Source: Escherichia coli | GTDB lineage: Bacteria; Pseudomonadota; Gammaproteobacteria; Enterobacterales; Enterobacteriaceae | NCBI RefSeq assembly: GCF_003334405.1 | Contig: NZ_QOWM01000007.1 | Reading direction: 5' to 3' (one strand) | DNA: 64,000 bases | Part shown: positions 1 to 64,000 of the stretch, piece after piece | Layout of the letters: each line of letters opens with the position of its first letter | How positions within the stretch are numbered: position 1 is the first letter of the stretch | Notes under the pieces: generated by a model | Told to the model about the DNA's origin: nothing | Database searches by the model: none | Seen by the model: the letters and a program-made list of their open reading frames with translations, nothing else | Position numbers and translations under genes: made by a program

Positions 1-1190
<1,190 letters not shown>

Positions 1191-1288
1191 TATTGCTGAC
1201 ACGGTTTTCCCCTCACCCTAACCCTCTCCCCAGAGGGGCGAGGGGACCGACCGAGCGCCTTTTTGACTCTGTACACGGTTAACACTTT

Positions 1289-2146
<858 letters not shown>

Positions 2147-2160
2147 TTCAGGAGTGCGTT

Positions 2161-2886
2161 ATGGACAGTCTCAATCTTAATAAACATATTTCCGGCCAGT
2201 TCAACGCCGAACTGGAAAGTATCCGCACGCAGGTGATGACCATGGGCGGCATGGTGGAGCAGCAGCTTTCTGATGCAATCACCGCGATGCATAACCAGGA
2301 CAGCGATCTGGCGAAGCGCGTCATCGAAGGCGACAAGAACGTCAACATGATGGAAGTGGCGATCGATGAAGCCTGCGTGCGCATTATCGCCAAACGTCAG
2401 CCGACGGCGAGCGACCTGCGACTGGTTATGGTGATCAGTAAAACCATTGCCGAGCTGGAGCGTATTGGCGACGTGGCGGACAAAATCTGCCGTACTGCGC
2501 TGGAGAAATTCTCCCAGCAGCATCAGCCGTTGCTGGTAAGTCTGGAGTCGCTGGGCCGTCATACCATCCAGATGCTGCACGACGTGCTGGACGCGTTCGC
2601 GCGGATGGACATTGACGAAGCGGTACGTATTTATCGTGAAGATAAAAAAGTCGATCAGGAATACGAAGGTATTGTTCGTCAACTGATGACCTACATGATG
2701 GAAGATTCGCGTACCATTCCGAGCGTACTTACTGCGCTGTTCTGCGCGCGTTCTATCGAACGTATTGGCGACCGCTGCCAGAATATTTGTGAGTTTATCT
2801 TCTACTACGTGAAGGGGCAGGATTTCCGTCACGTCGGTGGCGATGAGCTGGATAAACTGCTGGCGGGGAAAGATAGCGACAAATAA
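2161..2886 (+). CDS. phoU: Phosphate signalling negative regulator PhoU
   Basis: ATG at 2161 ([13 protein letters not shown]...) gives 241 aa; track ORF from 2143 is an in-frame upstream extension overlapping the pstB stop. Confidence 0.95.
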
Positions 2887-2896
2887 TTCACCAGAC

Positions 2897-2930
2897 AAAT
2901 CCCAATAACTTAATTATTGGGATTTGTTAT
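2897..2930 (+). terminator. Rho-independent terminator after phoU
   Basis: Perfect 12-bp stem aaatcccaataa / ttattgggattt, 4-nt loop, then T-rich tract. Confidence 0.7.
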
Positions 2931-2972
2931 ATATAACTTTATAAATTCCTAAAATTACACAAAGTTAATAAC

Positions 2973-2988
2973 TGCGAGCATGGTCATA
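2973..2988. promoter_or_regulatory. CRP-like site in AT-rich bgl promoter region
   Basis: tgcgagcatggtcata approximates TGTGA-N6-TCACA; lies in AT-rich 2887..3080 segment upstream of bglG. Confidence 0.4.
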
Positions 2989-3081
2989 TTTTTATCAATA
3001 GCGCATTGCTATTTTCTCTGCACGCAATTAAATTAATTTCCGAACCTGGATGTTCGTTATAAAAACCATTAATAAATGACT

Positions 3082-3106
3082 GGATTGTTACTGCATTCGC
3101 AGGCAA

Positions 3107-3110
<4 letters not shown>
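3082..3110 (+). promoter_or_regulatory. RAT antiterminator RNA target 1 (bglG leader)
   Basis: ggattgttactgcattcgcaggcaaaacc; near-identical copy at 4028..4057; each overlaps a terminator. Confidence 0.8.
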
Positions 3111-11765
<8,655 letters not shown>

Positions 11766-12233
11766 TTAACTTAAAGAGTCTGTTTCAGGACATGAAATAT
11801 CCAATCCGGGTAGACGGGTAATGATTCTGCTCATCACCACACCTGCCAGCAATGCAGGAATGATGCGGACAACGAGACTGTCACCAGAAAGAATGTTTTC
11901 AAACAACTCCGAGGAAGCCATGCCCTTAATATGTACAATAACTGCACAATAGATCTCGGTGATAACGACGCCACCTATGCCACCAGCCAGACAACGATAA
12001 CGTTTCTGTGACCCGATCTTTTCCGGCAGACAGGCAACCATTACACCGGTTAACAACGCAGGAATAGCTCCCGTAGTTATCGACAATAAGAGAAAAATTG
12101 GATGTATTATCACCCAAAGAACCAGCGGTTCTTTTGCGAAGAATATGTAGAGGACAAGAAACAGAACACCAATTAACGGTCCTAAAACTGCAAAATAAAG
12201 TCCGTGATGTATTACCCGACGTGAAACAGACAT
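11766..12233 (-). CDS. cbrB: Inner membrane protein CbrB
   Basis: 155 aa hydrophobic ORF. Confidence 0.9.
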   Translation of the reverse strand: MSVSRRVIHHGLYFAVLGPLIGVLFLVLYIFFAKEPLVLWVIIHPIFLLLSITTGAIPALLTGVMVACLPEKIGSQKRYRCLAGGIGGVVITEIYCAVIVHIKGMASSELFENILSGDSLVVRIIPALLAGVVMSRIITRLPGLDISCPETDSLS

Positions 12234-12280
12234 ATCAAACTCCCTTTACTTACCTTTGAGCGCCAATTTAAGCGGGGTAA

Positions 12281-12296
12281 GTGAAGGGAGTGTGAA
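12281..12296 (-). promoter_or_regulatory. cre-tag (CreB-binding direct repeat) upstream of cbrB
   Basis: Minus strand reads TTCAC-ACTCCC-TTCAC, about 50 bp upstream of cbrB start. Confidence 0.6.
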
Positions 12297-12299
12297 GAA

Positions 12300-12965
12300 C
12301 TATGCCGTAATATCCCAACCACGCGCTTTCCACAGTTCAGGTAACTGCGAAAGATGGGTAAAGGTGGTGACTTTCGGGTGAACGATCGGCTTATTGTGCG
12401 GGTCGGCGCAGAAGTAGAACACTTCCATACCTGCGTCGATACCAGATTGTGCACCGGCAACTGAGTCATCAACCAGAATGCAGTTTTCTACATTTACATT
12501 CATCGCTTTTGCCGCATGGAACATTAACGCCGGGTCTGGCTTCCAGCGCTGAATATCGTAGCCGCTGAACAGTTTATCCGGGAAGTAGTGCAACATATTC
12601 AGCTTGCCCATAGAATGCTGCATTTTGTTATTTGGGCCGTTAGATACCACACACATTGGCGCAGTGATCGCTGACAGGAGCGCTCCAGCCCCTTCGATGG
12701 CTTCCAGTTCTGAATCGAACAGCCGAGCGACTTCTGCACGGTAAACGTGTTCAGCTTCTGTTTTCGCTAACGTAACACCATGTTCAAGGGAAACAATATC
12801 GATAATTTCGTACAGTTTTACACCTTTGAAACGTTTGAATACCTCTTCAGGATCGAGCGTAATACCAAATTCCTGAAACATCGTTACATATGCGCGAGAG
12901 CAAATGACTTCACTGTCGACCAGCGTACCGTCGCAGTCGAAAAATACCGCTTCTATCCGGGACAT
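12300..12965 (-). CDS. yieH: HAD-family sugar phosphatase YieH
   Basis: 221 aa; HAD motif I FFDCDGTL near N-terminus. Confidence 0.92.
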   Translation of the reverse strand: MSRIEAVFFDCDGTLVDSEVICSRAYVTMFQEFGITLDPEEVFKRFKGVKLYEIIDIVSLEHGVTLAKTEAEHVYRAEVARLFDSELEAIEGAGALLSAITAPMCVVSNGPNNKMQHSMGKLNMLHYFPDKLFSGYDIQRWKPDPALMFHAAKAMNVNVENCILVDDSVAGAQSGIDAGMEVFYFCADPHNKPIVHPKVTTFTHLSQLPELWKARGWDITA

Positions 12966-13129
12966 GCCTTTCCTTTTTAATCAGTTTAACGTTTTCGTAG
13001 AGCCGATTTGCGCAACGCAATCGTTGCCGTATAAGTAAATCCAATAAAAAAGTCTCTCACAAACGCGCCTATTGTCGCATTTTGGTATACGATAGCGACG
13101 GATTTTCCCTCCTTGTTCGGAAATAGATA

Positions 13130-14467
13130 ATGAGTCATCAACATACCACCCAGACTTCTGGTCAGGGGATGCTGGAACGCGTGTTTAAACTGCGCGAACA
13201 TGGCACGACGGCACGGACCGAAGTGATCGCCGGTTTTACCACCTTCCTGACGATGGTTTACATCGTTTTTGTTAACCCGCAAATTCTTGGCGTTGCTGGC
13301 ATGGATACCAGCGCCGTCTTCGTCACTACCTGTCTGATCGCTGCATTCGGCAGTATTATGATGGGACTGTTTGCTAACCTGCCAGTTGCACTGGCACCCG
13401 CTATGGGCCTGAATGCGTTCTTCGCTTTTGTCGTTGTACAGGCGATGGGCTTGCCGTGGCAGGTCGGGATGGGCGCAATCTTCTGGGGCGCGATAGGTCT
13501 GCTGTTACTGACGATTTTCCGCGTTCGCTACTGGATGATAGCCAACATTCCGGTGAGTCTGCGTGTGGGTATTACCAGCGGTATCGGTCTGTTCATTGGC
13601 ATGATGGGGCTGAAAAACGCAGGTGTGATTGTCGCTAACCCGGAAACGCTGGTGAGCATCGGTAATCTGACTTCTCACAGCGTACTTCTGGGTATCCTCG
13701 GCTTCTTCATCATTGCTATTCTGGCCTCGCGCAACATTCACGCAGCGGTGCTGGTTTCTATCGTGGTGACGACGCTGCTGGGCTGGATGCTGGGTGATGT
13801 GCACTACAATGGCATCGTTTCTGCGCCGCCGAGCGTAATGACAGTTGTGGGTCATGTAGATTTAGCCGGGTCGTTTAACCTCGGGCTGGCAGGGGTGATT
13901 TTCTCTTTCATGTTGGTCAACTTGTTTGACTCCTCCGGTACGCTGATTGGCGTGACCGATAAAGCAGGTCTGGCGGATGAGAAGGGGAAATTCCCGCGCA
14001 TGAAGCAGGCGCTGTATGTCGACAGTATCTCTTCCGTGACCGGTTCGTTTATCGGTACTTCTTCCGTTACGGCTTATATTGAGTCCTCTTCCGGCGTATC
14101 GGTTGGCGGTCGTACCGGTCTGACGGCAGTGGTTGTTGGTCTGCTGTTCCTGCTGGTTATCTTTCTGTCGCCGCTGGCGGGGATGGTGCCAGGCTACGCT
14201 GCAGCTGGTGCGCTGATTTACGTTGGCGTGCTGATGACTTCCAGTCTGGCACGCGTGAACTGGCAGGATCTTACTGAATCTGTTCCGGCGTTTATTACCG
14301 CCGTGATGATGCCGTTCAGCTTCTCGATTACCGAAGGTATCGCGCTGGGCTTTATCTCCTACTGCGTGATGAAAATCGGTACCGGACGTCTGCGTGATCT
14401 AAGCCCGTGCGTAATCATCGTTGCGCTGCTGTTTATCCTGAAGATTGTCTTTATCGACGCTCACTAA
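13130..14467 (+). CDS. adeP: Adenine permease AdeP (AzgA/NCS2-like)
   Basis: 445 aa polytopic transporter. Confidence 0.93.
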   Translation: MSHQHTTQTSGQGMLERVFKLREHGTTARTEVIAGFTTFLTMVYIVFVNPQILGVAGMDTSAVFVTTCLIAAFGSIMMGLFANLPVALAPAMGLNAFFAFVVVQAMGLPWQVGMGAIFWGAIGLLLLTIFRVRYWMIANIPVSLRVGITSGIGLFIGMMGLKNAGVIVANPETLVSIGNLTSHSVLLGILGFFIIAILASRNIHAAVLVSIVVTTLLGWMLGDVHYNGIVSAPPSVMTVVGHVDLAGSFNLGLAGVIFSFMLVNLFDSSGTLIGVTDKAGLADEKGKFPRMKQALYVDSISSVTGSFIGTSSVTAYIESSSGVSVGGRTGLTAVVVGLLFLLVIFLSPLAGMVPGYAAAGALIYVGVLMTSSLARVNWQDLTESVPAFITAVMMPFSFSITEGIALGFISYCVMKIGTGRLRDLSPCVIIVALLFILKIVFIDAH

Positions 14468-14483
14468 AATCGATAGCGCGTTA

Positions 14484-14518
14484 AAAACCCGCCATGCATG
14501 ATTGCTGGCGGGTTTTTT
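14484..14518. terminator. Bidirectional Rho-independent terminator (adeP / chrR)
   Basis: Stem aaaacccgcc / ggcgggtttt flanked by A-tract and T-tract. Confidence 0.75.
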
Positions 14519-14520
14519 AT

Positions 14521-15087
14521 TTAGATCTTAACTCGCTGAATAAACTCACCAAATGCGGTCAATTGCCCGGTCAGGTGGTCCAGCGTACCCTGATCAATCA
14601 CTTCTCCGGTTTGCGGATCAACTTTGTTCTGAATCACGCCGCCCATAAATTCCGGCTTGTTCATCACCATTGCATCGAGGAAAACCAGAATCTGGCGCAG
14701 GTGATACTGACAGCGCGCGCCGCCAATCACGCCCATTGAGCTGGTCTGAATCAATACCGGTTTACCGGCCAGCGGTTGATCCGGCAGGCGGGAAAGCCAG
14801 TCGATGGCATTTTTCAGCCCACCCGGTACCGAGTAGTTATATTCCGGCGTGACGATCACCACACCGTCAGCCTGACGGATCTGTTCCGCCAGAGCTTCAA
14901 CCGTTGCTGGAAAACCTTCTTCCTGCTGTACGTCAGCGTCATACAAGGGAATGTCGGCAATGGATGGTAACGCATTGACTTCCATGCTCGCCGGAGCAAT
15001 TTTCGGCAGGGTACGTGCAACCATGCCATTAAATGAGCCTTTGCGCAGGCTCCCCAGTAACGTAACCACCTGCAATTTTTCAGACAT
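14521..15087 (-). CDS. chrR: NAD(P)H-dependent FMN reductase / chromate reductase ChrR
   Basis: 188 aa flavodoxin-like reductase. Confidence 0.93.
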   Translation of the reverse strand: MSEKLQVVTLLGSLRKGSFNGMVARTLPKIAPASMEVNALPSIADIPLYDADVQQEEGFPATVEALAEQIRQADGVVIVTPEYNYSVPGGLKNAIDWLSRLPDQPLAGKPVLIQTSSMGVIGGARCQYHLRQILVFLDAMVMNKPEFMGGVIQNKVDPQTGEVIDQGTLDHLTGQLTAFGEFIQRVKI

Positions 15088-15108
15088 GATGACTCCTGTG
15101 GTTGTCTA

Positions 15109-15858
15109 TCAATTTGGCGAAAAAGCCTTCACGGTAGAGAGTTGGGCAAAACGCATCATCCGGCTGGTAGGATTGTTGGCGCGGCTGTGAATATCCGGCA
15201 GGCTTTTCCAGCCGTGTTTGCCATCTAACTCCCAGACACTGAGCTTTTCAATCGTGGGCGTGACCGCCACGGACCACACCAGCACGTCTTCCGCGTCGCA
15301 TAACGCTTCTACATGATTTACATGAGCACATTTCAGGCGTCCGGCAATGGGCAGCAGCTGCAGATCGCGCGGATCGTCATTCAAAACATCACCGGTTAGT
15401 TTTAGCACGCTTCGGCGCAGCGTGATGAGCTGCGCCCGCGCTTCGTTAGGATCGTTTTGTTTACTGATCCATAGCGATTCATTGCTGGAAAAGGTGTGGT
15501 TATCGGGCGCGTGTGGGCTATGAAACCCGCGCGTCGCACGCTGTAGTTCCATATCGAGGCCACATTCACCTTCGGTTGTTAACGCCACGCCAACCATATT
15601 CCCGGCATAGGAAATGGAAAACGAAGGCAAATTTTTATCACTGAAAACCGGTTTACCTTTCGGCAGGGTGACGATTTCCGGCAATTCGCCAATGCCATAC
15701 AGCATGAACATCAGTTCTGCGAGTAAACCTCTGGACGCCAGAAAACGGCTTTGACGATGAGGGGGAATGTTTCGGGCTTCTTGATGACACTGGGAGGGGA
15801 GACGAACAGAAATCAGATGTCCTTCCGTTAAAATCCCTCGGGCAAAGTGAGTCGCCAT
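15109..15858 (-). CDS. yieE: 4'-phosphopantetheinyl transferase-like protein YieE
   Basis: ATG at 15858 (MATHFARG...) has GGAG 6 nt upstream; alternative ATG at 15870; 21 bp upstream of chrR on same strand. Confidence 0.8.
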   Translation of the reverse strand: MATHFARGILTEGHLISVRLPSQCHQEARNIPPHRQSRFLASRGLLAELMFMLYGIGELPEIVTLPKGKPVFSDKNLPSFSISYAGNMVGVALTTEGECGLDMELQRATRGFHSPHAPDNHTFSSNESLWISKQNDPNEARAQLITLRRSVLKLTGDVLNDDPRDLQLLPIAGRLKCAHVNHVEALCDAEDVLVWSVAVTPTIEKLSVWELDGKHGWKSLPDIHSRANNPTSRMMRFAQLSTVKAFSPN

Positions 15859-16014
15859 TTTTCGCTCCATGCTTAATGGTCCATTATGAATACAAGAGTA
15901 ATCATTTACTGGAATGATGGACAGACTAAAGCGGCTAAAAGTTCGATTCAGACAAGCTTATTACAACTTTTTTACATTTTATTGTGAAATTGGGTCGCGT
16001 TTCATACGATTCGG

Positions 16015-16974
16015 TTATGCCATCGACGCGTAAAGGTTTTTAATGGTTTCCCGTAACCAGACGATCTTCGGATTATGGCTGTTCCGTTTATGCCACAGCA
16101 GGGTAAAAGGAACTTCCAGCTTTTTTTGCTGGCTTTCGTCAAACGGGAGAGGAAGAGCAACCAACGGCAGTTGATGGAGTTGATTGTAGTACTGACAGTA
16201 GCGCGGCGCGGTCGCCAGTAGCAGATTGTCGGGTTGCGCTGCCATAAACAGTGACTGCTCGAATTCCGGCAGGCTCATAGCAATCGTGCGTTCGCGTCCC
16301 AGCTCCTGTAACACATTGTCCAGCGCCCAGGTATCGCTCTGTTCCCAGCAAATGCTGATATGCGGATAACGTAAGAAGGTGTCCAGATTCCACGTTTGAT
16401 GCAGTGCCGGATGATCTTTGCGTAACCAGACGCAGGGCACATCACTAAACAGCACTTCATAATCAATGGCTAACGGTAGCGAGCTTAACAGCTCCCGCGA
16501 GCGAGGATGGCTTTCGCGACCGGAAAAACCGATATCCACTTCACCACGAGTAATGGCATCTAAGGAATCGTAATCCCAGTTACGTAATTTGATGGTCGCC
16601 TGCGGGTAACGTTGGTAGATCTGTTTCGACAGCGCATTAAGCATGATCATCATCAGCGGTGATTCCGCCGCCAGCTCAAACTTCAGGCCGCGCGGTGTCT
16701 GGTGGTGCGGTTTATCCAGCAGCAGGTTGCTCATTTGCATCCACTCCGCCAGATTTTGCTCCATGCTGACCATCAGCGGTGTGGGCGACAGACCCAGCGG
16801 TGAGTTCACAAAGAGCGGGTCGTCAAACCACGCTCTTAACTTTGCCAGCGACTTACTCACCGCCGAAGGTGTCACGTTTATCCGCTTCGCCGCTTTGGTT
16901 ACGCTGCGCTCCTGCATCAGCAGTTGCAGACAAAGCAGCAGATTGAGATCAAGCGTGGTGATGGATTTCTTCAT
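16015..16974 (-). CDS. yidZ: LysR-family transcriptional regulator YidZ
   Basis: ATG at 16974 ([13 protein letters not shown]...) gives 319 aa; N-terminal HTH; overlaps mdtL 3' end by 26 nt. Confidence 0.9.
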
Positions 16975-18124
16975 GAGCGGCAACGGGGCGTCCAGGCGCG
17001 ACGAACATAATCAGCAACAGGCTCACTATGCTACAGGCAATCAGAATCCCGATCAGCATATTCCATGCGCCGATACCAACCACCGCTGCCAGCCAAATCC
17101 ACAGTGACGAACCGCAAACCTGCGCAATACCTAAGGTCGAGCTGGCTACGCCCGCGCGTAATGAAAACGGCCCTAACGCCTGACTCATCGCCACACCAAA
17201 ACCTACCGAGAAACCGGCGCAAATCAGCGTGATACCAAACAGAGAAACCGCATGGGAAGGTGAAACGGCAAGAGTGATCCCCGCCGCCAGGAATAACACC
17301 TGCGAGGTGATCATCAACGTACGTGGCTTAAAAATTCCCAGCGCAAATGGCGTGGAGAATGAAACGGTCATGCTGACGCCAGCGGTCAGCGCCATAATGG
17401 TGGCGTATTCACCGCGCTCAAACCCCATGATTTCCATCAGCAATACCGGTGACGTGTTGACGAAAGTGAGGATCACCGAAACGCTGAGGGTGGTGATAAC
17501 AACACGGCTGAGGAAAAAACGGTTAAGCAGCGACTCGCTATTTTCTCGTGGTTTATCCGAAGCTGCGGGGGCCGCTGGGCGCGTTTCTTTTAAAATAAAC
17601 AAAGACAACATCAGTACCGCGATGCCCATCATTGCCATCGCCCAGAACAGACTCTGCCACGGGAATTTAAGCATAATCAGATGTCCGAGCACTGGCGCTA
17701 ACACCGGAATGATGCAGGTAATACCGTTGAGTAATGACAGCACTTTAGCCCGACGTCGATCATCCAGCGTGTCGCGCAAAATAGCGAACGCCACTACGTA
17801 ACAACAGCCTGCGCCCAACCCCTGTAGAAATCGGCCTGCAAGAAATAACGTGCTGGTTTCAGCCAGTGAACAGAACACCGAGGCAATAATAAATAGCGCC
17901 GCGCCGGGTATGGCGACCGGCTTTCTCCCTGAACGATCGGCCACTTTACCGGCAAATAACATCGCAGCTGCCATCCCCGCCAGATATACGGAGAACGCAA
18001 TATGCAACTGCGCTTCGCTGGCATTGAGATCGGCGGCGATGCGCGGTAAACCAACGAGGTACATATCAATCCCGGCGGGATAAAGTAAAACCAGGGCAAA
18101 ACTACAAATCAAAAAGCGGGACAT
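16949..18124 (-). CDS. mdtL: MFS multidrug efflux transporter MdtL
   Basis: 391 aa, 12-TM MFS pattern. Confidence 0.93.
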
Positions 18125-18220
18125 GGGCTAAAGCGTCCTGATAGTAAGGTGACGCAAAGCATACGTGGTGAAGGAGGATCAGGCGAGTTGCCATTTGGAC
18201 ATAAGTGATTTCCTGAGAGG

Positions 18221-18249
18221 CAAGAAGCCAGCGAATGGCTGGCTTCTTG
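18221..18249 (-). terminator. Hairpin downstream of tnaB
   Basis: Perfect 12-bp stem caagaagccagc / gctggcttcttg, loop gaat; weak U-tract. Confidence 0.5.
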
Positions 18250-18255
18250 AAGGAT

Positions 18256-19503
18256 TTAGCCAAATTTAGGTAACACGTTAAAGACGTTGCCGAACCAGCA
18301 CAAAATCACGGTTATACCAAAGAGAATGACAATCGCCGGAATAAGATTGCCGCCCCAGACCGTGAACATCTGATTGGGAAACTTCTTGCGAGCTTTGATT
18401 GCAAGCACTGCGGGAATAATGACCGCCCAGATGGTGGCGCACAGCCCGGCACCGCCGATCCCGTAAATAAAGCCGTTCGGGAAGATCAGATACAACAACG
18501 CAGGTGGCAGGAAGGTTAACAGCACGGTTTTGAAACGCCCGCCGTGGGAGTTATCAATCTTAAACAGGTCCGCCAGATAATCGAACAACCCCAGCGTGAC
18601 ACCAAAGAACGAACTGGCAACAGCTAAGTTAGAGAACACCAGCAGGCAAAACTCGATAATGCCGTGCTGTTTGGTGCCGAGGAACGATTTCACCAGCGAA
18701 TCAACGTTGCCGCCTGAGGAGATAATCGCCTTAAAGCTTTCTCGCGGAATATTCCCCATGGTGCAATAGAGCCAGAAGAGATAAATCACCAGCGCCAGCA
18801 GCGAACCAAATACCACGCTTTTGATTAACTTATCTTTGCGTTTTCCATAGCAAATAATCAGGCTGGGAATATTGCCGTGGAAACCAAATGACGCCAGACA
18901 CACCGGCAAAGCCATAAAGATATACGGGAAGTAAGACGTTCCCGCAGTGGAGCTGGTGGCGTCGCGCAGAATGGAGTAATCGACCTGGAAGAAAAAAGAA
19001 CCAAACACGATCACAAAGGAGATAATCTTCAGCCCGAGGAACAATGAGGTAATACGACTGGCGGCTAACGAACTTAACCACAATACGCTGGCAACGAAAA
19101 TGGCTGTGCAGATCCCGACAATACGTGGATTAGCGTGATAACCCAAATTCATTGATATCGTTTCACTAATGATCGCACCATTAGCAGAGATATAGGCATA
19201 AGTGAGGATATAGAGAACGAAGGCAACGGTAATACCGCTGATAATGTTCCAGGTGTTACCGATTAAATCTTTGGTGATGGTGTTAAAACTGGAGCCGACG
19301 GGATAATTTAAATTTGCTTCTAATAACAATAACCCGGAATGAAGCATTGAAAACCAGGCAATGATAAGGATAAAGGCACCCCAGAAAAACCAGGCACCGG
19401 CAAGATCAACAGGTAAAGCAAACATACCTCCACCAATTACTGTACCTGCTATAACCATAACACCCCAAAATGCAGAGTGCTTTTTTTCAGCTTGATCAGT
19501 CAT
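18256..19503 (-). CDS. tnaB: Low-affinity tryptophan permease TnaB
   Basis: 415 aa aromatic amino acid permease. Confidence 0.95.
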   Translation of the reverse strand: MTDQAEKKHSAFWGVMVIAGTVIGGGMFALPVDLAGAWFFWGAFILIIAWFSMLHSGLLLLEANLNYPVGSSFNTITKDLIGNTWNIISGITVAFVLYILTYAYISANGAIISETISMNLGYHANPRIVGICTAIFVASVLWLSSLAASRITSLFLGLKIISFVIVFGSFFFQVDYSILRDATSSTAGTSYFPYIFMALPVCLASFGFHGNIPSLIICYGKRKDKLIKSVVFGSLLALVIYLFWLYCTMGNIPRESFKAIISSGGNVDSLVKSFLGTKQHGIIEFCLLVFSNLAVASSFFGVTLGLFDYLADLFKIDNSHGGRFKTVLLTFLPPALLYLIFPNGFIYGIGGAGLCATIWAVIIPAVLAIKARKKFPNQMFTVWGGNLIPAIVILFGITVILCWFGNVFNVLPKFG

Positions 19504-19593
19504 GATGCCACCTTTAGAGGAAGGCTATTTTTGTTATTGAGGATGTAGGGTAAGAGAGTGGCTAACATCCTTATAGCCACTCTGTAGTATTAA

Positions 19594-21009
19594 TTAAACT
19601 TCTTTAAGTTTTGCGGTGAAGTGACGCAATACTTTCGGTTCGTACGTAAAGGTTAATCCTTTAATATTCGCCGCGTTCTCTTTCACATGTTTAAAGGCTT
19701 CAATAATGAAGTCCATATGTGTTTGAGTATATGTTGCGCGCGGAATGGTTAAACGCAGCAGTTCAGCCGGGCATGGCAGTTGTTTACCGGTTTTCGGATC
19801 GCGGCCTAACAGGAAAGAGCCAATTTCTACCGCACGGATACCGGCGACTTTATACAGCTCGCAGGCCAGCGCCTGTGCCGGGAACTGGTCTGCCGGGATA
19901 TGCGGCAACAGTTTACCGGCATCAACGAATGCCGCGTGACCGCCCGCCTGCTGGCAGACAACGCCAATCTCTTCCAGACCATCGACCAGATACTGTACCT
20001 GCGCGATACGATAAGCCAGCCAGTCGAGATTCATACCGTCATACAGACCTACCGCCAGACGCTCCATCGCGCCGCCTTCCAGGCCGCCATATGTCGGGAA
20101 GCCTTCCTGCACCACGCAAAGGGTTCTGCACTCGGTGTACACATCAAAGAAGCTGTCGTCTTTCATGCACAGCAGGCCGCCCATCGGCACCATCGCATCT
20201 TTCTTGGCGGACATCGCCAGCATATCGGCATATTTGTAGGTTTCGCGGGTGATCTGCTCGATGGTCCAGTCTTTGTATTCTGCTTCACGCTGCTTGATGA
20301 AATAGGCGTTTTCAGCAAAGCGCGCGGAGTCCATTACCACCGGAATATCGTATTTCTTCGCGATGCTGTACATCGCTTTTAAGTTTGCCAGTGAAACCGG
20401 CTGACCACCTGCAGAGTTACTGGTGATGGTTGCAACGATATACGGCACGTTATTCGGACCAACTTCTTCAATACCGCGTTCTAATCCCTCAAGGTCAAAG
20501 TTGCCTTTAAAGTCGTAACGCACGCCCGTATCGAAGGCTTCTTTGATATAGACGTTACGCACGGTACAGCCGTTGATCTGGCTATGGCCCTGCGTGGTAT
20601 CAAAGAAATAGTTAGAGAACGCCACCATTTTGCTGCGATCCAGGCCTTTTTCCTGCTCGCGTTTTTTAATCAGTACCGGAATATAGATTTGCTCTGCGCC
20701 ACGGCCCTGGTGAGTCGGAATGGTGTATTGATAACCAAAGATATTTTTCACTGACTCGGCTAACGCATAGTAGCTACGACTGCCGCTGTAGGCTTCGTCG
20801 CCGCGCATCATCGCAGCCTGCATGCTCTGCGTCACCGCCCCGGTGCCGCTGTCGGTCAGTAAATCGATAAACACATCTTCGCTATCCAGCAGGAACGGGT
20901 TCATACCGGATTTAATAATTGCCTCTTCACGATAAGCGCGAGTGGTACGTTTTACTGGCTCAATAACACGAATGCGGAACGGTTCAGGGAGATGTTTAAA
21001 GTTTTCCAT
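19594..21009 (-). CDS. tnaA: Tryptophanase TnaA
   Basis: ATG at 21009 ([14 protein letters not shown]...) gives 471 aa; track ORF from 21024 is a 5' extension. Confidence 0.96.
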
Positions 21010-21229
21010 TACATAATCCTTCATTTATTTTAATTACAGTGATCCCTGTGAATATTACATCTGCTATACCGATTAATTCGCCAGATATATATGCAAGCAC
21101 CATCATTTACTAAAACAAGTAAATAAACGAGAGATGACCTTTGCAAAAGGCAAAATTAAGATATAGCAAACAAATAGATCACATTGAATCTAATCGGTTT
21201 GGCTCTGGTGATGGCTACAGAAGGGCAAA

Positions 21230-21304
21230 TCAAGGGCGGTGATCGACAATTTTGTTGTCAATATTGAACCATTTTGAGGTCACACATATATGTAAGATAT
21301 TCAT
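21230..21304 (-). CDS. tnaC: tna operon leader peptide TnaC
   Basis: 24-codon ORF read by hand: MNILHICVTSKWFNIDNKIVDHRP; 220-nt spacer to tnaA. Confidence 0.9.
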   Translation of the reverse strand: MNILHICVTSKWFNIDNKIVDHRP

Positions 21305-21379
21305 AATGCACTTATCCTCGCAAGACACGAGGCTACATTATTACACTCAGAGTTTTTGTCTATTCTGAAATTGTTTAAA

Positions 21380-21395
21380 TGTGAATCGAATCACA
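21380..21395. promoter_or_regulatory. CRP site of tna promoter
   Basis: tgtgaatcgaatcaca, perfect TGTGA-N6-TCACA palindrome about 75 bp upstream of tnaC. Confidence 0.75.
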
Positions 21396-21504
21396 ATCGT
21401 TCGGGGAGCAATATTAAATGCTTTTTTTAAAGATTATAAATTACGTAAGAATTTTAATGTTTAAAAAAAGGGTTGAGGAATAACAGGAGTGGTAACAATG
21501 AAGC

Positions 21505-21536
21505 GAAGCCGCATCTGACAGTCAGAATGCGGCTTC
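21505..21536. terminator. Hairpin downstream of mnmE
   Basis: 10-bp stem gaagccgcat / atgcggcttc with palindromic loop ctgacagtcaga. Confidence 0.55.
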
Positions 21537-21546
21537 GTAAGCGCGG

Positions 21547-22911
21547 TTACTTACCAATACAGAAGCTGGAGAAAATCCGCCCCAGCAGGTCGTCTGAAGT
21601 AAATTCCCCGGTGATTTCGCTTAAGTTCTGCTGTGCCAGACGCAACTCTTCCGCCAGCAGTTCACCTGCCCAGGCTCCCAACAGTTGCGCTTTGCCCTGT
21701 TGTAGATGTTCCGCTGCCTGTTCCAGCGCCTGTAGGTGGCGACGACGCGCCAGGAAGCCGCCTTCCATGTTGGTGTCAAAGCCCATGCTCTGTTTGAGAT
21801 GGTTACGCAGCACGTCCACGCCTTCACCAGTCCTTGCCGAGAGACGAATTAACGCGTGACCGTTCACTTCACTCATTCCCAGCGTTTCGCCGGTGATATC
21901 GGCTTTATTGCGCACCACGGTGATCGGCAGTTTCGCTGGCAGACGGGCAATAAATTCCGGCCAGATCTCTGCCGGATCCACGGCGTCTGTTGTGGTGCCA
22001 TCGACCATAAACAGCACGCGGTCGGCCTGTTCAATTTCCTGCCACGCGCGCTCGATACCAATACGTTCTACTTCGTCACTGGCTTCACGTAGCCCGGCGG
22101 TATCGATGATATGCAGCGGCATTCCGTCAATGTGGATATGCTCACGCAGCACGTCACGCGTAGTTCCGGCGATATCGGTTACGATTGCCGCTTCACGCCC
22201 CGCCAGCGCGTTTAACAGGCTCGATTTACCGGCGTTAGGACGTCCGGCAATCACCACTTTCATCCCTTCGCGCAACAAACTACCCTGACGTGCTTCAGCA
22301 CGCACTGCATCAAGATCGGCAATAACGTCATTGAGCTGGGCTTCAATTTTTCCGTCGGAGAGGAAATCGATCTCTTCATCGGGGAAATCAATTGCCGCTT
22401 CGACGTAAATGCGCAAGTGGGTGAGGGCTTCTACCAGATGATTAACCCGTGCGGAGAATGCGCCTTGCAGCGAGTTAAGTGCCGAACGGGCCGCCTGTTC
22501 CGAACTGGCGTCGATAAGATCGGCAATCGCCTCGGCCTGGGCTAAGTCAAGTTTATCGTTAAGAAACGCGCGTTCGGAAAACTCACCAGGGCGAGCAATC
22601 CGCAGGCCGGGAATGGTCAGAATGCGTTTTAACAGCAGGTCGAGGATCACCGGACCGCCATGACCTTGCAGTTCCAGCACATCTTCGCCGGTGAACGAGT
22701 TCGGGCCAGGGAACCATAGCGCAATCCCCTGATCGAGCACGCTGCCGTCGGCGTCTTTAAACGGAAGATAATCGGCGTAGCGCGGCTTAGGCAGTTTACC
22801 CAGCACGGTTTCGGCAACTTCACGGGCTTTGAAGCCGGAGATGCGCAGGATGCCAACGCCGCCACGTCCCGGAGGCGTGGCCTGGGCTACGATAGTGTCA
22901 TTATCGCTCAT
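21547..22911 (-). CDS. mnmE: tRNA modification GTPase MnmE
   Basis: 454 aa; G1 motif GRPNAGKSS; C-terminal CIGK. Confidence 0.96.
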
Positions 22912-22930
22912 GATGTTCCTGTTGCTTTGT

Positions 22931-22961
22931 GTGGCGGATGCGCGGTGCTTATCCGCCCTAC
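22931..22961. repeat. REP-like palindrome in mnmE-yidC spacer
   Basis: gtggcggatgcgcggtgcttatccgccctac. Confidence 0.5.
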
Positions 22962-22968
22962 GAAAAGA

Positions 22969-22998
22969 AAAAAGGCGGTCAACTGACCGCCCTTATTT
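22969..22998 (-). terminator. Rho-independent terminator after yidC
   Basis: Minus strand: stem gggcggtca / tgaccgcc followed by ttttttctttt. Confidence 0.65.
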
Positions 22999-23016
22999 TA
23001 GCGAAAACTCACCGAA

Positions 23017-24663
23017 TCAGGATTTTTTCTTCTCGCGGCTATGCAGGCCACGTTTTTCCAGACCACGGTAAATCAGCTGCTGCTGAATAATGGTTACCAG
23101 GTTGCTGACGATATAGTACAGCACCAGACCTGACGGGAACCACAGGAAGAACACGGTGAAGATGACCGGCATAAAGGTCATGATCTTCTGCTGCATCGGG
23201 TCGGTCACTGTGGTCGGCGACATCTTCTGAATGAAGAACATCGTTACGCCCATCAGGATCGGCAGGATGTAGTACGGGTCCTGTGCCGACAGGTCGTGGA
23301 TCCACAGTGCAAACGGTGCCTGACGCAGTTCAACGGAACCCATCAGCATGTAGTACAACGCCAGGAAGATTGGCATCTGGATCAGCAGCGGGAAGCAGCC
23401 GCCCAGCGGGTTAACCTTCTCAGCTTTGTACAGCGCCATCATTTCCTGGCTGATACGCTGTTTGTCATCGCCCAGACGCTCACGCATTGCCTGAATCTTC
23501 GGCTGCAACATACGCATCTTCGCCATGGAGGTGTACTGCGCTTTGGTCAGCGGGTACATGATGCCACGAACGATAAAGGTGATGATGATAATGGAGAAGC
23601 CCCAGTTACCCACAAAGCTATGGATCCATTTCAGCAGTTTGAACAGCGGCTGAGAGATGAACCACAACCAACCGTAATCAACGGTCAGATCCAGGTGCGG
23701 AGCAACAGCTGCCATTTTGTCCTGGATTTCCGGGCCAACCCACAGGGTGCTGTTCATCGCGCCAGTCTGACCAGGCTGAACCAGTACCGGCTGAGATTTA
23801 TAGCCGATAGCGGCGATGCCGTTACCCAGATTAGCGGTATAGAAGTTGTTGGTACCGTCGTTATGCGGGATCCACGCCGTCGCGAAATACTGTTGCAGCA
23901 TCGCCACCCAACCACCTTTCGAAGAGATGTTCAGGTTTTCGTTATCGGCAATGGTATCGAACTTGTATTTCTCATACTTCTCGTCAGGCGTGGAGTACGC
24001 CGCGCCACGGAAGGTGTGCAGTGCGAAGTTGCTGCTTCCGGTATCGAGATGCGGTGGCAGAGTGATGGATTGCTTCAACTGACCAAACGAGGAGATTTCC
24101 AGCGGTTTCTCGCCAGCGTTCTGCACGTTGTAGTTGACGTTGACAGCGTAATCACCACGTTTCAGGACAAACGTTTTGGTAAACGTGTTGCCTGCCGCGT
24201 CGGTATACGTCATCGGCACCTGCAGTTCGTTTTGACCTTCAGCCAGCACATAAGCGTCTTTTTCAACGTTATACAGCGGACGCGGGCCGTTAGCCGGGTT
24301 ATCCGGGCCATCACGACCGGTCAGACCGCTCTGTGCCTGATAAATAAACTGCGGTGAAGTTTCCAACAGCTGGAACGGCTGGGTAGAGTTCAGCTCTTTC
24401 GGGTAAGCAGGCAGCAGAGCTTGCTCAACATCACCACCACGGGTGTTGATGGTCAGATCAAGCACGTCGGTCTTAACCGAGATCAGTTTCCCCTGGCCAC
24501 TGGCCGGTACGCCCTGGTCGGCGGCGCTACCCGCTGCGGTGGTCGTTGTCTGCGTGGTCTGTTGGGCCTGAGGTTGCGGGTTTTTATCCTGCTCCCAGGC
24601 TTGCCAGATCATGAAAGACACGAACAGCAAAGCGATGACTAAAAGATTGCGTTGCGAATCCAT
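23017..24663 (-). CDS. yidC: Membrane protein insertase YidC
   Basis: 548 aa; large periplasmic domain then conserved 5-TM core. Confidence 0.96.
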
Positions 24664-24665
24664 CG

Positions 24666-24923
24666 TTAGTGTTCTCTGGTATCAAATGGTCCGGGCGGGA
24701 CGGGATCGTCACCACCAGGGTGTAAAGGGTGGCATTTTAATACGCGTTTCACCGTCAACCAACTGCCTTTTATCACTCCAAACCTGCGCAATGCCTCAAT
24801 TCCGTAGCTTGAACAGGTTGGAGTGAAACGACAATGCGGCCCGAGTAGCGGACTAATCAGGCGTTGATAGACCCGAATGAGGGCTATCAGGACCCGCGAG
24901 CCAGGCGACAGTGGCGGCGCCAT
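24666..24923 (-). CDS. yidD: Membrane protein insertion efficiency factor YidD
   Basis: 85-aa ORF; overlaps rnpA 3' end by 37 nt. Confidence 0.85.
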
Positions 24924-25246
24924 AATTTTTCCAACGCTTCCGAGAGAGCACGGTTATCGAGGTCGGCAACCCCTTTTTTCGCCACCACCACGAAATCCAT
25001 AGCCGGGAGTTCATGTTGGCGCAGACGGAAGCTTTCACGCGTCAGACGTTTAATCCGATTGCGTTCATGGGCGCGTCGAACGTTTTTCTTGGCGACTGTA
25101 AGACCGATACGGGGATGCCCCAGCGAATTCAGGCGGCCGAGAATGGTAATTTGCGGCGTGCCAGCCCGTTGTGGCTGCTGGAAGACGAATGTGAATTGAC
25201 TGGGAGTTAACAAGCGTAACTCCCTGGGAAATGCGAGCTTAACCAC
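24887..25246 (-). CDS. rnpA: RNase P protein component RnpA
   Basis: 119 aa basic protein; start codon reads GTG on minus strand. Confidence 0.93.
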
Positions 25247-25262
25247 TCAGGGGTTAGCTTTA

Positions 25263-25415
<153 letters not shown>

Positions 25416-25660
25416 CTAAACTTGAATAAATTCAATGGCTTTATTGGATATCCGCCGAAAAATGAAACGATGGACACCGAAGCCATGGGTGATTAAAGAG
25501 GCCGGATTGTAATAATTGTACACTCCGGAGTCAATTCTCTTTCCTTATTTACCGCGCTTTTCCGCACCTTTTCGCAGGGAAAATGTACGACCTCACACCA
25601 GTGGAAACCAGCATGGCGCGCCGGGTGGAGGATTATACGGGCTGATGGGTAAAGCGCAAG

Positions 25661-25886
25661 GATCGTCCTGGATCTTTATTAGATCGATTAAGCCAATTTT
25701 TGTCTATGGTCATTAAATTTTCCAATATGCGGCGTAAATCGTGCCCGCCTCGCGGCAGGATCGTTTACACTTAGCGAGTTCTGGAAAGTCCTGTGGATAA
25801 ATCGGGAAAATCTGTGAGAAACAGAAGATCTCTTGCGCAGTTTAGGCTATGATCCGCGGTCCCGATCGTTTTGCAGGATCTTGATC
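25661..25886. promoter_or_regulatory. dnaA promoter region with GATC cluster
   Basis: Nine GATC sites in about 226 bp (starts 25661, 25671, 25682, 25759, 25827, 25851, 25864, 25877, 25883), roughly tenfold over expectation. Confidence 0.7.
25792..25800 (-). promoter_or_regulatory. DnaA box in dnaA promoter
   Basis: tgtggataa = reverse complement of TTATCCACA. Confidence 0.8.
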
Positions 25887-26009
25887 GGGCATATAACCGC
25901 AGACAGCGGTTCGTGCGTCACCCTCAAGCAGGGTCTTTTCGACGTACGTCAACAATCATGAATGTTTCAGCCTTAGTCATTATCGACTTTTGTTCGAGTG
26001 GAGTCCGCC

Positions 26010-27413
26010 GTGTCACTTTCGCTTTGGCAGCAGTGTCTTGCCCGATTGCAGGATGAGTTACCAGCCACAGAATTCAGTATGTGGATACGCCCATTGCAGG
26101 CGGAACTGAGCGATAACACGCTGGCCCTGTACGCGCCAAACCGTTTTGTCCTCGATTGGGTACGGGACAAGTACCTTAATAATATCAATGGACTGCTAAC
26201 CAGTTTCTGCGGAGCGGATGCCCCACAGCTGCGTTTTGAAGTCGGCACCAAACCGGTGACGCAAACGCCACAAGCGGCAGTGACGAGCAACGTCGCGGCC
26301 CCTGCACAGGTGGCGCAAACGCAGCCGCAACGTGCTGCGCCTTCTACGCGCTCAGGTTGGGATAACGTCCCGGCCCCGGCAGAACCAACCTATCGTTCTA
26401 ACGTAAACGTCAAACACACGTTTGATAACTTCGTTGAAGGTAAATCTAACCAACTGGCGCGCGCGGCGGCTCGCCAGGTGGCGGATAACCCTGGCGGTGC
26501 CTATAACCCGTTGTTCCTTTATGGCGGCACGGGTCTGGGTAAAACTCACCTGCTGCATGCGGTGGGTAACGGCATTATGGCGCGCAAGCCGAATGCCAAA
26601 GTGGTTTATATGCACTCCGAGCGCTTTGTTCAGGACATGGTTAAAGCCCTGCAAAACAACGCGATCGAAGAGTTTAAACGCTACTACCGTTCCGTAGATG
26701 CACTGCTGATCGACGATATTCAGTTTTTTGCTAATAAAGAACGATCTCAGGAAGAGTTTTTCCACACCTTCAACGCCCTGCTGGAAGGTAATCAACAGAT
26801 CATTCTCACCTCGGATCGCTATCCGAAAGAGATCAACGGCGTTGAGGATCGTTTGAAATCCCGCTTCGGTTGGGGACTGACTGTGGCGATCGAACCGCCA
26901 GAGCTGGAAACCCGTGTGGCGATCCTGATGAAAAAGGCCGACGAAAACGACATTCGTTTGCCGGGCGAAGTGGCGTTCTTTATCGCCAAGCGTCTACGAT
27001 CTAACGTACGTGAGCTGGAAGGGGCGCTGAACCGCGTCATTGCCAATGCCAACTTTACCGGACGGGCGATCACCATCGACTTCGTGCGTGAGGCGCTGCG
27101 CGACTTGCTGGCATTGCAGGAAAAACTGGTCACCATCGACAATATTCAGAAGACGGTGGCGGAGTACTACAAGATCAAAGTCGCGGATCTCCTTTCCAAG
27201 CGTCGATCCCGCTCGGTGGCGCGTCCGCGCCAGATGGCGATGGCGCTGGCGAAAGAGCTGACTAACCACAGTCTGCCGGAGATTGGCGATGCGTTTGGTG
27301 GCCGTGACCACACGACGGTGCTTCATGCCTGCCGTAAGATCGAGCAGTTGCGTGAAGAGAGCCACGATATCAAAGAAGATTTTTCAAATTTAATCAGAAC
27401 ATTGTCATCGTAA
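26010..27413 (+). CDS. dnaA: Chromosomal replication initiator DnaA
   Basis: GTG at 26010 ([14 protein letters not shown]...) gives 467 aa; Walker [11 protein letters not shown]; track ORF from 25998 is a 5' extension. Confidence 0.96.
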
Positions 27414-27417
27414 ACCT

Positions 27418-28517
27418 ATGAAATTTACCGTAGAACGTGAGCATTTATTAAAACCGCTACAACAGGTGAGCGGTCCGTTAGGTGGTCGTCCTACGCTACC
27501 GATTCTCGGTAATCTGCTGTTACAGGTTGCTGACGGTACGTTGTCGCTGACCGGTACTGATCTCGAGATGGAAATGGTGGCACGTGTTGCGCTGGTTCAG
27601 CCACACGAGCCAGGAGCGACGACCGTTCCGGCGCGCAAATTCTTTGATATCTGCCGTGGTCTGCCTGAAGGCGCGGAAATTGCCGTGCAGCTGGAAGGTG
27701 AACGGATGCTGGTACGCTCCGGGCGTAGCCGTTTTTCGCTGTCTACCCTGCCAGCGGCGGATTTCCCGAACCTCGATGACTGGCAGAGTGAAGTCGAATT
27801 TACCCTGCCGCAGGCAACGATGAAGCGTCTGATTGAAGCGACCCAGTTTTCTATGGCGCATCAGGACGTTCGCTATTACTTAAATGGTATGCTGTTTGAA
27901 ACCGAAGGTGAAGAACTGCGCACCGTGGCAACCGACGGCCACCGTCTGGCGGTCTGTTCAATGCCAATTGGTCAATCTTTGCCAAGCCATTCGGTGATCG
28001 TACCGCGTAAAGGCGTGATTGAACTGATGCGTATGCTCGACGGCGGCGACAATCCGCTGCGCGTACAGATTGGCAGCAACAACATTCGCGCCCACGTTGG
28101 CGACTTTATCTTCACCTCCAAACTGGTGGATGGTCGCTTCCCGGATTATCGCCGCGTTCTGCCGAAGAACCCGGACAAACATCTGGAAGCTGGCTGCGAT
28201 CTGCTCAAGCAGGCGTTTGCTCGCGCGGCGATTCTCTCTAACGAGAAATTCCGCGGCGTACGTCTTTATGTCAGCGAAAACCAGCTGAAAATCACCGCCA
28301 ACAACCCGGAACAGGAAGAAGCGGAAGAGATCCTCGACGTTACCTATAGCGGTGCGGAGATGGAAATCGGCTTCAACGTCAGTTATGTGCTGGATGTTCT
28401 GAACGCGCTGAAATGCGAAAACGTCCGCATGATGCTGACCGATTCGGTTTCCAGCGTGCAGATTGAAGATGCGGCCAGCCAGAGCGCGGCTTATGTTGTC
28501 ATGCCAATGAGACTGTA

Positions 28518-28518
<1 letters not shown>
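27418..28518 (+). CDS. dnaN: DNA polymerase III beta sliding clamp DnaN
   Basis: 366 aa; begins 4 bp after dnaA stop. Confidence 0.97.
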
Positions 28519-32034
<3,516 letters not shown>

Positions 32035-32055
32035 TGGCGCTAACCATGCGAGCGT

Positions 32056-32154
32056 GCCTGATGCGCTACGCTTATCAGGCCTACGAAAATCTTGCAATGT
32101 ATTGAATTTTCATGATTTTGTAGGCCGGATAAGGCGTTCACGCCGCATCCGGCA
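32056..32154. repeat. BIME: two REP palindromes in opposite orientation after gyrB
   Basis: gcctgatgcgctacgcttatcaggcctac (32056..32083) and taggccggataaggcgttcacgccgcatccggca (32121..32154). Confidence 0.7.
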
Positions 32155-32170
32155 AGAAGCTATAAGAAAA

Positions 32171-32200
32171 GGGCGGAGATCATCTCCGCCCTTTTTATTT
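32171..32200 (+). terminator. Rho-independent terminator after gyrB
   Basis: Stem gggcggag / ctccgccc, loop atcat, then tttttattt. Confidence 0.8.
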
Positions 32201-32273
32201 CTGCAATCCGCAATTATCATCCCGCAAATCTATACTTTTTGGGTCAACACGTAACGCTTTACAGGTGATTATC

Positions 32274-32672
32274 ATGGGGCTTTTTGATGAAGTTGTCGGT
32301 GCCTTTCTGAAAGGCGATGCGGGGAAATATCAGGCTATTTTAAGTTGGGTTGAGGAGCAGGGCGGCATTCAGGTGCTGCTGGAAAAACTGCAAAGTGGCG
32401 GCTTAGGGGCCATTCTCTCAACCTGGCTGAGTAATCAACAGGGCAATCAATCGGTTAGTGGCGAGCAACTGGAATCGGCGCTCGGCACAAATGCGGTGTC
32501 CGATCTCGGGCAAAAACTTGGCGTGGATACCAGTACAGCTTCCATTTTACTGGCAGAACAATTGCCGAAGATTATTGATGCGCTCTCACCGCAAGGTGAA
32601 GTGTCACCACAAGCCAATAACGATCTGCTTTCCGCAGGCATGGAACTGCTGAAAGGGAAACTCTTCCGCTAA
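32274..32672 (+). CDS. yidB: Uncharacterised protein YidB (DUF937-like)
   Basis: ATG at 32274 (MGLFDEVVGAFLKGD...) gives 132 aa. Confidence 0.85.
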   Translation: MGLFDEVVGAFLKGDAGKYQAILSWVEEQGGIQVLLEKLQSGGLGAILSTWLSNQQGNQSVSGEQLESALGTNAVSDLGQKLGVDTSTASILLAEQLPKIIDALSPQGEVSPQANNDLLSAGMELLKGKLFR

Positions 32673-32786
32673 GCAAAAAGGGAGCACGCAACGCGCGTTG
32701 CATCCCCCTTTTCCCTCGGGTGTTGTACTGATTTTTGAGCGGAATCGCGTTAGCATGGGTCAGGAACCAATCTACCTGGGGAACTC

Positions 32787-33599
32787 ATGGCTATTAAACT
32801 CATTGCTATCGATATGGATGGCACCCTTCTGCTGCCCGATCACACCATTTCACCCGCCGTTAAAAATGCGATTGCCGCAGCTCGCGCCCGTGGCGTGAAT
32901 GTCGTGCTAACGACGGGTCGCCCGTATGCAGGTGTGCACAACTACCTGAAAGAGCTGCATATGGAACAGCCGGGCGACTACTGCATTACTTATAACGGCG
33001 CGCTGGTACAGAAGGCCGCTGATGGTAGCACCGTGGCGCAAACTGCTCTCAGCTATGACGACTATCGTTTCCTGGAAAAACTCTCTCGCGAAGTCGGTTC
33101 TCATTTCCACGCCCTGGACCGCACCACGCTGTACACCGCCAACCGTGATATCAGCTACTACACGGTGCATGAATCCTTCGTTGCCACCATTCCGCTGGTG
33201 TTCTGCGAAGCGGAGAAAATGGACCCCAATACCCAGTTCCTGAAAGTGATGATGATTGATGAACCCGCCATCCTCGACCAGGCTATCGCGCGTATTCCGC
33301 AGGAAGTGAAAGAGAAATATACCGTGCTGAAAAGTGCGCCGTACTTCCTCGAAATCCTCGATAAACGCGTTAACAAAGGTACGGGGGTGAAATCACTGGC
33401 CGACGTGTTAGGTATTAAACCGGAAGAAATCATGGCGATTGGCGATCAGGAAAACGATATCGCAATGATTGAATATGCAGGCGTCGGTGTGGCGATGGAT
33501 AACGCTATTCCTTCAGTGAAAGAAGTGGCGAACTTTGTCACCAAATCTAACCTTGAAGATGGCGTGGCGTTTGCTATTGAGAAGTATGTGCTGAATTAA
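32787..33599 (+). CDS. yidA: HAD-family (Cof-type) sugar phosphatase YidA
   Basis: 270 aa; HAD motif I IAIDMDGTLL. Confidence 0.93.
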   Translation: MAIKLIAIDMDGTLLLPDHTISPAVKNAIAAARARGVNVVLTTGRPYAGVHNYLKELHMEQPGDYCITYNGALVQKAADGSTVAQTALSYDDYRFLEKLSREVGSHFHALDRTTLYTANRDISYYTVHESFVATIPLVFCEAEKMDPNTQFLKVMMIDEPAILDQAIARIPQEVKEKYTVLKSAPYFLEILDKRVNKGTGVKSLADVLGIKPEEIMAIGDQENDIAMIEYAGVGVAMDNAIPSVKEVANFVTKSNLEDGVAFAIEKYVLN

Positions 33600-33606
33600 T
33601 CTGTGG

Positions 33607-33637
33607 GCGGGCAAACAGCATAAACGCGTTTGCCCGC
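33607..33637. terminator. Hairpin between convergent yidA and yidX
   Basis: 10-bp stem gcgggcaaac / gtttgcccgc with 11-nt loop. Confidence 0.45.
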
Positions 33638-33644
33638 TTACTGA

Positions 33645-34301
33645 TTATTGGTTTACTGCATATACAACCAGAAATTGCAGCGGTGCAGTAATGATGTCCA
33701 GCGTAACAGTCACTGGCAGTAATGCTGCGGAAACACCATCCGGAATGCCTCTGGGTGAATAGTATTCATAAAATCGCACTTTAAATGGATGGTAGAACGC
33801 CATCACCTTTGAGTAATCCATGTTTTTATTTTTCTCATGGATTGTGCCTTTTAGGTTTTCCAGTGACCTGGTACAGTGTTGAACACCACAGGCAAAACCA
33901 TAATGCGTTGCCAGTGCCTTTTCTTCTTCGTTATTCCAGTAGTAGTAAAGCGATATTGTGCCGGTAAATTTCTTTTTCCCCGCATTTAAAACAAATCTTG
34001 CGTCATCGGCAACCTGAATATTGTGCCGGTTAAGTGCTGGATCATTGAGCATCTTAACGATGTCATCGGCACCATCAGTGATAAGGTAATCCAGCGATTC
34101 CCCTACAAAAACATAGCCTTTTGTTCCATTACTATCTTTTGCCTGCGATAGCCCAGTGATGGTGTCTGACTGCGATTGATACTTTCCTGAACTACCCTTT
34201 GCGGTATGGGAAACCAGAGCATACGAGATACAGCCTGAAAGCATCAGCGCCAGTGGGAATAAACCGGCAGCCTTAAAAAATCCCTTAAAATTCAACTTCA
34301 T
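33645..34301 (-). CDS. yidX: Lipoprotein YidX
   Basis: ATG at 34301 ([24 protein letters not shown]...) gives 218 aa with lipobox LSGC; track ORF to 34418 is a 5' extension. Confidence 0.85.
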
Positions 34302-34438
34302 GATTAATCCTTTAAACGAGTAGCTAAGCCGTTGAAAGCATACTCTTCTTTCCCTCCTGTTTAGCGCCTGATATCCCTTTTCAGATTTCTGCCCGACGCA
34401 TGTCATTTTTTTATGCATTGTTCTTTTTGTGATCTAAA

Positions 34439-34514
34439 TTGTAGTACAACAATATAAGTTTGTACTACATTACACGCACGGCAAACGCGAACGTCATCAC
34501 GCTGGTACTACAAA
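34439..34514. promoter_or_regulatory. Candidate DgoR operator repeats in dgo promoter
   Basis: ttGTAGTACaa (34439..34449), ttGTACTACat (34459..34469), ggtACTACaaa (about 34503..34514): inverted and direct copies of a GTAsTAC core. Confidence 0.6.
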
Positions 34515-34578
34515 GTTGCCGCGTTATGCATCGATCGGGGTAAAGTAGAGAAGAACATACAGAGCACAAGGACTCTCC

Positions 34579-35268
34579 ATGACTCTCAATAAAACCGATC
34601 GCATTGTCATTACGCTGGGTAAACAGATCGTTCACGGCAAATACGTGCCAGGCTCGCCGCTTCCGGCTGAGGCGGAACTCTGTGAGGAGTTTGCAACCTC
34701 GCGCAACATCATCCGTGAGGTGTTCCGTTCGCTGATGGCGAAGCGGCTGATTGAAATGAAACGTTATCGCGGGGCGTTTGTGGCACCGCGTAACCAGTGG
34801 AATTACCTCGACACTGACGTACTGCAATGGGTGCTGGAAAATGACTACGACCCACGGCTTATCAGTGCCATGAGCGAAGTGCGAAATCTGGTGGAACCGG
34901 CGATTGCCCGTTGGGCAGCAGAGCGCGCGACTTCCAGCGATCTGGCGCAGATTGAATCGGCGCTGAACGAGATGATTGCCAACAATCAGGACCGCGAAGC
35001 GTTTAACGAAGCGGATATTCGCTACCACGAGGCGGTGCTGCAGTCGGTGCATAACCCGGTGTTACAGCAACTTAGCATTGCGATCAGTTCGCTGCAGCGG
35101 GCGGTTTTTGAACGAACCTGGATGGGCGATGAGGCCAACATGCCGCAAACGCTCCAGGAACATAAGGCGCTGTTCGATGCGATACGACATCAGGACGGCG
35201 ATGCGGCAGAGCAGGCGGCGCTTACCATGATCGCCAGCTCGACACGAAGGTTAAAGGAAATCACATGA
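34579..35268 (+). CDS. dgoR: GntR/FadR-family repressor DgoR
   Basis: 229 aa; N-terminal winged HTH, FCD-type C-terminal domain. Confidence 0.93.
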   Translation: MTLNKTDRIVITLGKQIVHGKYVPGSPLPAEAELCEEFATSRNIIREVFRSLMAKRLIEMKRYRGAFVAPRNQWNYLDTDVLQWVLENDYDPRLISAMSEVRNLVEPAIARWAAERATSSDLAQIESALNEMIANNQDREAFNEADIRYHEAVLQSVHNPVLQQLSIAISSLQRAVFERTWMGDEANMPQTLQEHKALFDAIRHQDGDAAEQAALTMIASSTRRLKEIT

Positions 35269-36143
35269 CAGCTCGCTACATCGCAATTGACTGGGGATCG
35301 ACCAATCTGCGCGCCTGGCTTTATCAGGGCGACCACTGCCTGGAGAGCAGGCAATCAGAAGCAGGCGTCACGCGCCTGAACGGAAAATCTCCGGCTGCGG
35401 TGTTAGCAGAAGTCACGACCGACTGGCGTGAAGAGAAAACGCCAGTGGTAATGGCAGGAATGGTTGGCAGCAACGTCGGCTGGAAAGTTGCACCGTATTT
35501 ATCTGTTCCTGCCTGTTTTTCGTCTATTGGCGAACAATTAACGTCAGTTGGCGACAATATCTGGATTATTCCCGGATTATGTGTCTCTCATGACGATAAC
35601 CACAATGTGATGCGCGGCGAAGAAACACAATTGATCGGCGCGCGAGCTCTGGCTCCTTCCTCTCTTTATGTCATGCCCGGAACCCATTGCAAATGGGTGC
35701 AGGCCGATAGCCAGCAAATCAACGATTTTCGCACCGTGATGACCGGTGAATTACATCATTTACTGTTAAATCACTCATTGATTGGCGCAGGTTTGCCGCC
35801 GCAGGAAAACTCTGCCGATGCCTTCACAGCTGGCCTTGAGCGTGGTCTTAATACGCCCGCCATATTGCCGCAGCTTTTTGAAGTTCGCGCCTCGCATGTG
35901 CTGGGAACACTTCCCCGCGAACAGGTCAGCGAATTTCTCTCTGGTTTGTTGATTGGCGCAGAGGTCGCCAGTATGCGCGACTATGTGGCCCATCAACACG
36001 CCATCACCCTTGTCGCCGGAACATCGCTGACCGCGCGCTACCAGCAAGCCTTTCAGGCGATGGGTTGCGACGTGACGGCGGTGGCGGGCGACACGGCATT
36101 TCAGGCTGGTATAAGGAGCATCGCTCATGCAGTGGCAAACTAA
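35265..36143 (+). CDS. dgoK: 2-dehydro-3-deoxygalactonokinase DgoK
   Basis: 292 aa; start overlaps dgoR stop. Confidence 0.93.
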   Translation: MTARYIAIDWGSTNLRAWLYQGDHCLESRQSEAGVTRLNGKSPAAVLAEVTTDWREEKTPVVMAGMVGSNVGWKVAPYLSVPACFSSIGEQLTSVGDNIWIIPGLCVSHDDNHNVMRGEETQLIGARALAPSSLYVMPGTHCKWVQADSQQINDFRTVMTGELHHLLLNHSLIGAGLPPQENSADAFTAGLERGLNTPAILPQLFEVRASHVLGTLPREQVSEFLSGLLIGAEVASMRDYVAHQHAITLVAGTSLTARYQQAFQAMGCDVTAVAGDTAFQAGIRSIAHAVAN

Positions 36144-36744
36144 ACTCCCGCTGATCGCCATTTTGCGCGGTATTACGCCCGACGAGGCGCTGGCGCATGT
36201 TGGCGCGGTGATTGACGCCGGGTTCGACGCGGTTGAAATCCCGCTGAATTCCCCACAATGGGAGCAAAGCATTCCCGCCATCGTTGATGCGTACGGCGAC
36301 AAGGCGTTGATTGGCGCAGGTACGGTACTGAAACCTGAACAGGTCGATGCGCTCGCCAGGATGAGCTGTCAGCTCATCGTTACGCCCAATATCCATAGTG
36401 AAGTGATCCGCCGTGCGGTGGGCTACGGCATGACCGTCTGCCCCGGCTGCGCGACGGCGACCGAAGCCTTTACCGCGCTCGAAGCGGGCGCGCAGGCGCT
36501 GAAAATATTTCCGTCATCGGCTTTTGGTCCGCAATACATCAAAGCGTTAAAAGCGGTATTGCCATCGGACATCGCAGTCTTTGCCGTTGGCGGCGTGACG
36601 CCAGAAAACCTGGCGCAGTGGATAGACGCAGGTTGTGCAGGGGCGGGCTTAGGCAGCGATCTCTATCGCGCCGGGCAATCCGTAGAGCGCACCGCGCAGC
36701 AGGCAGCAGCATTTGTTAAGGCGTATCGAGAGGCAGTGCAATGA
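36127..36744 (+). CDS. dgoA: 2-dehydro-3-deoxy-6-phosphogalactonate aldolase DgoA
   Basis: 205 aa; overlaps dgoK by 17 nt. Confidence 0.93.
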
Positions 36745-51338: not shown

Positions 51339-52828
51339 AACGCCCCAATTTTCTGTTCGTCATGACCGATACCCAGGCCACCAATATGGTCGGTTGCTAT
51401 AGCGGTAAACCGCTGAATACGCAAAATATTGATAGTCTGGCGGCGGAAGGTATTCGCTTTAATTCCGCCTACACCTGTTCACCGGTTTGTACGCCTGCAC
51501 GGGCCGGACTATTTACCGGTATCTACGCTAACCAGTCCGGCCCGTGGACCAACAACGTCGCGCCAGGCAAAAACATCTCCACTATGGGGCGCTACTTTAA
51601 GGATGCCGGCTATCACACCTGTTACATCGGCAAATGGCATCTCGACGGTCATGACTATTTCGGCACTGGCGAGTGTCCGCCGGAGTGGGACGCTGATTAC
51701 TGGTTCGATGGGGCGAACTATCTTAGCGAACTGACGGAAAAAGAGATTAGCCTGTGGCGCAATGGCCTAAACAGCGTCGAAGATTTACAGGCGAACCATA
51801 TCGACGAAACCTTCACCTGGGCGCATCGTATCAGCAATCGGGCGGTGGATTTTCTGCAACAGCCTGCGCGCGCAGACGAGCCTTTCCTGATGGTGGTTTC
51901 GTATGATGAGCCGCATCACCCGTTCACCTGTCCGGTGGAGTATTTAGAGAAATACGCTGATTTTTACTACGAGCTGGGCGAGAAAGCACAGGATGACCTG
52001 GCTAACAAACCGGAACATCACCGCTTATGGGCGCAGGCGATGCCATCGCCAGTCGGTGATGACGGGCTTTATCACCATCCGCTCTATTTTGCCTGTAATG
52101 ACTTTGTTGATGACCAAATCGGACGGGTCATCAATGCCTTAACGCCAGAGCAACGTGAAAATACGTGGGTTATTTATACCTCCGATCACGGCGAAATGAT
52201 GGGCGCACATAAGCTGATCAGTAAAGGGGCGGCGATGTATGACGACATCACCCGCATTCCGCTGATCATCCGTTCGCCGCAAGGGGAGCGGCGACAGGTC
52301 GATACGCCAGTCAGTCATATCGATTTACTGCCGACAATGATGGCGCTGGCAGATATTGAAAAACCAGAGATTCTGCCGGGGGAAAATATCCTTGCCGTGA
52401 AAGAGCCACGCGGCGTGATGGTGGAATTTAACCGCTACGAGATTGAGCATGACAGCTTTGGCGGTTTTATTCCGGTGCGTTGCTGGGTGACGGATGACTT
52501 TAAACTGGTACTCAACCTCTTCACCAGTGATGAACTTTACGATCGCCGTAATGACCCAAATGAAATGCATAACCTGATCGATGATATCCGTTTTGCAGAC
52601 GTTCGCAGCAAAATGCATGACGCCTTATTGGATTACATGGACAAAATTCGCGATCCGTTCCGCAGTTACCAATGGAGTCTGCGTCCGTGGCGTAAAGATG
52701 CACGGCCGCGCTGGATGGGGGCGTTTCGTCCACGTCCACAAGATGGCTATTCGCCAGTTGTACGCGACTATGACACCGGCCTACCGACACAAGGGGTGAA
52801 GGTGGAGGAGAAAAAACAGAAGTTCTGA
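51335..52828 (+). CDS. yidJ: Cys-type sulfatase YidJ
   Basis: 497 aa; sulfatase signature CTPARAGLFTG; start overlaps yidK stop. Confidence 0.92.
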   Translation: MKRPNFLFVMTDTQATNMVGCYSGKPLNTQNIDSLAAEGIRFNSAYTCSPVCTPARAGLFTGIYANQSGPWTNNVAPGKNISTMGRYFKDAGYHTCYIGKWHLDGHDYFGTGECPPEWDADYWFDGANYLSELTEKEISLWRNGLNSVEDLQANHIDETFTWAHRISNRAVDFLQQPARADEPFLMVVSYDEPHHPFTCPVEYLEKYADFYYELGEKAQDDLANKPEHHRLWAQAMPSPVGDDGLYHHPLYFACNDFVDDQIGRVINALTPEQRENTWVIYTSDHGEMMGAHKLISKGAAMYDDITRIPLIIRSPQGERRQVDTPVSHIDLLPTMMALADIEKPEILPGENILAVKEPRGVMVEFNRYEIEHDSFGGFIPVRCWVTDDFKLVLNLFTSDELYDRRNDPNEMHNLIDDIRFADVRSKMHDALLDYMDKIRDPFRSYQWSLRPWRKDARPRWMGAFRPRPQDGYSPVVRDYDTGLPTQGVKVEEKKQKF

Positions 52829-52832
52829 CGAT

Positions 52833-52863
52833 AATGCCCGCTGATGATCACCCGGCGGGCATT
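52833..52863. terminator. Hairpin between convergent yidJ and yidI
   Basis: Stem aatgcccgc / gcgggcatt with about 13-nt loop. Confidence 0.5.
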
Positions 52864-52874
52864 ATTCAGGCTGC

Positions 52875-53324
52875 TTAAACCAGTGAACCGCCGGTCAGGA
52901 AGGAAAAGATAAGGAATATCAGCAAAATGCTGCACACGATGCCGATACCAAAAAGCAAGGTATGGAAAGCCAGCGTCCCGCCGCCAAAAACCAGCGCGCC
53001 GCGAATGCCCCAGCGATTTTCCTTACGCATACCGCCAATAAATGCGCAAAGTAGCGCAGCAATGGCCAGTGCGATACCGCTTTGATTGAGGATTTTATCG
53101 ACATCTACGTCCTCTTTTTTCTCCACGGTGGTAATTTTTTCGCCTTTTATTCCGGCGAGAAGACCTCTTTTAATTTCAGCCGTTTTGTCCGCCACGATGC
53201 TTTCAAACGTTGGCGGTGGTGCGGAGAAAGGGCCGAATGAAAAGTGGATAATCCCCATCATTAAAGCGATGGCACCGAACAGCATGCCCAATGAACTGAT
53301 TTTATTTTGAGCTATGATACCCAT
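52875..53324 (-). CDS. yidI: Inner membrane protein YidI
   Basis: ATG at 53324 (MGIIAQNKISSLGMLFGAIALMMG...) with GGAGG upstream; 149 aa; track ORF to 53432 is a 5' extension. Confidence 0.88.
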   Translation of the reverse strand: MGIIAQNKISSLGMLFGAIALMMGIIHFSFGPFSAPPPTFESIVADKTAEIKRGLLAGIKGEKITTVEKKEDVDVDKILNQSGIALAIAALLCAFIGGMRKENRWGIRGALVFGGGTLAFHTLLFGIGIVCSILLIFLIFSFLTGGSLV

Positions 53325-53431
53325 CTGACCTCCTTGTAGCGGATGGCAAAAGCATATCAGGAAACGGGCGGACGAAATTCTTAAAAAAACCGCTAAAGGT
53401 AGAGCGTTAGTGAAATTGCAAAGGAGCAACA

Positions 53432-53779
53432 ATGAAAATTTCCCGCCTCGGAGAAGCGCCTGATTACCGCTTCTCGCTGGCTAATGAGCGTACTTTTCTG
53501 GCGTGGATCCGTACTGCACTAGGATTTCTGGCGGCGGGGGTTGGGCTTGATCAACTTGCGCCAGATTTCGCCACGCCCGTCATTCGCGAACTGCTGGCGT
53601 TGTTGTTGTGTCTGTTTTCCGGCGGGTTAGCGATGTATGGCTACTTGCGCTGGTTACGCAATGAAAAAGCGATGCGTCTGAAAGAGGACCTGCCCTACAC
53701 CAACAGCTTATTAATCATTAGCTTAATATTGATGGTCGTGGCGGTGATCGTTATGGGACTGGTGTTGTATGCCGGATAG
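53432..53779 (+). CDS. yidH: Inner membrane protein YidH (DUF202)
   Basis: 115 aa; motif ERTFLAWIRT. Confidence 0.9.
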   Translation: MKISRLGEAPDYRFSLANERTFLAWIRTALGFLAAGVGLDQLAPDFATPVIRELLALLLCLFSGGLAMYGYLRWLRNEKAMRLKEDLPYTNSLLIISLILMVVAVIVMGLVLYAG

Positions 53780-54131
53780 CCGCAAAGCCAGACGCATTGC
53801 CGACCCAGGACTGCAGCCGGAGCGCACATCACTGGCGTGGTTTCGTACCATGCTGGGCTACGGCGCGTTGATGGCGTTGGCTATCAAACACAACTGGCAC
53901 CAGGCGGGCATGTTATTCTGGATTTCGATTGGCATTCTCGCCATCGTGGCGCTGATCCTCTGGCACTACACCCGTAATCGCAATTTAATGGATGTCACGA
54001 ATAGCGATTTTTCCCAATTTCACGTAGTCCGTGACAAATTTTTGATCTCCCTCGCGGTGTTATCTCTCGCAATACTGTTTGCTGTAACGCATATACATCA
54101 ACTTATCGTATTTATTGAGAGAGTCGCATGA
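53769..54131 (+). CDS. yidG: Inner membrane protein YidG (DUF202-like paralog of YidH)
   Basis: 120 aa; motif ERTSLAWFRT; overlaps yidH by 11 nt. Confidence 0.9.
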   Translation: MPDSRKARRIADPGLQPERTSLAWFRTMLGYGALMALAIKHNWHQAGMLFWISIGILAIVALILWHYTRNRNLMDVTNSDFSQFHVVRDKFLISLAVLSLAILFAVTHIHQLIVFIERVA

Positions 54132-54625
54132 CAGGAAGTCAGGTCATTGATGCTGAAGAGGACAGGCATAAACTGGTTGTAGAGTACAAGGATGCTCTGC
54201 AACCTGCCGATTTTTATCACAATTTCAAACAGCGGGGCATCCGCTCCGTACAGCTCATTCCCTATCTTGAATTTGATGACCGGGGCGATCTGACGGCCGC
54301 TTCGGTGACAGCAGAGCTGTGGGGGAAATTTTTAATTGCCCTGTTCGAGTGTTGGGTGCGGGCAGATATCAGTCGTATCTCGATTGAGCTTTTTGACGCC
54401 ACCTTACAAAAATGGTGTGGCAGCGAAAACCCGCAACCGCGCTGTGACTGCCAGGCGTGCGACTGGCATCGCCTGTGCCCGCACGCTCGGCAGGAGACGC
54501 CAGACAGCGTGCTTTGTGCGGGCTATCAGGCGTTTTATTCTTACTCCGCACCGCATATGCGGGTGATGCGTGATCTGATAAAGCAGCATCGTTCTCCCAT
54601 GGAGCTGATGACGATGCTGCGGTGA
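54128..54625 (+). CDS. yidF: Cys-rich SPASM-like protein YidF (sulfatase-maturase C-terminal-like)
   Basis: 165 aa; cysteine cluster WCGSENPQPRCDCQACDWHRLCPHA; no CxxxCxxC radical-SAM motif. Confidence 0.88.
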   Translation: MTGSQVIDAEEDRHKLVVEYKDALQPADFYHNFKQRGIRSVQLIPYLEFDDRGDLTAASVTAELWGKFLIALFECWVRADISRISIELFDATLQKWCGSENPQPRCDCQACDWHRLCPHARQETPDSVLCAGYQAFYSYSAPHMRVMRDLIKQHRSPMELMTMLR

Positions 54626-54632
54626 CGTGCGC

Positions 54633-55817
54633 TTAAACGGGCTGCCCCTGATGCGACATCCGCGTCGCCAGCGGCAGCCAGCACAGCACGATCAACAATC
54701 CCATTAAGGTCATCAACAACCCCAGGCTGCCCTGACCGGTTTGCGGCAACATCGCAGAGAGCGACGCCAGCACGCCGGAACCAATGTTTTGCAGACCGCC
54801 GACCAGCGCGCCAGCCGTGCCCGCCAGGAAGGGGAACGGCTCCATCGCGCCGCTGGTCGCCAGCGGAAACAGCATCCCGGCACCGAAAAAGAACAGCGCG
54901 GCGGGAACGAGCAGCGTCCAGACATTCATCACGCCAAACCAGTCGGGGATCCACATCAGCAAGCCAGCCAGCAGGCAGCAGATAACCGACTGCCACATTA
55001 ACGTGGAGAAGCGTTTATTGGGACGTCCGGCAAACCATGCGCCAAAAAACGCTGCCGGAATCGGCAGAATAAACAAAATACTGACCGTCATACTGCTCAG
55101 CCCTAACACCGCGCCCATCAGCACGCCGGAGCAGGCTTCAAAGGCGGCAATCCCGGCCAGACCGCCAATCAGCATCAGCAAATAACAGTTAAAACCGCTG
55201 TTACCGAAAAGCGTTTTATAACTGGTAAGCAGGCGCGTGCGCGGTGCATCGACCGGACGCGTTTCCGGCATCCAGCGGGCCATACTGAAGGTCACACCAG
55301 CACAAAGAACCAACAAAAAGAGATAACAGGCGCGCCAGTTCCACATCGTATCCAGCAGACCGCCGATTAGCGGTGCGAGCAACGGACTGACGAGAATCCC
55401 CATGTTTAACAGGCTGTTAGCATGGCGCAACTGTGTCCGTTCATATAAATCTCGCGGTAAAGTACGCGCCATTACGCCGCCAACGCCGGTGCCCATCCCC
55501 TGCATCGCGCTGGCGGCAATCAACACCGTCAAACTGGAGGTCGTGACCGCGACCAGCGTTGCCAGCATAAAAATGGACATTCCGACGAGGATCACCGGTC
55601 GGCGGCCCACGCGGTCGGAAATCGGGCCATAAAACAGCTGTGAGACACCGTAAGTCAGCAGATAAGCGCCCATTACGCTCTGCACCGCCCCTTCACGGAC
55701 GTTGAGATCGCGCGCCATATCGGCAATAGCTGGAATATAAATGGTTTGCGCCATCTGACCGACGGCCACGAGTAATACCAACATCAATAACAAATTGACG
55801 TTTCTTTGCCTTTTCAT
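54633..55817 (-). CDS. emrD: MFS multidrug efflux transporter EmrD
   Basis: ATG at 55817 (MKRQRNVNLLLMLVLL...) gives 394 aa. Confidence 0.93.
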   Translation of the reverse strand: MKRQRNVNLLLMLVLLVAVGQMAQTIYIPAIADMARDLNVREGAVQSVMGAYLLTYGVSQLFYGPISDRVGRRPVILVGMSIFMLATLVAVTTSSLTVLIAASAMQGMGTGVGGVMARTLPRDLYERTQLRHANSLLNMGILVSPLLAPLIGGLLDTMWNWRACYLFLLVLCAGVTFSMARWMPETRPVDAPRTRLLTSYKTLFGNSGFNCYLLMLIGGLAGIAAFEACSGVLMGAVLGLSSMTVSILFILPIPAAFFGAWFAGRPNKRFSTLMWQSVICCLLAGLLMWIPDWFGVMNVWTLLVPAALFFFGAGMLFPLATSGAMEPFPFLAGTAGALVGGLQNIGSGVLASLSAMLPQTGQGSLGLLMTLMGLLIVLCWLPLATRMSHQGQPV

Positions 55818-55991
55818 TATCACGGATGCTTTTATAAAAATAATTAGAATAAGTCACTACGCATTCCCATAAATGCGGGAGAGGAATCTATCACATTGAT
55901 GAATGTTAGCCAGATATACGCCAGGAATGGGGAATTGTTTAGCGGCAGAATATGTAAACAAAAGCGGCAATAAATGTTGCCGGGAGAGATG

Positions 55992-56029
55992 GTAGGGCGG
56001 ATAAGATGCGTCAGCATCGCATCCGACAC
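55992..56029. repeat. REP-like palindrome between emrD and tisB
   Basis: gtagggcggataagatgcgtcagcatcgcatccgacac. Confidence 0.5.
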
Positions 56030-56040
56030 CAACCCGCACG

Positions 56041-56074
56041 CTAAATATAAAAGGGGAGCGGTTTCCCGCTCCCC
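56041..56074 (-). terminator. Rho-independent terminator of tisAB
   Basis: Stem ggggagcgg / ccgctcccc, loop tttc; minus strand followed by ttttatattt. Confidence 0.75.
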
Positions 56075-56096
56075 TTTGGTGCGACTTGAATCTGAA

Positions 56097-56186
56097 TTAC
56101 TTCAGGTATTTCAGAACAGCATCAAGCAGTTGCAGTGCTGCAACAATGAGTTTGAGGATAAGAATGGCGATATCCACCAGGTTCAT
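56097..56186 (-). CDS. tisB: Type I toxin TisB (SOS-induced membrane peptide)
   Basis: 29-codon ORF read by hand: MNLVDIAILILKLIVAALQLLDAVLKYLK. Confidence 0.9.
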   Translation of the reverse strand: MNLVDIAILILKLIVAALQLLDAVLKYLK

Positions 56187-56296
56187 ACGCGTCTCCTGTG
56201 GTTCAGGAGCACTGCCAGCTGACGTACCTTTCCGCTGCCTGTTGCCAGCTGTTGTGCACGCGGTATCTCAAGGAGAAACGTTGTGCTTGTTGACAT
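56183..56296 (-). CDS. tisA: tisA upstream ORF of the tisAB transcript
   Basis: 37-codon ORF MSTSTTFLLEIPRAQQLATGSGKVRQLAVLLNHRRRV; stop overlaps tisB start (ATGA); start region overlaps the IstR-complementary sequence. Confidence 0.55.
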   Translation of the reverse strand: MSTSTTFLLEIPRAQQLATGSGKVRQLAVLLNHRRRV

Positions 56297-56420
56297 AACA
56301 CAGTGTGCTCACGCGGGGTTAAGGCGCTGACGGCACCACCCGTTTCAGCCAGGACTTAGTGCGCCGGGTAACGATGCGGCCCCCGCATAACACATTGCGT
56401 ACAGTGATATTATAGAAGTT

Positions 56421-56440
56421 TACTGTATAAATAAACAGTA
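56421..56440. promoter_or_regulatory. LexA box (SOS box)
   Basis: tactgtataaataaacagta, perfect CTGT-N8-ACAG palindrome between divergent tisAB and istR. Confidence 0.85.
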
Positions 56441-56546
56441 ATATTTGGACAAAACGCAAACTGTGATCGATACTCAACTATGCACTAAATACGTCAAAAT
56501 TCGTGCCGAAATTGCGCGTTCTGCGCGGAACACGTATACTTTCAGT

Positions 56547-56621
56547 GTTGACATAATACAGTGTGCTTTGCGGTTACCAGCCGCAGGCGACTGACGAAAC
56601 CTCGCTCCGGCGGGGTTTTTT
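56547..56621 (+). ncRNA. istR: IstR-1 antitoxin sRNA (IstR-2 would be a 5'-extended form starting near 56480)
   Basis: TATACT -10 at 56535..56540 with TTGCGC -35 at 17-bp spacing; 75-nt unit ending in hairpin cctcgc-uccg-gcgggg + U6; 5' end repeats 20/21 nt of 56289..56309. Confidence 0.75.
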
Positions 56622-56750
56622 GTTATCTGCAATTCAGTACAAAACGTGATCAACCCCTCAATTTTCCCTTGCTGAAAAATTTTCCATTGTCTCCCCTGTA
56701 AAGCTGTGCTTGTATAAATATTGTTAAACACAAAACCAACAAGGTCCCCA

Positions 56751-56849
56751 ATGACTACTTCCATGCTCAACGCAAAACTACTACCAACTGCGCCATCCGC
56801 CGCAGTGGTCGTCGTGCGTGTGGTGGTGGTCGTCGGCAATGCGCCGTAG
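56751..56849 (+). CDS. ivbL: ilvB operon leader peptide IvbL
   Basis: 32-codon ORF read by hand: MTTSMLNAKLLPTAPSAAVVVVRVVVVVGNAP. Confidence 0.9.
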   Translation: MTTSMLNAKLLPTAPSAAVVVVRVVVVVGNAP

Positions 56850-56873
56850 GGACTGGAACAACACACGATTCCA

Positions 56874-56907
56874 AAACCCCGCCGGCGCAAACCGGGCGGG
56901 GTTTTTC
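56874..56907 (+). terminator. ilvB attenuator terminator
   Basis: Stem ccccgccgg / ccgggcgggg (one bulge), loop cgcaaa, then T5; 47 bp before ilvB ATG. Confidence 0.8.
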
Positions 56908-56954
56908 GTTTAAGCACCTCCCGGAAAGTCGGCCCAGAAGAAAAGGACTGGAGC

Positions 56955-58643
56955 ATGGCAAGTTCGGGCACAACATCGACGCGTAAGCGCTTTACCGGCG
57001 CAGAATTTATCGTTCATTTCCTGGAACAGCAGGGCATTAAGATTGTGACAGGCATTCCGGGCGGTTCTATCCTGCCTGTTTACGATGCCTTAAGCCAAAG
57101 CACGCAAATCCGCCATATTCTGGCCCGTCATGAACAGGGCGCGGGCTTTATCGCTCAGGGAATGGCGCGCACCGACGGTAAACCGGCGGTCTGTATGGCC
57201 TGTAGCGGACCGGGTGCGACTAACCTGGTGACCGCCATTGCCGATGCGCGGCTGGACTCCATCCCGCTGATTTGCATCACTGGTCAGGTTCCCGCCTCGA
57301 TGATCGGCACCGACGCCTTCCAGGAAGTGGACACCTACGGCATCTCTATCCCCATCACCAAACACAACTATCTGGTCAGACATATCGAAGAACTCCCGCA
57401 GGTCATGAGCGATGCCTTCCGCATTGCGCAATCAGGCCGCCCAGGCCCGGTGTGGATAGACATTCCTAAGGATGTGCAAACGGCAGTTTTTGAGATTGAA
57501 ACACAGCCCGCTATGGCAGAAAAAGCCGCCGCCCCCGCCTTTAGCGAAGAAAGCATTCGTGACGCAGCGGCGATGATTAACGCTGCCAAACGCCCGGTGC
57601 TTTATCTGGGCGGCGGTGTGATCAATGCGCCCGCACGGGTGCGTGAACTGGCGGAGAAAGCGCAACTGCCTACCACCATGACTTTAATGGCGCTGGGCAT
57701 GTTGCCAAAAGCGCATCCGTTGTCGCTGGGTATGCTGGGGATGCACGGCGTGCGCAGCACCAACTATATTTTGCAGGAGGCGGATTTGTTGATAGTGCTC
57801 GGTGCGCGTTTTGATGACCGGGCGATTGGCAAAACCGAGCAGTTCTGTCCGAATGCCAAAATCATTCATGTCGATATCGACCGTGCAGAGCTGGGTAAAA
57901 TCAAGCAGCCGCACGTGGCGATTCAGGCGGATGTTGATGACGTGCTGGCGCAGTTGATCCCGCTGGTGGAAGCGCAACCGCGTGCAGAGTGGCACCAGTT
58001 GGTAGCGGATTTGCAGCGTGAGTTTCCGTGTCCAATCCCGAAAGCGTGCGATCCGTTAAGCCATTACGGCCTGATCAACGCCGTTGCCGCCTGTGTCGAT
58101 GACAATGCAATTATCACCACCGACGTTGGTCAGCATCAGATGTGGACCGCGCAAGCTTATCCGCTCAATCGCCCACGCCAGTGGCTGACCTCCGGTGGGC
58201 TGGGCACGATGGGTTTTGGCCTGCCTGCGGCGATTGGCGCTGCGCTGGCGAACCCGGATCGCAAAGTGTTGTGTTTCTCCGGCGACGGCAGCCTGATGAT
58301 GAATATTCAGGAGATGGCGACCGCCAGTGAAAATCAGCTGGATGTCAAAATCATTCTGATGAACAACGAAGCGCTGGGGCTGGTGCATCAGCAACAGAGT
58401 CTGTTCTACGAGCAAGGCGTTTTTGCCGCCACCTATCCGGGCAAAATCAACTTTATGCAGATTGCCGCCGGATTCGGCCTCGAAACCTGTGATTTGAATA
58501 ACGAAGCCGATCCGCAGGCTTCATTGCAGGAAATCATCAATCGCCCTGGCCCGGCGCTGATCCATGTGCGCATTGATGCCGAAGAAAAAGTTTACCCGAT
58601 GGTGCCGCCAGGTGCGGCGAATACTGAAATGGTGGGGGAATAA
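56955..58643 (+). CDS. ilvB: Acetolactate synthase I large subunit IlvB
   Basis: 562 aa ThDP enzyme; GDG-type ThDP motif region CFSGDGSLMMNIQE. Confidence 0.96.
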   Translation: MASSGTTSTRKRFTGAEFIVHFLEQQGIKIVTGIPGGSILPVYDALSQSTQIRHILARHEQGAGFIAQGMARTDGKPAVCMACSGPGATNLVTAIADARLDSIPLICITGQVPASMIGTDAFQEVDTYGISIPITKHNYLVRHIEELPQVMSDAFRIAQSGRPGPVWIDIPKDVQTAVFEIETQPAMAEKAAAPAFSEESIRDAAAMINAAKRPVLYLGGGVINAPARVRELAEKAQLPTTMTLMALGMLPKAHPLSLGMLGMHGVRSTNYILQEADLLIVLGARFDDRAIGKTEQFCPNAKIIHVDIDRAELGKIKQPHVAIQADVDDVLAQLIPLVEAQPRAEWHQLVADLQREFPCPIPKACDPLSHYGLINAVAACVDDNAIITTDVGQHQMWTAQAYPLNRPRQWLTSGGLGTMGFGLPAAIGAALANPDRKVLCFSGDGSLMMNIQEMATASENQLDVKIILMNNEALGLVHQQQSLFYEQGVFAATYPGKINFMQIAAGFGLETCDLNNEADPQASLQEIINRPGPALIHVRIDAEEKVYPMVPPGAANTEMVGE

Positions 58644-58646
58644 GCC

Positions 58647-58937
58647 ATGCAAAACACAACTCATGACAACGTAATTCTGGAGCTCACCGTTCGCAACCAT
58701 CCGGGCGTAATGACCCACGTTTGTGGCCTTTTTGCCCGCCGCGCTTTTAACGTTGAAGGCATTCTTTGTCTGCCGATTCAGGACAGCGACAAAAGCCATA
58801 TCTGGCTACTGGTCAATGACGACCAGCGTCTGGAGCAGATGATAAGCCAAATCGATAAGCTGGAAGATGTCGTGAAAGTGCAGCGTAATCAGTCCGATCC
58901 GACGATGTTTAACAAGATCGCGGTGTTTTTTCAGTAA
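58647..58937 (+). CDS. ilvN: Acetolactate synthase I small subunit IlvN
   Basis: 96 aa ACT-domain protein, 3 bp after ilvB. Confidence 0.95.
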
Positions 58938-58960
58938 CCGCTCAAGGCTTGAACAACATC

Positions 58961-58994
58961 GCGCTTATCGTTAAGGTAAGCGCGTATTTTTTTT
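58961..58994 (+). terminator. Rho-independent terminator after ilvN
   Basis: Stem gcgctta / taagcgc, loop tcgttaagg, then T8. Confidence 0.7.
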
Positions 58995-59012
58995 ACCCGC
59001 CAGGACAAGACC

Positions 59013-59603
59013 ATGATCACCGTTGCCCTTATAGACGATCACCTCATCGTCCGCTCCGGCTTTGCGCAGCTGCTGGGGCTGGAACCTGATTTGCAGGTAG
59101 TTGCCGAGTTTGGTTCGGGGCGCGAGGCGCTGGCGGGGCTGCCGGGGCGCGGTGTGCAGGTGTGTATTTGCGATATCTCCATGCCCGATATCTCCGGTCT
59201 GGAGCTGCTAAGCCAGCTGCCGAAAGGTATGGCGACGATTATGCTCTCCGTTCACGACAGTCCTGCGCTGGTTGAGCAGGCGCTTAACGCGGGGGCACGC
59301 GGCTTTCTTTCCAAACGCTGTAGCCCGGATGAACTCATTGCTGCGGTGCATACGGTTGCCACGGGCGGCTGTTATCTGACGCCGGATATTGCCATTAAAC
59401 TGGCATCCGGTCGTCAGGACCCGCTAACCAAACGTGAACGCCAGGTGGCGGAAAAACTGGCGCAAGGAATGGCGGTGAAAGAGATTGCCGCCGAACTGGG
59501 CTTGTCACCGAAAACGGTACACGTCCATCGCGCCAATCTGATGGAAAAACTGGGCGTCAGTAACGACGTAGAGCTGGCGCGCCGCATGTTTGATGGCTGG
59601 TGA
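59013..59603 (+). CDS. uhpA: Response regulator UhpA (NarL/FixJ family)
   Basis: 196 aa; receiver domain with C-terminal LuxR-type HTH. Confidence 0.96.
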
Positions 59604-61105
59604 TGAAGACGTTGTTCTCCCGCTTAATTACCGTTATTGCCTGCTTTTTTATCTTCTCTGCCGCATGGTTTTGCCTGTGGAGTATCAGCCTGCATCTGGT
59701 TGAGCGCCCTGATATGGCGGTGCTGTTATTTCCGTTTGGTCTGCGTCTGGGGCTAATGCTGCAATGCCCGCGCGGATACTGGCCCGTATTGCTGGGCGCG
59801 GAGTGGCTGCTGATTTACTGGCTAACGCAGGCGGTCGGTTTAACCCATTTTCCGTTATTGATGATCGGTAGTTTACTGACGTTACTGCCCGTAGCGCTGA
59901 TCTCGCGCTATCGCCATCAGCGTGACTGGCGCACCTTGCTGTTACAGGGGGCGGCGTTAACGGCGGCGGCGTTGTTGCAGTCGCTGCCCTGGCTTTGGCA
60001 CGGCAAAGAGTCGTGGAATGCGCTGTTGCTGACTTTAACTGGCGGCCTGACGCTGGCCCCGATATGTCTGGTGTTCTGGCACTATCTCGCCAATAACACC
60101 TGGCTGCCGCTCGGTCCGTCACTGGTTTCTCAGCCAATCAACTGGCGCGGGCGACATCTGGTCTGGTACTTGCTGCTGTTTGTTATCAGTCTCTGGCTCC
60201 AGTTGGGATTGCCGGACGAACTGTCGCGCTTTACGCCATTCTGTCTGGCGCTGCCGATTATCGCGCTGGCCTGGCACTATGGTTGGCAAGGGGCGCTGAT
60301 TGCGACGTTGATGAACGCCATCGCGCTGATCGCCAGTCAAACCTGGCGCGATCATCCGGTGGATTTATTGCTCTCGCTGCTGGTGCAAAGTCTGACAGGG
60401 TTGTTGCTTGGCGCTGGCATCCAGCGGTTGCGTGAACTTAACCAGTCGCTGCAAAAGGAACTGGCGCGCAATCAGCATCTGGCTGAACGGTTGCTGGAAA
60501 CCGAAGAGAGCGTGCGCCGTGATGTGGCGCGTGAGCTGCATGATGATATCGGTCAGACCATCACTGCTATTCGTACTCAGGCGGGCATTGTTCAGCGGCT
60601 GGCGGCAGATAACGCCAGCGTGAAGCAGAGCGGGCAGCTCATCGAACAACTATCGCTGGGCGTTTACGACGCGGTGCGCCGTTTGTTGGGTCGGTTACGT
60701 CCGCGCCAGTTGGATGATCTCACCCTGGAGCAGGCCATCCGCTCACTGATGCGGGAAATGGAGCTGGAAGGGCGCGGTATTGTCAGCCATCTCGAATGGC
60801 GAATCGATGAATCAGCGTTAAGCGAAAACCAGCGCGTGACGCTGTTTCGTGTCTGCCAGGAAGGGCTGAACAACATTGTGAAACATGCTGATGCCAGCGC
60901 GGTCACCCTGCAAGGCTGGCAGCAGGATGAACGGTTGATGCTGGTTATTGAAGACGATGGCAGCGGTTTGCCGCCGGGTTCCGGGCAACAAGGTTTTGGC
61001 CTCACCGGAATGCGCGAGCGCGTAACGGCGCTGGGTGGCACATTACACATTTCCTGTCTGCACGGCACGCGTGTCAGCGTTTCTCTACCTCAACGCTATG
61101 TCTAA
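59603..61105 (+). CDS. uhpB: Sensor histidine kinase UhpB
   Basis: ATG at 59603 overlapping uhpA stop; 500 aa; membrane N-terminal half, H-box RELHDDIGQ. Confidence 0.95.
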
Positions 61106-61114
61106 GGTTTGATG

Positions 61115-64000: not shown

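Follow-up and report, generated by a model that had tools for sequence, protein, structure and literature searches.

An exact cre tag upstream of cbrB as the probable CreB operator of the cbrB–cbrC promoter in Escherichia coli

The direct repeat that lies between yieH and cbrB is almost certainly the cre tag already known for the cbrBC (yieIJ) promoter. As such it belongs to the textbook biology of E. coli K-12, and, since the cbr genes already bear the name 'CreB-regulated', the finding is in itself an ordinary one. Judged from its sequence context, the repeat is very probably the CreB operator of an activator-dependent promoter that serves both cbrB and cbrC. The additions made here are modest: independent evidence from comparison that genes of the CbrB family take the tag with them in Escherichia, Citrobacter and Klebsiella; a sharpened model of the promoter, with an extended half-site, CTTCAC, and a putative −10 placed 10 nt after the tag; and the idea, open to testing, of an anti-Shine–Dalgarno hairpin within which the promoter would lie.

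The window, by which we mean the whole stretch of 64,000 nucleotides that was analysed, is E. coli K-12-type chromosome. Its positions 11000–13200 are 100% identical to HB101, where the RefSeq genes are yieK, cbrC, cbrB, yieH and adeP. K-12 MG1655 encodes creABCD, and creBC lies outside the window. The identities of yieH, cbrB and cbrC were taken from NCBIfam equivalogs together with the RefSeq annotation, each gene matching its own equivalog. On the minus strand, positions 12296..12281 read TTCAC ACTCCC TTCAC, an exact match to TTCAC-N6-TTCAC. The 5′ edge of this tag is 3 nt past the yieH stop codon TAG (12302..12300) and its 3′ edge is 47 nt from the cbrB ATG (12233), with the tag on the cbrB coding strand. 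The spacer between yieH and cbrB measures 66 nt, and both the tag and the putative −10 fall entirely within it. When the sequence was re-read, the preliminary description proved to be correct in its coordinates, in the sequence of the repeat and in the distances to the yieH stop and the cbrB start. It had also named TTCAC-N6-TTCAC correctly as the CreB site, the same tag being given in PMC4689548 and PMC3962086.

In these sources TTCACN6TTCAC is the cre/blr tag upstream of creD and is critical for the binding of activated CreB/BlrA (PMC4689548), whilst Avison et al. are credited with defining the tag, which is bound by CreB in vitro, and with delineating the Cre regulon by means of it; phoM is the former name of the cre locus (PMC3962086). 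When MG1655 was exposed to colicin M for 30 min, the log2 values were 5.66 for creD, 5.2 for cbrB, 4.3 for cbrA and 3.77 for cbrC; cbrB was listed there as 'inner membrane protein, creBC regulon', and yieH does not appear in the list of up-regulated genes (PMC3599342). According to bioRxiv 10.1101/615310, a CreC-activating mutation leads to over-production of YieI/YieJ and to tolerance of colicin E2, in a CreB-dependent manner, and the literature cited there reports that induction is lost in a creB deletion and restored by creB in trans. The proposal that the tag places cbrB–cbrC under CreBC control is supported both by the co-induction with creD and cbrA and by the CreB-dependent tolerance linked to YieI/YieJ. 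The site accounts for the CreBC-linked rise in colicin E2 tolerance (CbrC), a link already in the literature; under the same CreBC-activating conditions, CbrA brings resistance to colicin M and CreD tolerance of beta-lactams during growth. Reportedly, yieI and yidS were named by Avison et al. in 2001 among the tag-bearing genes of the cre regulon. A point against the operator reading is that in Salmonella CreB is able to bind a promoter without a typical tag.

By itself the motif is weak evidence, since the bare 10 bases would be expected by chance about 6 (shuffles), 8 (base composition) or 19 (observed pentamer frequencies) times in 4.64 Mb, these genome-wide numbers being extrapolated from composition-based expectations. 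The context must therefore carry the argument. Within the 64-kb window, TTCAC-N6-TTCAC occurs exactly twice against 0.08 copies expected from dinucleotide shuffles, and none of 100 shuffles reached two; copies with one mismatch are not enriched (7, with 4.3 expected). The site stands above chance because of where it lies and which way it faces, because it recurs at cbrA and because it is kept in front of distant CbrB homologues. A one-mismatch tag, TTCACCCGAAAGTCAC (12367–12382, minus strand), was considered as an auxiliary site and set aside as probably a chance occurrence. It lies in the coding sequence of yieH, at the 3′ end of the gene, 70 nt upstream of the exact tag and on the same strand, and its position carries two mismatches in island-less E. 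coli and also in homologue L009.

To compare the site across diverged genes, 1.8 billion cluster representatives (at the 50%-representative level) were searched for CbrB. Few diverged full-length homologues were found, and the DNA of seven, from Citrobacter, Klebsiella oxytoca/michiganensis and other contigs, was compared; a word-indexed search gave only near-identical E. coli CbrB among the 120 matches listed. The seven CbrB-family genes have 30–44% protein identity, and all seven carry the repeat on the gene strand, 47–65 nt before the start codon, with no mismatch in four, one in two and two in one (Table 1). For several of them the gene lies behind a phnP-like gene next to yjdP, instead of behind yieH. 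The half-sites are thus kept while the spacers and the neighbours change, which matches the prediction for a protein-binding site. The tag is also identical in E. coli K-12, IAI1, Nissle 1917 and 1162C, although this conservation was rejected as evidence, since the spacer has only four variable sites and a 16-nt tag would stay intact by chance about one time in three.

Table 1. Features of the yieH–cbrB–cbrC region and of the cbrA promoter (window coordinates), and the tags upstream of CbrB-family homologues.
Feature	Position	Strand	Mismatches in tag	Distance to start codon (nt)	Remarks
yieH, 6-phosphogluconate phosphatase	12300..12965	-			Core gene preceding cbrB; its stop codon lies against the tag
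cre tag of cbrB	12281..12296	-			Direct repeat with 11-bp periodicity; presumed site of a CreB~P dimer
20-nt inverted repeat	12235..12295	-			Arms 12276-12295 and 12235-12254, 90% complementary
Putative -10 hexamer TAAATT	12265..12270	-			Exactly 10 nt after the tag; inferred
Predicted CreB-dependent cbrBC transcription start	12257..12259	-			About 7 nt after the -10; from promoter geometry only
cbrB Shine–Dalgarno AGGGAG	12240..12245	-			6 nt before the ATG at 12233; from sequence
cbrB (yieI), inner-membrane protein, PF26516	11766..12233	-			First gene of the regulated unit
cbrC (yieJ), colicin E2 tolerance protein	11130..11717	-			48 nt downstream of cbrB
Second exact cre tag, TTCAC-AAGGAC-TTCAC (TTCACAAGGACTTCAC)	40409..40424	-		46	Before the cbrA ATG (40362)
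L008 tag TTCACACACTCTTCAC			0	50	
L009 tag TTCACACTCCCTTCAC			0	47	After a yieH-like gene
L010-12 tag TTCATCGTCTCTTCAC			1	48	Citrobacter cluster
L013 tag TTCACCGTCACTTCAC			0	52	Exactly the creD tag
L014 tag TTCAC-N6-TTCAT-N6-TTCAC			1 per adjacent pair	50	Klebsiella oxytoca/michiganensis cluster
L015 tag TTCACACAAATTTCAC			0	50	
L017 tag TTCGCGCTCCCTTCGC			2	65	

The sole two exact tags of the window are both on the coding strand and at nearly equal distances (46 and 47 nt) from the starts of cbrA and cbrB. The yidR–cbrA spacer, divergent and 64 nt long, holds the tag of cbrA (yidS), which lies 2 nt from the yidR ATG and is followed after 10 nt by TAGTCT (40393–40398), without a −35. The cbrA tag shares with the cbrB tag the half-sites, the TAnnnT at +10, the lack of a −35 and the regulon. 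In contrast to cbrB, cbrA has a divergent spacer and no hairpin pairing with its Shine–Dalgarno sequence (z = +2.2), and it is present in nearly all E. coli (the cbrA region is found in 5421 of 5426 complete genomes at an identity of at least 95%), whereas cbrB is island-borne.

The E. coli creD tag, TTCACCGTCACTTCAC, offers a second comparison. It abuts the creC stop and overlaps the last creC codons, and it resembles the cbrB tag in its identical half-sites, its 6-nt spacer, its strand orientation and its place against the stop of an upstream gene on the same strand (creC and yieH, respectively). It differs in lying 61 rather than 47 nt from the start codon, and in having no TAnnnT at +10 but a TAGTCT 22 nt after the tag. 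Since creD lacks the +10 spacing, the promoter architecture described below is not universal. A possible third, degenerate repeat, TTCAA, follows the creD tag. The TTCACN6TTCAC consensus also stands upstream of creD/blrD elsewhere, as the blr tag in Aeromonas (BlrAB) and as the cre tag of creD in Pseudomonas and Stenotrophomonas. These tags belong to other genera and other target genes, and that of Stenotrophomonas is degenerate (TTCAA) and differently regulated (PMC4689548).

Ten promoters (those of cbrB, cbrA and creD, and of the seven homologues) were aligned on the tag. In eight of the ten, the tag is followed at a distance of exactly 10 nt by the pattern TAnnnT, against a background frequency of 0.0126; counting nine independent promoters, of which seven have it, the binomial P is ∼2e-12 at the measured background. 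A C stands before 19 of the 20 half-sites, often as AC, so that the unit of the repeat is really CTTCAC, or (A)CTTCAC with a 5-nt spacer. If TAAATT is the −10 of cbrB, the tag comes to lie at about −38..−23, over the missing −35. The hexamer at the −35 position, ACACTC, matches the consensus at none of its six bases, and no canonical sigma-70 −35/−10 promoter was found in the yieH–cbrB spacer or in the other tag spacers scanned.

These features suggest the following mechanism. CreB, a response regulator of the OmpR/PhoB family that is phosphorylated by CreC, would bind as a CreB~P dimer to the two (C)TTCAC half-sites, head to tail and 11 bp, or one helical turn, apart. The tag, 10 nt upstream of a weak −10 (TAAATT), would stand in for the −35, and the bound CreB would recruit RNA polymerase, as PhoB does at the pho box. 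Transcription starting near 12258 would then give a short leader with a free Shine–Dalgarno sequence, followed by cbrB and cbrC. We infer the −10, the transcription start, the polymerase contact and the direct binding of CreB at the cbrB promoter alike. The pho box, where PhoB acts by class II activation, likewise has 11-bp direct repeats that replace the −35, 10 bp upstream of the −10. However, the PhoB half-site, CTGTCAT, differs from the TTCAC of CreB; the likeness is one of workings only and not of family membership, and the contact between CreB and sigma-70 is a predicted one.

It had also been proposed that the tag controls cbrB–cbrC independently of yieH, and here the support is indirect. 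In E. coli MLI108K3, which has no cbrB, the homology runs no further than the yieH stop codon, and the tag is missing. Because the homology of K-12 to island-less strains ends at that codon, the tag belongs to the bgl–cbrBC island and not to yieH; counted from the junction (window 12297–12306; 1395–1535 in L004) into the island, it is the first feature. The bgl–yieIJ island is described as joined to the core gene yieH (PMC2646131), and about 40% of complete E. coli genomes are without the full yieK–cbrC–cbrB–yieH stretch. The placement of tag and putative −10 inside the spacer, the island-side location of the tag, the homologues with tags of their own and the absence of yieH from the list of colicin M-induced genes all speak for independent control. 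Against full independence, a simple scan (loop limit 8) flagged no terminator between yieH and cbrB, and some basal read-through from yieH is possible.

The spacer also contains an inverted repeat, which covers 15 of the 16 tag bases as well as the region of the cbrB Shine–Dalgarno sequence. The RNA fold in which the tag is paired with the Shine–Dalgarno has an energy of −28.7 kcal/mol (z = −4.3), with ACUCCCUU-c-ACUUACC predicted to pair with GGUAAGU-a-AAGGGAGU, whereas an RNA that begins at 12258 is unstructured (−2.7 kcal/mol, z = +0.9). Amongst other E. coli, one pair of the hairpin is changed to G-U in Nissle and one pair is lost in IAI1. The stem is kept in L009 by a two-sided change, from CUUACC/GGUAAG to CUUAUCC/GGAUAAG (z = −4.95). 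A 10-bp stem followed by UUUUUAU is present in L013 (z = −2.9), and its loop of 10 was missed by the scan with a loop limit of 8. Weaker stems that pair with the Shine–Dalgarno were seen in L014, L010 and L015, and none in L008 (z = +0.4). For L013, L014 and L010, the 5′ arm lies over the −10/start region and not over the tag. In the creC–creD region of MG1655 (L006 4137–4182) there is an 11-bp perfect stem, ACAUAGUCUUC/GAAGACUAUGU (z = −4.6), which covers the AUG and part of the Shine–Dalgarno of creD.

From these folds we advance, tentatively and with more doubt than confidence, the idea that a hairpin surrounds the CreB-dependent promoter and insulates cbrB against yieH. In RNA reading through from yieH, the hairpin would hide the cbrB Shine–Dalgarno, and pausing or termination of the transcript may come in addition. 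RNA whose synthesis is started by CreB would begin inside the loop, without the 5′ arm, and would escape to be freely translated. A comparable layout is seen at creD, with its stem over the AUG, and in those CbrB homologues whose 5′ arm covers the −10/start region. The position of cbrA in a divergent spacer means that read-through from an upstream gene is not possible there; cbrA has no upstream gene on its own strand, and the insulating type of structure is absent. If the arrangement is general, any cre-tag promoter placed immediately after another gene would come with its own filter against expression by read-through. The inverted repeat that pairs with the Shine–Dalgarno is absent from the literature examined.

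The hairpin could in principle also be the whole story, the sequence being primarily the arm of an RNA or DNA hairpin (a terminator for yieH, a stabiliser of its 3′ end or a translational mask for cbrB) and the TTCAC repeat incidental to it. Such an account would be in keeping with the span of the inverted repeat across tag and Shine–Dalgarno region, with the energy and z-score of the fold and with the retention of the L009 stem through changes on both sides. It is nonetheless improbable: the TTCAC repeat is kept where the 5′ arm is off the tag (L013, L014 and L010) and where the hairpin is absent (L008), and the structure has no proper U-tract, has a loop of 21 nt and was not flagged by the terminator scan. 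The preferable view is that the hairpin comes on top of the operator and does not take its place.

That the 10-base motif should have come to lie between yieH and cbrB by accident, with no regulatory role, is scarcely credible, even though a genome would contain some 6–19 such motifs and one-mismatch copies are not enriched in the window. Two exact copies in 64 kb, both on the coding strand and 46–47 nt before genes named CreB-regulated, weigh against accident, as does the joint response of cbrA, cbrB and cbrC with creD. The repeat moreover recurs at a comparable distance before seven diverged CbrB homologues whose spacers and neighbours differ, and this footprint across homologues effectively refutes chance. 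We regard it as highly improbable, too, that the site is used not by CreB but by a different regulator of the OmpR/PhoB family, or through cross-talk. Across this family, direct repeats with an 11-bp period over the −35 are a general feature, and CreC originally came to light as PhoM, which donates to PhoB by cross-talk, so that the geometry of the site and the history of the kinase would both allow for it. Nevertheless, the half-site is exactly that of the published cre tag, which is also the tag of creD, the co-induction is with creD, the standard CreBC reporter, and the colicin-tolerance phenotype is creB-dependent. A CreB operator remains the preferred reading of the cbrB repeat.

Some further observations were made on individual sequences. 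In E. coli ECCTRSRTH03, the match to window 11000–13200 falls into two pieces, with ∼780 extra bases in the record, and the annotation under the match has an IS1 transposase and two 'hypothetical protein' genes and does not name cbrB. This suggests an insertion of IS1 in or near cbrB, which fits the published frequent IS insertions in the bglHIK–yieJI genes. One candidate homologue, present in protein databases with 70% identity (P0126/L007), was discarded, as its sequence is the E. coli yieH–cbrB region with essentially every C read as T; this contig (Logan ERR3578235) is a database artefact, probably derived from a bisulfite-converted library. The most distant homologue, L017 (225–330; 30% identity, called at 225 aa), reads TTCGC-GCTCCC-TTCGC, each half-site having a G in place of the A; TAnnnT is missing at +10, and the tag is 65 nt from the called start. 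The deviation could reflect an altered specificity of the regulator, decay of the site or a miscalled start codon. Finally, in L014 (241–1115) three repeats of the TTCAC type, spaced at 11 nt, are followed by a tandem pair of CbrB-family genes.

Follow-up and report, generated by a model that had tools for sequence, protein, structure and literature searches.

The locus described here occupies positions 14,521 to 15,858 of the window, the whole 64,000-nt stretch of Escherichia coli K-12 DNA that was analyzed, and consists of the gene pair yieE-chrR with its flanking signals (Table 1). The interval 14400-16000 matches E. coli K-12 MG1655 with 100% identity, and for that strain RefSeq annotates the same two coding sequences with the same ends, and the region was found in 5422 of 5426 complete E. 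coli genomes. Gene coordinates given in a preliminary description of this DNA proved exact against the open reading frame list, the sequence and RefSeq. The genes are also, as it had stated, co-directional and 21 bp apart with no hairpin between them, an 81-nt stretch across the junction folding no better than shuffled sequences (z = +0.22). An Rfam scan of 14300-16200 gave no match.

Table 1. Genes and expression signals in and around the yieE-chrR locus (window coordinates).
Feature	Position	Strand	Remarks
adeP	13130-14467	+	RefSeq annotation
Bidirectional intrinsic terminator hairpin	14483..14518	both	Between convergent adeP (+) and chrR (-); RNA folding
chrR (yieF)	14521-15087	-	188 aa; FMN-dependent NAD(P)H quinone/chromate reductase; ORF list and RefSeq
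yieE-chrR spacer	15088..15108	-	21 nt; chrR Shine-Dalgarno AGGAG 15097-15093, 5 nt before chrR ATG
yieE	15109-15858	-	249 aa; predicted Sfp-type PPTase-fold protein, degenerate catalytic site
yieE Shine-Dalgarno GGAG	15865..15868	-	6 nt before ATG at 15858
yieE sigma70 promoter	15887..15900	-	-10 TACTCT 15900-15895, 7-nt spacer, TSS A at 15887
yidZ, mdtL, tnaB		all -	Further genes; RefSeq annotation

The yieE reading frame extends four codons farther without a stop, reaching an ATG at 15870 (MERK-MATHF...), which lacks a Shine-Dalgarno sequence and lies just 17 nt from the inferred transcription start; a 253-aa YieE is quoted in the older literature. We place the start at 15858 because the GGAG (15868-15865) precedes that codon and because homologues with MATHFAR-type N-termini begin at the same methionine. 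Farther upstream, yidZ and mdtL share 26 nt, between the annotated start of yidZ (16974) and the 3′ end of mdtL (16949), so that mdtL-yidZ may form a translationally coupled unit upstream of the yieE promoter.

The downstream gene requires little interpretation. ChrR matches Pfam FMN_red (PF03358, E 1.7e-43) and, across residues 1-188, the PDB entry 3SVL, "protein yieF" (E 6e-122), and RefSeq names it "class I chromate reductase YieF." It is thus the same protein as the solved FMN quinone/chromate reductase 3SVL, without difference, and belongs with the class I chromate reductases that include 3S2Y from Gluconacetobacter and 1RTT from Pseudomonas. Both genes, their annotation and the function of ChrR were already known; what is added here is an argument about the catalytic site of YieE and about its origin.

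Transcription of the yieE-chrR Pair

The hairpin at 14483-14518 folds with −22.6 kcal/mol on the minus strand (z −4.37) and −24.4 kcal/mol on the plus strand (z −4.75), none of 200 shuffled sequences did as well, and a U-run lies on either side. Given this strong fold on both strands and the flanking U-runs, the terminator serves both of the convergent genes chrR and adeP, and the bidirectional terminator proposed earlier for these gene ends is borne out by the folds. It is the sole terminator found for yieE-chrR, located 3′ of chrR. An automated promoter/terminator scan missed it and returned one promoter-like site, at 16005-15976; this site was rejected as the yieE promoter since it differs from the mapped one, and RNA folding and the literature settled both the promoter and the terminator.

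Work in vivo and in vitro has used the sigma70 promoter of yieE to model promoter-proximal pausing that depends on sigma70 (PMC7876045), and the promoter coordinates in Table 1 were inferred by placing the primers of that study (text and primer table) on the window sequence. The yieE transcript undergoes a sigma70-dependent, Gre-sensitive pause at about +17 (window 15871-15887), and downstream expression was 2.5-fold higher in the wild type than in a greAB mutant (PMC7876045), so that the yieE-chrR operon may be regulated at early elongation. Within yieE, neither the automated nor a lenient scan found a promoter-like site in the last 500 nt; the one site that the lenient scan did return scored 8/12 and lies some 500 nt ahead of chrR.

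Array and promoter-fusion/reporter studies handle yieE-chrR as one unit. The preliminary description had pointed to co-expression data as a check on the pairing, and both genes are indeed up after acid shock and in benzalkonium-tolerant cells. In one study, which treats the pair as a unit, overproduction of sigmaE induced only yieE of the two. The two genes share a strand, a short spacer without a terminator and one upstream promoter, as expected of a single operon, and the earlier pairing of the two genes, which independent promoters would have refuted, is supported by the 21-nt gap without a hairpin, the promoter upstream of yieE and the absence of promoter-like sites from the last 500 nt of that gene. 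From this layout, the promoter and the co-induction, yieE and chrR look like one transcription unit.

YieE Fold and Ancestry

RefSeq annotates YieE as a phosphopantetheinyl transferase (PPTase) family protein. A Pfam scan of the E. coli protein gave no match even at E ≤ 10, the ACPS model (PF01648) included, so the earlier remark that its motifs are not clear-cut was right; ACPS does match 31 of the 52 relatives in one alignment. As a single sequence YieE found only a chance match among PDB sequences (E 0.76), whereas the family profile reached Sfp (E 7e-15). Relatives are few, only 296 among 1.84 billion representative proteins, and fall into full-length YieE-like proteins (30-45% identity) and proteins of 215-257 aa with the classic PPTase motifs.

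An AlphaFold2 model of YieE built from an alignment of 65 relatives had a pLDDT of 88.9 and a pTM of 0.87. In a Foldseek search of the PDB its best 34 matches were all Sfp-type PPTases, led by Sfp of Bacillus subtilis (4MRT; E 2.9e-10, TM 0.63/0.69, 224 columns) and also including human AASDHPPT, mycobacterial PptT and PptAb, and PcpS. By this model YieE thus has the two-lobed, pseudo-dimeric alpha/beta fold of Sfp-type PPTases, and the PPTase-like nature assigned to it earlier is upheld at the level of fold. Sfp (4MRT, 1QR0), the archetypal group II PPTase, is the closest structural match at about 15% identity; its Asp107, Glu109 and Lys155 have equivalents in YieE, whereas Glu151, His90 and Trp147 are replaced by Arg, Tyr and Ile.

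A profile search against the Sfp and AcpS families, suggested earlier as a check, thus led to Sfp, and the sole NCBIfam match of YieE was AcpT (NF007676; E 6.6e-11, residues 32-137), at 42.2 bits against a cutoff of 174, so that YieE scores well below the equivalog level of at least 174 bits. By BLASTP, YieE shares 34% identity with K-12 AcpT over the N-terminal 88 aa (E 2e-12). An hhalign comparison of 24 YieE-clade proteins with 41 motif-bearing relatives gave a probability of 100% (E 1.2e-48, 207 columns), and AcpT was the best NCBIfam model for all 41 (98-125 bits). Two of these intact relatives were looked up in their genomes (P0172 and P0204, one of them from Rahnella), and both lie at the 3′ end of clusters with the order MMPL, DUF3261, ketosynthase, ApeP-like dehydratase, ketoreductase, ketosynthase and PPTase, which are aryl-polyene (APE) clusters. 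AcpT is described in PMC8253772, in a passage citing De Lay and Cronan (2006), as activating the aryl-polyene carrier proteins ApeE/F. With AcpT as the best model, relatives in APE clusters and the alignment to AcpT itself, YieE thus branched off from the AcpT lineage and has since diverged.

The resemblance to AcpT (YhhU) extends to the two-lobed fold, an RxxFLAGRxLLA helix, the G-x-D-x-E motif and the motif-3 Lys. The two differ at the SHS motif (SHS in AcpT, SYA in YieE) and in motif 3 (W..KE in AcpT, I..RR in YieE). YieE is also about 50 residues longer, through extra loops and a C-terminal extension, and it adjoins chrR, whereas the AcpT-like relatives adjoin a polyketide-like cluster.

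Degeneration of the YieE Catalytic Site

Residues were mapped by profile alignment to Sfp together with family alignments, which pair YieE Tyr84, Asp102, Glu104, Ile145, Arg148, Arg149 and Lys153 with Sfp His90, Asp107, Glu109, Trp147, Lys150, Glu151 and Lys155, respectively. Glu, the third residue of the Mg2+ triad, occurs at position 149 in none of 81 Enterobacteriaceae species, which instead have Gln (68), Arg (9), His (3) or Lys (1), with Arg in Escherichia and Gln in most genera. The histidine of the SHS motif, which in Sfp (His90) contacts the CoA phosphate in the Sfp-CoA structure, is Tyr84 in all 81 species, and none has Trp at position 145. Other parts of the site persist: 78 of the 81 species have Asp102, the first triad residue, within the sequence GLDME, 78 have Glu104, and all have Arg148 and the motif-3 Lys153. 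Among the 41 intact relatives, by comparison, no variation occurs at the Asp, Glu, Trp, second Glu or Lys, and at least 90% have the His, at a mean column identity of merely 28%.

In a survey covering 556 group II PPTases, the triad's first Asp and third Glu were never missing, and mutation of either one abolished the activity of SchPPT and Hppt. This agreed with previous studies of Sfp, Lys5 and AASDHPPT, in which such changes either eliminated activity or lowered it by a factor of more than 20 (PMC4103896). Lacking both the third-triad Glu and the SHS His, YieE is therefore probably not a canonical, working PPTase, judging from its residues, and no carrier protein is to be expected. The preliminary description had found a PPTase without a cognate carrier nearby puzzling, and this puzzle most likely falls away; a missing neighbor would not be unusual in any case, because AcpT itself is an orphan in K-12. 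Since 78-81 of the 81 species conserve Asp102, Glu104, Arg148 and Lys153, YieE may still have a metal/diphosphate site, and Arg or Gln at position 149 could conceivably support another chemistry.

These same conserved residues, together with the full PPTase fold, the RefSeq label and the fact that PPTases often act in trans, as orphan AcpT illustrates, are what can be said for YieE being a working PPTase with non-canonical residues whose carrier is encoded elsewhere in the genome. We consider this unlikely, since all 81 species lack the Glu that is invariant in the 556 surveyed enzymes and cannot be mutated without a loss or strong drop of activity, and in all of them the SHS His is replaced as well. 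Although yieE is present, acpS remains an essential gene and entD mutants are still deficient in enterobactin. Moreover, Asp102 or Glu104 is itself gone in four members (P0127, P0136, P0107 and P0131), as expected once catalysis is no longer selected, and the group II PPTases counted in K-12 are entD and acpT only (PMC4103896). Our literature search on yieE returned transcriptome tables and the promoter-pausing paper, with no functional study and no phosphopantetheinylation assay found.

Across the YieE clade the loss of motifs looks stepwise when sequences are compared. AcpT and the APE-cluster PPTases have SHS with W..(R/K)E in motif 3, the deep member P0150 has SYT with W..RE, P0160 has GYT with W..RR, Serratia (P0139) has AYA with W..RQ, and E. 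coli YieE has SYA with I..RR. Because P0150 retains the Glu and has a Pfam ACPS match, the clade may descend from an enzyme that was still active when it already adjoined chrR.

Selection on yieE and Linkage to chrR

An intact yieE open reading frame of 241-264 aa was present in all 80 species loci fetched, and in unsaturated comparisons within Escherichia dN/dS was 0.05-0.17 for yieE and 0.02-0.05 for chrR. YieE is the fastest-evolving protein of the block (61-80% identity, vs. 86-94% for ChrR and 91-97% for AdeP), and despite this it keeps more than 25 invariant positions. These values indicate that yieE is a working gene under purifying selection, and a pseudogene is ruled out by a dN/dS of about 0.1 and open reading frames that are intact everywhere. 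The fast evolution, beyond that of any neighbor, and the loss of catalytic residues would also suit a decaying relic without protein function, kept only because its transcription and translation drive chrR expression. Such a relic is very unlikely indeed: dN/dS lies far below neutral, the frames and the invariant positions are maintained, and yieE is kept even where chrR is absent.

In 77 of the 80 Enterobacteriaceae species chrR comes after yieE, the median orthologous spacer being 30 nt (76 species), and the same order is kept in Serratia (38% identity, 161-nt gap) and in a metagenomic relative at 30% identity (200-nt gap). The whole six-gene block mdtL-yidZ-yieE-chrR-adeP-yieH is syntenic, so the adjacency of yieE and chrR may merely be inherited vertically, and for this reason we rejected conserved adjacency as proof of functional coupling. 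In three loci (L039, L041 and L073, from Enterobacter sp. Bisph1, Enterobacter sp. ENT03 and the metagenome-assembled genome UBA3516) chrR is cleanly deleted and an intact yieE lies directly before adeP. In Kluyvera cryocrescens NBRC 102467 (L049) a 1-nt insertion early in chrR shifts its frame and yieE is intact, and P0128 has no chrR downstream.

This pattern bears on whether YieE is a physical partner of ChrR in regulation, assembly or substrate delivery, which would explain the persistence of the pair. The order kept from Escherichia to Serratia and to the distant metagenomic relative, the short spacers, the co-induction by acid shock and in benzalkonium-tolerant cells, and a read-through YieE-ChrR fusion in one Salmonella genome are all in keeping with such a partnership. 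We nevertheless judge it improbable, given the possibility of plain vertical inheritance, the loci in which an intact yieE outlasts a deleted or frameshifted chrR, the case of P0128, and the crystallization of ChrR alone (3SVL). An AlphaFold2 run on a YieE-(GGGGS)5-ChrR fusion also gave no confident arrangement (pLDDT 66.7, pTM 0.41), a result that counts at most weakly against a complex, in what was a crude test with 25 paired rows, a shallow and closely related alignment that lowered confidence within the domains as well.

Proposed Role of YieE

The reading that we favor, and hold with moderate confidence, is that of a conserved two-gene operon in which YieE is a PPTase-fold protein of the AcpT lineage that is no longer a transferase and has been retained for another role. 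Its observational basis comprises the fold, ancestry, residue states, purifying selection, gene order and promoter; from these, YieE would no longer transfer phosphopantetheine to a carrier protein, hence the lack of one encoded nearby. Under this model yieE-chrR would be a sigma70-transcribed operon inherited vertically across Enterobacterales, whose first gene has diverged from the AcpT lineage of Sfp-type PPTases serving aryl-polyene clusters. The protein has kept the whole two-lobed fold and part of the CoA/Mg2+ site (Asp102, Glu104, Arg148, Lys153 and a basic N-terminal helix) and lost the third Mg2+-ligand Glu (now Arg149 or Gln), the SHS His (Tyr84) and the motif-3 Trp (Ile145). It would then most plausibly act as a pseudoenzyme that binds a ligand (CoA or a 3′,5′-ADP-like compound) or a protein and is expressed with the stress reductase ChrR. 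Given the retained Asp, Glu, Arg and Lys, nucleotide or CoA binding would be its most plausible residual property.

More tentatively, and with somewhat less than even confidence, we propose that, within the PPTase superfamily, the YieE clade forms a conserved branch of pseudoenzymes. In an early ancestor of the Enterobacterales an AcpT-type enzyme would have become established upstream of chrR, lost first the His, then the Glu and then the Trp, and acquired a new function other than transfer, for example sensing CoA or nucleotides or binding a protein, in the quinone/oxidative-stress response. A literature search found no paper joining "phosphopantetheinyl transferase" with "pseudoenzyme."

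Databases label yieE, one of the K-12 genes without assigned function, as a PPTase family protein. For a fold without the catalytic glutamate, searches for ligands or partners would be more useful than hunts for carrier proteins, and neither metabolic models nor work on heterologous expression of natural products should list YieE as the fourth PPTase of E. coli. The practical impact is modest; the apparently stepwise loss of motifs across Enterobacterales would make a clear example of an enzyme fold repurposed.

Further Observations on Related Loci

The fusion noted above is a 397-aa protein of Salmonella enterica subsp. salamae (P0094), seen in one genome, in which YieE from Met51 reads through into full-length ChrR over a linker of 10 residues encoded by the spacer; the fusion could be genuine, the product of a stop loss or a frameshift, or else an artifact of sequencing or annotation. 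A locus labeled "Chryseobacterium sp. 18061" (L034, CACSKA010000004.1) has the Enterobacteriaceae-type order yieE-chrR-adeP-yieH, with ChrR and AdeP 89 and 91% identical to those of E. coli, respectively, and this assembly is probably mislabeled or contaminated. In this locus and in one other (L029), mdtL and yidZ are present only as fragments. Three Serratia loci (L085-L087) and the relative at 30% identity (L088) share a conserved gene of 350-360 aa after chrR on the same strand (7532-8584 in L085, 3122-4204 in L088), which has no Pfam match and is absent from the E. coli locus.

Follow-up and report, generated by a model that had tools for sequence, protein, structure and literature searches.

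Described relatives of the arrangement discussed here include the short-overlap coupled gene pairs of the termination-reinitiation class (ATGA, TGATG or NTGNNTGA), of which trpE-trpD is an example. In these pairs, as in mdtL-yidZ, the genes are co-directional, the downstream start codon lies inside the upstream gene and no SD is needed. In reporter studies, coupling was most efficient at spacings of -4 to +3 nt, and longer overlaps reduced it more than equivalent gaps did (PMC12548453). Separations of about 20 nt almost abolished reinitiation in E. coli reporters (PMC10666635). The mdtL-yidZ pairs of Morganella and Proteus share a -8 configuration with this class. However, the E. coli pair stands at -26, outside the efficient range of -8 to +3. 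Furthermore, the short-overlap class is enriched for subunits of one complex (PMC10666635), whereas MdtL and YidZ are not such subunits. Long overlaps that couple have been described in phages, where the coat and lysis genes overlap at -38 nt in fr and at -50 nt in MS2 (PMC12548453). Like mdtL-yidZ, these pairs have a long out-of-frame overlap in which the stop of the upstream gene is placed downstream of the start (PMC12548453). However, the lysis start is hidden by RNA structure or relies on termination at the end of coat, whereas yidZ begins in the most open stretch of its mRNA and bears no sign of such dependence.

A different kind of relative is found in ydhB-ydhC and ynfL-ynfM, in which, as in mdtL-yidZ, a LysR-family regulator adjoins an MFS efflux gene. 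Those pairs are divergent, share a regulatory region and, according to ChIP-exo, have the regulator bound between the genes (PMC8464067), whereas yidZ is located downstream of mdtL and co-directional with it.

Anatomy and record of the mdtL-yidZ junction

In the window (the whole stretch of 64,000 nt of E. coli K-12 DNA that was analysed), both genes lie on the minus strand, a point that the first-pass annotation had left unstated. mdtL (16949..18124) encodes an MFS multidrug efflux transporter of 391 aa according to both the ORF list and the RefSeq annotation, and yidZ (16015..16974) encodes a LysR-type regulator of 319 aa, read from the ATG at 16974-16972. The genes overlap out of frame by 26 nt (16949..16974, minus strand). 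This co-directional overlap was the starting claim of the first-pass annotation, and it was confirmed by the ORF list and by RefSeq. On the mdtL side it comprises the last 8 sense codons (H-E-E-I-H-H-H-A, the first only partly) and the stop, and on the yidZ side codons 1-9, with mdtL codon position 2 falling on yidZ codon position 1. The mdtL stop, TGA at 16951-16949 on the minus strand, is made from yidZ codons Leu8/Asp9 (cTT GAt).

MdtL matched the NCBIfam MdtL family NF007782 over its full length (716.1 bits, cutoff 417; residues 1-391 on profile 1-394 of 394), which places it in the MdtL subfamily. YidZ gave a full-length match to the NCBIfam equivalog NF007581 (684.6 bits, cutoff 314; residues 1-318 on profile 1-318 of 319). 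Together with an N-terminal Pfam HTH_1 (PF00126; residues 10-66 on model 1-57 of 60, E = 1.7e-13) and a C-terminal LysR_substrate domain (PF03466; residues 101-313, E = 3.8e-16), that match identifies it as a LysR-type regulator. The HTH_1-coding region of yidZ (PF00126; 16777..16947, minus strand) begins 2 nt past the end of the overlap. In the orthologue junctions, the MdtL tail directly upstream of the overlap was variable at all three codon positions and is therefore weakly constrained. The conserved 'EE' within the tail is the pair of Lys codons of YidZ read in the other frame. Dual coding is limited to the loosely constrained ends of both proteins: the MdtL share of the overlap would be a dispensable cytoplasmic tail past the last transmembrane helix, and the YidZ share would be nine residues, likewise dispensable, ahead of the LysR helix-turn-helix domain.

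The region of 2.4 kb around the junction was 100% identical to that of E. coli K-12 MG1655. It was matched in 5,424 of 5,426 complete E. coli genomes (in 5,422 over at least 80% of the region length), and the junction itself was present at 95% identity or more in 5,423 of the 5,426. RefSeq annotates the identical 26-nt overlap in MG1655 and W3110 (locus L001: mdtL 2677-3852, yidZ 3827-4786), and no difference in coordinates or overlap was found between the pair and the annotated mdtL (b3710) and yidZ (b3711) of K-12. Huber et al. (2023; PMC10666635) also list the spacing, as "-26", in their Supplementary Table S2. The mdtL-yidZ overlap is thus real, conserved and on record in both annotation and catalogue, and is nothing unusual for what is probably a two-gene operon. 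What is added here is the comparative support for the yidZ start, the difference in overlap length among genera and the SD-less, unstructured start.

Several details around the junction were recorded as well. W3110 (L002, NC_007779.1) differs from the window and from MG1655 in that IS5 truncates tnaB upstream of mdtL and IS2 is inserted between yidZ and yieE; its mdtL-yidZ junction is unaltered. In E. coli HCM-22C-2 (NZ_AP038228.1), the junction match ends at query base 122, which corresponds to window position ~16929, 45 nt into yidZ. The record has two matching places, and under the match only mdtL is annotated; yidZ of this strain is probably disrupted by insertion or rearrangement. A plus-strand ORF of 154 aa (16643..17107) runs antisense to the junction and was taken to be a mechanical ORF. 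The substitution behind the TGA stop of Escherichia also made an overlapping TTG, giving TTGA at 16950-16953 on the minus strand, which is the classic -4 configuration. This TTG stands in the third frame, opens an ORF of 11 codons only and is missing from the genera with a 32-nt overlap, and it is almost certainly meaningless.

Fixed yidZ start and moving mdtL stop

The tblastn scan for YidZ loci, with one genome per species, gave 51 loci from other species, and an mdtL homologue was found upstream on the same strand in all of them (51/51). The junction set consisted of 53 loci including two K-12 records, and the 49 with an intact junction represented 47 distinct sequences. In E. coli, yidZ has three in-frame start candidates: TTG 16983, ATG 16974 and ATG 16917 (Met20). 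The second of these (16972..16974, minus strand), followed by a conserved AAG AAA, was invariant in the 47 distinct junctions with a column entropy of 0, and ATG-AAG-AAA was kept in 49/49 intact orthologous junctions. The first-pass annotation had placed the yidZ start inside the last 8 codons of mdtL, and this placement was supported. The upstream in-frame TTG (16981..16983, minus strand) would give an overlap of 35 nt. It was rejected as a start: it is present only in some Escherichia and missing in E. coli E69, in Escherichia sp. E1V33 and in other genera.

While the yidZ start is fixed, the mdtL stop moves, and the overlap measures 8, 26 or 32 nt. Conservation of the overlap had been proposed in the first-pass annotation as a check, and the overlap was indeed conserved across Enterobacterales at these three lengths. 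The 8-nt form (ATGAATAA / ATGCATAA, ATGnnTAA) was seen in Morganella and Proteus, in Proteus by manual reading. The 32-nt form, in which TAA is formed through yidZ Leu10-Asn11 (cTT AAt) and codon 8 is CTC, is that of most Enterobacteriaceae; it accounted for 38 distinct sequences and was found in Salmonella, Citrobacter, Kluyvera, the Klebsiella oxytoca group, Raoultella, Enterobacter and Yokenella. The 26-nt form, with TGA formed through Leu8-Asp9 (cTT GAt), was found in 8 distinct sequences from Escherichia, K. pneumoniae and Vibrio nereis. The Escherichia TGA stop would be the newer one, having arisen from the 32-nt form through a synonymous substitution, CTC to CTT, at yidZ codon 8.

Codon usage at the stops followed the same division. 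In the 32-nt group, yidZ Leu10 was CTT, the codon that makes the working TAA, in 38/38 sequences, while nearby Leu residues were encoded by 3-6 different codons. By comparison, Leu10 was CTC or CTG in 6/8 sequences of the 26-nt group, in which mdtL ends at TGA. Furthermore, in 45/47 loci examined, MdtL would gain 13-77 codons if its working stop were lost. These comparisons suggest that the mdtL stop in use is kept by selection, an argument that is partly circular as the groups were defined by stop position and Escherichia is one clade. The overlap itself is probably a by-product of wherever the mdtL frame happens to have a stop. Within the 32-nt group, yidZ codons 8-10 showed no variation at their wobble positions, CTC at codon 8 among them. 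This goes beyond the needs of the stop codon and could reflect an extra constraint at the nucleotide level.

A few loci departed from the general picture. Vibrio nereis NBRC 15637 (L045), the sole locus outside Enterobacterales returned by the scan, has an mdtL-yidZ pair with a 26-nt TGA overlap like that of Escherichia; the two proteins are 57% and 60% identical to those of E. coli. The pair could have come from horizontal transfer or could reflect convergent placement of the stop. In Citrobacter koseri NCTC10786 (L043) and Kluyvera genomosp. 3 YDC799 (L049), both the mdtL and the yidZ matches were split across frames, and in Proteus hauseri ATCC 700826 (L048) the mdtL match was frame-broken near position 2275. 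These are pseudogenes or sequencing errors.

In Enterobacteriaceae bacterium MGYG-HGUT-00110 (CABIZV010000003.1; L013 937-2532), a 1.45-kb insertion separates mdtL and yidZ. The insertion carries a Stealth-family gene on the opposite strand (L013 1059-2183; Pfam Stealth_CR2, E = 2.5e-43). The junction of ~125 nt is present in two copies with 81% identity and a 9-nt in-frame deletion. In copy one, the intact mdtL ends within a decayed relic of the yidZ 5' end. Copy two stands ahead of the intact yidZ, with ~70 nt of mdtL-derived upstream sequence kept, and contains a relic ORF of 55 codons in the mdtL frame, closed by the customary TAA that lies 32 nt inside yidZ. This locus is a natural resolution of the overlap via duplication of the junction.

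Transcription and initiation of yidZ

The first-pass annotation read the overlap as implying coupled transcription and translation of the two genes. The transcriptional half of this reading is plausible, whereas translational coupling is not implied at a spacing of -26. The overlap leaves no intergenic space between the co-directional genes. A consensus scan, a method which may miss a weak internal promoter, found no promoter-like or terminator-like site at the junction, and its whole-region counts were equal to those of shuffled sequence. Because the genes are co-directional, leave no room for a terminator and have no promoter-like or terminator-like site at their junction, co-transcription is plausible, and on this sequence evidence mdtL-yidZ would most likely form a single bicistronic transcript. 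The strictly conserved adjacency of the two genes also argues for some functional or expression link. The SMRT-Cappable-seq supplements mention neither gene, the term 'mdtL-yidZ' occurred in no paper found, and the literature yielded no direct start-site, transcript or coupling experiment on the pair.

The expected SD region of yidZ (tggacgccccgttgccgc; 16977..16994, minus strand) contains no SD as judged from anti-SD duplex energies. The best duplex was -3.0 kcal/mol in E. coli (GGA 17-19 nt upstream) and the orthologue median was -2.6, compared with -7.2 for tnaB and -6.9 for yieF, both of them neighbouring genes, and a weak -4.0 kcal/mol for mdtL. No SD was found ahead of the yidZ AUG in any orthologue.

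The mRNA around the start was unusually free of structure (16919..16999, minus strand). Averaged over 47 loci, the folding energies of 50-nt windows with their centres 0 to +30 from the ATG ranged from -3.0 to -4.8 kcal/mol, the mean being -11.5 (sd 3.0), and of the 241 windows within +/-600 nt none was as unstructured as the ten centred at -10 to +35. When E. coli was taken by itself, the yidZ start was the least structured of 420 windows across the whole bicistron. The second least-structured cluster there was the mdtL start, which served as an internal positive control. A 140-nt segment at the yidZ start folded worse than 198/200 shuffles (z = +2.05). No conserved RNA structure was detected, the consensus over 13 genera being -2.97 kcal/mol with a positive covariation term, that is, no covariation support, and positions 15800-18400 had no Rfam match at E <= 1. 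A hairpin that masks the yidZ start, as required for coupling by RNA unfolding, was considered and rejected: the segment folds poorly and the start is the least structured place in the mRNA. As it lies in this least-structured part, the yidZ AUG looks able to initiate on its own. However, low structure around an AUG also favours reinitiation and cannot separate fresh initiation from coupling.

Taken as a whole, the locus is probably best explained as a conserved bicistronic pair in which the yidZ start is fixed, the mdtL stop drifts and yidZ translation starts weakly from an AUG that lies open and lacks an SD. One transcript would run from the mdtL promoter. yidZ would be translated from it at a low level, starting at an SD-less AUG that lies in unusually open mRNA and is followed by A-rich Lys codons. 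This AUG would probably be reached mainly by fresh 30S binding, with ribosomes fresh from the mdtL stop, 23 nt downstream, contributing a modest share of initiation at most. What was observed is the anatomy of the junction, its conservation, the missing SD and the low level of structure; the single transcript, the mode of initiation and the low expression are what we infer.

Among the alternatives, tight translational coupling survives best, and we regard it as possible but unlikely. Ribosomes ending at the mdtL stop would slide back ~23 nt and reinitiate at the yidZ AUG, and YidZ would be made only when, and in proportion as, MdtL is made. The lack of an SD at the yidZ AUG in all orthologues is typical of downstream genes that rely on upstream translation, the overlap is conserved and no rival AUG or GUG occurs between the yidZ AUG and the mdtL stop. 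Furthermore, the 8-nt ATGnnTAA of Morganella and Proteus is one of the enriched spacings, and the coat-lysis pairs of fr and MS2 do couple at their much longer overlaps (PMC12548453). However, efficient coupling has been found at spacings of about -8 to +3 nt (PMC12548453; PMC10666635), and mdtL-yidZ is at -26 in E. coli and -32 in most relatives, with -8 only in Morganella and Proteus. Coupling is best at -4 to +3 nt and negative spacing is worse than equal positive spacing (PMC12548453), and a separation of ~20 nt is already almost prohibitive for reinitiation (PMC10666635). The spacing has also varied in evolution among the three lengths, and there is no AUG-masking hairpin for mdtL translation to open. 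The intact yidZ of L013, 1.45 kb away from mdtL, speaks against coupling too, but this is a weak point since a relic ORF in the mdtL frame remains there.

Distinctly less likely is the independent expression of yidZ, mainly from a promoter of its own inside the 3' part of mdtL, which would make the overlap a matter of genome compaction without any expression link. Regulators of the LysR family generally carry promoters of their own, many of them autoregulated, and in L013 yidZ has stayed intact though cut off from mdtL, with ~70 nt of mdtL-derived sequence kept upstream. However, in the consensus scan the part of mdtL near the junction showed no sigma-70-like site on the minus strand. YidZ had no ChIP-exo site at yidZ or mdtL, and hence gave no sign of autoregulation, and the order of upstream mdtL and downstream yidZ was kept in 51/51 loci.

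We would give little credence to a dedicated device for backward reinitiation, in which YidZ would be made by ribosomes that complete MdtL and then move back ~23-29 nt. The idea was drawn from the long -26/-32 overlap in a conserved frame phase, the SD-less AUG in the most open mRNA and the invariant wobble of yidZ codons 8-10. If true, YidZ, a LysR regulator with many targets, would be made at a level linked to how much of the efflux pump is translated, and the arrangement would be a natural chromosomal counterpart of phage coat-lysis.

Interference between the two genes appears more improbable still. Here ribosomes elongating through the last mdtL codons would occlude the yidZ start, and high translation of MdtL would lead to less YidZ. 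With standard footprints, a ribosome at the mdtL stop would cover the mRNA to within ~10 nt of the yidZ AUG, a stretch that the 30S initiation complex needs. However, mdtL is weakly expressed and has a weak SD (-4.0 kcal/mol), and the occupancy of its 3' end is probably low.

Least credible of all is a misannotated start, with yidZ truly beginning at Met20 (16917) and the overlap vanishing. The first-pass annotation had named a downstream start as the finding that would overturn it. Long co-directional overlaps are often start-codon mispredictions, and in many species the tblastn matches set in only at query residue 20-24. However, these match starts were alignment artefacts, as the upstream MKK...LDLNLL is present and conserved in those loci. 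Met20 (16915..16917, minus strand), the sole downstream in-frame ATG/GTG/TTG candidate in E. coli, was rejected as a start on several grounds. It is replaced by Thr, Ala or Leu in 17/49 orthologues, including Klebsiella, Raoultella, Pseudocitrobacter, Vibrio and Morganella. A start there would lose the first 10 positions of HTH_1, and with them the first helix of the DNA-binding domain, given that HTH_1 runs from residue 10. The NCBIfam YidZ equivalog aligns from residue 1. The region before Met20 also has no SD (+1.5 kcal/mol) and is more structured than that around 16974. The comparative sequence data effectively refute the downstream start. The TRAINSPOTTER N-terminomics and INRI-seq supplements, in which start-site data were sought, mention neither yidZ nor mdtL.

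YidZ as a regulator and the meaning of the overlap

The first-pass annotation also called YidZ the likely regulator of mdtL, and this claim did not stand against the published data. In ChIP-exo experiments on uncharacterised regulators, YidZ had 118 sites, 77% of them inside genes (PMC8464067). None was assigned to mdtL (b3710) or yidZ (b3711) under the one condition used, glucose M9 without inducer (PMC8464067). In RNA-seq under the same single condition, mdtL was not among the genes changed on yidZ deletion (PMC8464067). A local regulator binds the promoter of its neighbour and alters the expression of that neighbour, and in these one-condition data YidZ did neither for mdtL (PMC8464067). 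Regulation of mdtL by YidZ is thus not supported under the single condition tested.

A ChIP-exo peak labelled mdtL does occur in the same study, with identical coordinates for YfeC and at least one other candidate regulator and a signal/noise of 65-102 (PMC8464067). It lies at NC_000913.2 3889534-3889558, or about 17909-17933 of the window, roughly nt 192-216 of mdtL, and is not in the YidZ list. In the ChIP-exo supplement, b3710 occurs three times (PMC8464067). The identical peak coordinates across factors suggest a hot spot or an artefact within mdtL.

The adjacency of mdtL and yidZ gives no ground for calling YidZ a regulator of mdtL, because neither ChIP-exo nor RNA-seq shows it. Beyond annotation quality, the overlap matters little. 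If the genes were coupled at -26 nt, the disputed backward-scanning model could usefully be tested on this chromosomal pair, but nothing here indicates such coupling. What the comparison does establish is that this overlap, which ranks among the longer co-directional ones of E. coli K-12, is genuine and does not stem from a wrongly called start codon. The pair is also a small, clean example of how an overlap originates and changes, with the start fixed, the upstream stop drifting and the overlap lying within unconstrained protein tails.

Follow-up and report, generated by a model that had tools for sequence, protein, structure and literature searches.

The closest described system to the region analysed here is the leader of the tnaCAB operon of Escherichia coli K-12 (b3707), the subject of the Yanofsky-lab model of Trp-induced, Rho-dependent antitermination. 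It serves as the textbook example both of a ribosome that a nascent peptide turns into a small-molecule sensor and of Rho termination under uORF control, and synthetic biology employs it as a biosensor for tryptophan. The region described below has the same peptide, the same spacer, the same boxA-like and rut sequences and the same CRP (cAMP receptor protein) site, with zero differences. Tna leaders of the Proteus vulgaris or Morganella type are also similar to the one in our window (the whole 64-kb stretch of DNA that was analysed), in that a leader peptide with W-x3-D-x7-P is encoded upstream of tnaA. But their peptide is about 33 aa long and has at least one sense codon past the critical Pro (in the Morganella loci it ends ...WFNIDHRISNFFP(E/N)-stop), their spacer measures 133-141 nt, and their CRP-like site is weaker, with 2-3 mismatches. 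In P. vulgaris, stalling takes place at elongation and not at termination. Unlike these leaders, the one in the window belongs to the E. coli type, in which the stop codon comes directly behind the Pro.

Several other attenuators, namely the ornithine sensor speFL-speF, mgtL, the corA leader and cruR, share the underlying logic, which is a ligand-dependent arrest of the ribosome on a uORF that gates the access of Rho to a nearby rut (PMC12360218). They differ from tnaC in peptide, ligand and operon and are without sequence relationship to it, and in some of them it is the refolding of the RNA that exposes the rut, instead of direct masking. The trpL leader resembles tnaC in its short Trp-containing peptide and in the co-transcriptional control of a tryptophan-related operon. 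However, trpL senses charged tRNA(Trp) via tandem Trp codons and works through alternative hairpins and an intrinsic terminator, whereas the ligand of tnaC is free L-Trp, sensed in the exit tunnel of a ribosome at the stop codon, and its termination depends on Rho. At the level of initiation, tna is similar to the lac-type Class I CRP promoters, in which a single consensus-like CRP site lies upstream of a weak -35/-10 pair.

Identity and layout of the locus

The stretch is almost certainly the leader through which the tryptophanase operon tnaCAB of E. coli K-12 is regulated, with the published two-layer control of CRP-activated initiation and Rho-dependent attenuation. Positions 21539 to 20939 of the window are the exact reverse complement of MG1655 NC_000913.3 3888200-3888800 (601 nt, 100% identity), and the MG1655 annotation under this match lists tnaC as b3707, 'tnaAB operon leader peptide', at 3888435-3888509, with the start of tnaA at 3888730. 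Because the identity to K-12 MG1655 is complete, the interpretation of the locus is the published mechanism for exactly that sequence. The leader is thus the type example itself; it is already known and adds nothing new on the system. When the 601 nt were used as a query, a match was obtained in 5420 of 5426 complete E. coli genomes, chromosomal in every case, and the annotation beneath the matches reads 'tnaC: tryptophanase leader peptide' and 'tnaA'. The sole increment of our analysis is comparative, in that across the Enterobacteriaceae the rut tract is kept as composition and has a hairpin of conserved structure downstream of it.

All elements of the leader lie on the minus strand, and the sequence is read in that orientation throughout, a point on which the first-pass annotation was silent; the range given there for the leader (21010-21420) does contain tnaC, the spacer and the palindrome discussed below. 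The order along the minus strand is the 3' end of mnmE (stop at 21547), A+T-rich intergenic DNA, the CRP palindrome, a promoter-like pair, a Shine-Dalgarno sequence, tnaC, the spacer and tnaA. This compact, multi-part regulatory region is recognisable from raw sequence. tnaC (21304..21230), tnaA (21009..19594, with its ATG at 21009) and tnaB (19503..18256) are co-oriented on this strand. The tnaA product, tryptophanase, matches NCBIfam TIGR02617 with 1010 bits (cut-off 825.8), and that of tnaB, the low-affinity tryptophan permease, matches NF007235 with 925 bits (cut-off 497), both assignments being those of RefSeq as well. The TnaA and TnaB models are equivalog models, and the curated cut-offs are passed by TnaC, TnaA and TnaB alike. 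Identity, anatomy, composition, conservation and family membership of the leader are in this way direct observations. An Rfam covariance-model scan of 20800..21700 at E <= 1 matched zero families. The absence of an Rfam family is expected, since the tna leader acts through a peptide and Rho, with a peptide-ribosome complex and not an RNA fold as its sensor, and it does not weigh against the identification of the tna leader.

The TnaC peptide and its relatives

tnaC occupies 21304..21230 on the minus strand (24 codons plus TGA), as given by the list of open reading frames, by NCBIfam TIGR02616 and by the RefSeq annotation. The first-pass annotation had described a 24-codon tnaC with a lone Trp at codon 12 and a Pro-stop end, and the ORF coordinates and translation bear this out. 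The peptide reads MNILHICVTSKWFNIDNKIVDHRP, with codon 12 as its single Trp and with Pro24 abutting the stop; the stop context is CCT TGA at 21235..21230, so that termination falls immediately 3' of the critical Pro24. The model TIGR02616 (tnaC_leader) scores the peptide at 44.3 bits against a cut-off of 23.55 (E = 1.1e-11). TnaC carries W12, D16, I19 and P24 at the spacing W-x3-D-x2-I-x4-P, and these four residues have been reported as required or critical (PMC10941005). The peptide has been seen by mass spectrometry following in vitro translation (PMC7186457), and cryo-EM structures have captured the arrested TnaC-tRNA(Pro) together with its bound L-Trp (PMC8429421).

Six diverse E. coli, 95-100% identical across the region, were compared. 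Within tnaC six codons vary, every one synonymously, and the stop is either TGA or TAA; this variation indicates selection at the level of the peptide. The 5' untranslated leader of tnaC (21305..21328, minus strand), which contains the Shine-Dalgarno sequence GAGGA at 21319..21315, varies in 1 of 24 columns; its upstream end is set by the transcript start that we assume below.

Beyond E. coli, one genome per species was scanned with a degenerate pattern, which gave 74 matches. About 40 of them were chance matches in unrelated ORFs and were dropped because no tnaA followed downstream, which left 33 tnaC-tnaA loci, the window included. These loci come from Escherichia, Citrobacter, Kluyvera, Leclercia, Buttiauxella, Serratia, Pantoea and Pluralibacter, and further from Cedecea/Klebsiella sp., Enterobacter sp., Morganella and Pelistega. 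TnaC is thereby conserved in about 30 species of at least 12 genera with K-W-F-N-I-D..IV.H.P-stop kept, where the recurrence of W-F-N-I-D, I19 and P24 is not independent of the scan pattern, which itself imposed them. Other features were not imposed by the pattern and yet occur in every Enterobacteriaceae-type locus, namely the preceding Lys, V20 and H22, a length of 24-25 residues and the stop right behind the Pro. The stop codon itself also occurs in nature as UAA or UAG.

CRP site and putative promoter

Upstream of tnaC lies a perfect TGTGA-N6-TCACA palindrome, TGTGAATCGAATCACA at 21380..21395, which reads TGTGATTCGATTCACA on the minus strand (21395..21380), upstream of the tna promoter. 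The first-pass annotation had pointed to this site, and it is indeed present and is the sole occurrence of the motif in the 64-kb window, in which 0.04 are expected. At least one copy is nevertheless found in 4 of 100 shuffles of the window, and ChIP-exo protection directly over the motif is slight at Class I promoters (PMC5957442), so one might read the palindrome as a chance match or as the site of another regulator, with catabolite control of tna being indirect. We regard such a reading as extremely improbable. The 16-mer is unchanged in the six diverse E. coli amid flanks that vary in 9 of 51 columns downstream and 14 of 157 columns upstream. A CRP site is also present in all 28 Enterobacteriaceae-type loci, spread over many genera (0 mismatches in 11 and 1 mismatch in 17), and its centre lies 80-84 nt from the ATG of tnaC in 27 of them (83 nt in the window). 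The apparent distance of 60 nt in the 28th, that of E. whittamii, is an artefact of choosing an upstream in-frame ATG. Furthermore, tnaC is an illustrated Class I Crp promoter with a ChIP-exo peak (PMC5957442), tryptophanase activity is lost in crp and cyaA deletion mutants (PMC12962977), and the literature places catabolite repression of tna at the promoter. In one strain the homology starts 2 nt upstream of the CRP site, and a ShET2/EspL2 effector island replaces the DNA beyond.

A putative sigma-70 promoter was picked out by eye at 21335..21362 on the minus strand, with a -35 hexamer TAGACA (21362..21357), a 16-nt interval and a -10 hexamer TAATGT (21340..21335). Its -10 region exists as two alleles within E. 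coli. The tna promoter was missed by a sigma-70 consensus scan, whose only hit was a chance match on the plus strand; this miss is expected, since the tna promoter is weak and activator-dependent. We take the transcript to start near 21328, on the assumption of a leader of 319 nt (24 + 75 + 220). The centre of the CRP site would then be at -59.5, as against -61.5 in lac; with a start at 21326 the centre would be at the canonical -61.5. Measured to the putative -35, the spacing differs from that in lac by only 1 bp. A literature search on the position of the CRP site at the tna promoter found nothing. In the proposed mechanism, cAMP-CRP would bind at 21380..21395 and recruit RNA polymerase to the weak sigma-70 promoter by Class I activation, as a consequence of which the operon would be off in glucose.

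Spacer, rut-like tract and hairpin

The spacer between tnaC and tnaA runs from 21229 to 21010 on the minus strand and is exactly 220 nt long, as the first-pass annotation had stated, the tnaA ATG following at 21009. The same annotation had described the spacer as free of ORFs and had looked to it for a C-rich, G-poor composition, and each of these two statements needs to be narrowed. With regard to the first, the mechanical ORF list contains three spacer ORFs of 25-38 codons on the minus (tna) strand, i.e., one of 25 aa starting with TTG (21233..21156), one of 38 aa also starting with TTG (21146..21030) and one of 36 aa that starts with ATG and overlaps the start of tnaA (21106..20996). None of the three is annotated in RefSeq, either in the window or in MG1655. 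A second small protein could in principle be made from the spacer, for example from the 36-codon ATG ORF, and its translation, not Rho, would then couple tnaC to tnaA. This ORF does overlap the tnaA start and is open in 6 of 6 E. coli. Its changes, however, are mostly amino-acid altering (A5T/V, S8H, I12M, G13D, D16N), unlike those of tnaC, and an obvious Shine-Dalgarno sequence upstream of 21106 was not seen on reading the sequence. The remaining two ORFs start with TTG, and one of them is broken by a stop in two strains; for the spacer ORFs in general, the differences among the six E. coli are mostly nonsynonymous. The chance that translation of such a protein links tnaC to tnaA therefore seems negligible to us, and Rho-dependent attenuation is retained as the link between the two genes. 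The spacer is without coding ORFs, none being annotated or constrained as coding, though not without ORFs.

As to composition, the whole spacer has 15.9% C, 17.7% G and 66% A+T, so that C is below G. Its final 160 nt (21169..21010, with a slight overlap with the hairpin described below) are still poorer in C (12.5% C, 18.1% G, 69% A+T). This A+T-rich remainder of the spacer, downstream of the hairpin, spans 21010..21164 on the minus strand and carries the tnaA Shine-Dalgarno sequence AAGGA at 21021..21017. A test on the spacer as a whole would wrongly fail to detect a rut site, because only the surroundings of the stop codon have a rut-like composition. We therefore replaced it with sliding 60-nt windows and a background percentile taken over both strands of the 64-kb window. 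The best of these, 21255..21196 on the minus strand, has 21 C and 9 G, which places it among the highest 1.6% of all 60-nt windows of the two strands. It joins the last 26 nt of tnaC, including the stop, to the 34 nt of spacer that come next. The C-rich, G-poor character is accordingly found over about 60 nt across the tnaC stop but not over the spacer as a whole. The core of the putative rut tract, the first 28 nt of the spacer (21229..21202), is unstructured, folding like its shuffles (z +0.26).

This local composition is conserved. Of 22 loci, each with a different peptide, all 22 have more C than G in the 20 nt that follow the stop, and 95% do so in the 20 nt that precede it; farther downstream the bias is lost. 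Since the post-stop sequences of different genera are unalignable, the tract is conserved as composition and not as sequence, and conserved composition without conserved sequence is typical of rut sites. Over codons 23-24 and the stop, at 21230..21238 on the minus strand, the tract includes the boxA-like sequence CGCCCTTGA. This is presumably the boxA of the tna leader, an assignment for which we rely on the title and role of Konan & Yanofsky 2000. The published rut site has been placed 'immediately adjacent' to or 'immediately downstream of' the tnaC stop (PMC10941005, PMC8429421). Such a stop-proximal location fits the mechanism, because a ribosome held at the stop must be able to cover the site.

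Under the mechanism proposed for the locus, the transcript would open with the 24-codon tnaC. When tryptophan is low, release factor 2 would free TnaC at the UGA and the ribosome would depart, thereby baring the boxA-like sequence and the unstructured C-rich rut tract across the stop. Rho would then load at the rut, catch the polymerase paused in the 220-nt spacer and terminate transcription ahead of tnaA. When tryptophan is high, free L-Trp would bind in the exit tunnel beside nascent TnaC (W12, D16, I19, P24), cleavage of TnaC-tRNA(Pro) would be blocked, and the ribosome would be held on the stop codon. The held ribosome would mask boxA and rut so that Rho could not load, and transcription would proceed into tnaA and tnaB. 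The stalling and rut-masking mechanism, together with cryo-EM structures, has been published for the identical sequence (PMC8429421, PMC10941005, PMC12360218), and it is from the literature on that sequence that stalling, Rho dependence and CRP dependence are taken here. The identity to K-12, the published stalling and the in vivo Rho termination support the view of the first-pass annotation that Rho attenuation is relieved by Trp-induced stalling.

In vivo, a Rho termination region has been mapped at MG1655 3888562, where read-through under bicyclomycin scores 2.24 (p = 1.6e-21; PMC7815308). By the exact coordinate relation between the two sequences this corresponds to window position 21177, or nt 53 of the spacer, which falls inside an imperfect hairpin formed by spacer nt 26-65 (21165..21204, minus strand; -8.9 kcal/mol, z -2.0). 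In the same study, a Term-seq 3' end was found 12 nt beyond the tnaC stop (PMC7815308), i.e., at window position 21218. At roughly this distance, a ribosome held at the stop would probably block the progress of a 3' exonuclease.

An imperfect hairpin, 18-48 nt in size, is present directly 3' of the C-rich tract in every Enterobacteriaceae-type spacer. For spacer nt 19-73 in 27 distinct spacers, the mean shuffle z-score is -2.8 and 81% of the values are below -1.64, with mean z-scores of -0.4 and +0.2 for two control segments farther downstream in the same spacers. The consensus hairpin of the Kluyvera/Citrobacter subgroup comprises 14 pairs, and compensatory double changes are seen at 4 of these; ten other sequences retain an inner 5-bp stem with one compensatory pair. 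RNAalifold run over all 26 spacer sequences gave zero consensus structure, a null result that is due to the failure of MAFFT to align the diverged hairpins; the conservation of the hairpin was assessed instead by folding each sequence singly, by z-scores against shuffles and by aligning subgroups.

A leader peptide with a Trp codon ahead of a tryptophan-related operon, and a conserved hairpin followed by U-rich sequence 26-65 nt past the stop, would also be expected if the leader worked by trp-type attenuation, in which the position of the ribosome picks between terminator and antiterminator hairpins and termination is intrinsic (Rho-independent). But tnaC has one Trp codon and no tandem run, and the critical event occurs at the stop codon. 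Intrinsic terminator prediction found none on the tna strand of the spacer, the hairpin is A/U-rich and, by its folding energy, weak, and the fold of the whole leader is no better than that of its shuffles (z -0.2). The logic is also opposite, as tryptophan induces tna and does not repress it, and Rho dependence has been shown in vivo (PMC7815308). An intrinsic, trp-type switch is hence scarcely credible at this locus.

The in vivo Rho termination region and a Spot 42 site both map onto the conserved hairpin. In E. coli, RNAduplex finds its 5' arm, AGCCAAACCGAUUA (21204..21191), to be complementary to the Spot 42 segment UAAUCGGAUUUGGCU, the sequence of Spot 42 having been confirmed against E. 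coli genomes. Pairing of Spot 42 in the tnaC-tnaA spacer has been reported (PMC5748587), and footprints of ribosomal protein L4 lie in the same general area as the hairpin (PMC7186457). Downstream of the hairpin, a (C/U)AUGCCYUGAAUAAUU-like motif is found in many genera. It is conceivable, if somewhat doubtful, that the hairpin and the motif that follows it are a functional, conserved part of the attenuator without an explicit prior description. The hairpin could, for example, bound the rut tract and fix the pause or termination point at which Rho catches the polymerase; it could also be a landing site for Spot 42 and ribosomal protein L4.

A second candidate structure, a CCTCG/CGAGG hairpin upstream of the tnaC Shine-Dalgarno sequence, was rejected, since its 5' arm precedes the likely start of the transcript and the part that is transcribed does not fold. 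In the distal spacer, RNA polymerase pause and termination sites as well as binding of ribosomal protein L4 have been placed (PMC7186457), and a further Term-seq 3' end at MG1655 3888703, with a Rho score of only 1.1 (PMC7815308), corresponds to window position 21036, which is 27 nt before tnaA.

A conserved hairpin and neighbouring structures in the tnaC-tnaA spacer

Directly 3' of the C-rich, rut-like tract that straddles the tnaC stop codon, folding with shuffle z-scores revealed an imperfect hairpin (window 21165-21204, minus strand) whose structure is conserved in all 27 of the distinct Enterobacteriaceae-type spacers compared (loci L010-L080). Across these 27 spacers the hairpin segment had a mean shuffle z of -2.8, versus about 0 for control segments, and compensatory changes were found in the hairpin of a Kluyvera/Citrobacter subgroup. 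For K-12, the coordinate published for a region of Rho termination in vivo (PMC7815308) maps through MG1655 to window 21177, inside the hairpin, and the 5' arm of the E. coli hairpin is the Spot 42 pairing site. Many genera also carry a (C/U)AUGCCYUGAAUAAUU-like motif 3' of it.

Further along the spacer, the segment at nt 74-128 (counted from the tnaC stop) had a z of -3.2 for the window, between -1.6 and -3.0 at the other Escherichia loci, and about 0 in most non-Escherichia genera, with Enterobacter sp. kpr-6 (z -3.5) as an exception. A second small hairpin, GCCUUUUGCAAAGG, occupies spacer nt 79-92 (window ~21138-21151, minus strand). This hairpin is restricted to Escherichia spacers.

Two Term-seq 3' ends published in the same study (PMC7815308) map to the spacer. 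The first, MG1655 3888521, falls at window 21218, 12 nt past the tnaC stop, which is roughly where a 3' exonuclease would be expected to halt at a ribosome parked on that codon. The second, MG1655 3888703, with a Rho score of 1.1, corresponds to window 21036, 27 nt 5' of the tnaA ATG, where a small hairpin (ACAG/CUGU) has its 3' base. The distal spacer also contains a 36-codon ATG ORF (window 20996-21106, minus strand) that overlaps the tnaA start and is uninterrupted in 6/6 E. coli compared; because the changes among strains are mostly nonsynonymous, this ORF is probably noncoding.

Variation in the tnaC stop codon and leader layout

In the window, tnaC ends with the stop codon TGA (21230-21232). 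Several E. coli lineages and most other genera use TAA instead, and Buttiauxella, Kluyvera ascorbata and Leclercia sp. 29361 use TAG. Stop variants were seen at loci L004, L005, L012, L033 and L069, as well as in other genera. UAG is decoded by RF1 only. Given this specificity, and since TnaC has been reported to inhibit RF2 preferentially, the natural stop variants may behave differently from one another.

Two groups of tnaC-tnaA loci differ in layout from the E. coli type. In Morganella (L014, L036, L068 and L078), the TnaC-like peptides are about 33 aa long and end in ...WFNIDHRISNFFP, with one additional sense codon (E or N) past the critical Pro, and the spacer to tnaA is 133-141 nt. Pelistega indica (L007) encodes a 20-aa peptide, MYFSSKRWFNIDPKITFFFP, just 53 nt from tnaA, and a search of this locus for a CRP-like site found none.

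Promoter alleles and upstream DNA

Two alleles of the tna promoter's -10 region (window 21335-21350, minus strand; columns 203-220 of A1, our alignment of E. coli tna regions) occur in E. coli. They differ by about 5 linked changes, clustered next to the invariant CRP site. K-12 and one further strain share the window's allele, GAGTGTAATAATGT, and GAGTATTATACTGT is found in 4/6 of the E. coli strains compared.

When the 601-nt tna leader region was searched in complete E. coli genomes, less than 80% of the query was covered in 791 of the 5420 genomes with a match. In the one low-coverage genome examined (L006), homology begins at window ~21397, 2 nt 5' of the CRP site, and beyond that point an island with a ShET2/EspL2 type III effector gene takes the place of mnmE. 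Other E. coli genomes carry IS1 insertions in the tna leader region (matches H1 and H12).

The sequence GAAGCCGCATTCTGACTGTCAGATGCGGCTTC, just past the mnmE stop (window 21502-21535, minus strand), is a G+C-rich inverted repeat whose arms match perfectly over 13 bp; it has no T run and was not called in a terminator scan. It probably represents either the end of the mnmE transcript or a REP-like element insulating the tna promoter.

Elsewhere in the window, Rfam matches above the gathering score were istR (56492-56621, plus strand, 150 bits), AsdA, an antisense RNA of dnaA (26520-26600, minus strand, 102 bits), a ROSE_2 thermometer (42251-42323, plus strand, 100 bits) and the ES036 sRNA (32077-32119, minus strand, 45 bits).

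Follow-up and report, generated by a model that had tools for sequence, protein, structure and literature searches.

Escherichia coli possesses both Dam and SeqA. Its dnaA promoter is a classic negative-feedback element that limits replication to once per cell cycle, in that transcription of the initiator gene pauses after initiation. A review describes "9 GATC sites within 225 bp" in this region and a DnaA box between the two dnaA promoters, p1 and p2 (PMC5835720). DnaA represses both promoters in a DnaA-ATP–dependent manner, and the box is essential for repression (PMC5835720); repression by excess DnaA and derepression on DnaA inactivation are credited in that review to Atlung 1984/85, Braun 1985, and Kucherer 1986. 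The DNA protected by DnaA includes box 1, box 2, and the intervening stretch; in the footprinting of Speck et al. 1999 as summarized there, both of these boxes are bound irrespective of the nucleotide state of DnaA, with boxes a, b, and c requiring DnaA-ATP (PMC5835720). The same review places one GATC in the −10 region and one in the −35 region of p2 and cites Braun and Wright 1986 for a 2-fold increase in p2 activity upon methylation, in vivo as well as in vitro.

The dnaA promoter is sequestered for ~1/5 of the doubling time, a period that is shortened in seqA mutants (PMC5835720), and prolonged seqA-dependent hemimethylation at this promoter is attributed to Campbell and Kleckner 1990 and Lu et al. 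1994 in two later papers (PMC5835720, PMC13337833). Transcription of dnaA is reduced in dam mutants (PMC13337833). According to a 2024 single-cell study (PMC466948), SeqA inhibits expression via five P2 GATCs (in the −35 region, in the −10 region, and three just downstream of the start), and mutation of the three downstream GATCs deprived the reporter of its fork-passage signal; the study also cites SeqA binding at GATCs within the dnaA gene. The study further cites Wilkinson 2006 and Kedar 2000 to the effect that initiation synchrony is not abolished when the three GATCs downstream of the start are taken away, and that the −10 and −35 GATCs add little to SeqA repression. In a 2025 preprint, dam deletion left promoter protein occupancy unchanged, with a dnaA RNA-seq log2 fold change of just −0.10. 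The mild phenotypes of subset removal and the small RNA change upon dam deletion are caveats on how strongly the single GATC sites contribute, and neither speaks against the identification of the region. Here we describe how a GATC-rich region, picked out by a sequence-only reading of 64 kb of E. coli DNA, compares with this system.

Identity and neighborhood of the locus

The analyzed stretch (the window) is 64 kb long. The minus-strand ORFs yidC, yidD, rnpA, and rpmH and the plus-strand ORFs dnaA, dnaN, and recF flank the rpmH–dnaA spacer of 607 bp, in and around which the following features were located.

25263..25403, minus strand: rpmH (ribosomal protein L34) CDS, from the ORF and the RefSeq annotation; divergent left neighbor of the spacer
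25506..25534, minus strand: rpmH promoter-like site, TTGACT and TACAAT separated by a 17-nt spacer; the sole sigma-70 consensus match in the rpmH–dnaA spacer
25633..25713, minus strand: ysdD, a small CDS of 26 aa (YsdD, MTIDKNWLNRSNKDPGRSLRFTHQPV), from the RefSeq annotation; overlaps GATC sites 1–3
26010..27413, plus strand: dnaA CDS with a GTG start, from the ORF and the RefSeq annotation

The locus was identified by DNA identity. The 607-bp spacer matched many E. coli chromosomes at 100% identity, among them that of the K-12 derivative Origami2-DE3, and all but one of 5426 complete E. coli genomes (5425) carried it, chromosomal in every case. Since the spacer is fully identical and nearly universal in E. 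coli, the region at 25661–25886 almost certainly lies within the classical dnaA p1/p2 promoter region. The dnaA reading frame extends upstream to an in-frame GTG at 25998, and the RefSeq start is the GTG at 26010; a GGAG at 26001–26004, 5 nt ahead of the latter, fits 26010 as the dnaA start.

Conservation was assessed in an alignment of the spacers of E. coli, Citrobacter, two Enterobacter species, and Acerihabitans (mean column identity 74% overall). Both hexamers of the rpmH-direction promoter were invariant in all five, and the site is probably the rpmH promoter, judging from its orientation and position. The block around it (25495–25548) was the best conserved of the spacer, with a column identity of 96–99% that exceeded that of the dnaA promoters. 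An Rfam search of 25200–26100 on both strands (E ≤ 1) returned no RNA family in the spacer, and a repeat search of the spacer returned only short two-copy matches centered on GATC contexts, with no true repeat family or hairpin. Elsewhere in the window, Rfam matches were obtained for a ROSE_2 RNA thermometer (42251–42323, plus strand; 100 bits) and the ES036/CssrF sRNA (32077–32119, minus strand; 44.8 bits).

Clustering of GATC sites

GATC occurs at 25661, 25671, 25682, 25759, 25827, 25851, 25864, 25877, and 25883, that is, nine times within the 226 bp up to 25886. The count and coordinates given in the sequence-only reading were thus exact, and its estimate of about one site expected by chance agrees with the values of 0.87 per 226 bp from base composition and 1.01 as the mean across the window. 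The sites comprise the following groups, site 6 being listed below with p2.

25661..25685: GATC sites 1–3, the upstream trio, spaced 10 and 11 bp; sites 1 and 2 invariant in 5/5 aligned spacers, site 3 kept in 4/5
25759..25762: GATC site 4, next to the probable p1 −10 hexamer on its upstream side; kept in 4/5
25827..25830: GATC site 5, in the p2 −35 region; invariant in 5/5; a GATC in the p2 −35 region is also described in PMC5835720 and PMC466948
25864..25886: GATC sites 7–9, lying close together a short way downstream of the p2 start; kept in 3/5 (site 7), 4/5 (site 8), and 2/5 (site 9)

The reading had implied that GATC density here is an outlier relative to the rest of the window, and sliding-span counts bore this out: nine was the maximum over all 226-bp spans in the 64 kb and was reached solely by the span beginning at 25661. 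The runner-up span, with eight GATCs, lay within the dnaA CDS, and no other region had six or more. When the 286 GATCs of the window were placed at random, a span with at least nine sites arose in 6 of 2000 trials (0.3%). Over its full length the window has a mild excess of GATC, its 286 sites comparing with 240 ± 13 in dinucleotide-preserving shuffles, none of which (0/100) reached 286.

Successive sites in the cluster are spaced 10, 11, 77, 68, 24, 13, 13, and 6 bp apart. SeqA binds paired hemimethylated GATCs up to ~31 bp apart (Brendler et al. 2000, as cited in PMC5835720), and we adopted this spacing from established knowledge as a criterion. It divides the cluster into two runs, of three and five sites. 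Across the window, runs of at least three GATCs spaced ≤31 bp occurred four times (25661–25685, 25827–25886, 26798–26850, and 27173–27208), always in the dnaA promoter or gene. The promoter cluster therefore resembles a SeqA target in two respects, a GATC density far above background and the presence of several pairs within ~31 bp. The trio lies ~100 bp upstream of p1, inside ysdD on the opposite strand, and its spacings of 10 and 11 bp place sites 1–3 on one face of the helix.

DnaA boxes and the question of an origin

Three DnaA-box-like 9-mers follow one another in the middle of the GATC cluster.

25792..25800, minus strand: DnaA box 1, TTATCCACA, a perfect consensus box (the plus strand reads tgtggataa); invariant in 5/5 aligned spacers; named box 1 in PMC5835720
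25802..25810, minus strand: degenerate DnaA-box-like 9-mer TTTTCCCGA, with 2 mismatches to TTWTNCACA; between box 1 and box 2
25813..25821, minus strand: probable DnaA box 2, TTTCTCACA, with 1 mismatch to TTWTNCACA

The box at 25792..25800, already noted in the sequence-only reading as lying amid the GATCs upstream of the dnaA GTG, was recovered as the sole perfect match to TTATNCACA in the 64 kb; it is situated 210 bp upstream of the GTG at 26010. The reading had also held that no cluster of DnaA boxes or AT-rich 13-mers accompanies it. This is correct as regards consensus boxes and an array of 13-mers; it overlooked the degenerate boxes at 25802–25810 and 25813–25821, which adjoin the perfect box. 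The box-like 9-mers that follow box 1 share its orientation and advance in steps of 10–11 bp between box 1 and the p2 −35 region. TTTCTCACA is identical in the four Enterobacteriaceae compared (E. coli included) and differs by one base in Acerihabitans, and from its position the 9-mer at 25813–25821 is most likely the published box 2. A consensus box in the promoter, with adjoining weaker box-like sites of predicted low affinity, is the arrangement of a DnaA-autoregulated promoter.

Boxes with one mismatch are uninformative by themselves, since they occur in the window at chance frequency (46 observed, 47.5 expected). Four box-like sites in 45 bp are uncommon in the window, yet they are not its maximum. 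Degenerate DnaA-box-like 9-mers are packed most densely at a different spot, owing merely to its AT-rich sequence; there, a perfect palindromic LexA-box-like sequence, TACTGTATAAATAAACAGTA (56422–56441), adjoins a full-length match to istR (RF01400, 150 bits; 56492–56621, plus strand). The segment 56422–56621 probably represents tisB/istR, an SOS-induced toxin-antitoxin locus.

Since oriC adjoins dnaA in many bacteria, the GATC cluster and DnaA box might mark a second origin of replication or a still-active remnant of an ancestral one. The rpmH–dnaA spacers of Pseudomonas and Stutzerimonas contain 2–5 consensus DnaA boxes (4–5 in Pseudomonas proper) and almost no GATC, in keeping with the location of oriC, which in these genera is known to adjoin dnaA. 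The oriC of E. coli likewise combines a GATC cluster with DnaA boxes (PMC5835720). The E. coli spacer, however, has just one consensus box; the boxes next to it are degenerate, arranged in a single array that runs in one direction. A search for the AT-rich 13-mer of the unwinding element (GATCTNTTNTTTT) yielded a single match with 2 mismatches at 25818, one among many chance-level matches in the window, with no repeated array, and no 40-bp stretch exceeded 70% A+T. The spacer thus lacks both a cluster of consensus boxes and a 13-mer AT-rich unwinding element, and E. coli oriC is mapped elsewhere, between gidA and mioC (PMC5835720). Together, these observations make an active origin here extraordinarily improbable. 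Present-day origin function is excluded; descent of the region from an ancestral origin is a weaker proposition that may still hold. The region is best read as the dnaA promoter and not an origin, as the sequence-only reading had proposed and as is published for the same sequence (PMC5835720).

Promoter elements p1 and p2

The elements of the two dnaA promoters were assigned as follows.

25766..25771, plus strand: probable dnaA p1 −10 hexamer, TACACT, placed by its distance of ~80 bp upstream of p2, as published (PMC5835720); invariant in 5/5 aligned spacers
25848–25853, plus strand: dnaA p2 −10 hexamer, TATGAT, overlapping GATC site 6 (25851–25854); hexamer and site 6 both invariant in 5/5
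25854–25859, plus strand: CCGCGG directly after the p2 −10 hexamer, matching the CCGCGG motif that PMC5835720 puts just upstream of +1

Transcription from p2 would accordingly start near 25860. Where exactly the hexamers and starts of p1 and p2 fall in window coordinates is our inference from the published description and from conservation. A sigma-70 consensus scan of the spacer detected the rpmH-direction promoter only and neither p1 nor p2, whose −35 hexamers are too weak for the thresholds used.

Conservation of the cluster and its distribution among Gammaproteobacteria

GATC sites 1, 2, 5, and 6, box 1, the p2 −10 hexamer, and the putative p1 −10 hexamer were invariant across the five aligned spacers. 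Sites 3, 4, and 8 were kept in four of the five, site 7 in three, and site 9 in two; six of the nine sites were common to all four Enterobacteriaceae compared.

A DnaA protein scan with one genome per species gave 80 gammaproteobacterial loci, in which GATCs were counted in the 400 bp upstream of dnaA; the 63 loci with assigned taxonomy (18 + 45) were used to compare orders. The Enterobacterales, Vibrionales, Alteromonadales, and Orbales, which we take from established knowledge to be the Dam/SeqA clade, had a median of 7 GATCs per 400 bp (n = 18, range 1–12), compared with a median of 1 in the other gammaproteobacterial orders (n = 45, range 0–6; Mann-Whitney p = 8e-9). GATC clustering upstream of dnaA therefore follows the orders grouped in this presumed clade. 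Low counts within the four orders came mostly from reduced symbionts, such as Ca. Pantoea edessiphila (1) and Ca. Photodesmus (3), and the high exception outside them was Thiobaca, with 6. The symbiont loci with 1–3 GATCs hint at a possible decay of the cluster alongside loss of seqA.

Five Alteromonadales loci have a GATC trio with spacings of 9–13 bp ~330–380 bp ahead of the dnaA start, resembling the E. coli trio at 25661–25685. Their trio adjoins a DnaA-box-like sequence, and its surroundings do not align with those in E. coli.

These comparisons bear on whether the GATCs might have no role at all, the cluster being a by-product of chance, local composition, or the coding constraint of ysdD. 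The mild GATC richness of the window would agree with such an origin of the cluster, as would the position of sites 1–3 inside ysdD, where they fall in conserved codons (R-S, D-P, R-S). Against this stand the rarity of spans with at least nine sites among random placements (0.3%), the location of six of the nine sites outside ysdD, and the way in which clustering tracks specific orders across the 63 loci. Citrobacter and Enterobacter sp. Bisph1 have the whole ysdD ORF, E. cloacae has a version shortened to 9 aa, and Acerihabitans has none; because the ORF is truncated or absent in relatives, the peptide does not explain the conservation of the DNA here. Sites 1 and 2 persist in both E. cloacae and Acerihabitans, and ysdD coding constraint was therefore rejected as the cause of sites 1–3. 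A literature search on "YsdD" returned mostly unrelated papers. Overall, we consider it exceedingly unlikely that the cluster is a by-product, and we treat it as a real feature of the dnaA promoter.

A second GATC cluster within dnaA

A further cluster was observed in the dnaA CDS at 26663..27208, with 14 sites in 546 bp and two runs spaced ≤31 bp (26798–26850 and 27173–27208). Shuffling of synonymous codons within dnaA gave an expectation of 8.9 ± 2.0 GATCs, compared with 15 observed (P = 0.0045); the same procedure revealed no GATC excess in dnaN, recF, yidC, or rnpA. Just upstream of this intragenic cluster, and also inside dnaA, the minus strand at 26520–26600 gave a full-length match to the Rfam family AsdA (RF02674, an RNA antisense to dnaA mRNA), scoring 101.9 bits against a gathering threshold of 52.

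Discussion

The identity of the region and the mechanism that it serves are hardly in doubt. In that mechanism, two controls of DnaA synthesis, sequestration and autoregulation, act on dnaA p1/p2. The replication fork passes dnaA about a minute after initiation at oriC, and the clustered GATCs then turn hemimethylated. SeqA, binding hemimethylated GATC pairs no more than ~31 bp apart, covers p2, which has GATCs in its −35, −10, and early transcribed regions. During part of the cell cycle, this coverage keeps out RNA polymerase and prevents remethylation by Dam, so that dnaA transcription pauses right after each initiation. Once fully methylated, p2 is about twice as active. Between the two promoters, DnaA occupies box 1 and box 2, from which DnaA-ATP spreads over the weaker neighbors and occludes p1 and p2. 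The timing of hemimethylation, the dependence on SeqA, and the repression by DnaA-ATP are drawn from published experiments on the same sequence. What the present analysis establishes directly is the anatomy of the sequence, its outlier status, its E. coli identity, its conservation, and its restricted phylogenetic distribution.

Both regulatory proposals of the sequence-only reading, Dam methylation and sequestration through the GATC cluster and autoregulation by DnaA through the box, are consistent with earlier work on the E. coli sequence (PMC5835720, PMC466948, PMC13337833) and with our comparative data.

A different emphasis would have the GATCs mainly tune promoter strength, methylation altering the binding of RNA polymerase or DnaA at p2, with SeqA sequestration secondary. 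The roughly 2-fold effect of methylation on p2 and the two sites in its −10 and −35 regions, as reported from Braun and Wright 1986 in PMC5835720, speak for this, together with the lowered dnaA transcription in dam mutants (PMC13337833) and the removal of several sites with synchrony intact, as cited in PMC466948. Tuning, however, covers sites 5 and 6 at most and leaves the upstream trio, the three downstream sites, and the intragenic runs unexplained, all of which have spacings suited to SeqA. It is also at odds with the seqA-dependent prolonged hemimethylation summarized in PMC5835720 and with the loss of the fork-passage signal from reporters when sites 7–9 were mutated (PMC466948). We therefore regard tuning as the main role of the GATCs as very unlikely. 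The two effects are not exclusive, and tuning is already a component of the accepted model.

It is conceivable, though we put it forward tentatively and as the less probable case, that the sequestration signal is larger and more modular than the p2 GATCs that are usually studied, with the upstream trio and the intragenic runs belonging to one selected domain that nucleates SeqA filaments. This reading draws on the phased trio, which is invariant or nearly so in the Enterobacterales and recurs in the Alteromonadales, and on the intragenic runs, which exceed the expectation from synonymous shuffling. If such an extended domain exists, its redundancy could explain the mild phenotype observed when the GATCs near p2 alone are removed.

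The GATC cluster of the dnaA promoter is thus real but ordinary, having already been described in detail in the literature. Its recovery shows that real regulatory DNA can be read from sequence alone and adds nothing new in itself. The mildly useful additions are all comparative, namely, the restriction of GATC clustering to certain orders, the positional conservation of the sites, and a cluster in the coding region above synonymous expectation.

Comparison with known systems

In Pseudomonas, oriC occupies the same position, between the divergent rpmH and dnaA genes. The Pseudomonas spacer contains 4–5 consensus boxes and 0–3 GATCs per 400 bp, whereas that of E. coli contains one box and nine GATCs. 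The design found in E. coli is repeated in Vibrio, where the dnaA loci have one DnaA box followed by four tight GATCs just downstream. More broadly, the regions upstream of dnaA in Vibrio, Shewanella, and Pseudoalteromonas hold one box in the E. coli orientation and 6–12 GATCs, although they can be aligned with E. coli at the motifs only and their distances to the dnaA start differ.

The oriC of E. coli resembles the dnaA promoter in its GATC density of ~10x background, its SeqA-dependent prolonged hemimethylation, and the interleaving of GATCs with DnaA boxes (PMC5835720). It differs in having several consensus boxes and a 13-mer AT-rich unwinding element, whereas the dnaA promoter has one box and no such element. 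The reported sequestration also differs, lasting ~1/5 of the doubling time at the dnaA promoter and 1/3 at oriC (PMC5835720), and, unlike oriC, the dnaA promoter region regulates transcription, not unwinding.

The locus is that of the E. coli K-12 dnaA promoter (dnaA1p/dnaA2p; Hansen et al. 1982; Campbell and Kleckner 1990; Speck et al. 1999). The region analyzed here shares with the published description of that promoter the nine GATCs in ~225 bp, the DnaA box separating p1 from p2, and the placement of GATCs in both the −10 and the −35 region of p2 (PMC5835720), and we found no difference of substance between the two.

Follow-up and report, generated by a model that had tools for sequence, protein, structure and literature searches.

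The window, by which we mean the whole 64-kb stretch of Escherichia coli DNA analysed here, carries the dgo locus. The coding sequence of yidX lies at 33645..34301 on the minus strand, according to the list of open reading frames and to how RefSeq annotates the identical locus of other E. coli strains. On the plus strand, dgoR (34579..35268) encodes a repressor of the GntR/FadR family and is the first gene of dgoRKADT. Its product matched PDB 7C7E, the entry for E. coli DgoR, over all 229 residues (E = 3.7e-149), and the orthologous gene is named DgoR in RefSeq E. coli genomes. The open reading frames of dgoK (35265-36143, plus strand) and dgoA (36127-36744, plus strand) are the first structural genes of the regulated operon; dgoA matched NF006600 (2-dehydro-3-deoxy-6-phosphogalactonate aldolase) with 333 bits against a cut-off of 207. 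Three short repeats, designated R1, R2, and R3, all lie within the yidX/dgoR intergenic region. They adjoin dgoR, the gene of the cognate regulator, as DgoR operators should. An earlier reading of this DNA from its letters alone (the sequence-only reading) had placed the repeats in a divergent yidX-dgoR promoter. The gene arrangement is as it described, but nothing ties the repeats to any yidX promoter.

R1, at 34439..34449, reads TTGTAGTACAA and is a perfect inverted repeat, TTGTA-G-TACAA, with a central G. R2 (TTGTACTACAT, 34460..34470) and R3 (TGGTACTACAA, 34503..34513) each carry one mismatch to the palindrome. R3 is given here as the 11-mer in register with R1 and R2; before the shift of register, the same repeat reads GGTACTACAAA at 34504-34514. 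All three are inverted repeats of GT and AC boxes placed 3 nt apart (TTGTA-S-TACAA). The consensus for the DgoR family is TKGT/ACMA with the same 3-nt spacing (PMC4494728), and the left box of E. coli R3, TGGT, agrees with TKGT. The repeat centres fall at 34444, 34465, and 34508, so that R1 and R2 are 21 bp apart and R2 and R3 43 bp apart, centre to centre. Measured in helical turns, the distances of 21, 43, and 64 bp amount to about 2.0, 4.1, and 6.1, which places the three repeats on the same helical face.

The GTASTAC core was found seven times in the 64-kb window against 2.4 expected, a number reached in 1 of 100 shuffles, and three of the seven cores cluster inside 71 bp. With at most one mismatch allowed, TTGTASTACAW occurred at four places in the window, three of which were R1, R2, and R3; the corresponding 8 strand-matches compare with 2.2 expected and were reached in none of 100 shuffles. 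The sequence-only reading had reported three GTASTAC-type repeats, the first of them palindromic, and both the sequence and the shuffle statistics bear it out. Its coordinates were right for R1 and one base too low for R2 (34459-34469 instead of 34460-34470). The fourth match, at 23348-23358, lies inside yidC (23017-24663, minus strand) and encodes Leu-Tyr-Tyr-Met. Since it is accounted for by a Tyr-Tyr codon pair in coding sequence, it was regarded as a coincidence of codons and rejected as an operator. Within yidC, an exact copy of TTGTACTACAT is accompanied at a distance of 81 bp by another GTAGTAC core (23267-23277 and 23348-23358). The second core, at 23269, is likewise made up of Tyr-Tyr codons (TAC TAC) and was rejected as a DgoR site on the ground of coding coincidence.

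R1 and R2 are, with near certainty, the DgoR operators published as IR1 and IR2. The Chaba laboratory has described DgoR as a dimeric GntR/FadR repressor with a perfect IR1 and an IR2 that contains one mismatch (PMC11705089, PMC12288454). Singh et al. 2019 (J Bacteriol 201:e00281-18) described these operators in E. coli K-12, as recounted in the later papers of the same laboratory. Window positions 34433-34454 are identical to IR1 as published, CTAAATTGTAGTACAACAATAT. The probe used in the electrophoretic mobility shift assay (EMSA), GTGATCTAAATTGTAGTACAACAATATAAGTTTGTACTACATTACACGCACG, is identical to 34429-34480, and therefore it includes R1 and R2 and excludes R3. Purified DgoR binds this probe, and D-galactonate releases it (PMC11705089, PMC12288454). 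According to the available text of Belliveau et al. (2018, PNAS; PMC6003448), Sort-Seq revealed a repressor footprint from -140 to -110 relative to the dgoR ATG, which corresponds to 34439..34469. The footprint is lost when dgoR is deleted or D-galactonate is supplied, and DgoR was pulled down by DNA from -145 to -110 (PMC6003448). Strong constitutive expression after deletion of dgoR was reported in Salmonella and also in PMC6003448.

Reg-Seq located the DgoR repressor site at -37..-28 and CRP at -50..-30. As the coordinates -37..-28 identify R1, the Reg-Seq 'DgoR upstream site' is R1 and the 'right site' is R2 by elimination; we therefore rejected the idea that either name is a mention of R3. 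Lin et al. 2020 used an undivided 250-bp fragment. These published data confirm the central proposal of the sequence-only reading, that the repeats are DgoR operators, for R1 and R2 through EMSA, Sort-Seq, and DgoR pull-down. All three repeats have been proposed before and two of them, R1 and R2, are proven. That the repeats are DgoR operators is textbook-level knowledge for the dgo operon, and because it is a rediscovery of known operators, the finding adds little by itself. The remaining interest lies only in the role of the predicted site R3.

The promoter positions used in this study were taken from the published Sort-Seq mapping. The inducible promoter, P1, has a class II CRP site at 34428..34449 on the plus strand, as seen from the Sort-Seq logo, Reg-Seq, and conservation. 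The left half of this CRP site, TGTGA, is at 34428-34432, and the TTGTA of its right half overlaps R1 in the left arm. The TGTGA logo and class II activation by CRP come from Sort-Seq, in the available text of PMC6003448. TTTTGTGATCT was conserved in our comparison of 80 dgoR loci, and TGTGATCT (34428-34435) had a mean of 1.81 bits. The -10 hexamer of P1, TACATT (34466..34471, plus strand), is the wild-type -10 element in the available text of Belliveau et al. (PMC6003448). From the Reg-Seq coordinates of CRP and DgoR, P1 would start at about 34476-34478. R1, at about -38..-28 of P1, overlaps the CRP/-35 region in the published mapping, and R2 overlaps the -10 hexamer, whose final base doubles as the last T of R2. 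The sequence-only reading had all three operators overlapping the dgo promoter; the two repeats shown to overlap a promoter are R1 and R2. R3 falls at about +27..+37 of P1, so that the repeats stand on both sides of the inferred P1 start (about 34477) on one helical face, with R3 downstream.

A downstream RNA polymerase site that is active in glucose, here called P2, occupies 34509..34549 on the plus strand and corresponds to the RNAP site that PMC6003448 maps to -70..-30 relative to the start codon of dgoR. Its -10 element, TAAAGT, is at 34541-34546, and GGTAAAGTA (34539-34547), which contains it, was nearly invariant across the 80 species (1.79 bits per column). The apparent -35 element is poor, either TTGCCG or TTGAGG, with a 19-bp spacer. 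R3 lies at about -50..-40 of P2, just upstream of its -35 region. A scan of 34250-34650 with a simple sigma-70 consensus and for terminators called no promoter and no terminator. The promoters of this region, P2 among them, escaped this simple scan and are non-consensus. A conserved ATTGT at 34417-34421 precedes the TTGT of R1 by exactly 21 bp and falls on the 21-bp lattice of R1, R2, and R3. It may represent half of a DgoR site, belong to the CRP flank, or serve as an alternative -35 element for one of the overlapping upstream promoters seen by Sort-Seq. At the lattice position between R2 and R3 (about 34481), neither a motif nor conservation indicated a fourth site in the 80 loci.

The intergenic region was found in 5,425 of 5,426 complete E. 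coli genomes and was at least 80% complete in 5,021 of them. Even in a divergent E. coli strain with 20 differences in 277 bp (93% identity over the spacer), R1, R2, and R3 were unchanged. Most of the intergenic region is missing from about 400 of the 5,425 genomes. The segment corresponding to window positions 34432-39195 is deleted in the O157:H7 strain 17B6-2, and that corresponding to 34397-39195 in strain 2018-05-2CC. The deleted segment comprises the operators, dgoRKAD, and most of dgoT; the right end is identical in both strains, and yidX is left beside a 114-nt remnant of dgoT and cbrA.

We then compared 195 bp around the operators in 80 dgoR loci that represent different species, both of the Enterobacteriaceae and of families close to them. 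R1, R2, and R3 were conserved at the same position upstream of the orthologous dgoR. R1 reached 1.94 bits per column and was a perfect palindrome in 75 of the 80 loci. R2 (1.76 bits per column) had exactly one mismatch in 72 loci and at most two in 79, and R3 (1.62 bits per column) had exactly one in 67 and at most two in 77; neither R2 nor R3 was perfect in any locus. The distance from R1 to R2 was 21 bp in 79 of 80 loci, and that from R2 to R3 was 43 bp in 71 and 42-44 bp in 79. R3 was followed by the P2 -10 element TAAAGT at a distance of 38 bp in 76 of 79 loci. The spacers were less conserved than the repeats, with 0.51 bits per column between R2 and R3, where the sequence is unconstrained, and 0.96 between R3 and the P2 -10 element; R3 stands out between them as an island of conservation. 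A gradation of operator quality is also conserved, R1 being perfect and R2 and R3 mostly one mismatch away from it.

The forms of R3 were few: TTGTACTGCAA in 32 species, TTGTACTTCAA in 16, TAGTACTACAA in 11, and TGGTACTACAA in Escherichia. The mismatch was at position 2 or at position 8. No locus lacked both changes, and the perfect form, TTGTACTACAA, was absent at R3 in all 80 loci; both changes were combined only in TGGTACTTCAA, at a single locus. The mismatch alternates by clade between the mirror-image arms of the repeat, and the sole intermediate is this double-mismatch TGGTACTTCAA, from Buttiauxella agrestis. The A of the right ACAA box was replaced in 62 of the 80 species. Wherever the motif was recognisable, the centre base of R3 was G or C, as in R1 and R2. 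The conserved positions of R3 were the informative positions of the DgoR motif, namely T1, G3, T4, A5, T7, C9, A10, and A11. The E. coli R3 11-mer, TGGTACTACAA, was also found at the R2 position in Affinibrenneria, and it is listed as the R2-position site in Pectobacterium and Sodalis (PMC4494728 S1 File). Taken together, the conservation, spacing, and mismatch patterns of the aligned loci indicate that R3 is under selection and that conservation within it follows the positions of the DgoR motif.

R3 has been predicted before. For E. coli b4479, Suvorova, Korostelev and Gelfand (2015, PLoS One) listed three DgoR sites as predictions, one of which, CACGCTGGTACTACAAAGTTG, is R3; they gave three-site sets also for E. 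fergusonii, Shigella flexneri, Salmonella, Klebsiella, Enterobacter, Cronobacter, and Serratia (PMC4494728 S1 File). This prediction and the strong conservation in our survey favour the view of the sequence-only reading that R3 is a candidate DgoR operator. S. flexneri (SF3769) has TTGTAGCGCAA in the place of R1, with two changes in the core, and intact R2 and R3 (PMC4494728 S1 File); in this lineage, repression may be weakened or the system may be decaying.

In the literature, we found no report of DgoR binding to R3 or of an effect of R3 mutation, and experimental groups have kept the two-repeat description as late as 2025 (PMC11705089, PMC12288454). Belliveau et al. mutagenised the whole intergenic region, and the available text of that paper describes a repressor signal only at -140..-110, with none at -76..-66, where R3 lies; it labels -70..-30 as an RNAP site (PMC6003448). 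The available Sort-Seq/Reg-Seq source data cover 55 positions around R1 and R2 with NA entries from 0 to +44, and R3 is outside this range.

The best explanation overall is that R1 and R2 are operators and that R3 is a weaker, auxiliary DgoR operator, a reading to which we assign a probability of about 0.65. R3 taken by itself is fairly likely to be a functional DgoR site, as judged from its predicted motif and its conservation. At P1, one DgoR dimer on R1 and another on R2 exclude RNA polymerase and CRP, and binding of D-galactonate releases DgoR. R3 would be a third, sub-optimal operator on the same helical face as R1 and R2, with the P1 start about 31 bp upstream of it and the start of the weak basal promoter P2 about 45 bp downstream. 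DgoR bound there could stabilise the R1/R2 complex by dimer-dimer contact or act as a roadblock. When abundant, it could also hold P2 down, which would place the basal expression of dgoR under negative autoregulation. Stabilising the repression of P1 and limiting P2 are not exclusive, and R3 might serve one purpose or both; activation of P2 by DgoR at R3 would be less likely. A loop between R2 and R3 of 43 bp centre to centre would be unusually tight. In most species, as in the form TTGTACTGCAA, the R3 mismatch falls on the A of the right ACAA box, a critical base, and might make binding much weaker.

The main alternative is that only R1 and R2 are DgoR operators and that R3 is conserved as a part of P2 (an UP-like or -35-proximal element) or as the site of another factor, its likeness to the DgoR motif being residual and perhaps derived from an old duplication. 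Since the spacing of R3 to the P2 -10 element, 38 bp in 76 of 79 species, is more rigid than its spacing to R2, the conservation of R3 could reflect the architecture of P2. This alternative also draws on the annotation of -70..-30 as an RNAP site, where the available text of Belliveau et al. (PMC6003448) gives no repressor feature, on the two-repeat model used in the experimental literature, and on the fact that R3 is never a perfect palindrome and that, in 62 of the 80 species, its right ACAA box has another base in place of the A. However, the conserved and variable positions of R3 follow the DgoR motif and not a -35 or UP element. The centre base alternates only between G and C, and the mismatch shifts between symmetric arms by clade while the total stays at one. 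R3 also ends before the expected -35 element of P2, whether this is at 34518-34523 (17-bp spacer) or is the TTGCCG at 34516-34521, and the identical 11-mer is the R2 operator in other genera. We therefore consider it unlikely, though worth keeping in mind, that R3 belongs to P2 or to another factor.

FadR-family proteins can also activate transcription from near -40, as FadR does at fabA. By analogy, DgoR at R3, at about -45 of P2, might recruit RNA polymerase and sustain basal transcription of dgoR while P1 is shut. R3 is centred at about -45 relative to the inferred start of P2 and keeps a rigid distance to the P2 -10 element, and PMC6003448 describes P2 as the promoter active in glucose, when DgoR is bound to DNA. 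However, deletion of dgoR leads to strong constitutive expression (in Salmonella, and in PMC6003448), and a centre at -45 misses the classical -41.5 position, which makes activation from R3 very improbable. That R3 is conserved because the P1 transcript carries an RNA element at this point of its 5' leader, or that the repeat is a chance match, is more improbable still. R3 does lie within the leader, at about +27..+37, and forms with R2 an imperfect inverted repeat of 13 nt with 85% complementarity, but R2 is upstream of the transcription start. For 17 diverse leaders, RNAalifold predicted no consensus pairs (0 kcal/mol), and Rfam gave no match at E <= 1 in 33500-35500; with neither a consensus structure nor a family match, the RNA explanation was rejected. 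A chance match is excluded by the conservation of R3 in about 78 of 80 species, together with the motif statistics.

Returning to R3 as an auxiliary operator, we give an even chance to a two-tier DgoR circuit in which R3 is kept imperfect and in phase with R1/R2 and the basal promoter, P1 being controlled through R1 and R2 and P2 being autoregulated through R3. Such a circuit would combine tight inducible control of the CRP-dependent P1 with concentration-dependent control of P2, by repression or even activation. If this is true, the current model, with its two repeats, gives an incomplete account of a textbook GntR/FadR repressor. DgoR is a model sugar-acid repressor of the GntR/FadR family, and galactonate use influences gut colonisation by E. 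coli. R3 was predicted in 2015 and has been omitted from experimental models since, yet the constraint on its sequence and position is as strong as that on the proven sites. Its role bears on quantitative models of the dgo promoter, a 'gold standard' in Sort-Seq and Reg-Seq, and is also relevant to the design of galactonate biosensors.

Compared with the IR1/IR2 system of E. coli K-12, R1 and R2 are identical in sequence, in distance to dgoR, and in overlap with the CRP-dependent inducible promoter, whereas the experimental model for K-12 contains two repeats and no R3. The regulon of Suvorova et al. 2015 lists all three E. coli sites as predictions only and gives no spacing, site hierarchy, or promoter positions; to this, the survey of 80 species adds the fixed spacing and the pattern in which one mismatch is always present.

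The nearest analogue for the arrangement of R1/R2 and R3 is LldR, a FadR-type repressor of sugar or organic-acid metabolism whose operators flank the transcription start. R1/R2 and R3 likewise bracket the P1 start on one helical face. More than 100 bp separate the LldR operators, against only 43 bp between R2 and R3 of DgoR. At E. coli lldPRD, repression through the operators O1 and O2 is reported to rely on looping, both the distance between the operators and their angular orientation being decisive (PMC8689689). NanR is a looser parallel than LldR, with three dimers on three repeats. As described in PMC8012715, several FadR-type dimers bind the (GGTATA)3 operator of a sugar-acid operon, which consists of three closely spaced repeats. 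These are contiguous direct hexamer repeats, whereas the DgoR sites are separate 11-bp inverted repeats placed 21 and 43 bp apart.

Follow-up and report, generated by a model that had tools for sequence, protein, structure and literature searches.

Strictly paired DUF202 genes yidH and yidG of Escherichia coli: ancient paralogs and possible subunits of a VTC-like anion pore

The window, a stretch of 64,000 nucleotides of Escherichia coli DNA, holds on its plus strand the gene yidH (53432–53779), which encodes a protein of 115 amino acids listed in RefSeq as "YidH family protein", and the gene yidG (53769–54131), which encodes 120 amino acids and is listed as "DUF202 domain-containing protein". 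A Shine-Dalgarno-like AGGAG (53422–53426, plus strand) is located 5 nt upstream of the yidH ATG. The gene that follows, yidF (54128–54625, plus strand), encodes 165 amino acids and is a relic of an anaerobic sulfatase maturase (see below). Further upstream, open reading frames and annotation place a solute:sodium symporter, yidK (49623–51338, plus strand), and a Cys-type sulfatase without signal peptide, yidJ (51335–52828, plus strand), whose reading frames overlap by 4 nt. The small membrane-protein gene yidI (52875–53324) is annotated on the minus strand as a divergent gene, and it lies outside the conserved module, being present in 3 of 81 loci by neighbour count. Between 53300 and 54700 the sequence matches that of E. 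coli K-12 MG1655 with 100% identity, and RefSeq lists the same three genes. Of 5426 complete E. coli genomes, 5421 contain the region. That two adjacent, overlapping DUF202 genes exist at this site is already known from the public annotation of E. coli K-12.

The start of yidG is embedded in the end of yidH. The yidG ATG begins at 53769, and the yidH stop codon TAG (53777–53779) starts 8 nt later, which gives an overlap of 11 nt on the plus strand (53769–53779) with the stop codon counted. The end of yidG and the start of yidF share the four letters ATGA (54128–54131, plus strand). Both overlaps had been noted in an original prediction made from the letters of the window, and both are confirmed. 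A consensus scan displays no sigma-70-like promoter between the yidH, yidG and yidF genes, and no convincing terminator either. NCBIfam holds no model for YidH, YidG or YidI, an Rfam search of yidHGF returns no RNA family, and PADLOC reports no defence-system match.

The same prediction took yidH and yidG for DUF202 paralogs with overlapping frames, which agrees with the Pfam matches. DUF202 (PF02656) matches YidH over the full model (E 6.3e-19) and YidG over model positions 1–57 (E 3e-11), and it is matched by 44 of 45 orthologues of the YidG type (G-type) at E <= 0.001. Both proteins carry the common motif ERTxLAWxRT. In YidH it reads ERTFLAWIRT (amino acids 19–28, at the start of the first transmembrane helix, TM1; codons at 53486–53515, plus strand), with columns that are invariant in the alignment of YidH-type (H-type) sequences. 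In YidG it reads ERTSLAWFRT (18–27), within the G-type signature PGLQPERTSLAWFRT (amino acids 13–27; codons at 53805–53849, plus strand), which is near-invariant in the G-type alignment at G14, L15, Q16, E18, R19, T20, L22, W24, R26 and T27. The signature of the H-type is PDYRFSLANERTFLAWIRT, that of the G-type is DPGLQPERTxLAWxRT. The core pattern ER-T-x-L-x-W-x-R-T occurs in 74 of 77 G-type proteins and in 76 of 77 H-type proteins, the latter count being biased by a scan pattern that contained the motif.

BLASTP analysis of YidH against YidG aligns 17 residues (65% identity, E 8e-5), a match too weak for homology of the whole proteins, and profiles were hence compared instead. Profiles built from 45 orthologues per type display a probability of 97.6% in hhalign (E 4.6e-12) over 92 columns, covering YidH 15–111 and YidG 14–105, and a second profile comparison agrees. 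The similarity, for which a pairwise alignment had been proposed as a check, therefore goes beyond composition, and YidH and YidG are homologous across all three helices described below.

A genome scan seeded with peptide patterns of the H-type only recovered 80 loci in Proteobacteria and Actinobacteria, plus one labelled Firmicutes. In 80 of 80 a second DUF202 gene of the G-type follows directly downstream on the same strand, a count that holds for the most YidH-like loci, as unpaired DUF202 genes may exist in lineages outside this sample. With start codons picked heuristically, the junction between both genes across 77 loci is a 4-nt overlap in 28 and an 11-nt overlap in 21, and most others lie within about 26 nt either way. 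The 11-nt form is confined to E. coli and close enterobacterial relatives; the 28 loci with the 4-nt form are others. From Enterobacteria to Actinobacteria, the pair is conserved along with its gene order and a junction that overlaps or is close to zero. Tight start/stop overlaps conserved so far beyond E. coli fit the translational coupling that had been suggested for E. coli. Overlaps of 4 nt are common in operons generally, however, and hence the overlap alone proves little.

The phylogeny argues that this pair is old. The tree displays a clean bipartition of H-type and G-type in 189 of 200 bootstraps, the nearest neighbour in another locus is of the own type in 96 of 96 cases, and partners within a locus are about 21% identical. 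The simplest reading from the E. coli sequence alone, in which adjacent genes of the same family are redundant copies from a recent, lineage-specific tandem duplication, is refuted by this phylogeny, given the degree of divergence and the orthologues of each type in both Actinobacteria and Proteobacteria; we assign practically no credence to it. The duplicated module of the original prediction thus has to be redefined: rather than a local tandem duplication, yidH and yidG are an ancient pair of two distinct DUF202 subfamilies.

Whether the two subfamilies also work together is a separate matter. YidH and YidG could act separately, each with a homo-oligomeric pore or a job of its own, and be adjacent only by joint inheritance or transfer of the operon. 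Homotypic DUF202 contacts are possible in principle, as the yeast VTC complex has three identical Vtc1 subunits next to one another according to the VTC papers; phenotypes were seen for YidH by itself, both upon overexpression in a screen and upon knockout of the single gene; and the evolutionary rate differs about two-fold between the types, the G-type being faster. Against this, independent functions would predict that one member is lost or separated in some lineages, but co-occurrence is complete in the sample, and across phyla the order of the two genes is fixed and their junctions overlap. Genomes with several copies, such as Phytobacter (loci L023, L036 and L038), always hold these copies as pairs and have duplicated the pair, not single genes. 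In addition, H–H and G–G distances are correlated (r = 0.70, reached by none of 999 Mantel permutations). We therefore regard separate action as unlikely, and favour a joint product of both genes.

The architecture of such a product may be approached by structure prediction. The AlphaFold2 models of the single chains display three membrane helices in each protein: for YidH (mean pLDDT 82.4) the predicted transmembrane helices span 12–42, 49–82 and 92–114, and for YidG (mean pLDDT 77.6) the predicted helices span 16–41, 48–73 and 84–119. The two hydrophobic segments per protein counted originally must hence be corrected to three. Helix 1 of YidG is too polar for a simple hydropathy threshold, which probably explains the lower count. 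The bias of Lys and Arg is positive, i.e. N-in, in all sequences that could be scored (65 of 65 H-type, 46 of 46 G-type), and both types are thus predicted to share one orientation, with the N-terminus and loop 2 in the cytoplasm. An antiparallel heterodimer of dual topology, as known from paired SMR proteins, was considered and is rejected on account of this common charge bias. Natural fusions of H-type and G-type were also considered as evidence for interaction and set aside: the few database entries of greater length resemble assemblies with frameshifts or deletions, and the topology of two three-helix N-in domains would presumably be incompatible with a true fusion. Both genes are under strong purifying selection, with dN/dS values of 0.008 for yidH and 0.045 for yidG in comparison to E. 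albertii, the one comparison used, since dS is saturated and unreliable in more distant species pairs.

For yidF the corresponding dN/dS is 0.20, above that of both neighbours. YidF displays no match to Pfam, and it reaches 75.1 bits against the maturase model TIGR03942, for which the cutoff is 349.45. Its alignment to anaerobic sulfatase maturases covers their middle and C-terminal parts, and about 200 residues are missing, such that the radical-SAM core is gone and the SPASM region is incomplete. In the alignment to a 370-aa orthologue the radical-SAM motif CX3CX2C is absent from E. coli YidF, and the orthologue of Citrobacter werkmanii has CNLDCRYC. Full-length orthologues are found in Citrobacter, Kluyvera and Pseudocitrobacter. 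In E. albertii the maturase is frameshifted as well. E. coli YidF is thus what remains of a 370-aa anaerobic sulfatase maturase after internal deletion. The role of a Cys-rich partner in the membrane module, which had been proposed for it, does not fit a decayed relic without this motif and with a higher dN/dS than its neighbours.

The intact maturase and the sulfatase may nevertheless point to a context. The proposed check of co-occurrence with sulfatases gives a partly positive result: of the 80 other loci, 19 have a YidJ-like sulfatase gene at a distance of up to 6 kb and 17 have a YidF-like maturase gene, in several independent gene orders, and about 60 have neither gene nearby. Signal-peptide-free sulfatases, maturases and PTS/SSS importers flank the pair in Vibrio, Rahnella, Phytobacter, Cedecea, Ancylobacter and Xanthobacter in varied order, and in Citrobacter werkmanii the full-length maturase gene overlaps yidG by ATGA. 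This could suggest that YidH and YidG serve sulfatase maturation or action as dedicated accessories, for example as a membrane anchor for the maturase or the sulfatase. However, the large share of loci without either gene implies that the pair is not such a dedicated accessory. Furthermore, the maturase has decayed in E. coli and E. albertii but yidH and yidG are still very strongly constrained, hence a sulfatase-specific role cannot be the general function. We consider an accessory role very unlikely. A literature search for yidF and sulfatase gave no match. The loci without sulfatase (about three quarters) have heterogeneous neighbours. Aquaporin Z and sbcDC are neighbours in nine loci of the Micrococcaceae type, and no neighbour gene is universally conserved across the loci beyond synteny within sub-clades.

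A joint product of YidH and YidG is better described by its closest relatives of known structure. Vtc1 and Vtc3 of the VTC complex are matched in phmmer and profile searches. In Foldseek, the top 8 PDB matches of YidH are all VTC chains (probability 0.93–1.00, TM-score 0.54–0.74), the top 6 of these at probability 1.00 and TM-scores of 0.61–0.74. The top match of YidG, a weak one, is to Vtc1 (probability 0.87, TM-score 0.55, E 0.57); the single YidG sequence displays no significant sequence match in the PDB, but the G-type family profile does reach Vtc1. By these models, the VTC three-helix fold is clear for YidH and only suggestive for YidG. Residues R13, E19 and R20 of YidH align with K24, E30 and R31 of Vtc1, the position equivalent to the salt-bridge partner R83 of Vtc1 being ambiguous in the alignments. 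The motif Glu and Arg are invariant in H-type and G-type alignments, with the exception of the Pectobacterium G-type (Gln for Glu), and the most conserved residues of YidH and YidG are the charged ones at the cytoplasmic mouth of TM1. According to the VTC papers, VTC is a heteromer of paralogous DUF202 domains in which the pore is lined by TM1 helices, five in number, with rings of positive charge from K24 and R31 and a salt bridge between subunits formed by E30. The VTC transmembrane domains are thus the closest solved relatives of YidH and YidG, which have kept both the Arg of the pore constriction and the Glu of the salt bridge. DUF202 is the sole domain of both bacterial proteins, no TTM polymerase or SPX domain is present in either, and the neighbour analysis yields no recurrent gene apart from sulfatase and maturase. 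YidH and YidG are therefore homologues of the VTC pore module and not members of a VTC complex.

Published phenotypes are available for both genes, although the literature searched contains no paper that characterises bacterial DUF202 proteins, and two apparent matches to DUF202 there belong to longer names such as DUF2023 and DUF2024. Overexpression clones of YidH and YidG both pass the first round of a screen for D-alanine leakage (PMC10299036), and a yidH deletion mutant is sensitive to H2O2, with increased cellular iron and decreased NADPH (PMC4054840). These observations are consistent with a role in membrane permeability. On the other hand, YidH overexpression did not lower intracellular D-alanine, so that no transport activity was detected with this substrate (PMC10299036), and the phenotype of the knockout lies in iron, NADPH and oxidative stress instead of in a defined solute (PMC4054840). 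Instead of a pore, the pair may hence use the DUF202 fold as a scaffold or regulator in the membrane, which could act for instance on a neighbouring transporter or in envelope or redox homeostasis. Transporters and channels are indeed frequent neighbours, such as the aquaporin Z mentioned above, an MFS transporter, PTS and SSS systems. However, no single partner gene is conserved beyond sub-clades, and the charged residues conserved most at the mouth of TM1 are precisely the pore-ring and subunit-lock residues of VTC; a scaffold or regulator seems rather improbable to us.

If YidH and YidG do form a pore, one could suppose that it conducts polyphosphate in a way similar to VTC. Membership in the same Pfam family, VTC pore subunits as best matches in sequence and fold, and the conserved Arg and Glu would be in line with this. 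Polyphosphate chelates iron, and the rise of iron and the peroxide sensitivity upon yidH deletion could fit an altered handling of polyphosphate. Yet both proteins are small, without polymerase or SPX domain, and neighbours clustered regardless of function display no recurrent polyphosphate-related cluster. Export of polyphosphate is not known as an established process in bacteria. A bacterial polyphosphate channel hence seems extremely unlikely, and a heteromeric pore for a smaller anion is preferred.

Based on this dataset, we hypothesize that the strictly paired, ancient DUF202 paralogs yidH and yidG are translated together and that their products form a heteromeric VTC-like anion pore, a proposal to which we give slightly less than an even chance. 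The overlapping cistrons would be translated together and thereby provide a fixed ratio of YidH to YidG. Both proteins would assemble in parallel into a heteromeric ring similar to that of VTC, in which TM1 helices would line an arginine-ringed pore that lets a small anion leave the cytoplasm. Next to a sugar importer, a signal-peptide-free sulfatase and its maturase, the most plausible cargo would be sulfate released in the cell; in other contexts the anion may differ. A more far-reaching version is doubtful, though worth stating: YidH and YidG types might represent a widespread bacterial two-subunit pore of this VTC-like, arginine-ringed kind, a free-standing equivalent in prokaryotes of the eukaryotic polyphosphate channel module and perhaps its ancestor. 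In operons whose products remove sulfate from imported sulfated sugars in the cytoplasm, this pore would act as a release valve for sulfate.

For two uncharacterised genes of E. coli this offers a testable hypothesis, in that they are halves of an obligate pair found across phyla and homologous to the VTC polyphosphate pore, the only DUF202 assembly with known structure and function. A heteromeric anion pore, if true, would give a function to a large family named for a "domain of unknown function", would make a minimal model of the VTC channel available in bacteria, and could account for the disposal of sulfate that bacterial cytoplasmic sulfatases set free.

Known systems resemble this proposal in different respects. 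With VTC (Vtc1, Vtc3, Vtc4; PDB 7ytj, 8i6v, 9umg) the bacterial pair has in common PF02656, the three-helix domain with cytoplasmic N-terminus, the sequence (N/P)ER-T-x-L-x-W at the start of TM1, of which Arg forms the pore ring and Glu locks neighbouring subunits in VTC, and the composition of a family of diverged paralogous subunits. In contrast to VTC, YidH and YidG are free-standing bacterial proteins of about 115–120 aa that lack SPX and TTM polymerase domains, and there are exactly two subunit types, encoded by overlapping genes. The H-type adds an invariant Arg (R27), W74 and AMR82, and the G-type has Asp where Vtc1 has K24. Anaerobic sulfatase-maturating enzymes (radical SAM/SPASM; TIGR03942) compare with YidF only, which shares the middle and C-terminal alignment, but differs by the missing motif and residues and by a score far below the family cutoff.

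Paired SMR transporters such as MdtI/MdtJ and EbrA/EbrB are paralogous small membrane proteins that form obligate heteromers. As in yidH and yidG, two adjacent and often overlapping genes encode small homologous membrane proteins that always occur together; however, the four-helix SMR fold is unrelated, and SMR pairs are antiparallel with opposite bias of Lys and Arg, whereas the same N-in bias of YidH and YidG implies parallel assembly. Proteins of the TauE/SafE type are exporters of sulfite and sulfate in operons for organosulfur degradation. They may be a functional analogy, as in both cases a membrane protein gene lies beside enzymes that release inorganic sulfur anions in the cell, although TauE/SafE is a different family of larger proteins and most pairs of the YidH/YidG type are located outside of sulfur-related contexts.

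The stretch from 53300 to 54700 is 100% identical to MG1655, the window being E. coli K-12, and 5421 of the 5426 complete E. coli genomes carry a copy of at least 95% identity. Three genes lie here on the same strand, labelled 'YidH family protein', 'DUF202 domain-containing protein' and 'radical SAM protein' in RefSeq: yidH (53432-53779, with AGGAG 5 nt 5' of its ATG), yidG (53769-54131) and yidF (54128-54625). RefSeq places the symporter gene yidK and the sulfatase gene yidJ upstream, with yidI divergent, and emrD downstream and convergent. The frame overlaps described in the original prediction are borne out by the sequence: yidH and yidG share 11 nt including the stop codon, the yidG ATG lying 8 nt ahead of the point where the yidH TAG begins, and yidG and yidF share 4 nt in a common ATGA. 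That E. coli K-12 has two adjacent, overlapping DUF202 genes is already known from public annotation. In the wider surroundings, yidK and yidJ overlap by 4 nt (51335-51338), and the istR small RNA (Rfam RF01400, 150 bits) is found at 56492-56621 between emrD and ilvB, adjoining tisB, as expected in K-12.

The proposed paralogy of YidH and YidG holds. BLASTP aligns 17 residues round the shared motif (65% identity, E 8e-5), and both proteins match Pfam DUF202 (YidH E 6.3e-19, YidG E 3e-11). Comparison of profiles built from 45 orthologues per protein (alignment A2 for YidH, A3 for YidG) joins YidH 15-111 with YidG 14-105 over 92 columns (probability 97.6%, E 4.6e-12), and an independent run agrees; hence, the homology covers all three helices. 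AlphaFold models, which are of monomers only, place these at 12-42, 49-82 and 92-114 in YidH (mean pLDDT 82.4) and at 16-41, 48-73 and 84-119 in YidG (mean pLDDT 77.6). The two hydrophobic segments originally assigned to each protein are thus an undercount, helix 1 of YidG being too polar to reach the hydropathy threshold. Charge bias points to a cytoplasmic N-terminus and a cytoplasmic loop 2 in all scorable sequences of the YidH-like (H-type, 65/65) and YidG-like (G-type, 46/46) subfamilies. Since the bias is the same in both, the subunits are predicted to be N-in, three-helical and parallel, as in VTC, the yeast polyphosphate polymerase/channel whose subunits Vtc1, Vtc3 and Vtc4 carry DUF202 transmembrane domains. 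The H-type signature in A2 is PDYRFSLANERTFLAWIRT together with W74, A80-M81-R82 and L87; the G-type signature in A3 is DPGLQPERTxLAWxRT, with few other conserved positions.

A scan of one genome per species (GTDB collection) with only the H-type patterns DYRFSLAN and ERT[FY]LAWI yielded 80 loci, namely those closest to YidH, from Enterobacterales, Vibrio, Psychromonas, Marinobacter, Pseudomonas, Bordetella, Propionivibrio, Ancylobacter, Xanthobacter, many Actinobacteria and one contig labelled Sporosarcina. A second DUF202 gene lies immediately downstream of the H-type gene in 80/80. With HMMs trained on close enterobacterial sequences only, 76 loci were scorable, and in every one the same-strand ORF immediately 3' of the YidH-type gene matches the YidG HMM; its match to the YidH HMM is poor or absent in most, the two scores being comparable in L053, L057 and L061. 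The four loci outside this heuristic were checked by inspection: the G-type signature is present in L036, L052 and L066, and L065 has the core ERTxLAWxRT motif only. Judged by heuristically chosen start codons, the junction is a 4-nt overlap in 28 loci and an 11-nt overlap in 21, the latter comprising only E. coli and close enterobacterial relatives; most of the remainder range between an overlap and a gap of about 26 nt.

A recent duplication of one gene into two is disfavoured: a neighbour-joining tree with 48 sequences each of H-type and G-type is cleanly split between the two (189 of 200 bootstraps), every sequence has its nearest neighbour from another locus within its own type, and partners share 21% identity on average, against 46% among H-type and 27% among G-type sequences. 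The H-H and G-G distances are correlated (r = 0.70, reached in 0 of 999 Mantel permutations). Genomes with several copies hold several complete pairs, three in Phytobacter massiliensis (L023, L036, L038) and two each in Vibrio hannami (L030, L032), Cedecea (L050, L080) and Ancylobacter (L045, L068), with H copies far more alike within a genome than G copies (67% versus 29% identity in V. hannami). Because the G-type evolves faster, few YidG relatives are found: 123 among 1.84 billion representative proteins (E <= 1e-3), and 513 in a word-based search that returned more than 7700, a lower bound, for YidH. From these comparisons the H/G pair is ancient and, in the loci sampled, obligate. Relative to E. 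albertii, the only species used since dS is saturated in farther ones, yidH has a dN/dS of 0.008 and yidG one of 0.045; both genes are under strong purifying selection.

Some single entries deserve mention. The database protein P0027 (163 aa, one E. coli contig) is an in-frame chimera of YidH 1 to ~101 and YidG ~52 to 120, seemingly produced by a deletion that spans the yidH/yidG overlap; the longer 'fusion' entries P0253 and P0272 look like frameshift-ridden assemblies and were set aside. The contig labelled Sporosarcina beigongshangi (Firmicutes; L047) is syntenic gene for gene with Arthrobacter loci (dnaQ-like, DUF202 pair, aquaporin, sbcDC), which points to horizontal transfer or else to an assembly that is contaminated or wrongly labelled.

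The gene 3' of yidG in Citrobacter werkmanii, Kluyvera and Pseudocitrobacter encodes a maturase of about 370 aa with the N-terminus MTGCQVMAKPASSRCNLDCRYC; in C. werkmanii, the sole junction checked, it overlaps yidG by ATGA. Maturase or yidF entries lie at 54128-54625 in the window and, in other genomes, at L003:6697-7806 and L002:4250-4745. E. coli YidF keeps the start MTGSQV and is without roughly residues 4-137, including the radical-SAM CX3CX2C, and roughly 243-310; it has no match in Pfam and scores 75 bits against TIGR03942 (cutoff 349). In E. albertii, yidF carries a frameshift in addition, and dN/dS over codons 1-95 is 0.20. E. coli yidF is thus a decaying remnant, with internal deletions, of a gene for a 370-aa anaerobic sulfatase maturase, and the originally suggested coupling to a Cys-rich YidF is no functional unit in E. 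coli. Citrobacter sp. FP75 (L008) and an Enterobacter MAG (L005) have short yidF-like relics too, and RefSeq still labels E. coli yidF 'radical SAM protein'. The strong constraint on yidHG despite the decay of yidF argues that their function is independent of the maturase, and a role as dedicated sulfatase-maturation accessory is disfavoured.

The suggested co-occurrence with sulfatases stands in part. Within 6 kb of the pair, 19 other loci have a YidJ-like sulfatase gene and 17 a YidF-like maturase gene; the remaining loci are without such a sulfatase neighbour, and ORF clustering of the 80 finds H-type and G-type as the only universal genes. Sulfatase/maturase order varies in Vibrio (L022, L032, L034), Rahnella (L028), Phytobacter (L036, L038), Cedecea (L050, L080), Ancylobacter (L045) and Xanthobacter (L066). 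The sulfatases in these loci begin with the catalytic core, no signal peptide being visible at their N-termini, and adjoin sodium-symporter or, by N-terminal sequence only, PTS-like importers, which implies that desulfation takes place inside the cell. YidJ likewise starts at once with the sulfatase core (MKRPNFLFVMTDTQ...) and lacks a signal peptide, so that it is predicted to be cytoplasmic. Nine loci of Micrococcaceae (Arthrobacter) type (L033, L039, L040, L041, L046, L047, L056, L062, L064; about 6700-12300 in each) carry on the same strand, 3' of the pair, a gene for an aquaporin Z-like channel and then sbcD and sbcC, with an ADP-ribosylhydrolase-like gene upstream on the opposite strand; neighbours elsewhere are heterogeneous. 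In Propionivibrio soli, as a single case, the gene 3' of the pair (L025:6931-7578) matches TIGR00153, the DUF47/PhoU-like family, whose genes usually adjoin those of phosphate transporters.

A single-sequence search of the PDB with YidH finds Vtc1 (E 0.0025-0.0047); the H-type profile finds Vtc1 (E 1.3e-5) and Vtc3 (E 6e-4), and the G-type profile Vtc1 (E 0.004). With the YidH model, the best eight Foldseek matches in the PDB are all VTC chains (probability 0.93-1.00, TM-score 0.54-0.74; first six, probability 1.00 and TM-score 0.61-0.74); with the YidG model, the best match is again Vtc1, weakly (probability 0.87, TM-score 0.55). By cryo-EM, five three-helix domains contributed by paralogous subunits (3 Vtc1, 1 Vtc3, 1 Vtc4) make up the transmembrane region of VTC, its pore lined by the five TM1 helices; at the cytoplasmic mouth there are two positive rings, one of Vtc1 K24 and one of R31, R31 lying at the constriction, and E30-R83 is a conserved inter-subunit salt bridge (PMC9911596; bioRxiv 10.1101/2023.01.27.525886). 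HMMER alignments equate YidH R13, E19 and R20 with K24, E30 and R31, and the E and R aligned with E30/R31 are invariant in A2 and A3; the counterpart of R83 is ambiguous (R73 or R76, flanking the invariant W74, or R82). YidH and YidG are hence homologous to the pore subunits of VTC and keep their key Arg and Glu. In the Pectobacterium G-type (L035:6325-6654, L037:6325-6654), Gln replaces the otherwise invariant Glu (DPGLQPQRTGMAWSRT) at the position aligned with the salt-bridge Glu.

We infer that the two cistrons would be co-translated and that YidH and YidG may assemble into a heteromeric, arginine-ringed VTC-like pore passing a small anion, in sulfatase operons plausibly sulfate freed in the cytoplasm. 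A main rival holds that the two form independent homo-oligomers, to be weighed against their pairing in all 80 loci; the other is a scaffold or regulatory role without a pore, to be weighed against the retained pore residues. Our literature search turned up no paper on the function of bacterial DUF202 proteins. In a D-alanine cross-feeding screen, overexpression clones of YidH and YidG both passed round one and YidH passed all three, intracellular D-alanine not being lowered by YidH (PMC10299036). A yidH deletion mutant, in a study that did not exclude polar effects on yidG, is sensitive to H2O2 and has less NADPH and more cellular iron (PMC4054840).

Taken together, the original observation is confirmed and its interpretation partly supported; what is added is the pairing of H-type and G-type across phyla and a testable, VTC-based pore hypothesis. 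A polyphosphate channel as in yeast is disfavoured: VTC has polymerase and SPX domains, whereas YidH and YidG have neither, and they are related by homology to the pore module of VTC without belonging to a VTC complex. They also differ from paired SMR proteins, which are antiparallel, while H-type and G-type subunits are predicted to be parallel.

Follow-up and report, generated by a model that had tools for sequence, protein, structure and literature searches.

The chromosomal tisB/istR-1 type I toxin-antitoxin module in a 64-kb Escherichia coli sequence: antisense pairing, conservation across genera and a probably non-coding tisA

Introduction

The tisB/istR-1 system of Escherichia coli, reportedly described by Vogel et al. 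in 2004 and by Darfeuille et al. in 2007, is, of the chromosomal type I toxin-antitoxin (TA) systems, the one characterised best, and it serves as the reference for ribosome standby and for SOS-dependent persister formation. The system has been reviewed (PMC4147584, PMC5668327). Exposure to UV or ciprofloxacin switches on tisB and istR-2 (PMC3009722, PMC2826370), the tisAB transcript is 359 nt long (PMC2577331), and in the +42 form of the mRNA a single-stranded region ~100 nt upstream of the RBS is the standby site, at which 30S subunits load via protein S1 (PMC6690012). Pairing of IstR-1 blocks standby and RNase III converts the mRNA to an inert +106 form (PMC6690012, PMC4147584), while TisB itself depolarises the inner membrane and promotes persisters (PMC2826370).

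Three other divergent type I systems, dinQ/agrB, zorO/orzO as well as shoB/ohsC, work like tisB/istR-1: toxin and sRNA come from divergent, non-overlapping units, the sRNA is complementary to a stretch of the toxin's long 5' UTR that lies well away from the RBS, the primary mRNA becomes active only after 5' processing and dinQ is likewise LexA-controlled (PMC4147584, PMC5668327). They differ from tisB/istR-1 in their toxins and sRNAs, and dinQ does without standby, AgrB remodelling the mRNA so that the Shine-Dalgarno (SD) sequence is sequestered (PMC5668327). The hok/mok/sok system is, like tisB/istR-1, a type I TA whose toxin is a small membrane protein, whose primary mRNA is inert and is activated by processing, and whose duplex is cleaved by RNase III; in hok/mok/sok, however, Sok overlaps its target in cis and blocks the translated leader ORF mok, which is coupled to hok, whereas in tisB/istR-1 tisA is neither translated nor conserved and the sRNA acts in trans on the standby site.

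Here we describe a locus of this kind in a 64,000-nucleotide stretch of E. coli DNA (the window). Compared with tisB/istR-1 of K-12 it has the same sequence, toxin, sRNA, LexA box, promoters, 21/22-nt repeat and neighbours, and no differences were found. The finding is already known: this is an ordinary tisB/istR-1 locus that adds nothing to knowledge of the system, and it is of use mainly as a calibration, every element having been placed correctly from raw sequence by the original prediction. This analysis established the identity of the locus, all its sequence elements, the duplex and how far it is conserved, the hairpin at the RBS and the lack of coding function in tisA; SOS induction, processing, standby, RNase III cleavage and phenotype are taken from the literature.

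Results and Discussion

Identity and layout of the locus

The 1101 bases from 55800 to 56900 are 100% identical to the corresponding sequence of E. coli K-12 MG1655, and this tisB/istR stretch has a match in all but one of the complete E. coli genomes (5425 of 5426). The gene order around tisB in the RefSeq annotation is emrD-ysdE-tisB-ivbL-ilvB, which places the locus between emrD and ivbL-ilvB. The IstR sRNA was recognised by both sequence and structure, Rfam RF01400 (istR) matching 56492..56621 with 150.1 bits (gathering score 45) over the complete model (1-130), and the translation of 56097..56186 on the minus strand, MNLVDIAILILKLIVAALQLLDAVLKYLK, matched two NCBIfam equivalogs over its full length of residues 1-29 (NF011340, 69.6 bits against a cut-off of 53; TIGR04459, 59.9 bits against a cut-off of 38). 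Because of the MG1655 identity, the RefSeq tisB annotation, the RF01400 match and the TisB models, we identify the locus as the chromosomal type I TA module tisB/istR-1 (tisAB-istR) of E. coli K-12, with the mechanism set out below, at a probability of about 97%; nothing contradicts this identity. The same evidence upholds the original prediction where it equated the locus with the known tisAB-istR system, an account in which the module was named rightly but the longer, LexA-controlled IstR-2 was left unmentioned. The elements of the module are the following.

56041..56077, minus strand: tisAB intrinsic terminator, the 3' end of the 359-nt tisAB RNA (inverted repeat and terminator scan)
56097..56186, minus strand: tisB, encoding a 29-aa hydrophobic toxin (ORF, NCBIfam, RefSeq annotation)
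56183..56296, minus strand: tisA ORF of 37 codons, an untranslated part of the tisB leader (ORF listing)
56189..56212, minus strand: putative hairpin sequestering the tisB SD (AGGAG, 56193..56197) against CUCCU (13-orthologue consensus)
56216..56251, minus strand: predicted conserved leader helix inside the tisA ORF (13-orthologue consensus)
56288..56309, minus strand: repeat copy 1, the IstR-1 target and ribosome standby site, about +95 to +116 (repeat search, duplex)
56358..56403, minus strand: 5' region of the primary tisAB mRNA, with +1 at ~56403 and the +42 site at ~56362 (placed to within 1-2 nt)
56409..56414, minus strand: -10 hexamer TATAAT of the tisAB promoter (sequence)
56421..56440, no strand: LexA box TACTGTATAAATAAACAGTA, upstream of both the tisAB -10 (by 6 bp) and the istR-2 -35 (by 5 bp)
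56446..56474, plus strand: istR-2 promoter, TGGACA, 17-nt spacer, GATACT (promoter scan)
56481..56621, plus strand: IstR-2, the longer, SOS-induced sRNA, with IstR-1 wholly inside it (probable 5' end; Rfam match from 56492)
56535..56540, plus strand: -10 hexamer TATACT of the istR-1 promoter, constitutive and LexA-independent (sequence)
56546..56567, plus strand: repeat copy 2, the antisense 5' end of IstR-1 (repeat search, duplex)
56547..56621, plus strand: IstR-1, the 75-nt antitoxin sRNA (predicted fold, terminator scan, Rfam)

Among the elements predicted from the letters of the sequence, these were confirmed as follows: the 29-codon tisB on the minus strand, by the ORF listing and the equivalog models; the terminator downstream of it, by inverted-repeat and terminator scans that found a perfect 12-bp inverted repeat with 8 G-C pairs (56050..56077, minus strand) followed by the T-rich tail TATATTT; and the 75-nt IstR-1 unit on the plus strand, by its TATACT hexamer, its terminator hairpin with a T6 run and the Rfam match. 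Residue 2 of TisB (codon 2 at 56181-56183, minus strand) is Asn, the K-12 variant. About 85% of E. coli strains carry Ser2, and of the N2 and S2 variants Ser2 is the more toxic at low induction (PMC11264685); among the orthologues described below, residue 2 was Ser or Gly in all 12 from which TisB was recovered.

LexA box, promoters and mRNA ends

The LexA box at the tisAB promoter had been predicted as perfect. Its position and its CTGT-N8-ACAG core stood, but the whole box TACTGTATAAATAAACAGTA matched the palindrome TACTGTATATATATACAGTA at 18 of 20 positions, with 2 mismatches. It was the sole site within three mismatches of TACTGTATATATATACAGTA in the 64-kb window, and no such site occurred in 100 shuffles. 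An identical box stands in the motif table of PMC3009722, and its heterology index is 1.81 (PMC5668327). The promoter hexamers likewise agreed with published ones: TATAAT is the tisAB -10 in Table 1 of PMC11264685, and the same paper gives TGGACA and GATACT for istR-2 and reports 100% conservation in E. coli for the istR-1 -10 TATACT. That the SOS response induces tisAB and istR-2 and that istR-1 is expressed constitutively has been published for exactly this sequence (PMC2826370, PMC3009722); on these points our sequence check covered the promoter hexamers only.

The +1 and +42 ends of the tisAB mRNA were placed from the position of the -10 hexamer, the published length of 359 nt (PMC2577331) and the position of a 20-mer antisense to uxaA, and these ends, like the 5' end of IstR-2, are good to within 1-2 nt. 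A +1 at ~56403 is consistent with a start 6-7 nt downstream of TATAAT (56414..56409), with a 359-nt RNA ending at the terminator, with the uxaA-antisense 20-mer (56358..56377) spanning +27..+46 around the +42 site, and with a +106 end (~56298) that falls inside the IstR-1 duplex, as in PMC6690012.

The 21-nt repeat and the IstR-1/tisAB duplex

The sequence GTTGACATAA[C/T]ACAGTGTGCT occurs at 56289..56309 and 56547..56567, the two copies being identical at 20 of 21 positions (C versus T at position 11), and one extra T extends the repeat to 22 nt (56288..56309 and 56546..56567). The 22-nt sequence AGCACACTGTGTTATGTCAACA is quoted in PMC2577331, there as 'the 22-nt istR repeat'. Since these two copies were the only matches in the window and none was found in 100 dinucleotide-preserving shuffles, the repeat is far beyond chance. 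Both the direct repeat and its consequence, RNAs that are complementary in trans because the units are divergent, had been read correctly in the original prediction, the latter being already published (PMC2577331).

The stable helix that the prediction had anticipated between IstR-1 and the tisAB leader was obtained: IstR-1 nt 1-21 and the target at 56289..56309 formed 21 consecutive pairs, one of them a G·U that reflects the C/T difference, with an energy of -33.5 kcal/mol. The same helix formed when IstR-1 was cofolded with the +42 leader, with -29 kcal/mol gained over the monomers. When the window was scanned on both strands for targets of IstR-1 nt 1-30 and the trivial antisense strand of istR itself was set aside, the tisAB leader ranked best (-45.2 versus -29.5 kcal/mol for the next site). 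The two genes at the locus diverge without overlapping, and the 5' end of IstR-1 and the tisB 5' UTR are complementary in trans over about 21 nt. The duplex evidence rests on the 21-nt core and the cofolding and not on an RNAduplex calculation for full-length IstR-1 against the whole mRNA, whose 70-nt duplex (-78 kcal/mol, z = -6) was rejected as inflated, the calculation ignoring intramolecular structure. IstR-1 is laid out as a single-stranded 5' tail, an internal hairpin and a terminator hairpin (56596..56619) with U6, and its first 12 nt, unpaired in the predicted fold, would suit the start of pairing. We found no compensatory-mutation test between the two 21-nt copies in the cited literature.

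The repeat core recurs a third time, in part, as CATAACACATTG at 56386-56397 on the plus strand; this copy is identical at 11 of 12 positions and corresponds to nt 7-18 of the primary tisAB mRNA.

Conservation across Enterobacteriaceae

A degenerate IstR DNA pattern run on species-representative genomes recovered 14 loci, from Escherichia, Salmonella, Citrobacter, Siccibacter, Franconibacter, Pseudenterobacter and unclassified Enterobacteriaceae. The pattern fixed some repeat positions, which biases the set towards conserved IstR and makes invariance at those positions partly one of construction; it put no constraint on positions 7, 11 and 14-21 and did not reach position 5. A second copy of the repeat with at most one difference was present 247-257 nt upstream of IstR-1 in all 13 loci with enough DNA, a divergent 29-aa TisB in all 12 with enough flanking DNA, and TisB together with an exact LexA box in 11 of these 12. 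Considered by itself, an exact CTGT-N8-ACAG box lay at the expected distance in 13 of the 14 loci, a count that includes two loci without tisB DNA (L007 and L012). Locus L013 (Enterobacteriaceae RIT714) has a degenerate box, TACTGTTCATGCATCCAGT, in which CCAG replaces ACAG and which the CTGT-N8-ACAG search missed; this suggests that SOS repression of tisB may be weaker in the RIT714 lineage.

Pairing was analysed on a chimeric alignment in which the 5' end of IstR was joined to its target. Across the orthologues 98% of duplex cells were paired, with 16 of the 21 pairs invariant and two varying only by wobble. At IstR nt 7 both partners changed together, from A-U to G-C (5 versus 6 distinct sequences, with one intermediate), and the other departures were A·C mismatches at IstR nt 5, 7 and 18. 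An A·C mismatch was seen in Siccibacter and Franconibacter (at nt 5), UBA3516 and two Citrobacter (Awk4 and NCU1, at nt 7), so that several genera tolerate one and complementarity is not perfectly kept everywhere. Taken together, the alignment offers modest but positive evidence that complementarity, and not sequence alone, has been maintained.

An 11-nt segment, CTATGCACTAA (56478-56488, plus strand), lies between the istR-2 -10 and the conserved body of IstR-2 and was found only in the two Escherichia sequences. Since the 5' end placed for E. coli IstR-2 falls inside this Escherichia-only segment, the 5' end of IstR-2 probably differs in other genera.

The structured tisB leader, tisA and alternative readings

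The consensus structure of the 13 orthologues indicates that the tisB RBS is structured and sequestered. In the hairpin at 56189..56212 the core pairs are invariant and the outer pairs vary, with some compensatory changes, and the stretch from SD to AUG was unpaired with a probability of about 0.2 whichever mRNA form was folded; the distal standby function itself is taken from PMC6690012. Upstream, the helix at 56216..56251 comprises 8 pairs, 4 of which show changes on both sides that keep the pair. The 3' half of tisA thus reads as two helices with compensatory changes, the second of which pairs CUCCU with the AGGAG of tisB.

About 34 nt of the leader (56250-56283, minus strand) are absent from 8 of 13 orthologues (L003, L004, L005, L008, L009, L013, L014, L015). 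In E. coli the segment forms a small CUC/GAG hairpin inside 'tisA'; because it is limited to Escherichia, Salmonella and two Citrobacter representatives, its gain or loss in the 5' UTR is lineage-specific.

These features bear on whether the module could instead be built like hok/mok/sok, with tisA translated, tisB coupled to it through the ATGA overlap (56186..56183) and IstR-1 occluding the tisA start codon. Such a design was suggested by the wording of the original prediction, which treated tisA as a gene and noted that the repeat covers its start; the 37-codon ORF and its overlap with tisB are indeed present, and the AUG (56296..56294) does lie inside the duplex (56289..56309). As a gene, however, tisA did not hold up. 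We found no Shine-Dalgarno sequence upstream of its AUG and no NCBIfam family for its product, the ATG reads ACG in 8 of 13 orthologues, and neither frame nor length is kept: the ORF ends elsewhere in Salmonella (31 aa) and even in a second Escherichia representative (27 aa), and the 34 nt missing from eight orthologues are not a multiple of three. Its 3' half is kept by base-pair covariation and not by codons, PMC2826370 describes tisA as an 'untranslated open reading frame', and standby loading has been shown biochemically (PMC6690012). An ATGA overlap does not by itself make the tisA ORF a gene, which is the key correction here: by cross-genus comparison the region is conserved as RNA structure, not as coding sequence, and tisA is most probably non-coding. 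It is not a translated, coupled upstream ORF blocked by an antisense RNA, and we regard a hok-like design as very unlikely. Since tisA is untranslated and its region is conserved as RNA helices, IstR-1 does not act through tisA translation; it blocks the standby site and triggers RNase III cleavage, and it is through the standby site that the duplex matters (PMC6690012, PMC4147584).

Two further readings concern the repeat and the choice of antitoxin. That the repeat arose by chance or is the relic of a duplication, with no meaning for regulation and no interaction of its transcripts, has nothing behind it beyond the fact that short repeats do arise by chance and that other two-copy families (D3-D5) lie nearby; against it stand the empty shuffles, the retention of both copies with at most one difference in at least six genera while the flanks diverge, the compensatory switch from A-U to G-C, and the experimental demonstration of pairing, RNase III cleavage and rescue from toxicity (PMC4147584). 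Already refuted by this published genetics, it has a negligible probability. IstR-2 in place of IstR-1 as the working antitoxin, in a feed-forward loop with tisAB under one LexA box, would draw on more: IstR-2 contains the whole of IstR-1 with its 21-nt tract, its promoter abuts the LexA box, UV turns it on (PMC3009722), and deletion of the istR-2 promoter gives an unexplained low-persister phenotype (PMC2826370). Yet the predicted fold of IstR-2 has part of the antisense tract paired with the extra 5' sequence, and IstR-2 does not repress tisB (PMC11264685, PMC2826370), being LexA-controlled with no part in tisB control (PMC2826370), so that this assignment too is highly improbable.

IstR-1 is accordingly kept as the antitoxin. 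Three smaller points concern mainly how the module evolved. The single co-varying position of the duplex, IstR-1 nt 7, is at the same time the middle base of the tisA 'ATG', and for that reason the tisA ORF seen in E. coli and Salmonella looks like a side effect of one antisense-tract allele. More speculatively, IstR-2 may have a target or function of its own that would explain the promoter-deletion phenotype of PMC2826370, an idea that the present data neither support nor exclude. Taken jointly with the tolerance of A·C mismatches, we give these points a low probability.

Proposed mechanism

The tisB/istR-1 mechanism, as drawn from PMC4147584, PMC6690012, PMC5668327, PMC2826370 and PMC2577331, would operate on this sequence as follows. 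LexA at 56421..56440 would repress two promoters, that of tisAB on the minus strand and that of istR-2 on the plus strand, and DNA damage would lead to synthesis of the 359-nt tisAB RNA. This primary RNA would be untranslatable, its SD held in a hairpin and the upstream standby region closed, until loss of the first 41 nt opened a single-stranded standby site ~100 nt upstream of the tisB RBS, where 30S subunits would load via protein S1 and from there slide to the RBS. The TATACT promoter would supply IstR-1 constitutively, and the free 5' 21 nt of this sRNA would pair exactly with the standby site, which is possible because two divergent transcription units share the same 21-nt sequence as a direct repeat in the DNA; standby would then be blocked and RNase III would cut the mRNA to the inert +106 form. 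Once tisAB mRNA exceeded IstR-1, TisB would be made and enter the inner membrane, where the proton motive force would collapse and persisters would be promoted.

The thermodynamic test of the closed/open switch was weakly supportive. The mean unpaired probability of the target rose modestly, from 0.39 in the +1 form to 0.50 in the +42 form, and in the minimum-free-energy fold of the +1 form the 5' end paired with part of the target. No covariation was found in the consensus fold of the +1 leader, a region that is almost invariant and for which the alifold consensus differed, so that the comparison lends the switch no independent support. In the predicted +1 fold it is the 5' segment with the third repeat copy that pairs with part of the standby/IstR-1 target, the core ACACAGTGT being nearly palindromic, and this would fit the published inhibitory 5' structure.

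Other features of the window

Two segments of the tisAB RNA antisense to other genes, uxaA (20 nt, 56358-56377, minus strand) and dinD (16 nt, 56117-56132, minus strand), were both present exactly; uxaA and dinD are given as antisense partners of tisAB RNA in PMC2577331, and neither partner sequence occurs in the 64-kb window. Between tisB and emrD lies a REP-like palindrome (55996-56028, minus strand), and a single REP is mentioned at the tisB/emrD site in PMC2577331. The Rfam naRNA4 match to it (55996..56028), with 22 bits against a gathering score of 59.5, was rejected and read as the REP element. The small ORF ysdE (24 aa, 55899-55973, plus strand) is annotated by RefSeq between emrD and tisB, and a terminator-like hairpin lies at 55965..55982 on the strand opposite ysdE. 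On the other side of the module, 56751-56849 (plus strand) encodes the ivbL leader peptide MTTSMLNAKLLPTAPSAAVVVVRVVVVVGNAP, which is rich in Val and Leu; an Rfam match to 'Pseudomonas P6' at 56875..57060 (22 bits against 50) was dismissed as only the G+C-rich terminator hairpin of the ilvB attenuator. No tRNA genes were found in the window. Other Rfam matches above their gathering scores were AsdA, the antisense RNA of dnaA mRNA (26520-26600, minus strand), ES036 (CssrF; 32077-32119, minus strand) and the ROSE_2 RNA thermometer (42251-42323, plus strand).

Follow-up and report, generated by a model that had tools for sequence, protein, structure and literature searches.

The DNA just upstream of ilvB in the window (the whole 64-kb stretch of DNA that was analysed; all positions refer to it, on the plus strand unless marked otherwise) is, with a probability that we put at about 97%, the E. 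coli ivbL leader, a ribosome-mediated (trp-type) transcription attenuator of ilvBN. A preliminary description of the sequence had read this element as a valine- and leucine-sensing attenuator of the same operon. That reading was upheld by the identity of the locus, by the presence of an exclusive antiterminator, by a shift of the folding balance with ribosome position, by conservation in 36 genomes as well as in Proteus penneri, and by published experiments. Attenuation of ilvBN is already known and has served as a textbook case from the early 1980s on; the E. coli ilvB leader and attenuator were reportedly described by Friden, Newman and Freundlich in 1982, by Hauser and Hatfield in 1983/1984, and by Hauser et al. 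in 1985 (a study cited in PMC11347164). The operon is counted among the classical attenuated operons (PMC1183508), and the ivbL attenuator is already in use as a valine and leucine biosensor (PMC11187965). The present finding adds no new knowledge; its interest is that a leader-peptide attenuator can be recognised correctly from raw sequence.

The identity of the locus was established by comparison with complete E. coli genomes. The 401 bases from 56600 to 57000 were present in 5419 of 5426 such genomes at an identity of at least 95%, and the identity was 100% among the matches listed. At these matches RefSeq annotates "ivbL: ilvB operon leader peptide IvbL" and "ilvB: acetolactate synthase large subunit", and the annotated neighbourhood (emrD, ysdE, tisB, ivbL, ilvB) matches the window. 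The ivbL-ilvBN leader and attenuator of E. coli K-12 is the same locus, with 100% identical DNA over 56600-57000, the same annotation, and the same 32-aa peptide. The regulated gene ilvB, annotated in RefSeq and encoding the large subunit of acetolactate synthase I, is an ORF of 562 aa at 56955-58643. Its start lies 105 nt past the ivbL stop and 48 nt past the T run of the attenuator, on the same strand. The second gene of the operon, an ORF of 96 aa at 58647-58937 that begins 4 nt after the ilvB stop, is presumably ilvN, the small regulatory subunit, a name that we assign from the established E. coli map.

The region around the promoter was less distinct. A candidate -10 hexamer of the ilvB promoter, TATAAA, was read at 56713-56718 with low confidence; in the alignment of leaders described below (A1), partial conservation of a TAAAT is seen at the 5' edge, and the consensus promoter scan flagged neither this hexamer nor any other ilvB promoter. 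Transcription would start some 25-30 nt before the ivbL ATG. The same scan found no promoter-like site between the T run and ilvB. A putative CRP half-site at 56645-56660 was rejected, with 3 mismatches and 195 matches of this kind in the window against 214 expected by chance. A search of 55800-57100 against Rfam 15 (E≤1) returned no leader or attenuator family, and the only matches on the hairpin were partial terminator-like ones to P6 and STnc310, located on the opposite strand and far below the gathering scores. The ivbL element (56715-56925) would escape annotation by a covariance-model scan. The spacer from the attenuator to the ilvB ATG (56908-56954, …CCCGGAAAGTCGGCCCAGAA.AAAAGGACTGGAGCATG) is well conserved within Enterobacteriaceae.

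The ivbL leader ORF, for which RefSeq gives the name 'ilvB operon leader peptide IvbL', spans 56751-56849 and consists of 32 codons and a UAG stop. Its translation is MTTSMLNAKLLPTAPSAAVVVVRVVVVVGNAP, exactly the peptide that had been read by hand in the preliminary description, followed directly by UAG. A Shine-Dalgarno-like AAGG (56741-56744) lies 6 nt upstream of the ATG, and its AGG is kept in most of 36 aligned leaders. The regulatory valine run, VVVVRVVVVV, occupies codons 19-28 (56805-56834); the earlier count of nine Val in ten codons was correct (5 GUG and 4 GUC), as was the mention of Leu codons, three of which are found in the ORF. Two of these are adjacent CUA codons (codons 10 and 11; 56778-56783, hexamer CTACTA) and the third is a CUC at 56766-68. 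No Ile codon occurs in the translated ORF. When all six frames of the 64-kb window were searched for sites with at least 8 residues of the same amino acid in 10 codons, only the valine run and its own reverse complement were recovered, and the absence of any other such stretch in the window argues that the run is not a chance feature.

For comparison across species, a degenerate DNA pattern for VVVVRVVVVV was searched in one genome per species, which yielded 120 loci, a set biased towards close relatives by selection with this pattern. An ilvB start was found about 150 nt after the valine run in 36 of the 120 loci, all of them from Enterobacterales, with representatives of Escherichia, Citrobacter, Enterobacter, Kluyvera, Pluralibacter, Cedecea, Serratia, Yersinia, Dickeya, Pectobacterium, Brenneria, and Morganella. 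IlvB identity to the window ranged from 64% to 98% across these loci. A 37th case was identified in Proteus penneri (locus L093, 1-380, minus strand), where a complete ivbL-like leader (…AAVVVVRVVVVVGKAP) is followed by a terminator and the start of ilvB; it had been missed by the tblastn filter, the locus ending about 110 nt into ilvB. The layout thereby reaches a second genus of Morganellaceae. No ilvB was found within 2 kb of the other 84 pattern matches. Five of these matches (L094, L097, L043, L109, and L021, from Bacteroidota, cyanobacteria, and Acidobacteria) were considered as leaders and rejected, as they contain short open frames with neither a start codon nor a nearby ilvB; judged from their sequence, they look like off-frame reads of repetitive DNA.

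In the alignment of the 36 leaders (A1) the N-terminal half of the peptide, in both sequence and length, and the 5' UTR vary freely. The C/A-rich stretch of the 5' UTR at 56728-56742 (ACACAAAACCAACAA) is poorly conserved across genera. Invariant in all 36 are CTACTA (A1 columns 77-82), most of the valine run, GGC, CGCCGTA, the next GG, and the terminator stem. The nucleotide invariance of the CUA pair amid varying flanking codons suggests that this pair specifically is the leucine sensor. Every first and second codon position of the valine run is invariant, and so are several third positions. Altogether the third position is invariant in six leader codons (two GUC, one GUG, GGC, CCG, and GCG, the last in the 35 sequences that encode Ala at this site), and most other leader codons are represented by a single codon in at least 90% of sequences. 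Third positions of the valine run are far better conserved than those of ilvB: among 45 invariant V/A/G/P/T columns of ilvB in these genomes, not one was invariant at the third position, and the major allele had a mean frequency of 0.61. This result is not an artefact of the search, since the pattern left third positions free. It is this conservation of synonymous sites that is informative, and it points to selection for the RNA sequence, for particular codons, or for both.

Downstream of the ORF an intrinsic terminator (regions 3 and 4) is located at 56873-56906, with a stem formed by 56873-85 and 56892-56905 and a run of five T at 56902-06. The hairpin (56873-56905) had a folding energy of -21.1 kcal/mol (z = -3.06), and only 1 of 200 shuffled sequences was as stable. 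It is bulged and has a G+C-rich core; the perfect stem of 7 bp leaves a loop of 11 nt, and the longer stem is bulged. The GC-rich hairpin with five T announced in the preliminary description was thus borne out, and its spacing of 25 nt was slightly off: from the end of the ivbL stop (56849) to the G+C stem (from 56877) there are 27 nt, or 23 nt if the stem is taken to include its A-tract extension, which begins at 56873. The hairpin was absent from the output of a simple consensus promoter and terminator scan, which means that a simple terminator scanner misses the bulged ivbL hairpin. The stem was invariant in 36 of 36 aligned species, and terminator energies ranged from -19.6 to -24.6 kcal/mol over these species. 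A 3' end named 'ivbL_t', with weak termination strength, has been mapped by Term-seq (PMC9023263).

The alternative folds proposed as a check of the attenuator reading were computed, and a mutually exclusive antiterminator, whose absence would have refuted the reading according to the preliminary description, was found to form at 56840-56889. When the transcript ended at 56891, before the 3' arm of the terminator is made, the minimum-energy fold was this antiterminator (regions 2 and 3), which consists of three helices (56840-46/56883-89, 56849-51/56878-80, and 56854-59/56867-73). Its energy was -21.9 kcal/mol (z = -3.98), and none of 200 shuffles was as stable. The antiterminator and the 5' arm of the terminator have six bases in common, 56878-80 and 56883-85, which lie in the G+C core of that arm; because both structures use these bases, they cannot coexist. 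When each of the 36 species was folded independently, the minimum-energy structure was in every case the three-helix antiterminator, with energies of -17.8 to -22.5 kcal/mol. Helices 1 and 2 showed no variation in the 36 sequences, and the inner helix showed an exchange of AU to UA in 4 sequences, in addition to register shifts. These inner-helix changes were the only covariation seen in the antiterminator and terminator in A1, and they did not exceed the shuffle controls. As the bases of helices 1 and 2 and of the terminator are invariant, covariation says nothing for or against the main helices; the structural support for the two main antiterminator helices and for the terminator is conservation plus thermodynamics, without covariation.

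The effect of a translating ribosome was modelled by refolding the RNA with some 30 nt around each A-site codon masked as the ribosome footprint. In masked foldings of the transcript cut at 56891, the antiterminator formed with the ribosome at codons 6-26, was partly lost with the ribosome at Val27 (codon 27), and was mostly lost at Val28 (codon 28). With the ribosome at the UAG (footprint 56832-56861) the 5' strand of the antiterminator was masked and the structure was abolished. When the two structures were forced on the full leader, the energy of the antiterminator minus that of the terminator was +3.5 kcal/mol without a ribosome and fell to -1.2 kcal/mol when one occupied Val25 or Val26. 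These calculations, which concern only geometry and thermodynamics, support a model where the position of the ribosome would move the balance in the expected direction, the differences being small (1-3.5 kcal/mol).

When ribosome masks were applied to the full leader, folding at equilibrium kept the terminator in most states. Such folding cannot by itself tell the states apart, and truncated transcripts and energy differences between forced structures were therefore used. While region 4 was still unmade, the antiterminator was predicted at equilibrium even without a ribosome, and in a growing untranslated transcript it was transiently the minimum-energy fold until about 56900. Since the terminator is favoured at equilibrium in most full-leader states, the decision would have to be kinetic, as in the classical model, and we infer that the ribosome and RNA polymerase are kinetically coupled. 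Deletion of release factor RF3 has been reported to raise ribosome occupancy at stop codons and to increase attenuation at ivbL, which ends in UAG (PMC5373646); this effect of stop-codon occupancy agrees with the masking geometry at the UAG computed here.

In the mechanism that we propose, a ribosome would translate the 32-codon leader while RNA polymerase heads for the terminator. With charged tRNA-Val and tRNA-Leu plentiful, the ribosome would reach the UAG (56847-49) and cover about 56832-56861, including the antiterminator strand at 56840-51. Region 2 being covered, region 3 would pair with region 4, the terminator (56873-56906) would form, and transcription would end before ilvB. Scarcity of valine would stall the ribosome in the valine run (56805-34), and scarcity of leucine would stall it at the two CUA codons (56778-83). 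With either stall, region 2 would stay exposed and would pair with region 3 as soon as the latter emerges; the resulting antiterminator (56840-89) would sequester the G+C core of the 5' arm of the terminator and allow the polymerase to read through into ilvBN. The response to both amino acids in vivo is taken from the literature: an ivbL-gfp fusion in strain MG1655 was repressed by added valine and leucine in a dose-dependent manner, an ivbL mutant with its Leu codons replaced responded to valine alone, and no effect on the reporter was seen with six other amino acids whose codons occur in ivbL (PMC11187965).

Two further structures were predicted in the leader. A candidate protector pairing in the RNAalifold consensus joins region 1 (56813-56821, inside the valine run) to region 2 (56839-46). 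It formed a standard pair in 97.6% of the alignment cells with no double-sided changes, and the segment was no more stable than its shuffles (z = +0.42). In the minimum-energy fold of the E. coli sequence, region 2 is sequestered otherwise, by a local CGGC/GCCG hairpin together with long-range pairing. The proposed protector role of the 1:2 pairing is weakly supported by these predictions. RNAalifold also predicted a small hairpin, ACUGCG...CGCAGU, at 56787-56806, just 5' of the valine run. It contains one covarying pair (CG in 25 sequences and UA in 10), and its energy when folded alone was -8.2 kcal/mol (z = -1.72). We suggest that a stall at the Leu codons may be relayed downstream through this covarying hairpin.

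Three other explanations of the element were weighed. The short ORF might encode a small protein that acts as a peptide, with the hairpin serving as its constitutive terminator and without any sensing. In favour of this, the amino-acid sequence of the C-terminal half of the peptide, AAVVVVRVVVVVG.AP, is conserved in 36 species, but the N-terminal half is free to vary in sequence and length, and conservation reaches synonymous third positions as well as the untranslated stretch 56850-56906. The conserved synonymous positions and this untranslated stretch point to a constraint on the RNA. A peptide of this kind would also leave aside that ilvB follows 48 nt past the T run, on the same strand and with no promoter-like site between, and that read-through depended on valine and leucine in reporter work (PMC11187965). 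We consider this explanation extremely improbable. The valine run and the hairpin might also adjoin by chance. G+C-rich hairpins are common, but nothing else speaks for a coincidence. Against it stand the uniqueness of a homo-amino-acid run of such density in six frames of 64 kb, the persistence of the arrangement in the 36 aligned genomes from several genera of Enterobacterales and in Proteus, and the finding that terminator and antiterminator are both significantly more stable than shuffles. We give coincidence no credence at all.

Control of the operon could alternatively be mainly post-transcriptional, exerted by the GcvB sRNA on the C/A-rich 5' UTR and by RNase E cuts between ivbL and ilvB. 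GcvB has been reported to target ivbL, a site being predicted near the AUG in the 5' UTR, and RNase E sites have been reported in the ivbL-ilvB spacer (PMC11347164); the C/A-rich stretch at 56728-56742 is in keeping with such a site. However, conservation of the 5' UTR across genera is poor, and this explanation would leave the valine run, the invariant terminator and antiterminator, and the response to valine and leucine (PMC11187965) unexplained. We regard it as very improbable as the main mode of control, and see in it an added layer and no alternative to attenuation. A related proposal is that the terminated leader RNA, abundant and about 180 nt long, acts in trans, for example by binding GcvB with its C/A-rich 5' end and so serving as a decoy or sponge. 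We think such a role improbable, if somewhat less so than the explanations above; the support for it is the published interaction of GcvB with ivbL (PMC11347164) and the layout of the RNA only. The strict nucleotide conservation of the leader could in part stem from a function of this type. If true, a trans-acting leader would link valine and leucine status to the GcvB amino-acid regulon.

Attenuation of ilvBN by the ivbL leader has close counterparts in other operons. In E. coli trpL, the archetypal ribosome-mediated attenuator, as in ivbL, regulatory codons sit in a leader ORF, a 2:3 antiterminator competes with a 3:4 terminator hairpin, and a ribosome at the stop codon blocks region 2. They also both respond to perturbation of release factors (PMC5373646). 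However, trpL has two Trp codons in place of the nine Val and three Leu codons of ivbL, and ivbL senses more than one amino acid; the two leaders have no sequence homology, ivbL matches no Rfam leader family, and its 1:2 pairing is weak. The leader of ilvGMEDA (ilvL) and leuL of enterobacteria are, like ivbL, attenuators of branched-chain amino acid operons with runs of regulatory codons, and ilvL likewise senses more than one amino acid, as is established (PMC1183508). These leaders differ from ivbL in the operons controlled and in their RNA sequences, and also in codon content: Ile codons occur in ilvL together with Val and Leu codons but are absent from ivbL, and leuL has four Leu codons. 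In Corynebacterium and Mycobacterium, ilvBNC leader or upstream-ORF attenuators have been described in which a leader peptide precedes the acetolactate synthase genes and alternative hairpins are formed (PMC11857589, PMC10272879, PMC13236596). They share the logic of ivbL, but their sequence is unrelated and they belong to a different phylum; no actinobacterial match to the VVVVRVVVVV pattern was located within 2 kb upstream of an ilvB homologue.

Several other elements were observed in the window. Upstream of ivbL, the istR sRNA, the type I antitoxin of tisB, was identified by a full-length match to Rfam RF01400 (150 bits) at 56492-56621. Its terminator (56596-56619) was found by the simple scanner and stops only about 100 nt short of the candidate ilvB -10. 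The tisB toxin ORF (MNLVDIAILILKLIVAALQLLDAVLKYLK) is annotated in RefSeq and lies on the minus strand at 56097-56186. Between tisB and istR, CTGTATAAATAAACAG (56423-56438) is the single exact match in the window to the LexA-box-like pattern CTGT-N8-ACAG; 0.5 matches were expected, and one match is not beyond chance. The small ORF ysdE (24 aa, 55899-55973), also annotated in RefSeq, is situated between emrD and tisB. Rfam matches above the gathering score were further obtained for AsdA, the antisense RNA of dnaA mRNA (26520-26600, minus strand), for the ES036 sRNA (32077-32119, minus strand), and for a ROSE_2 RNA thermometer (42251-42323, plus strand).
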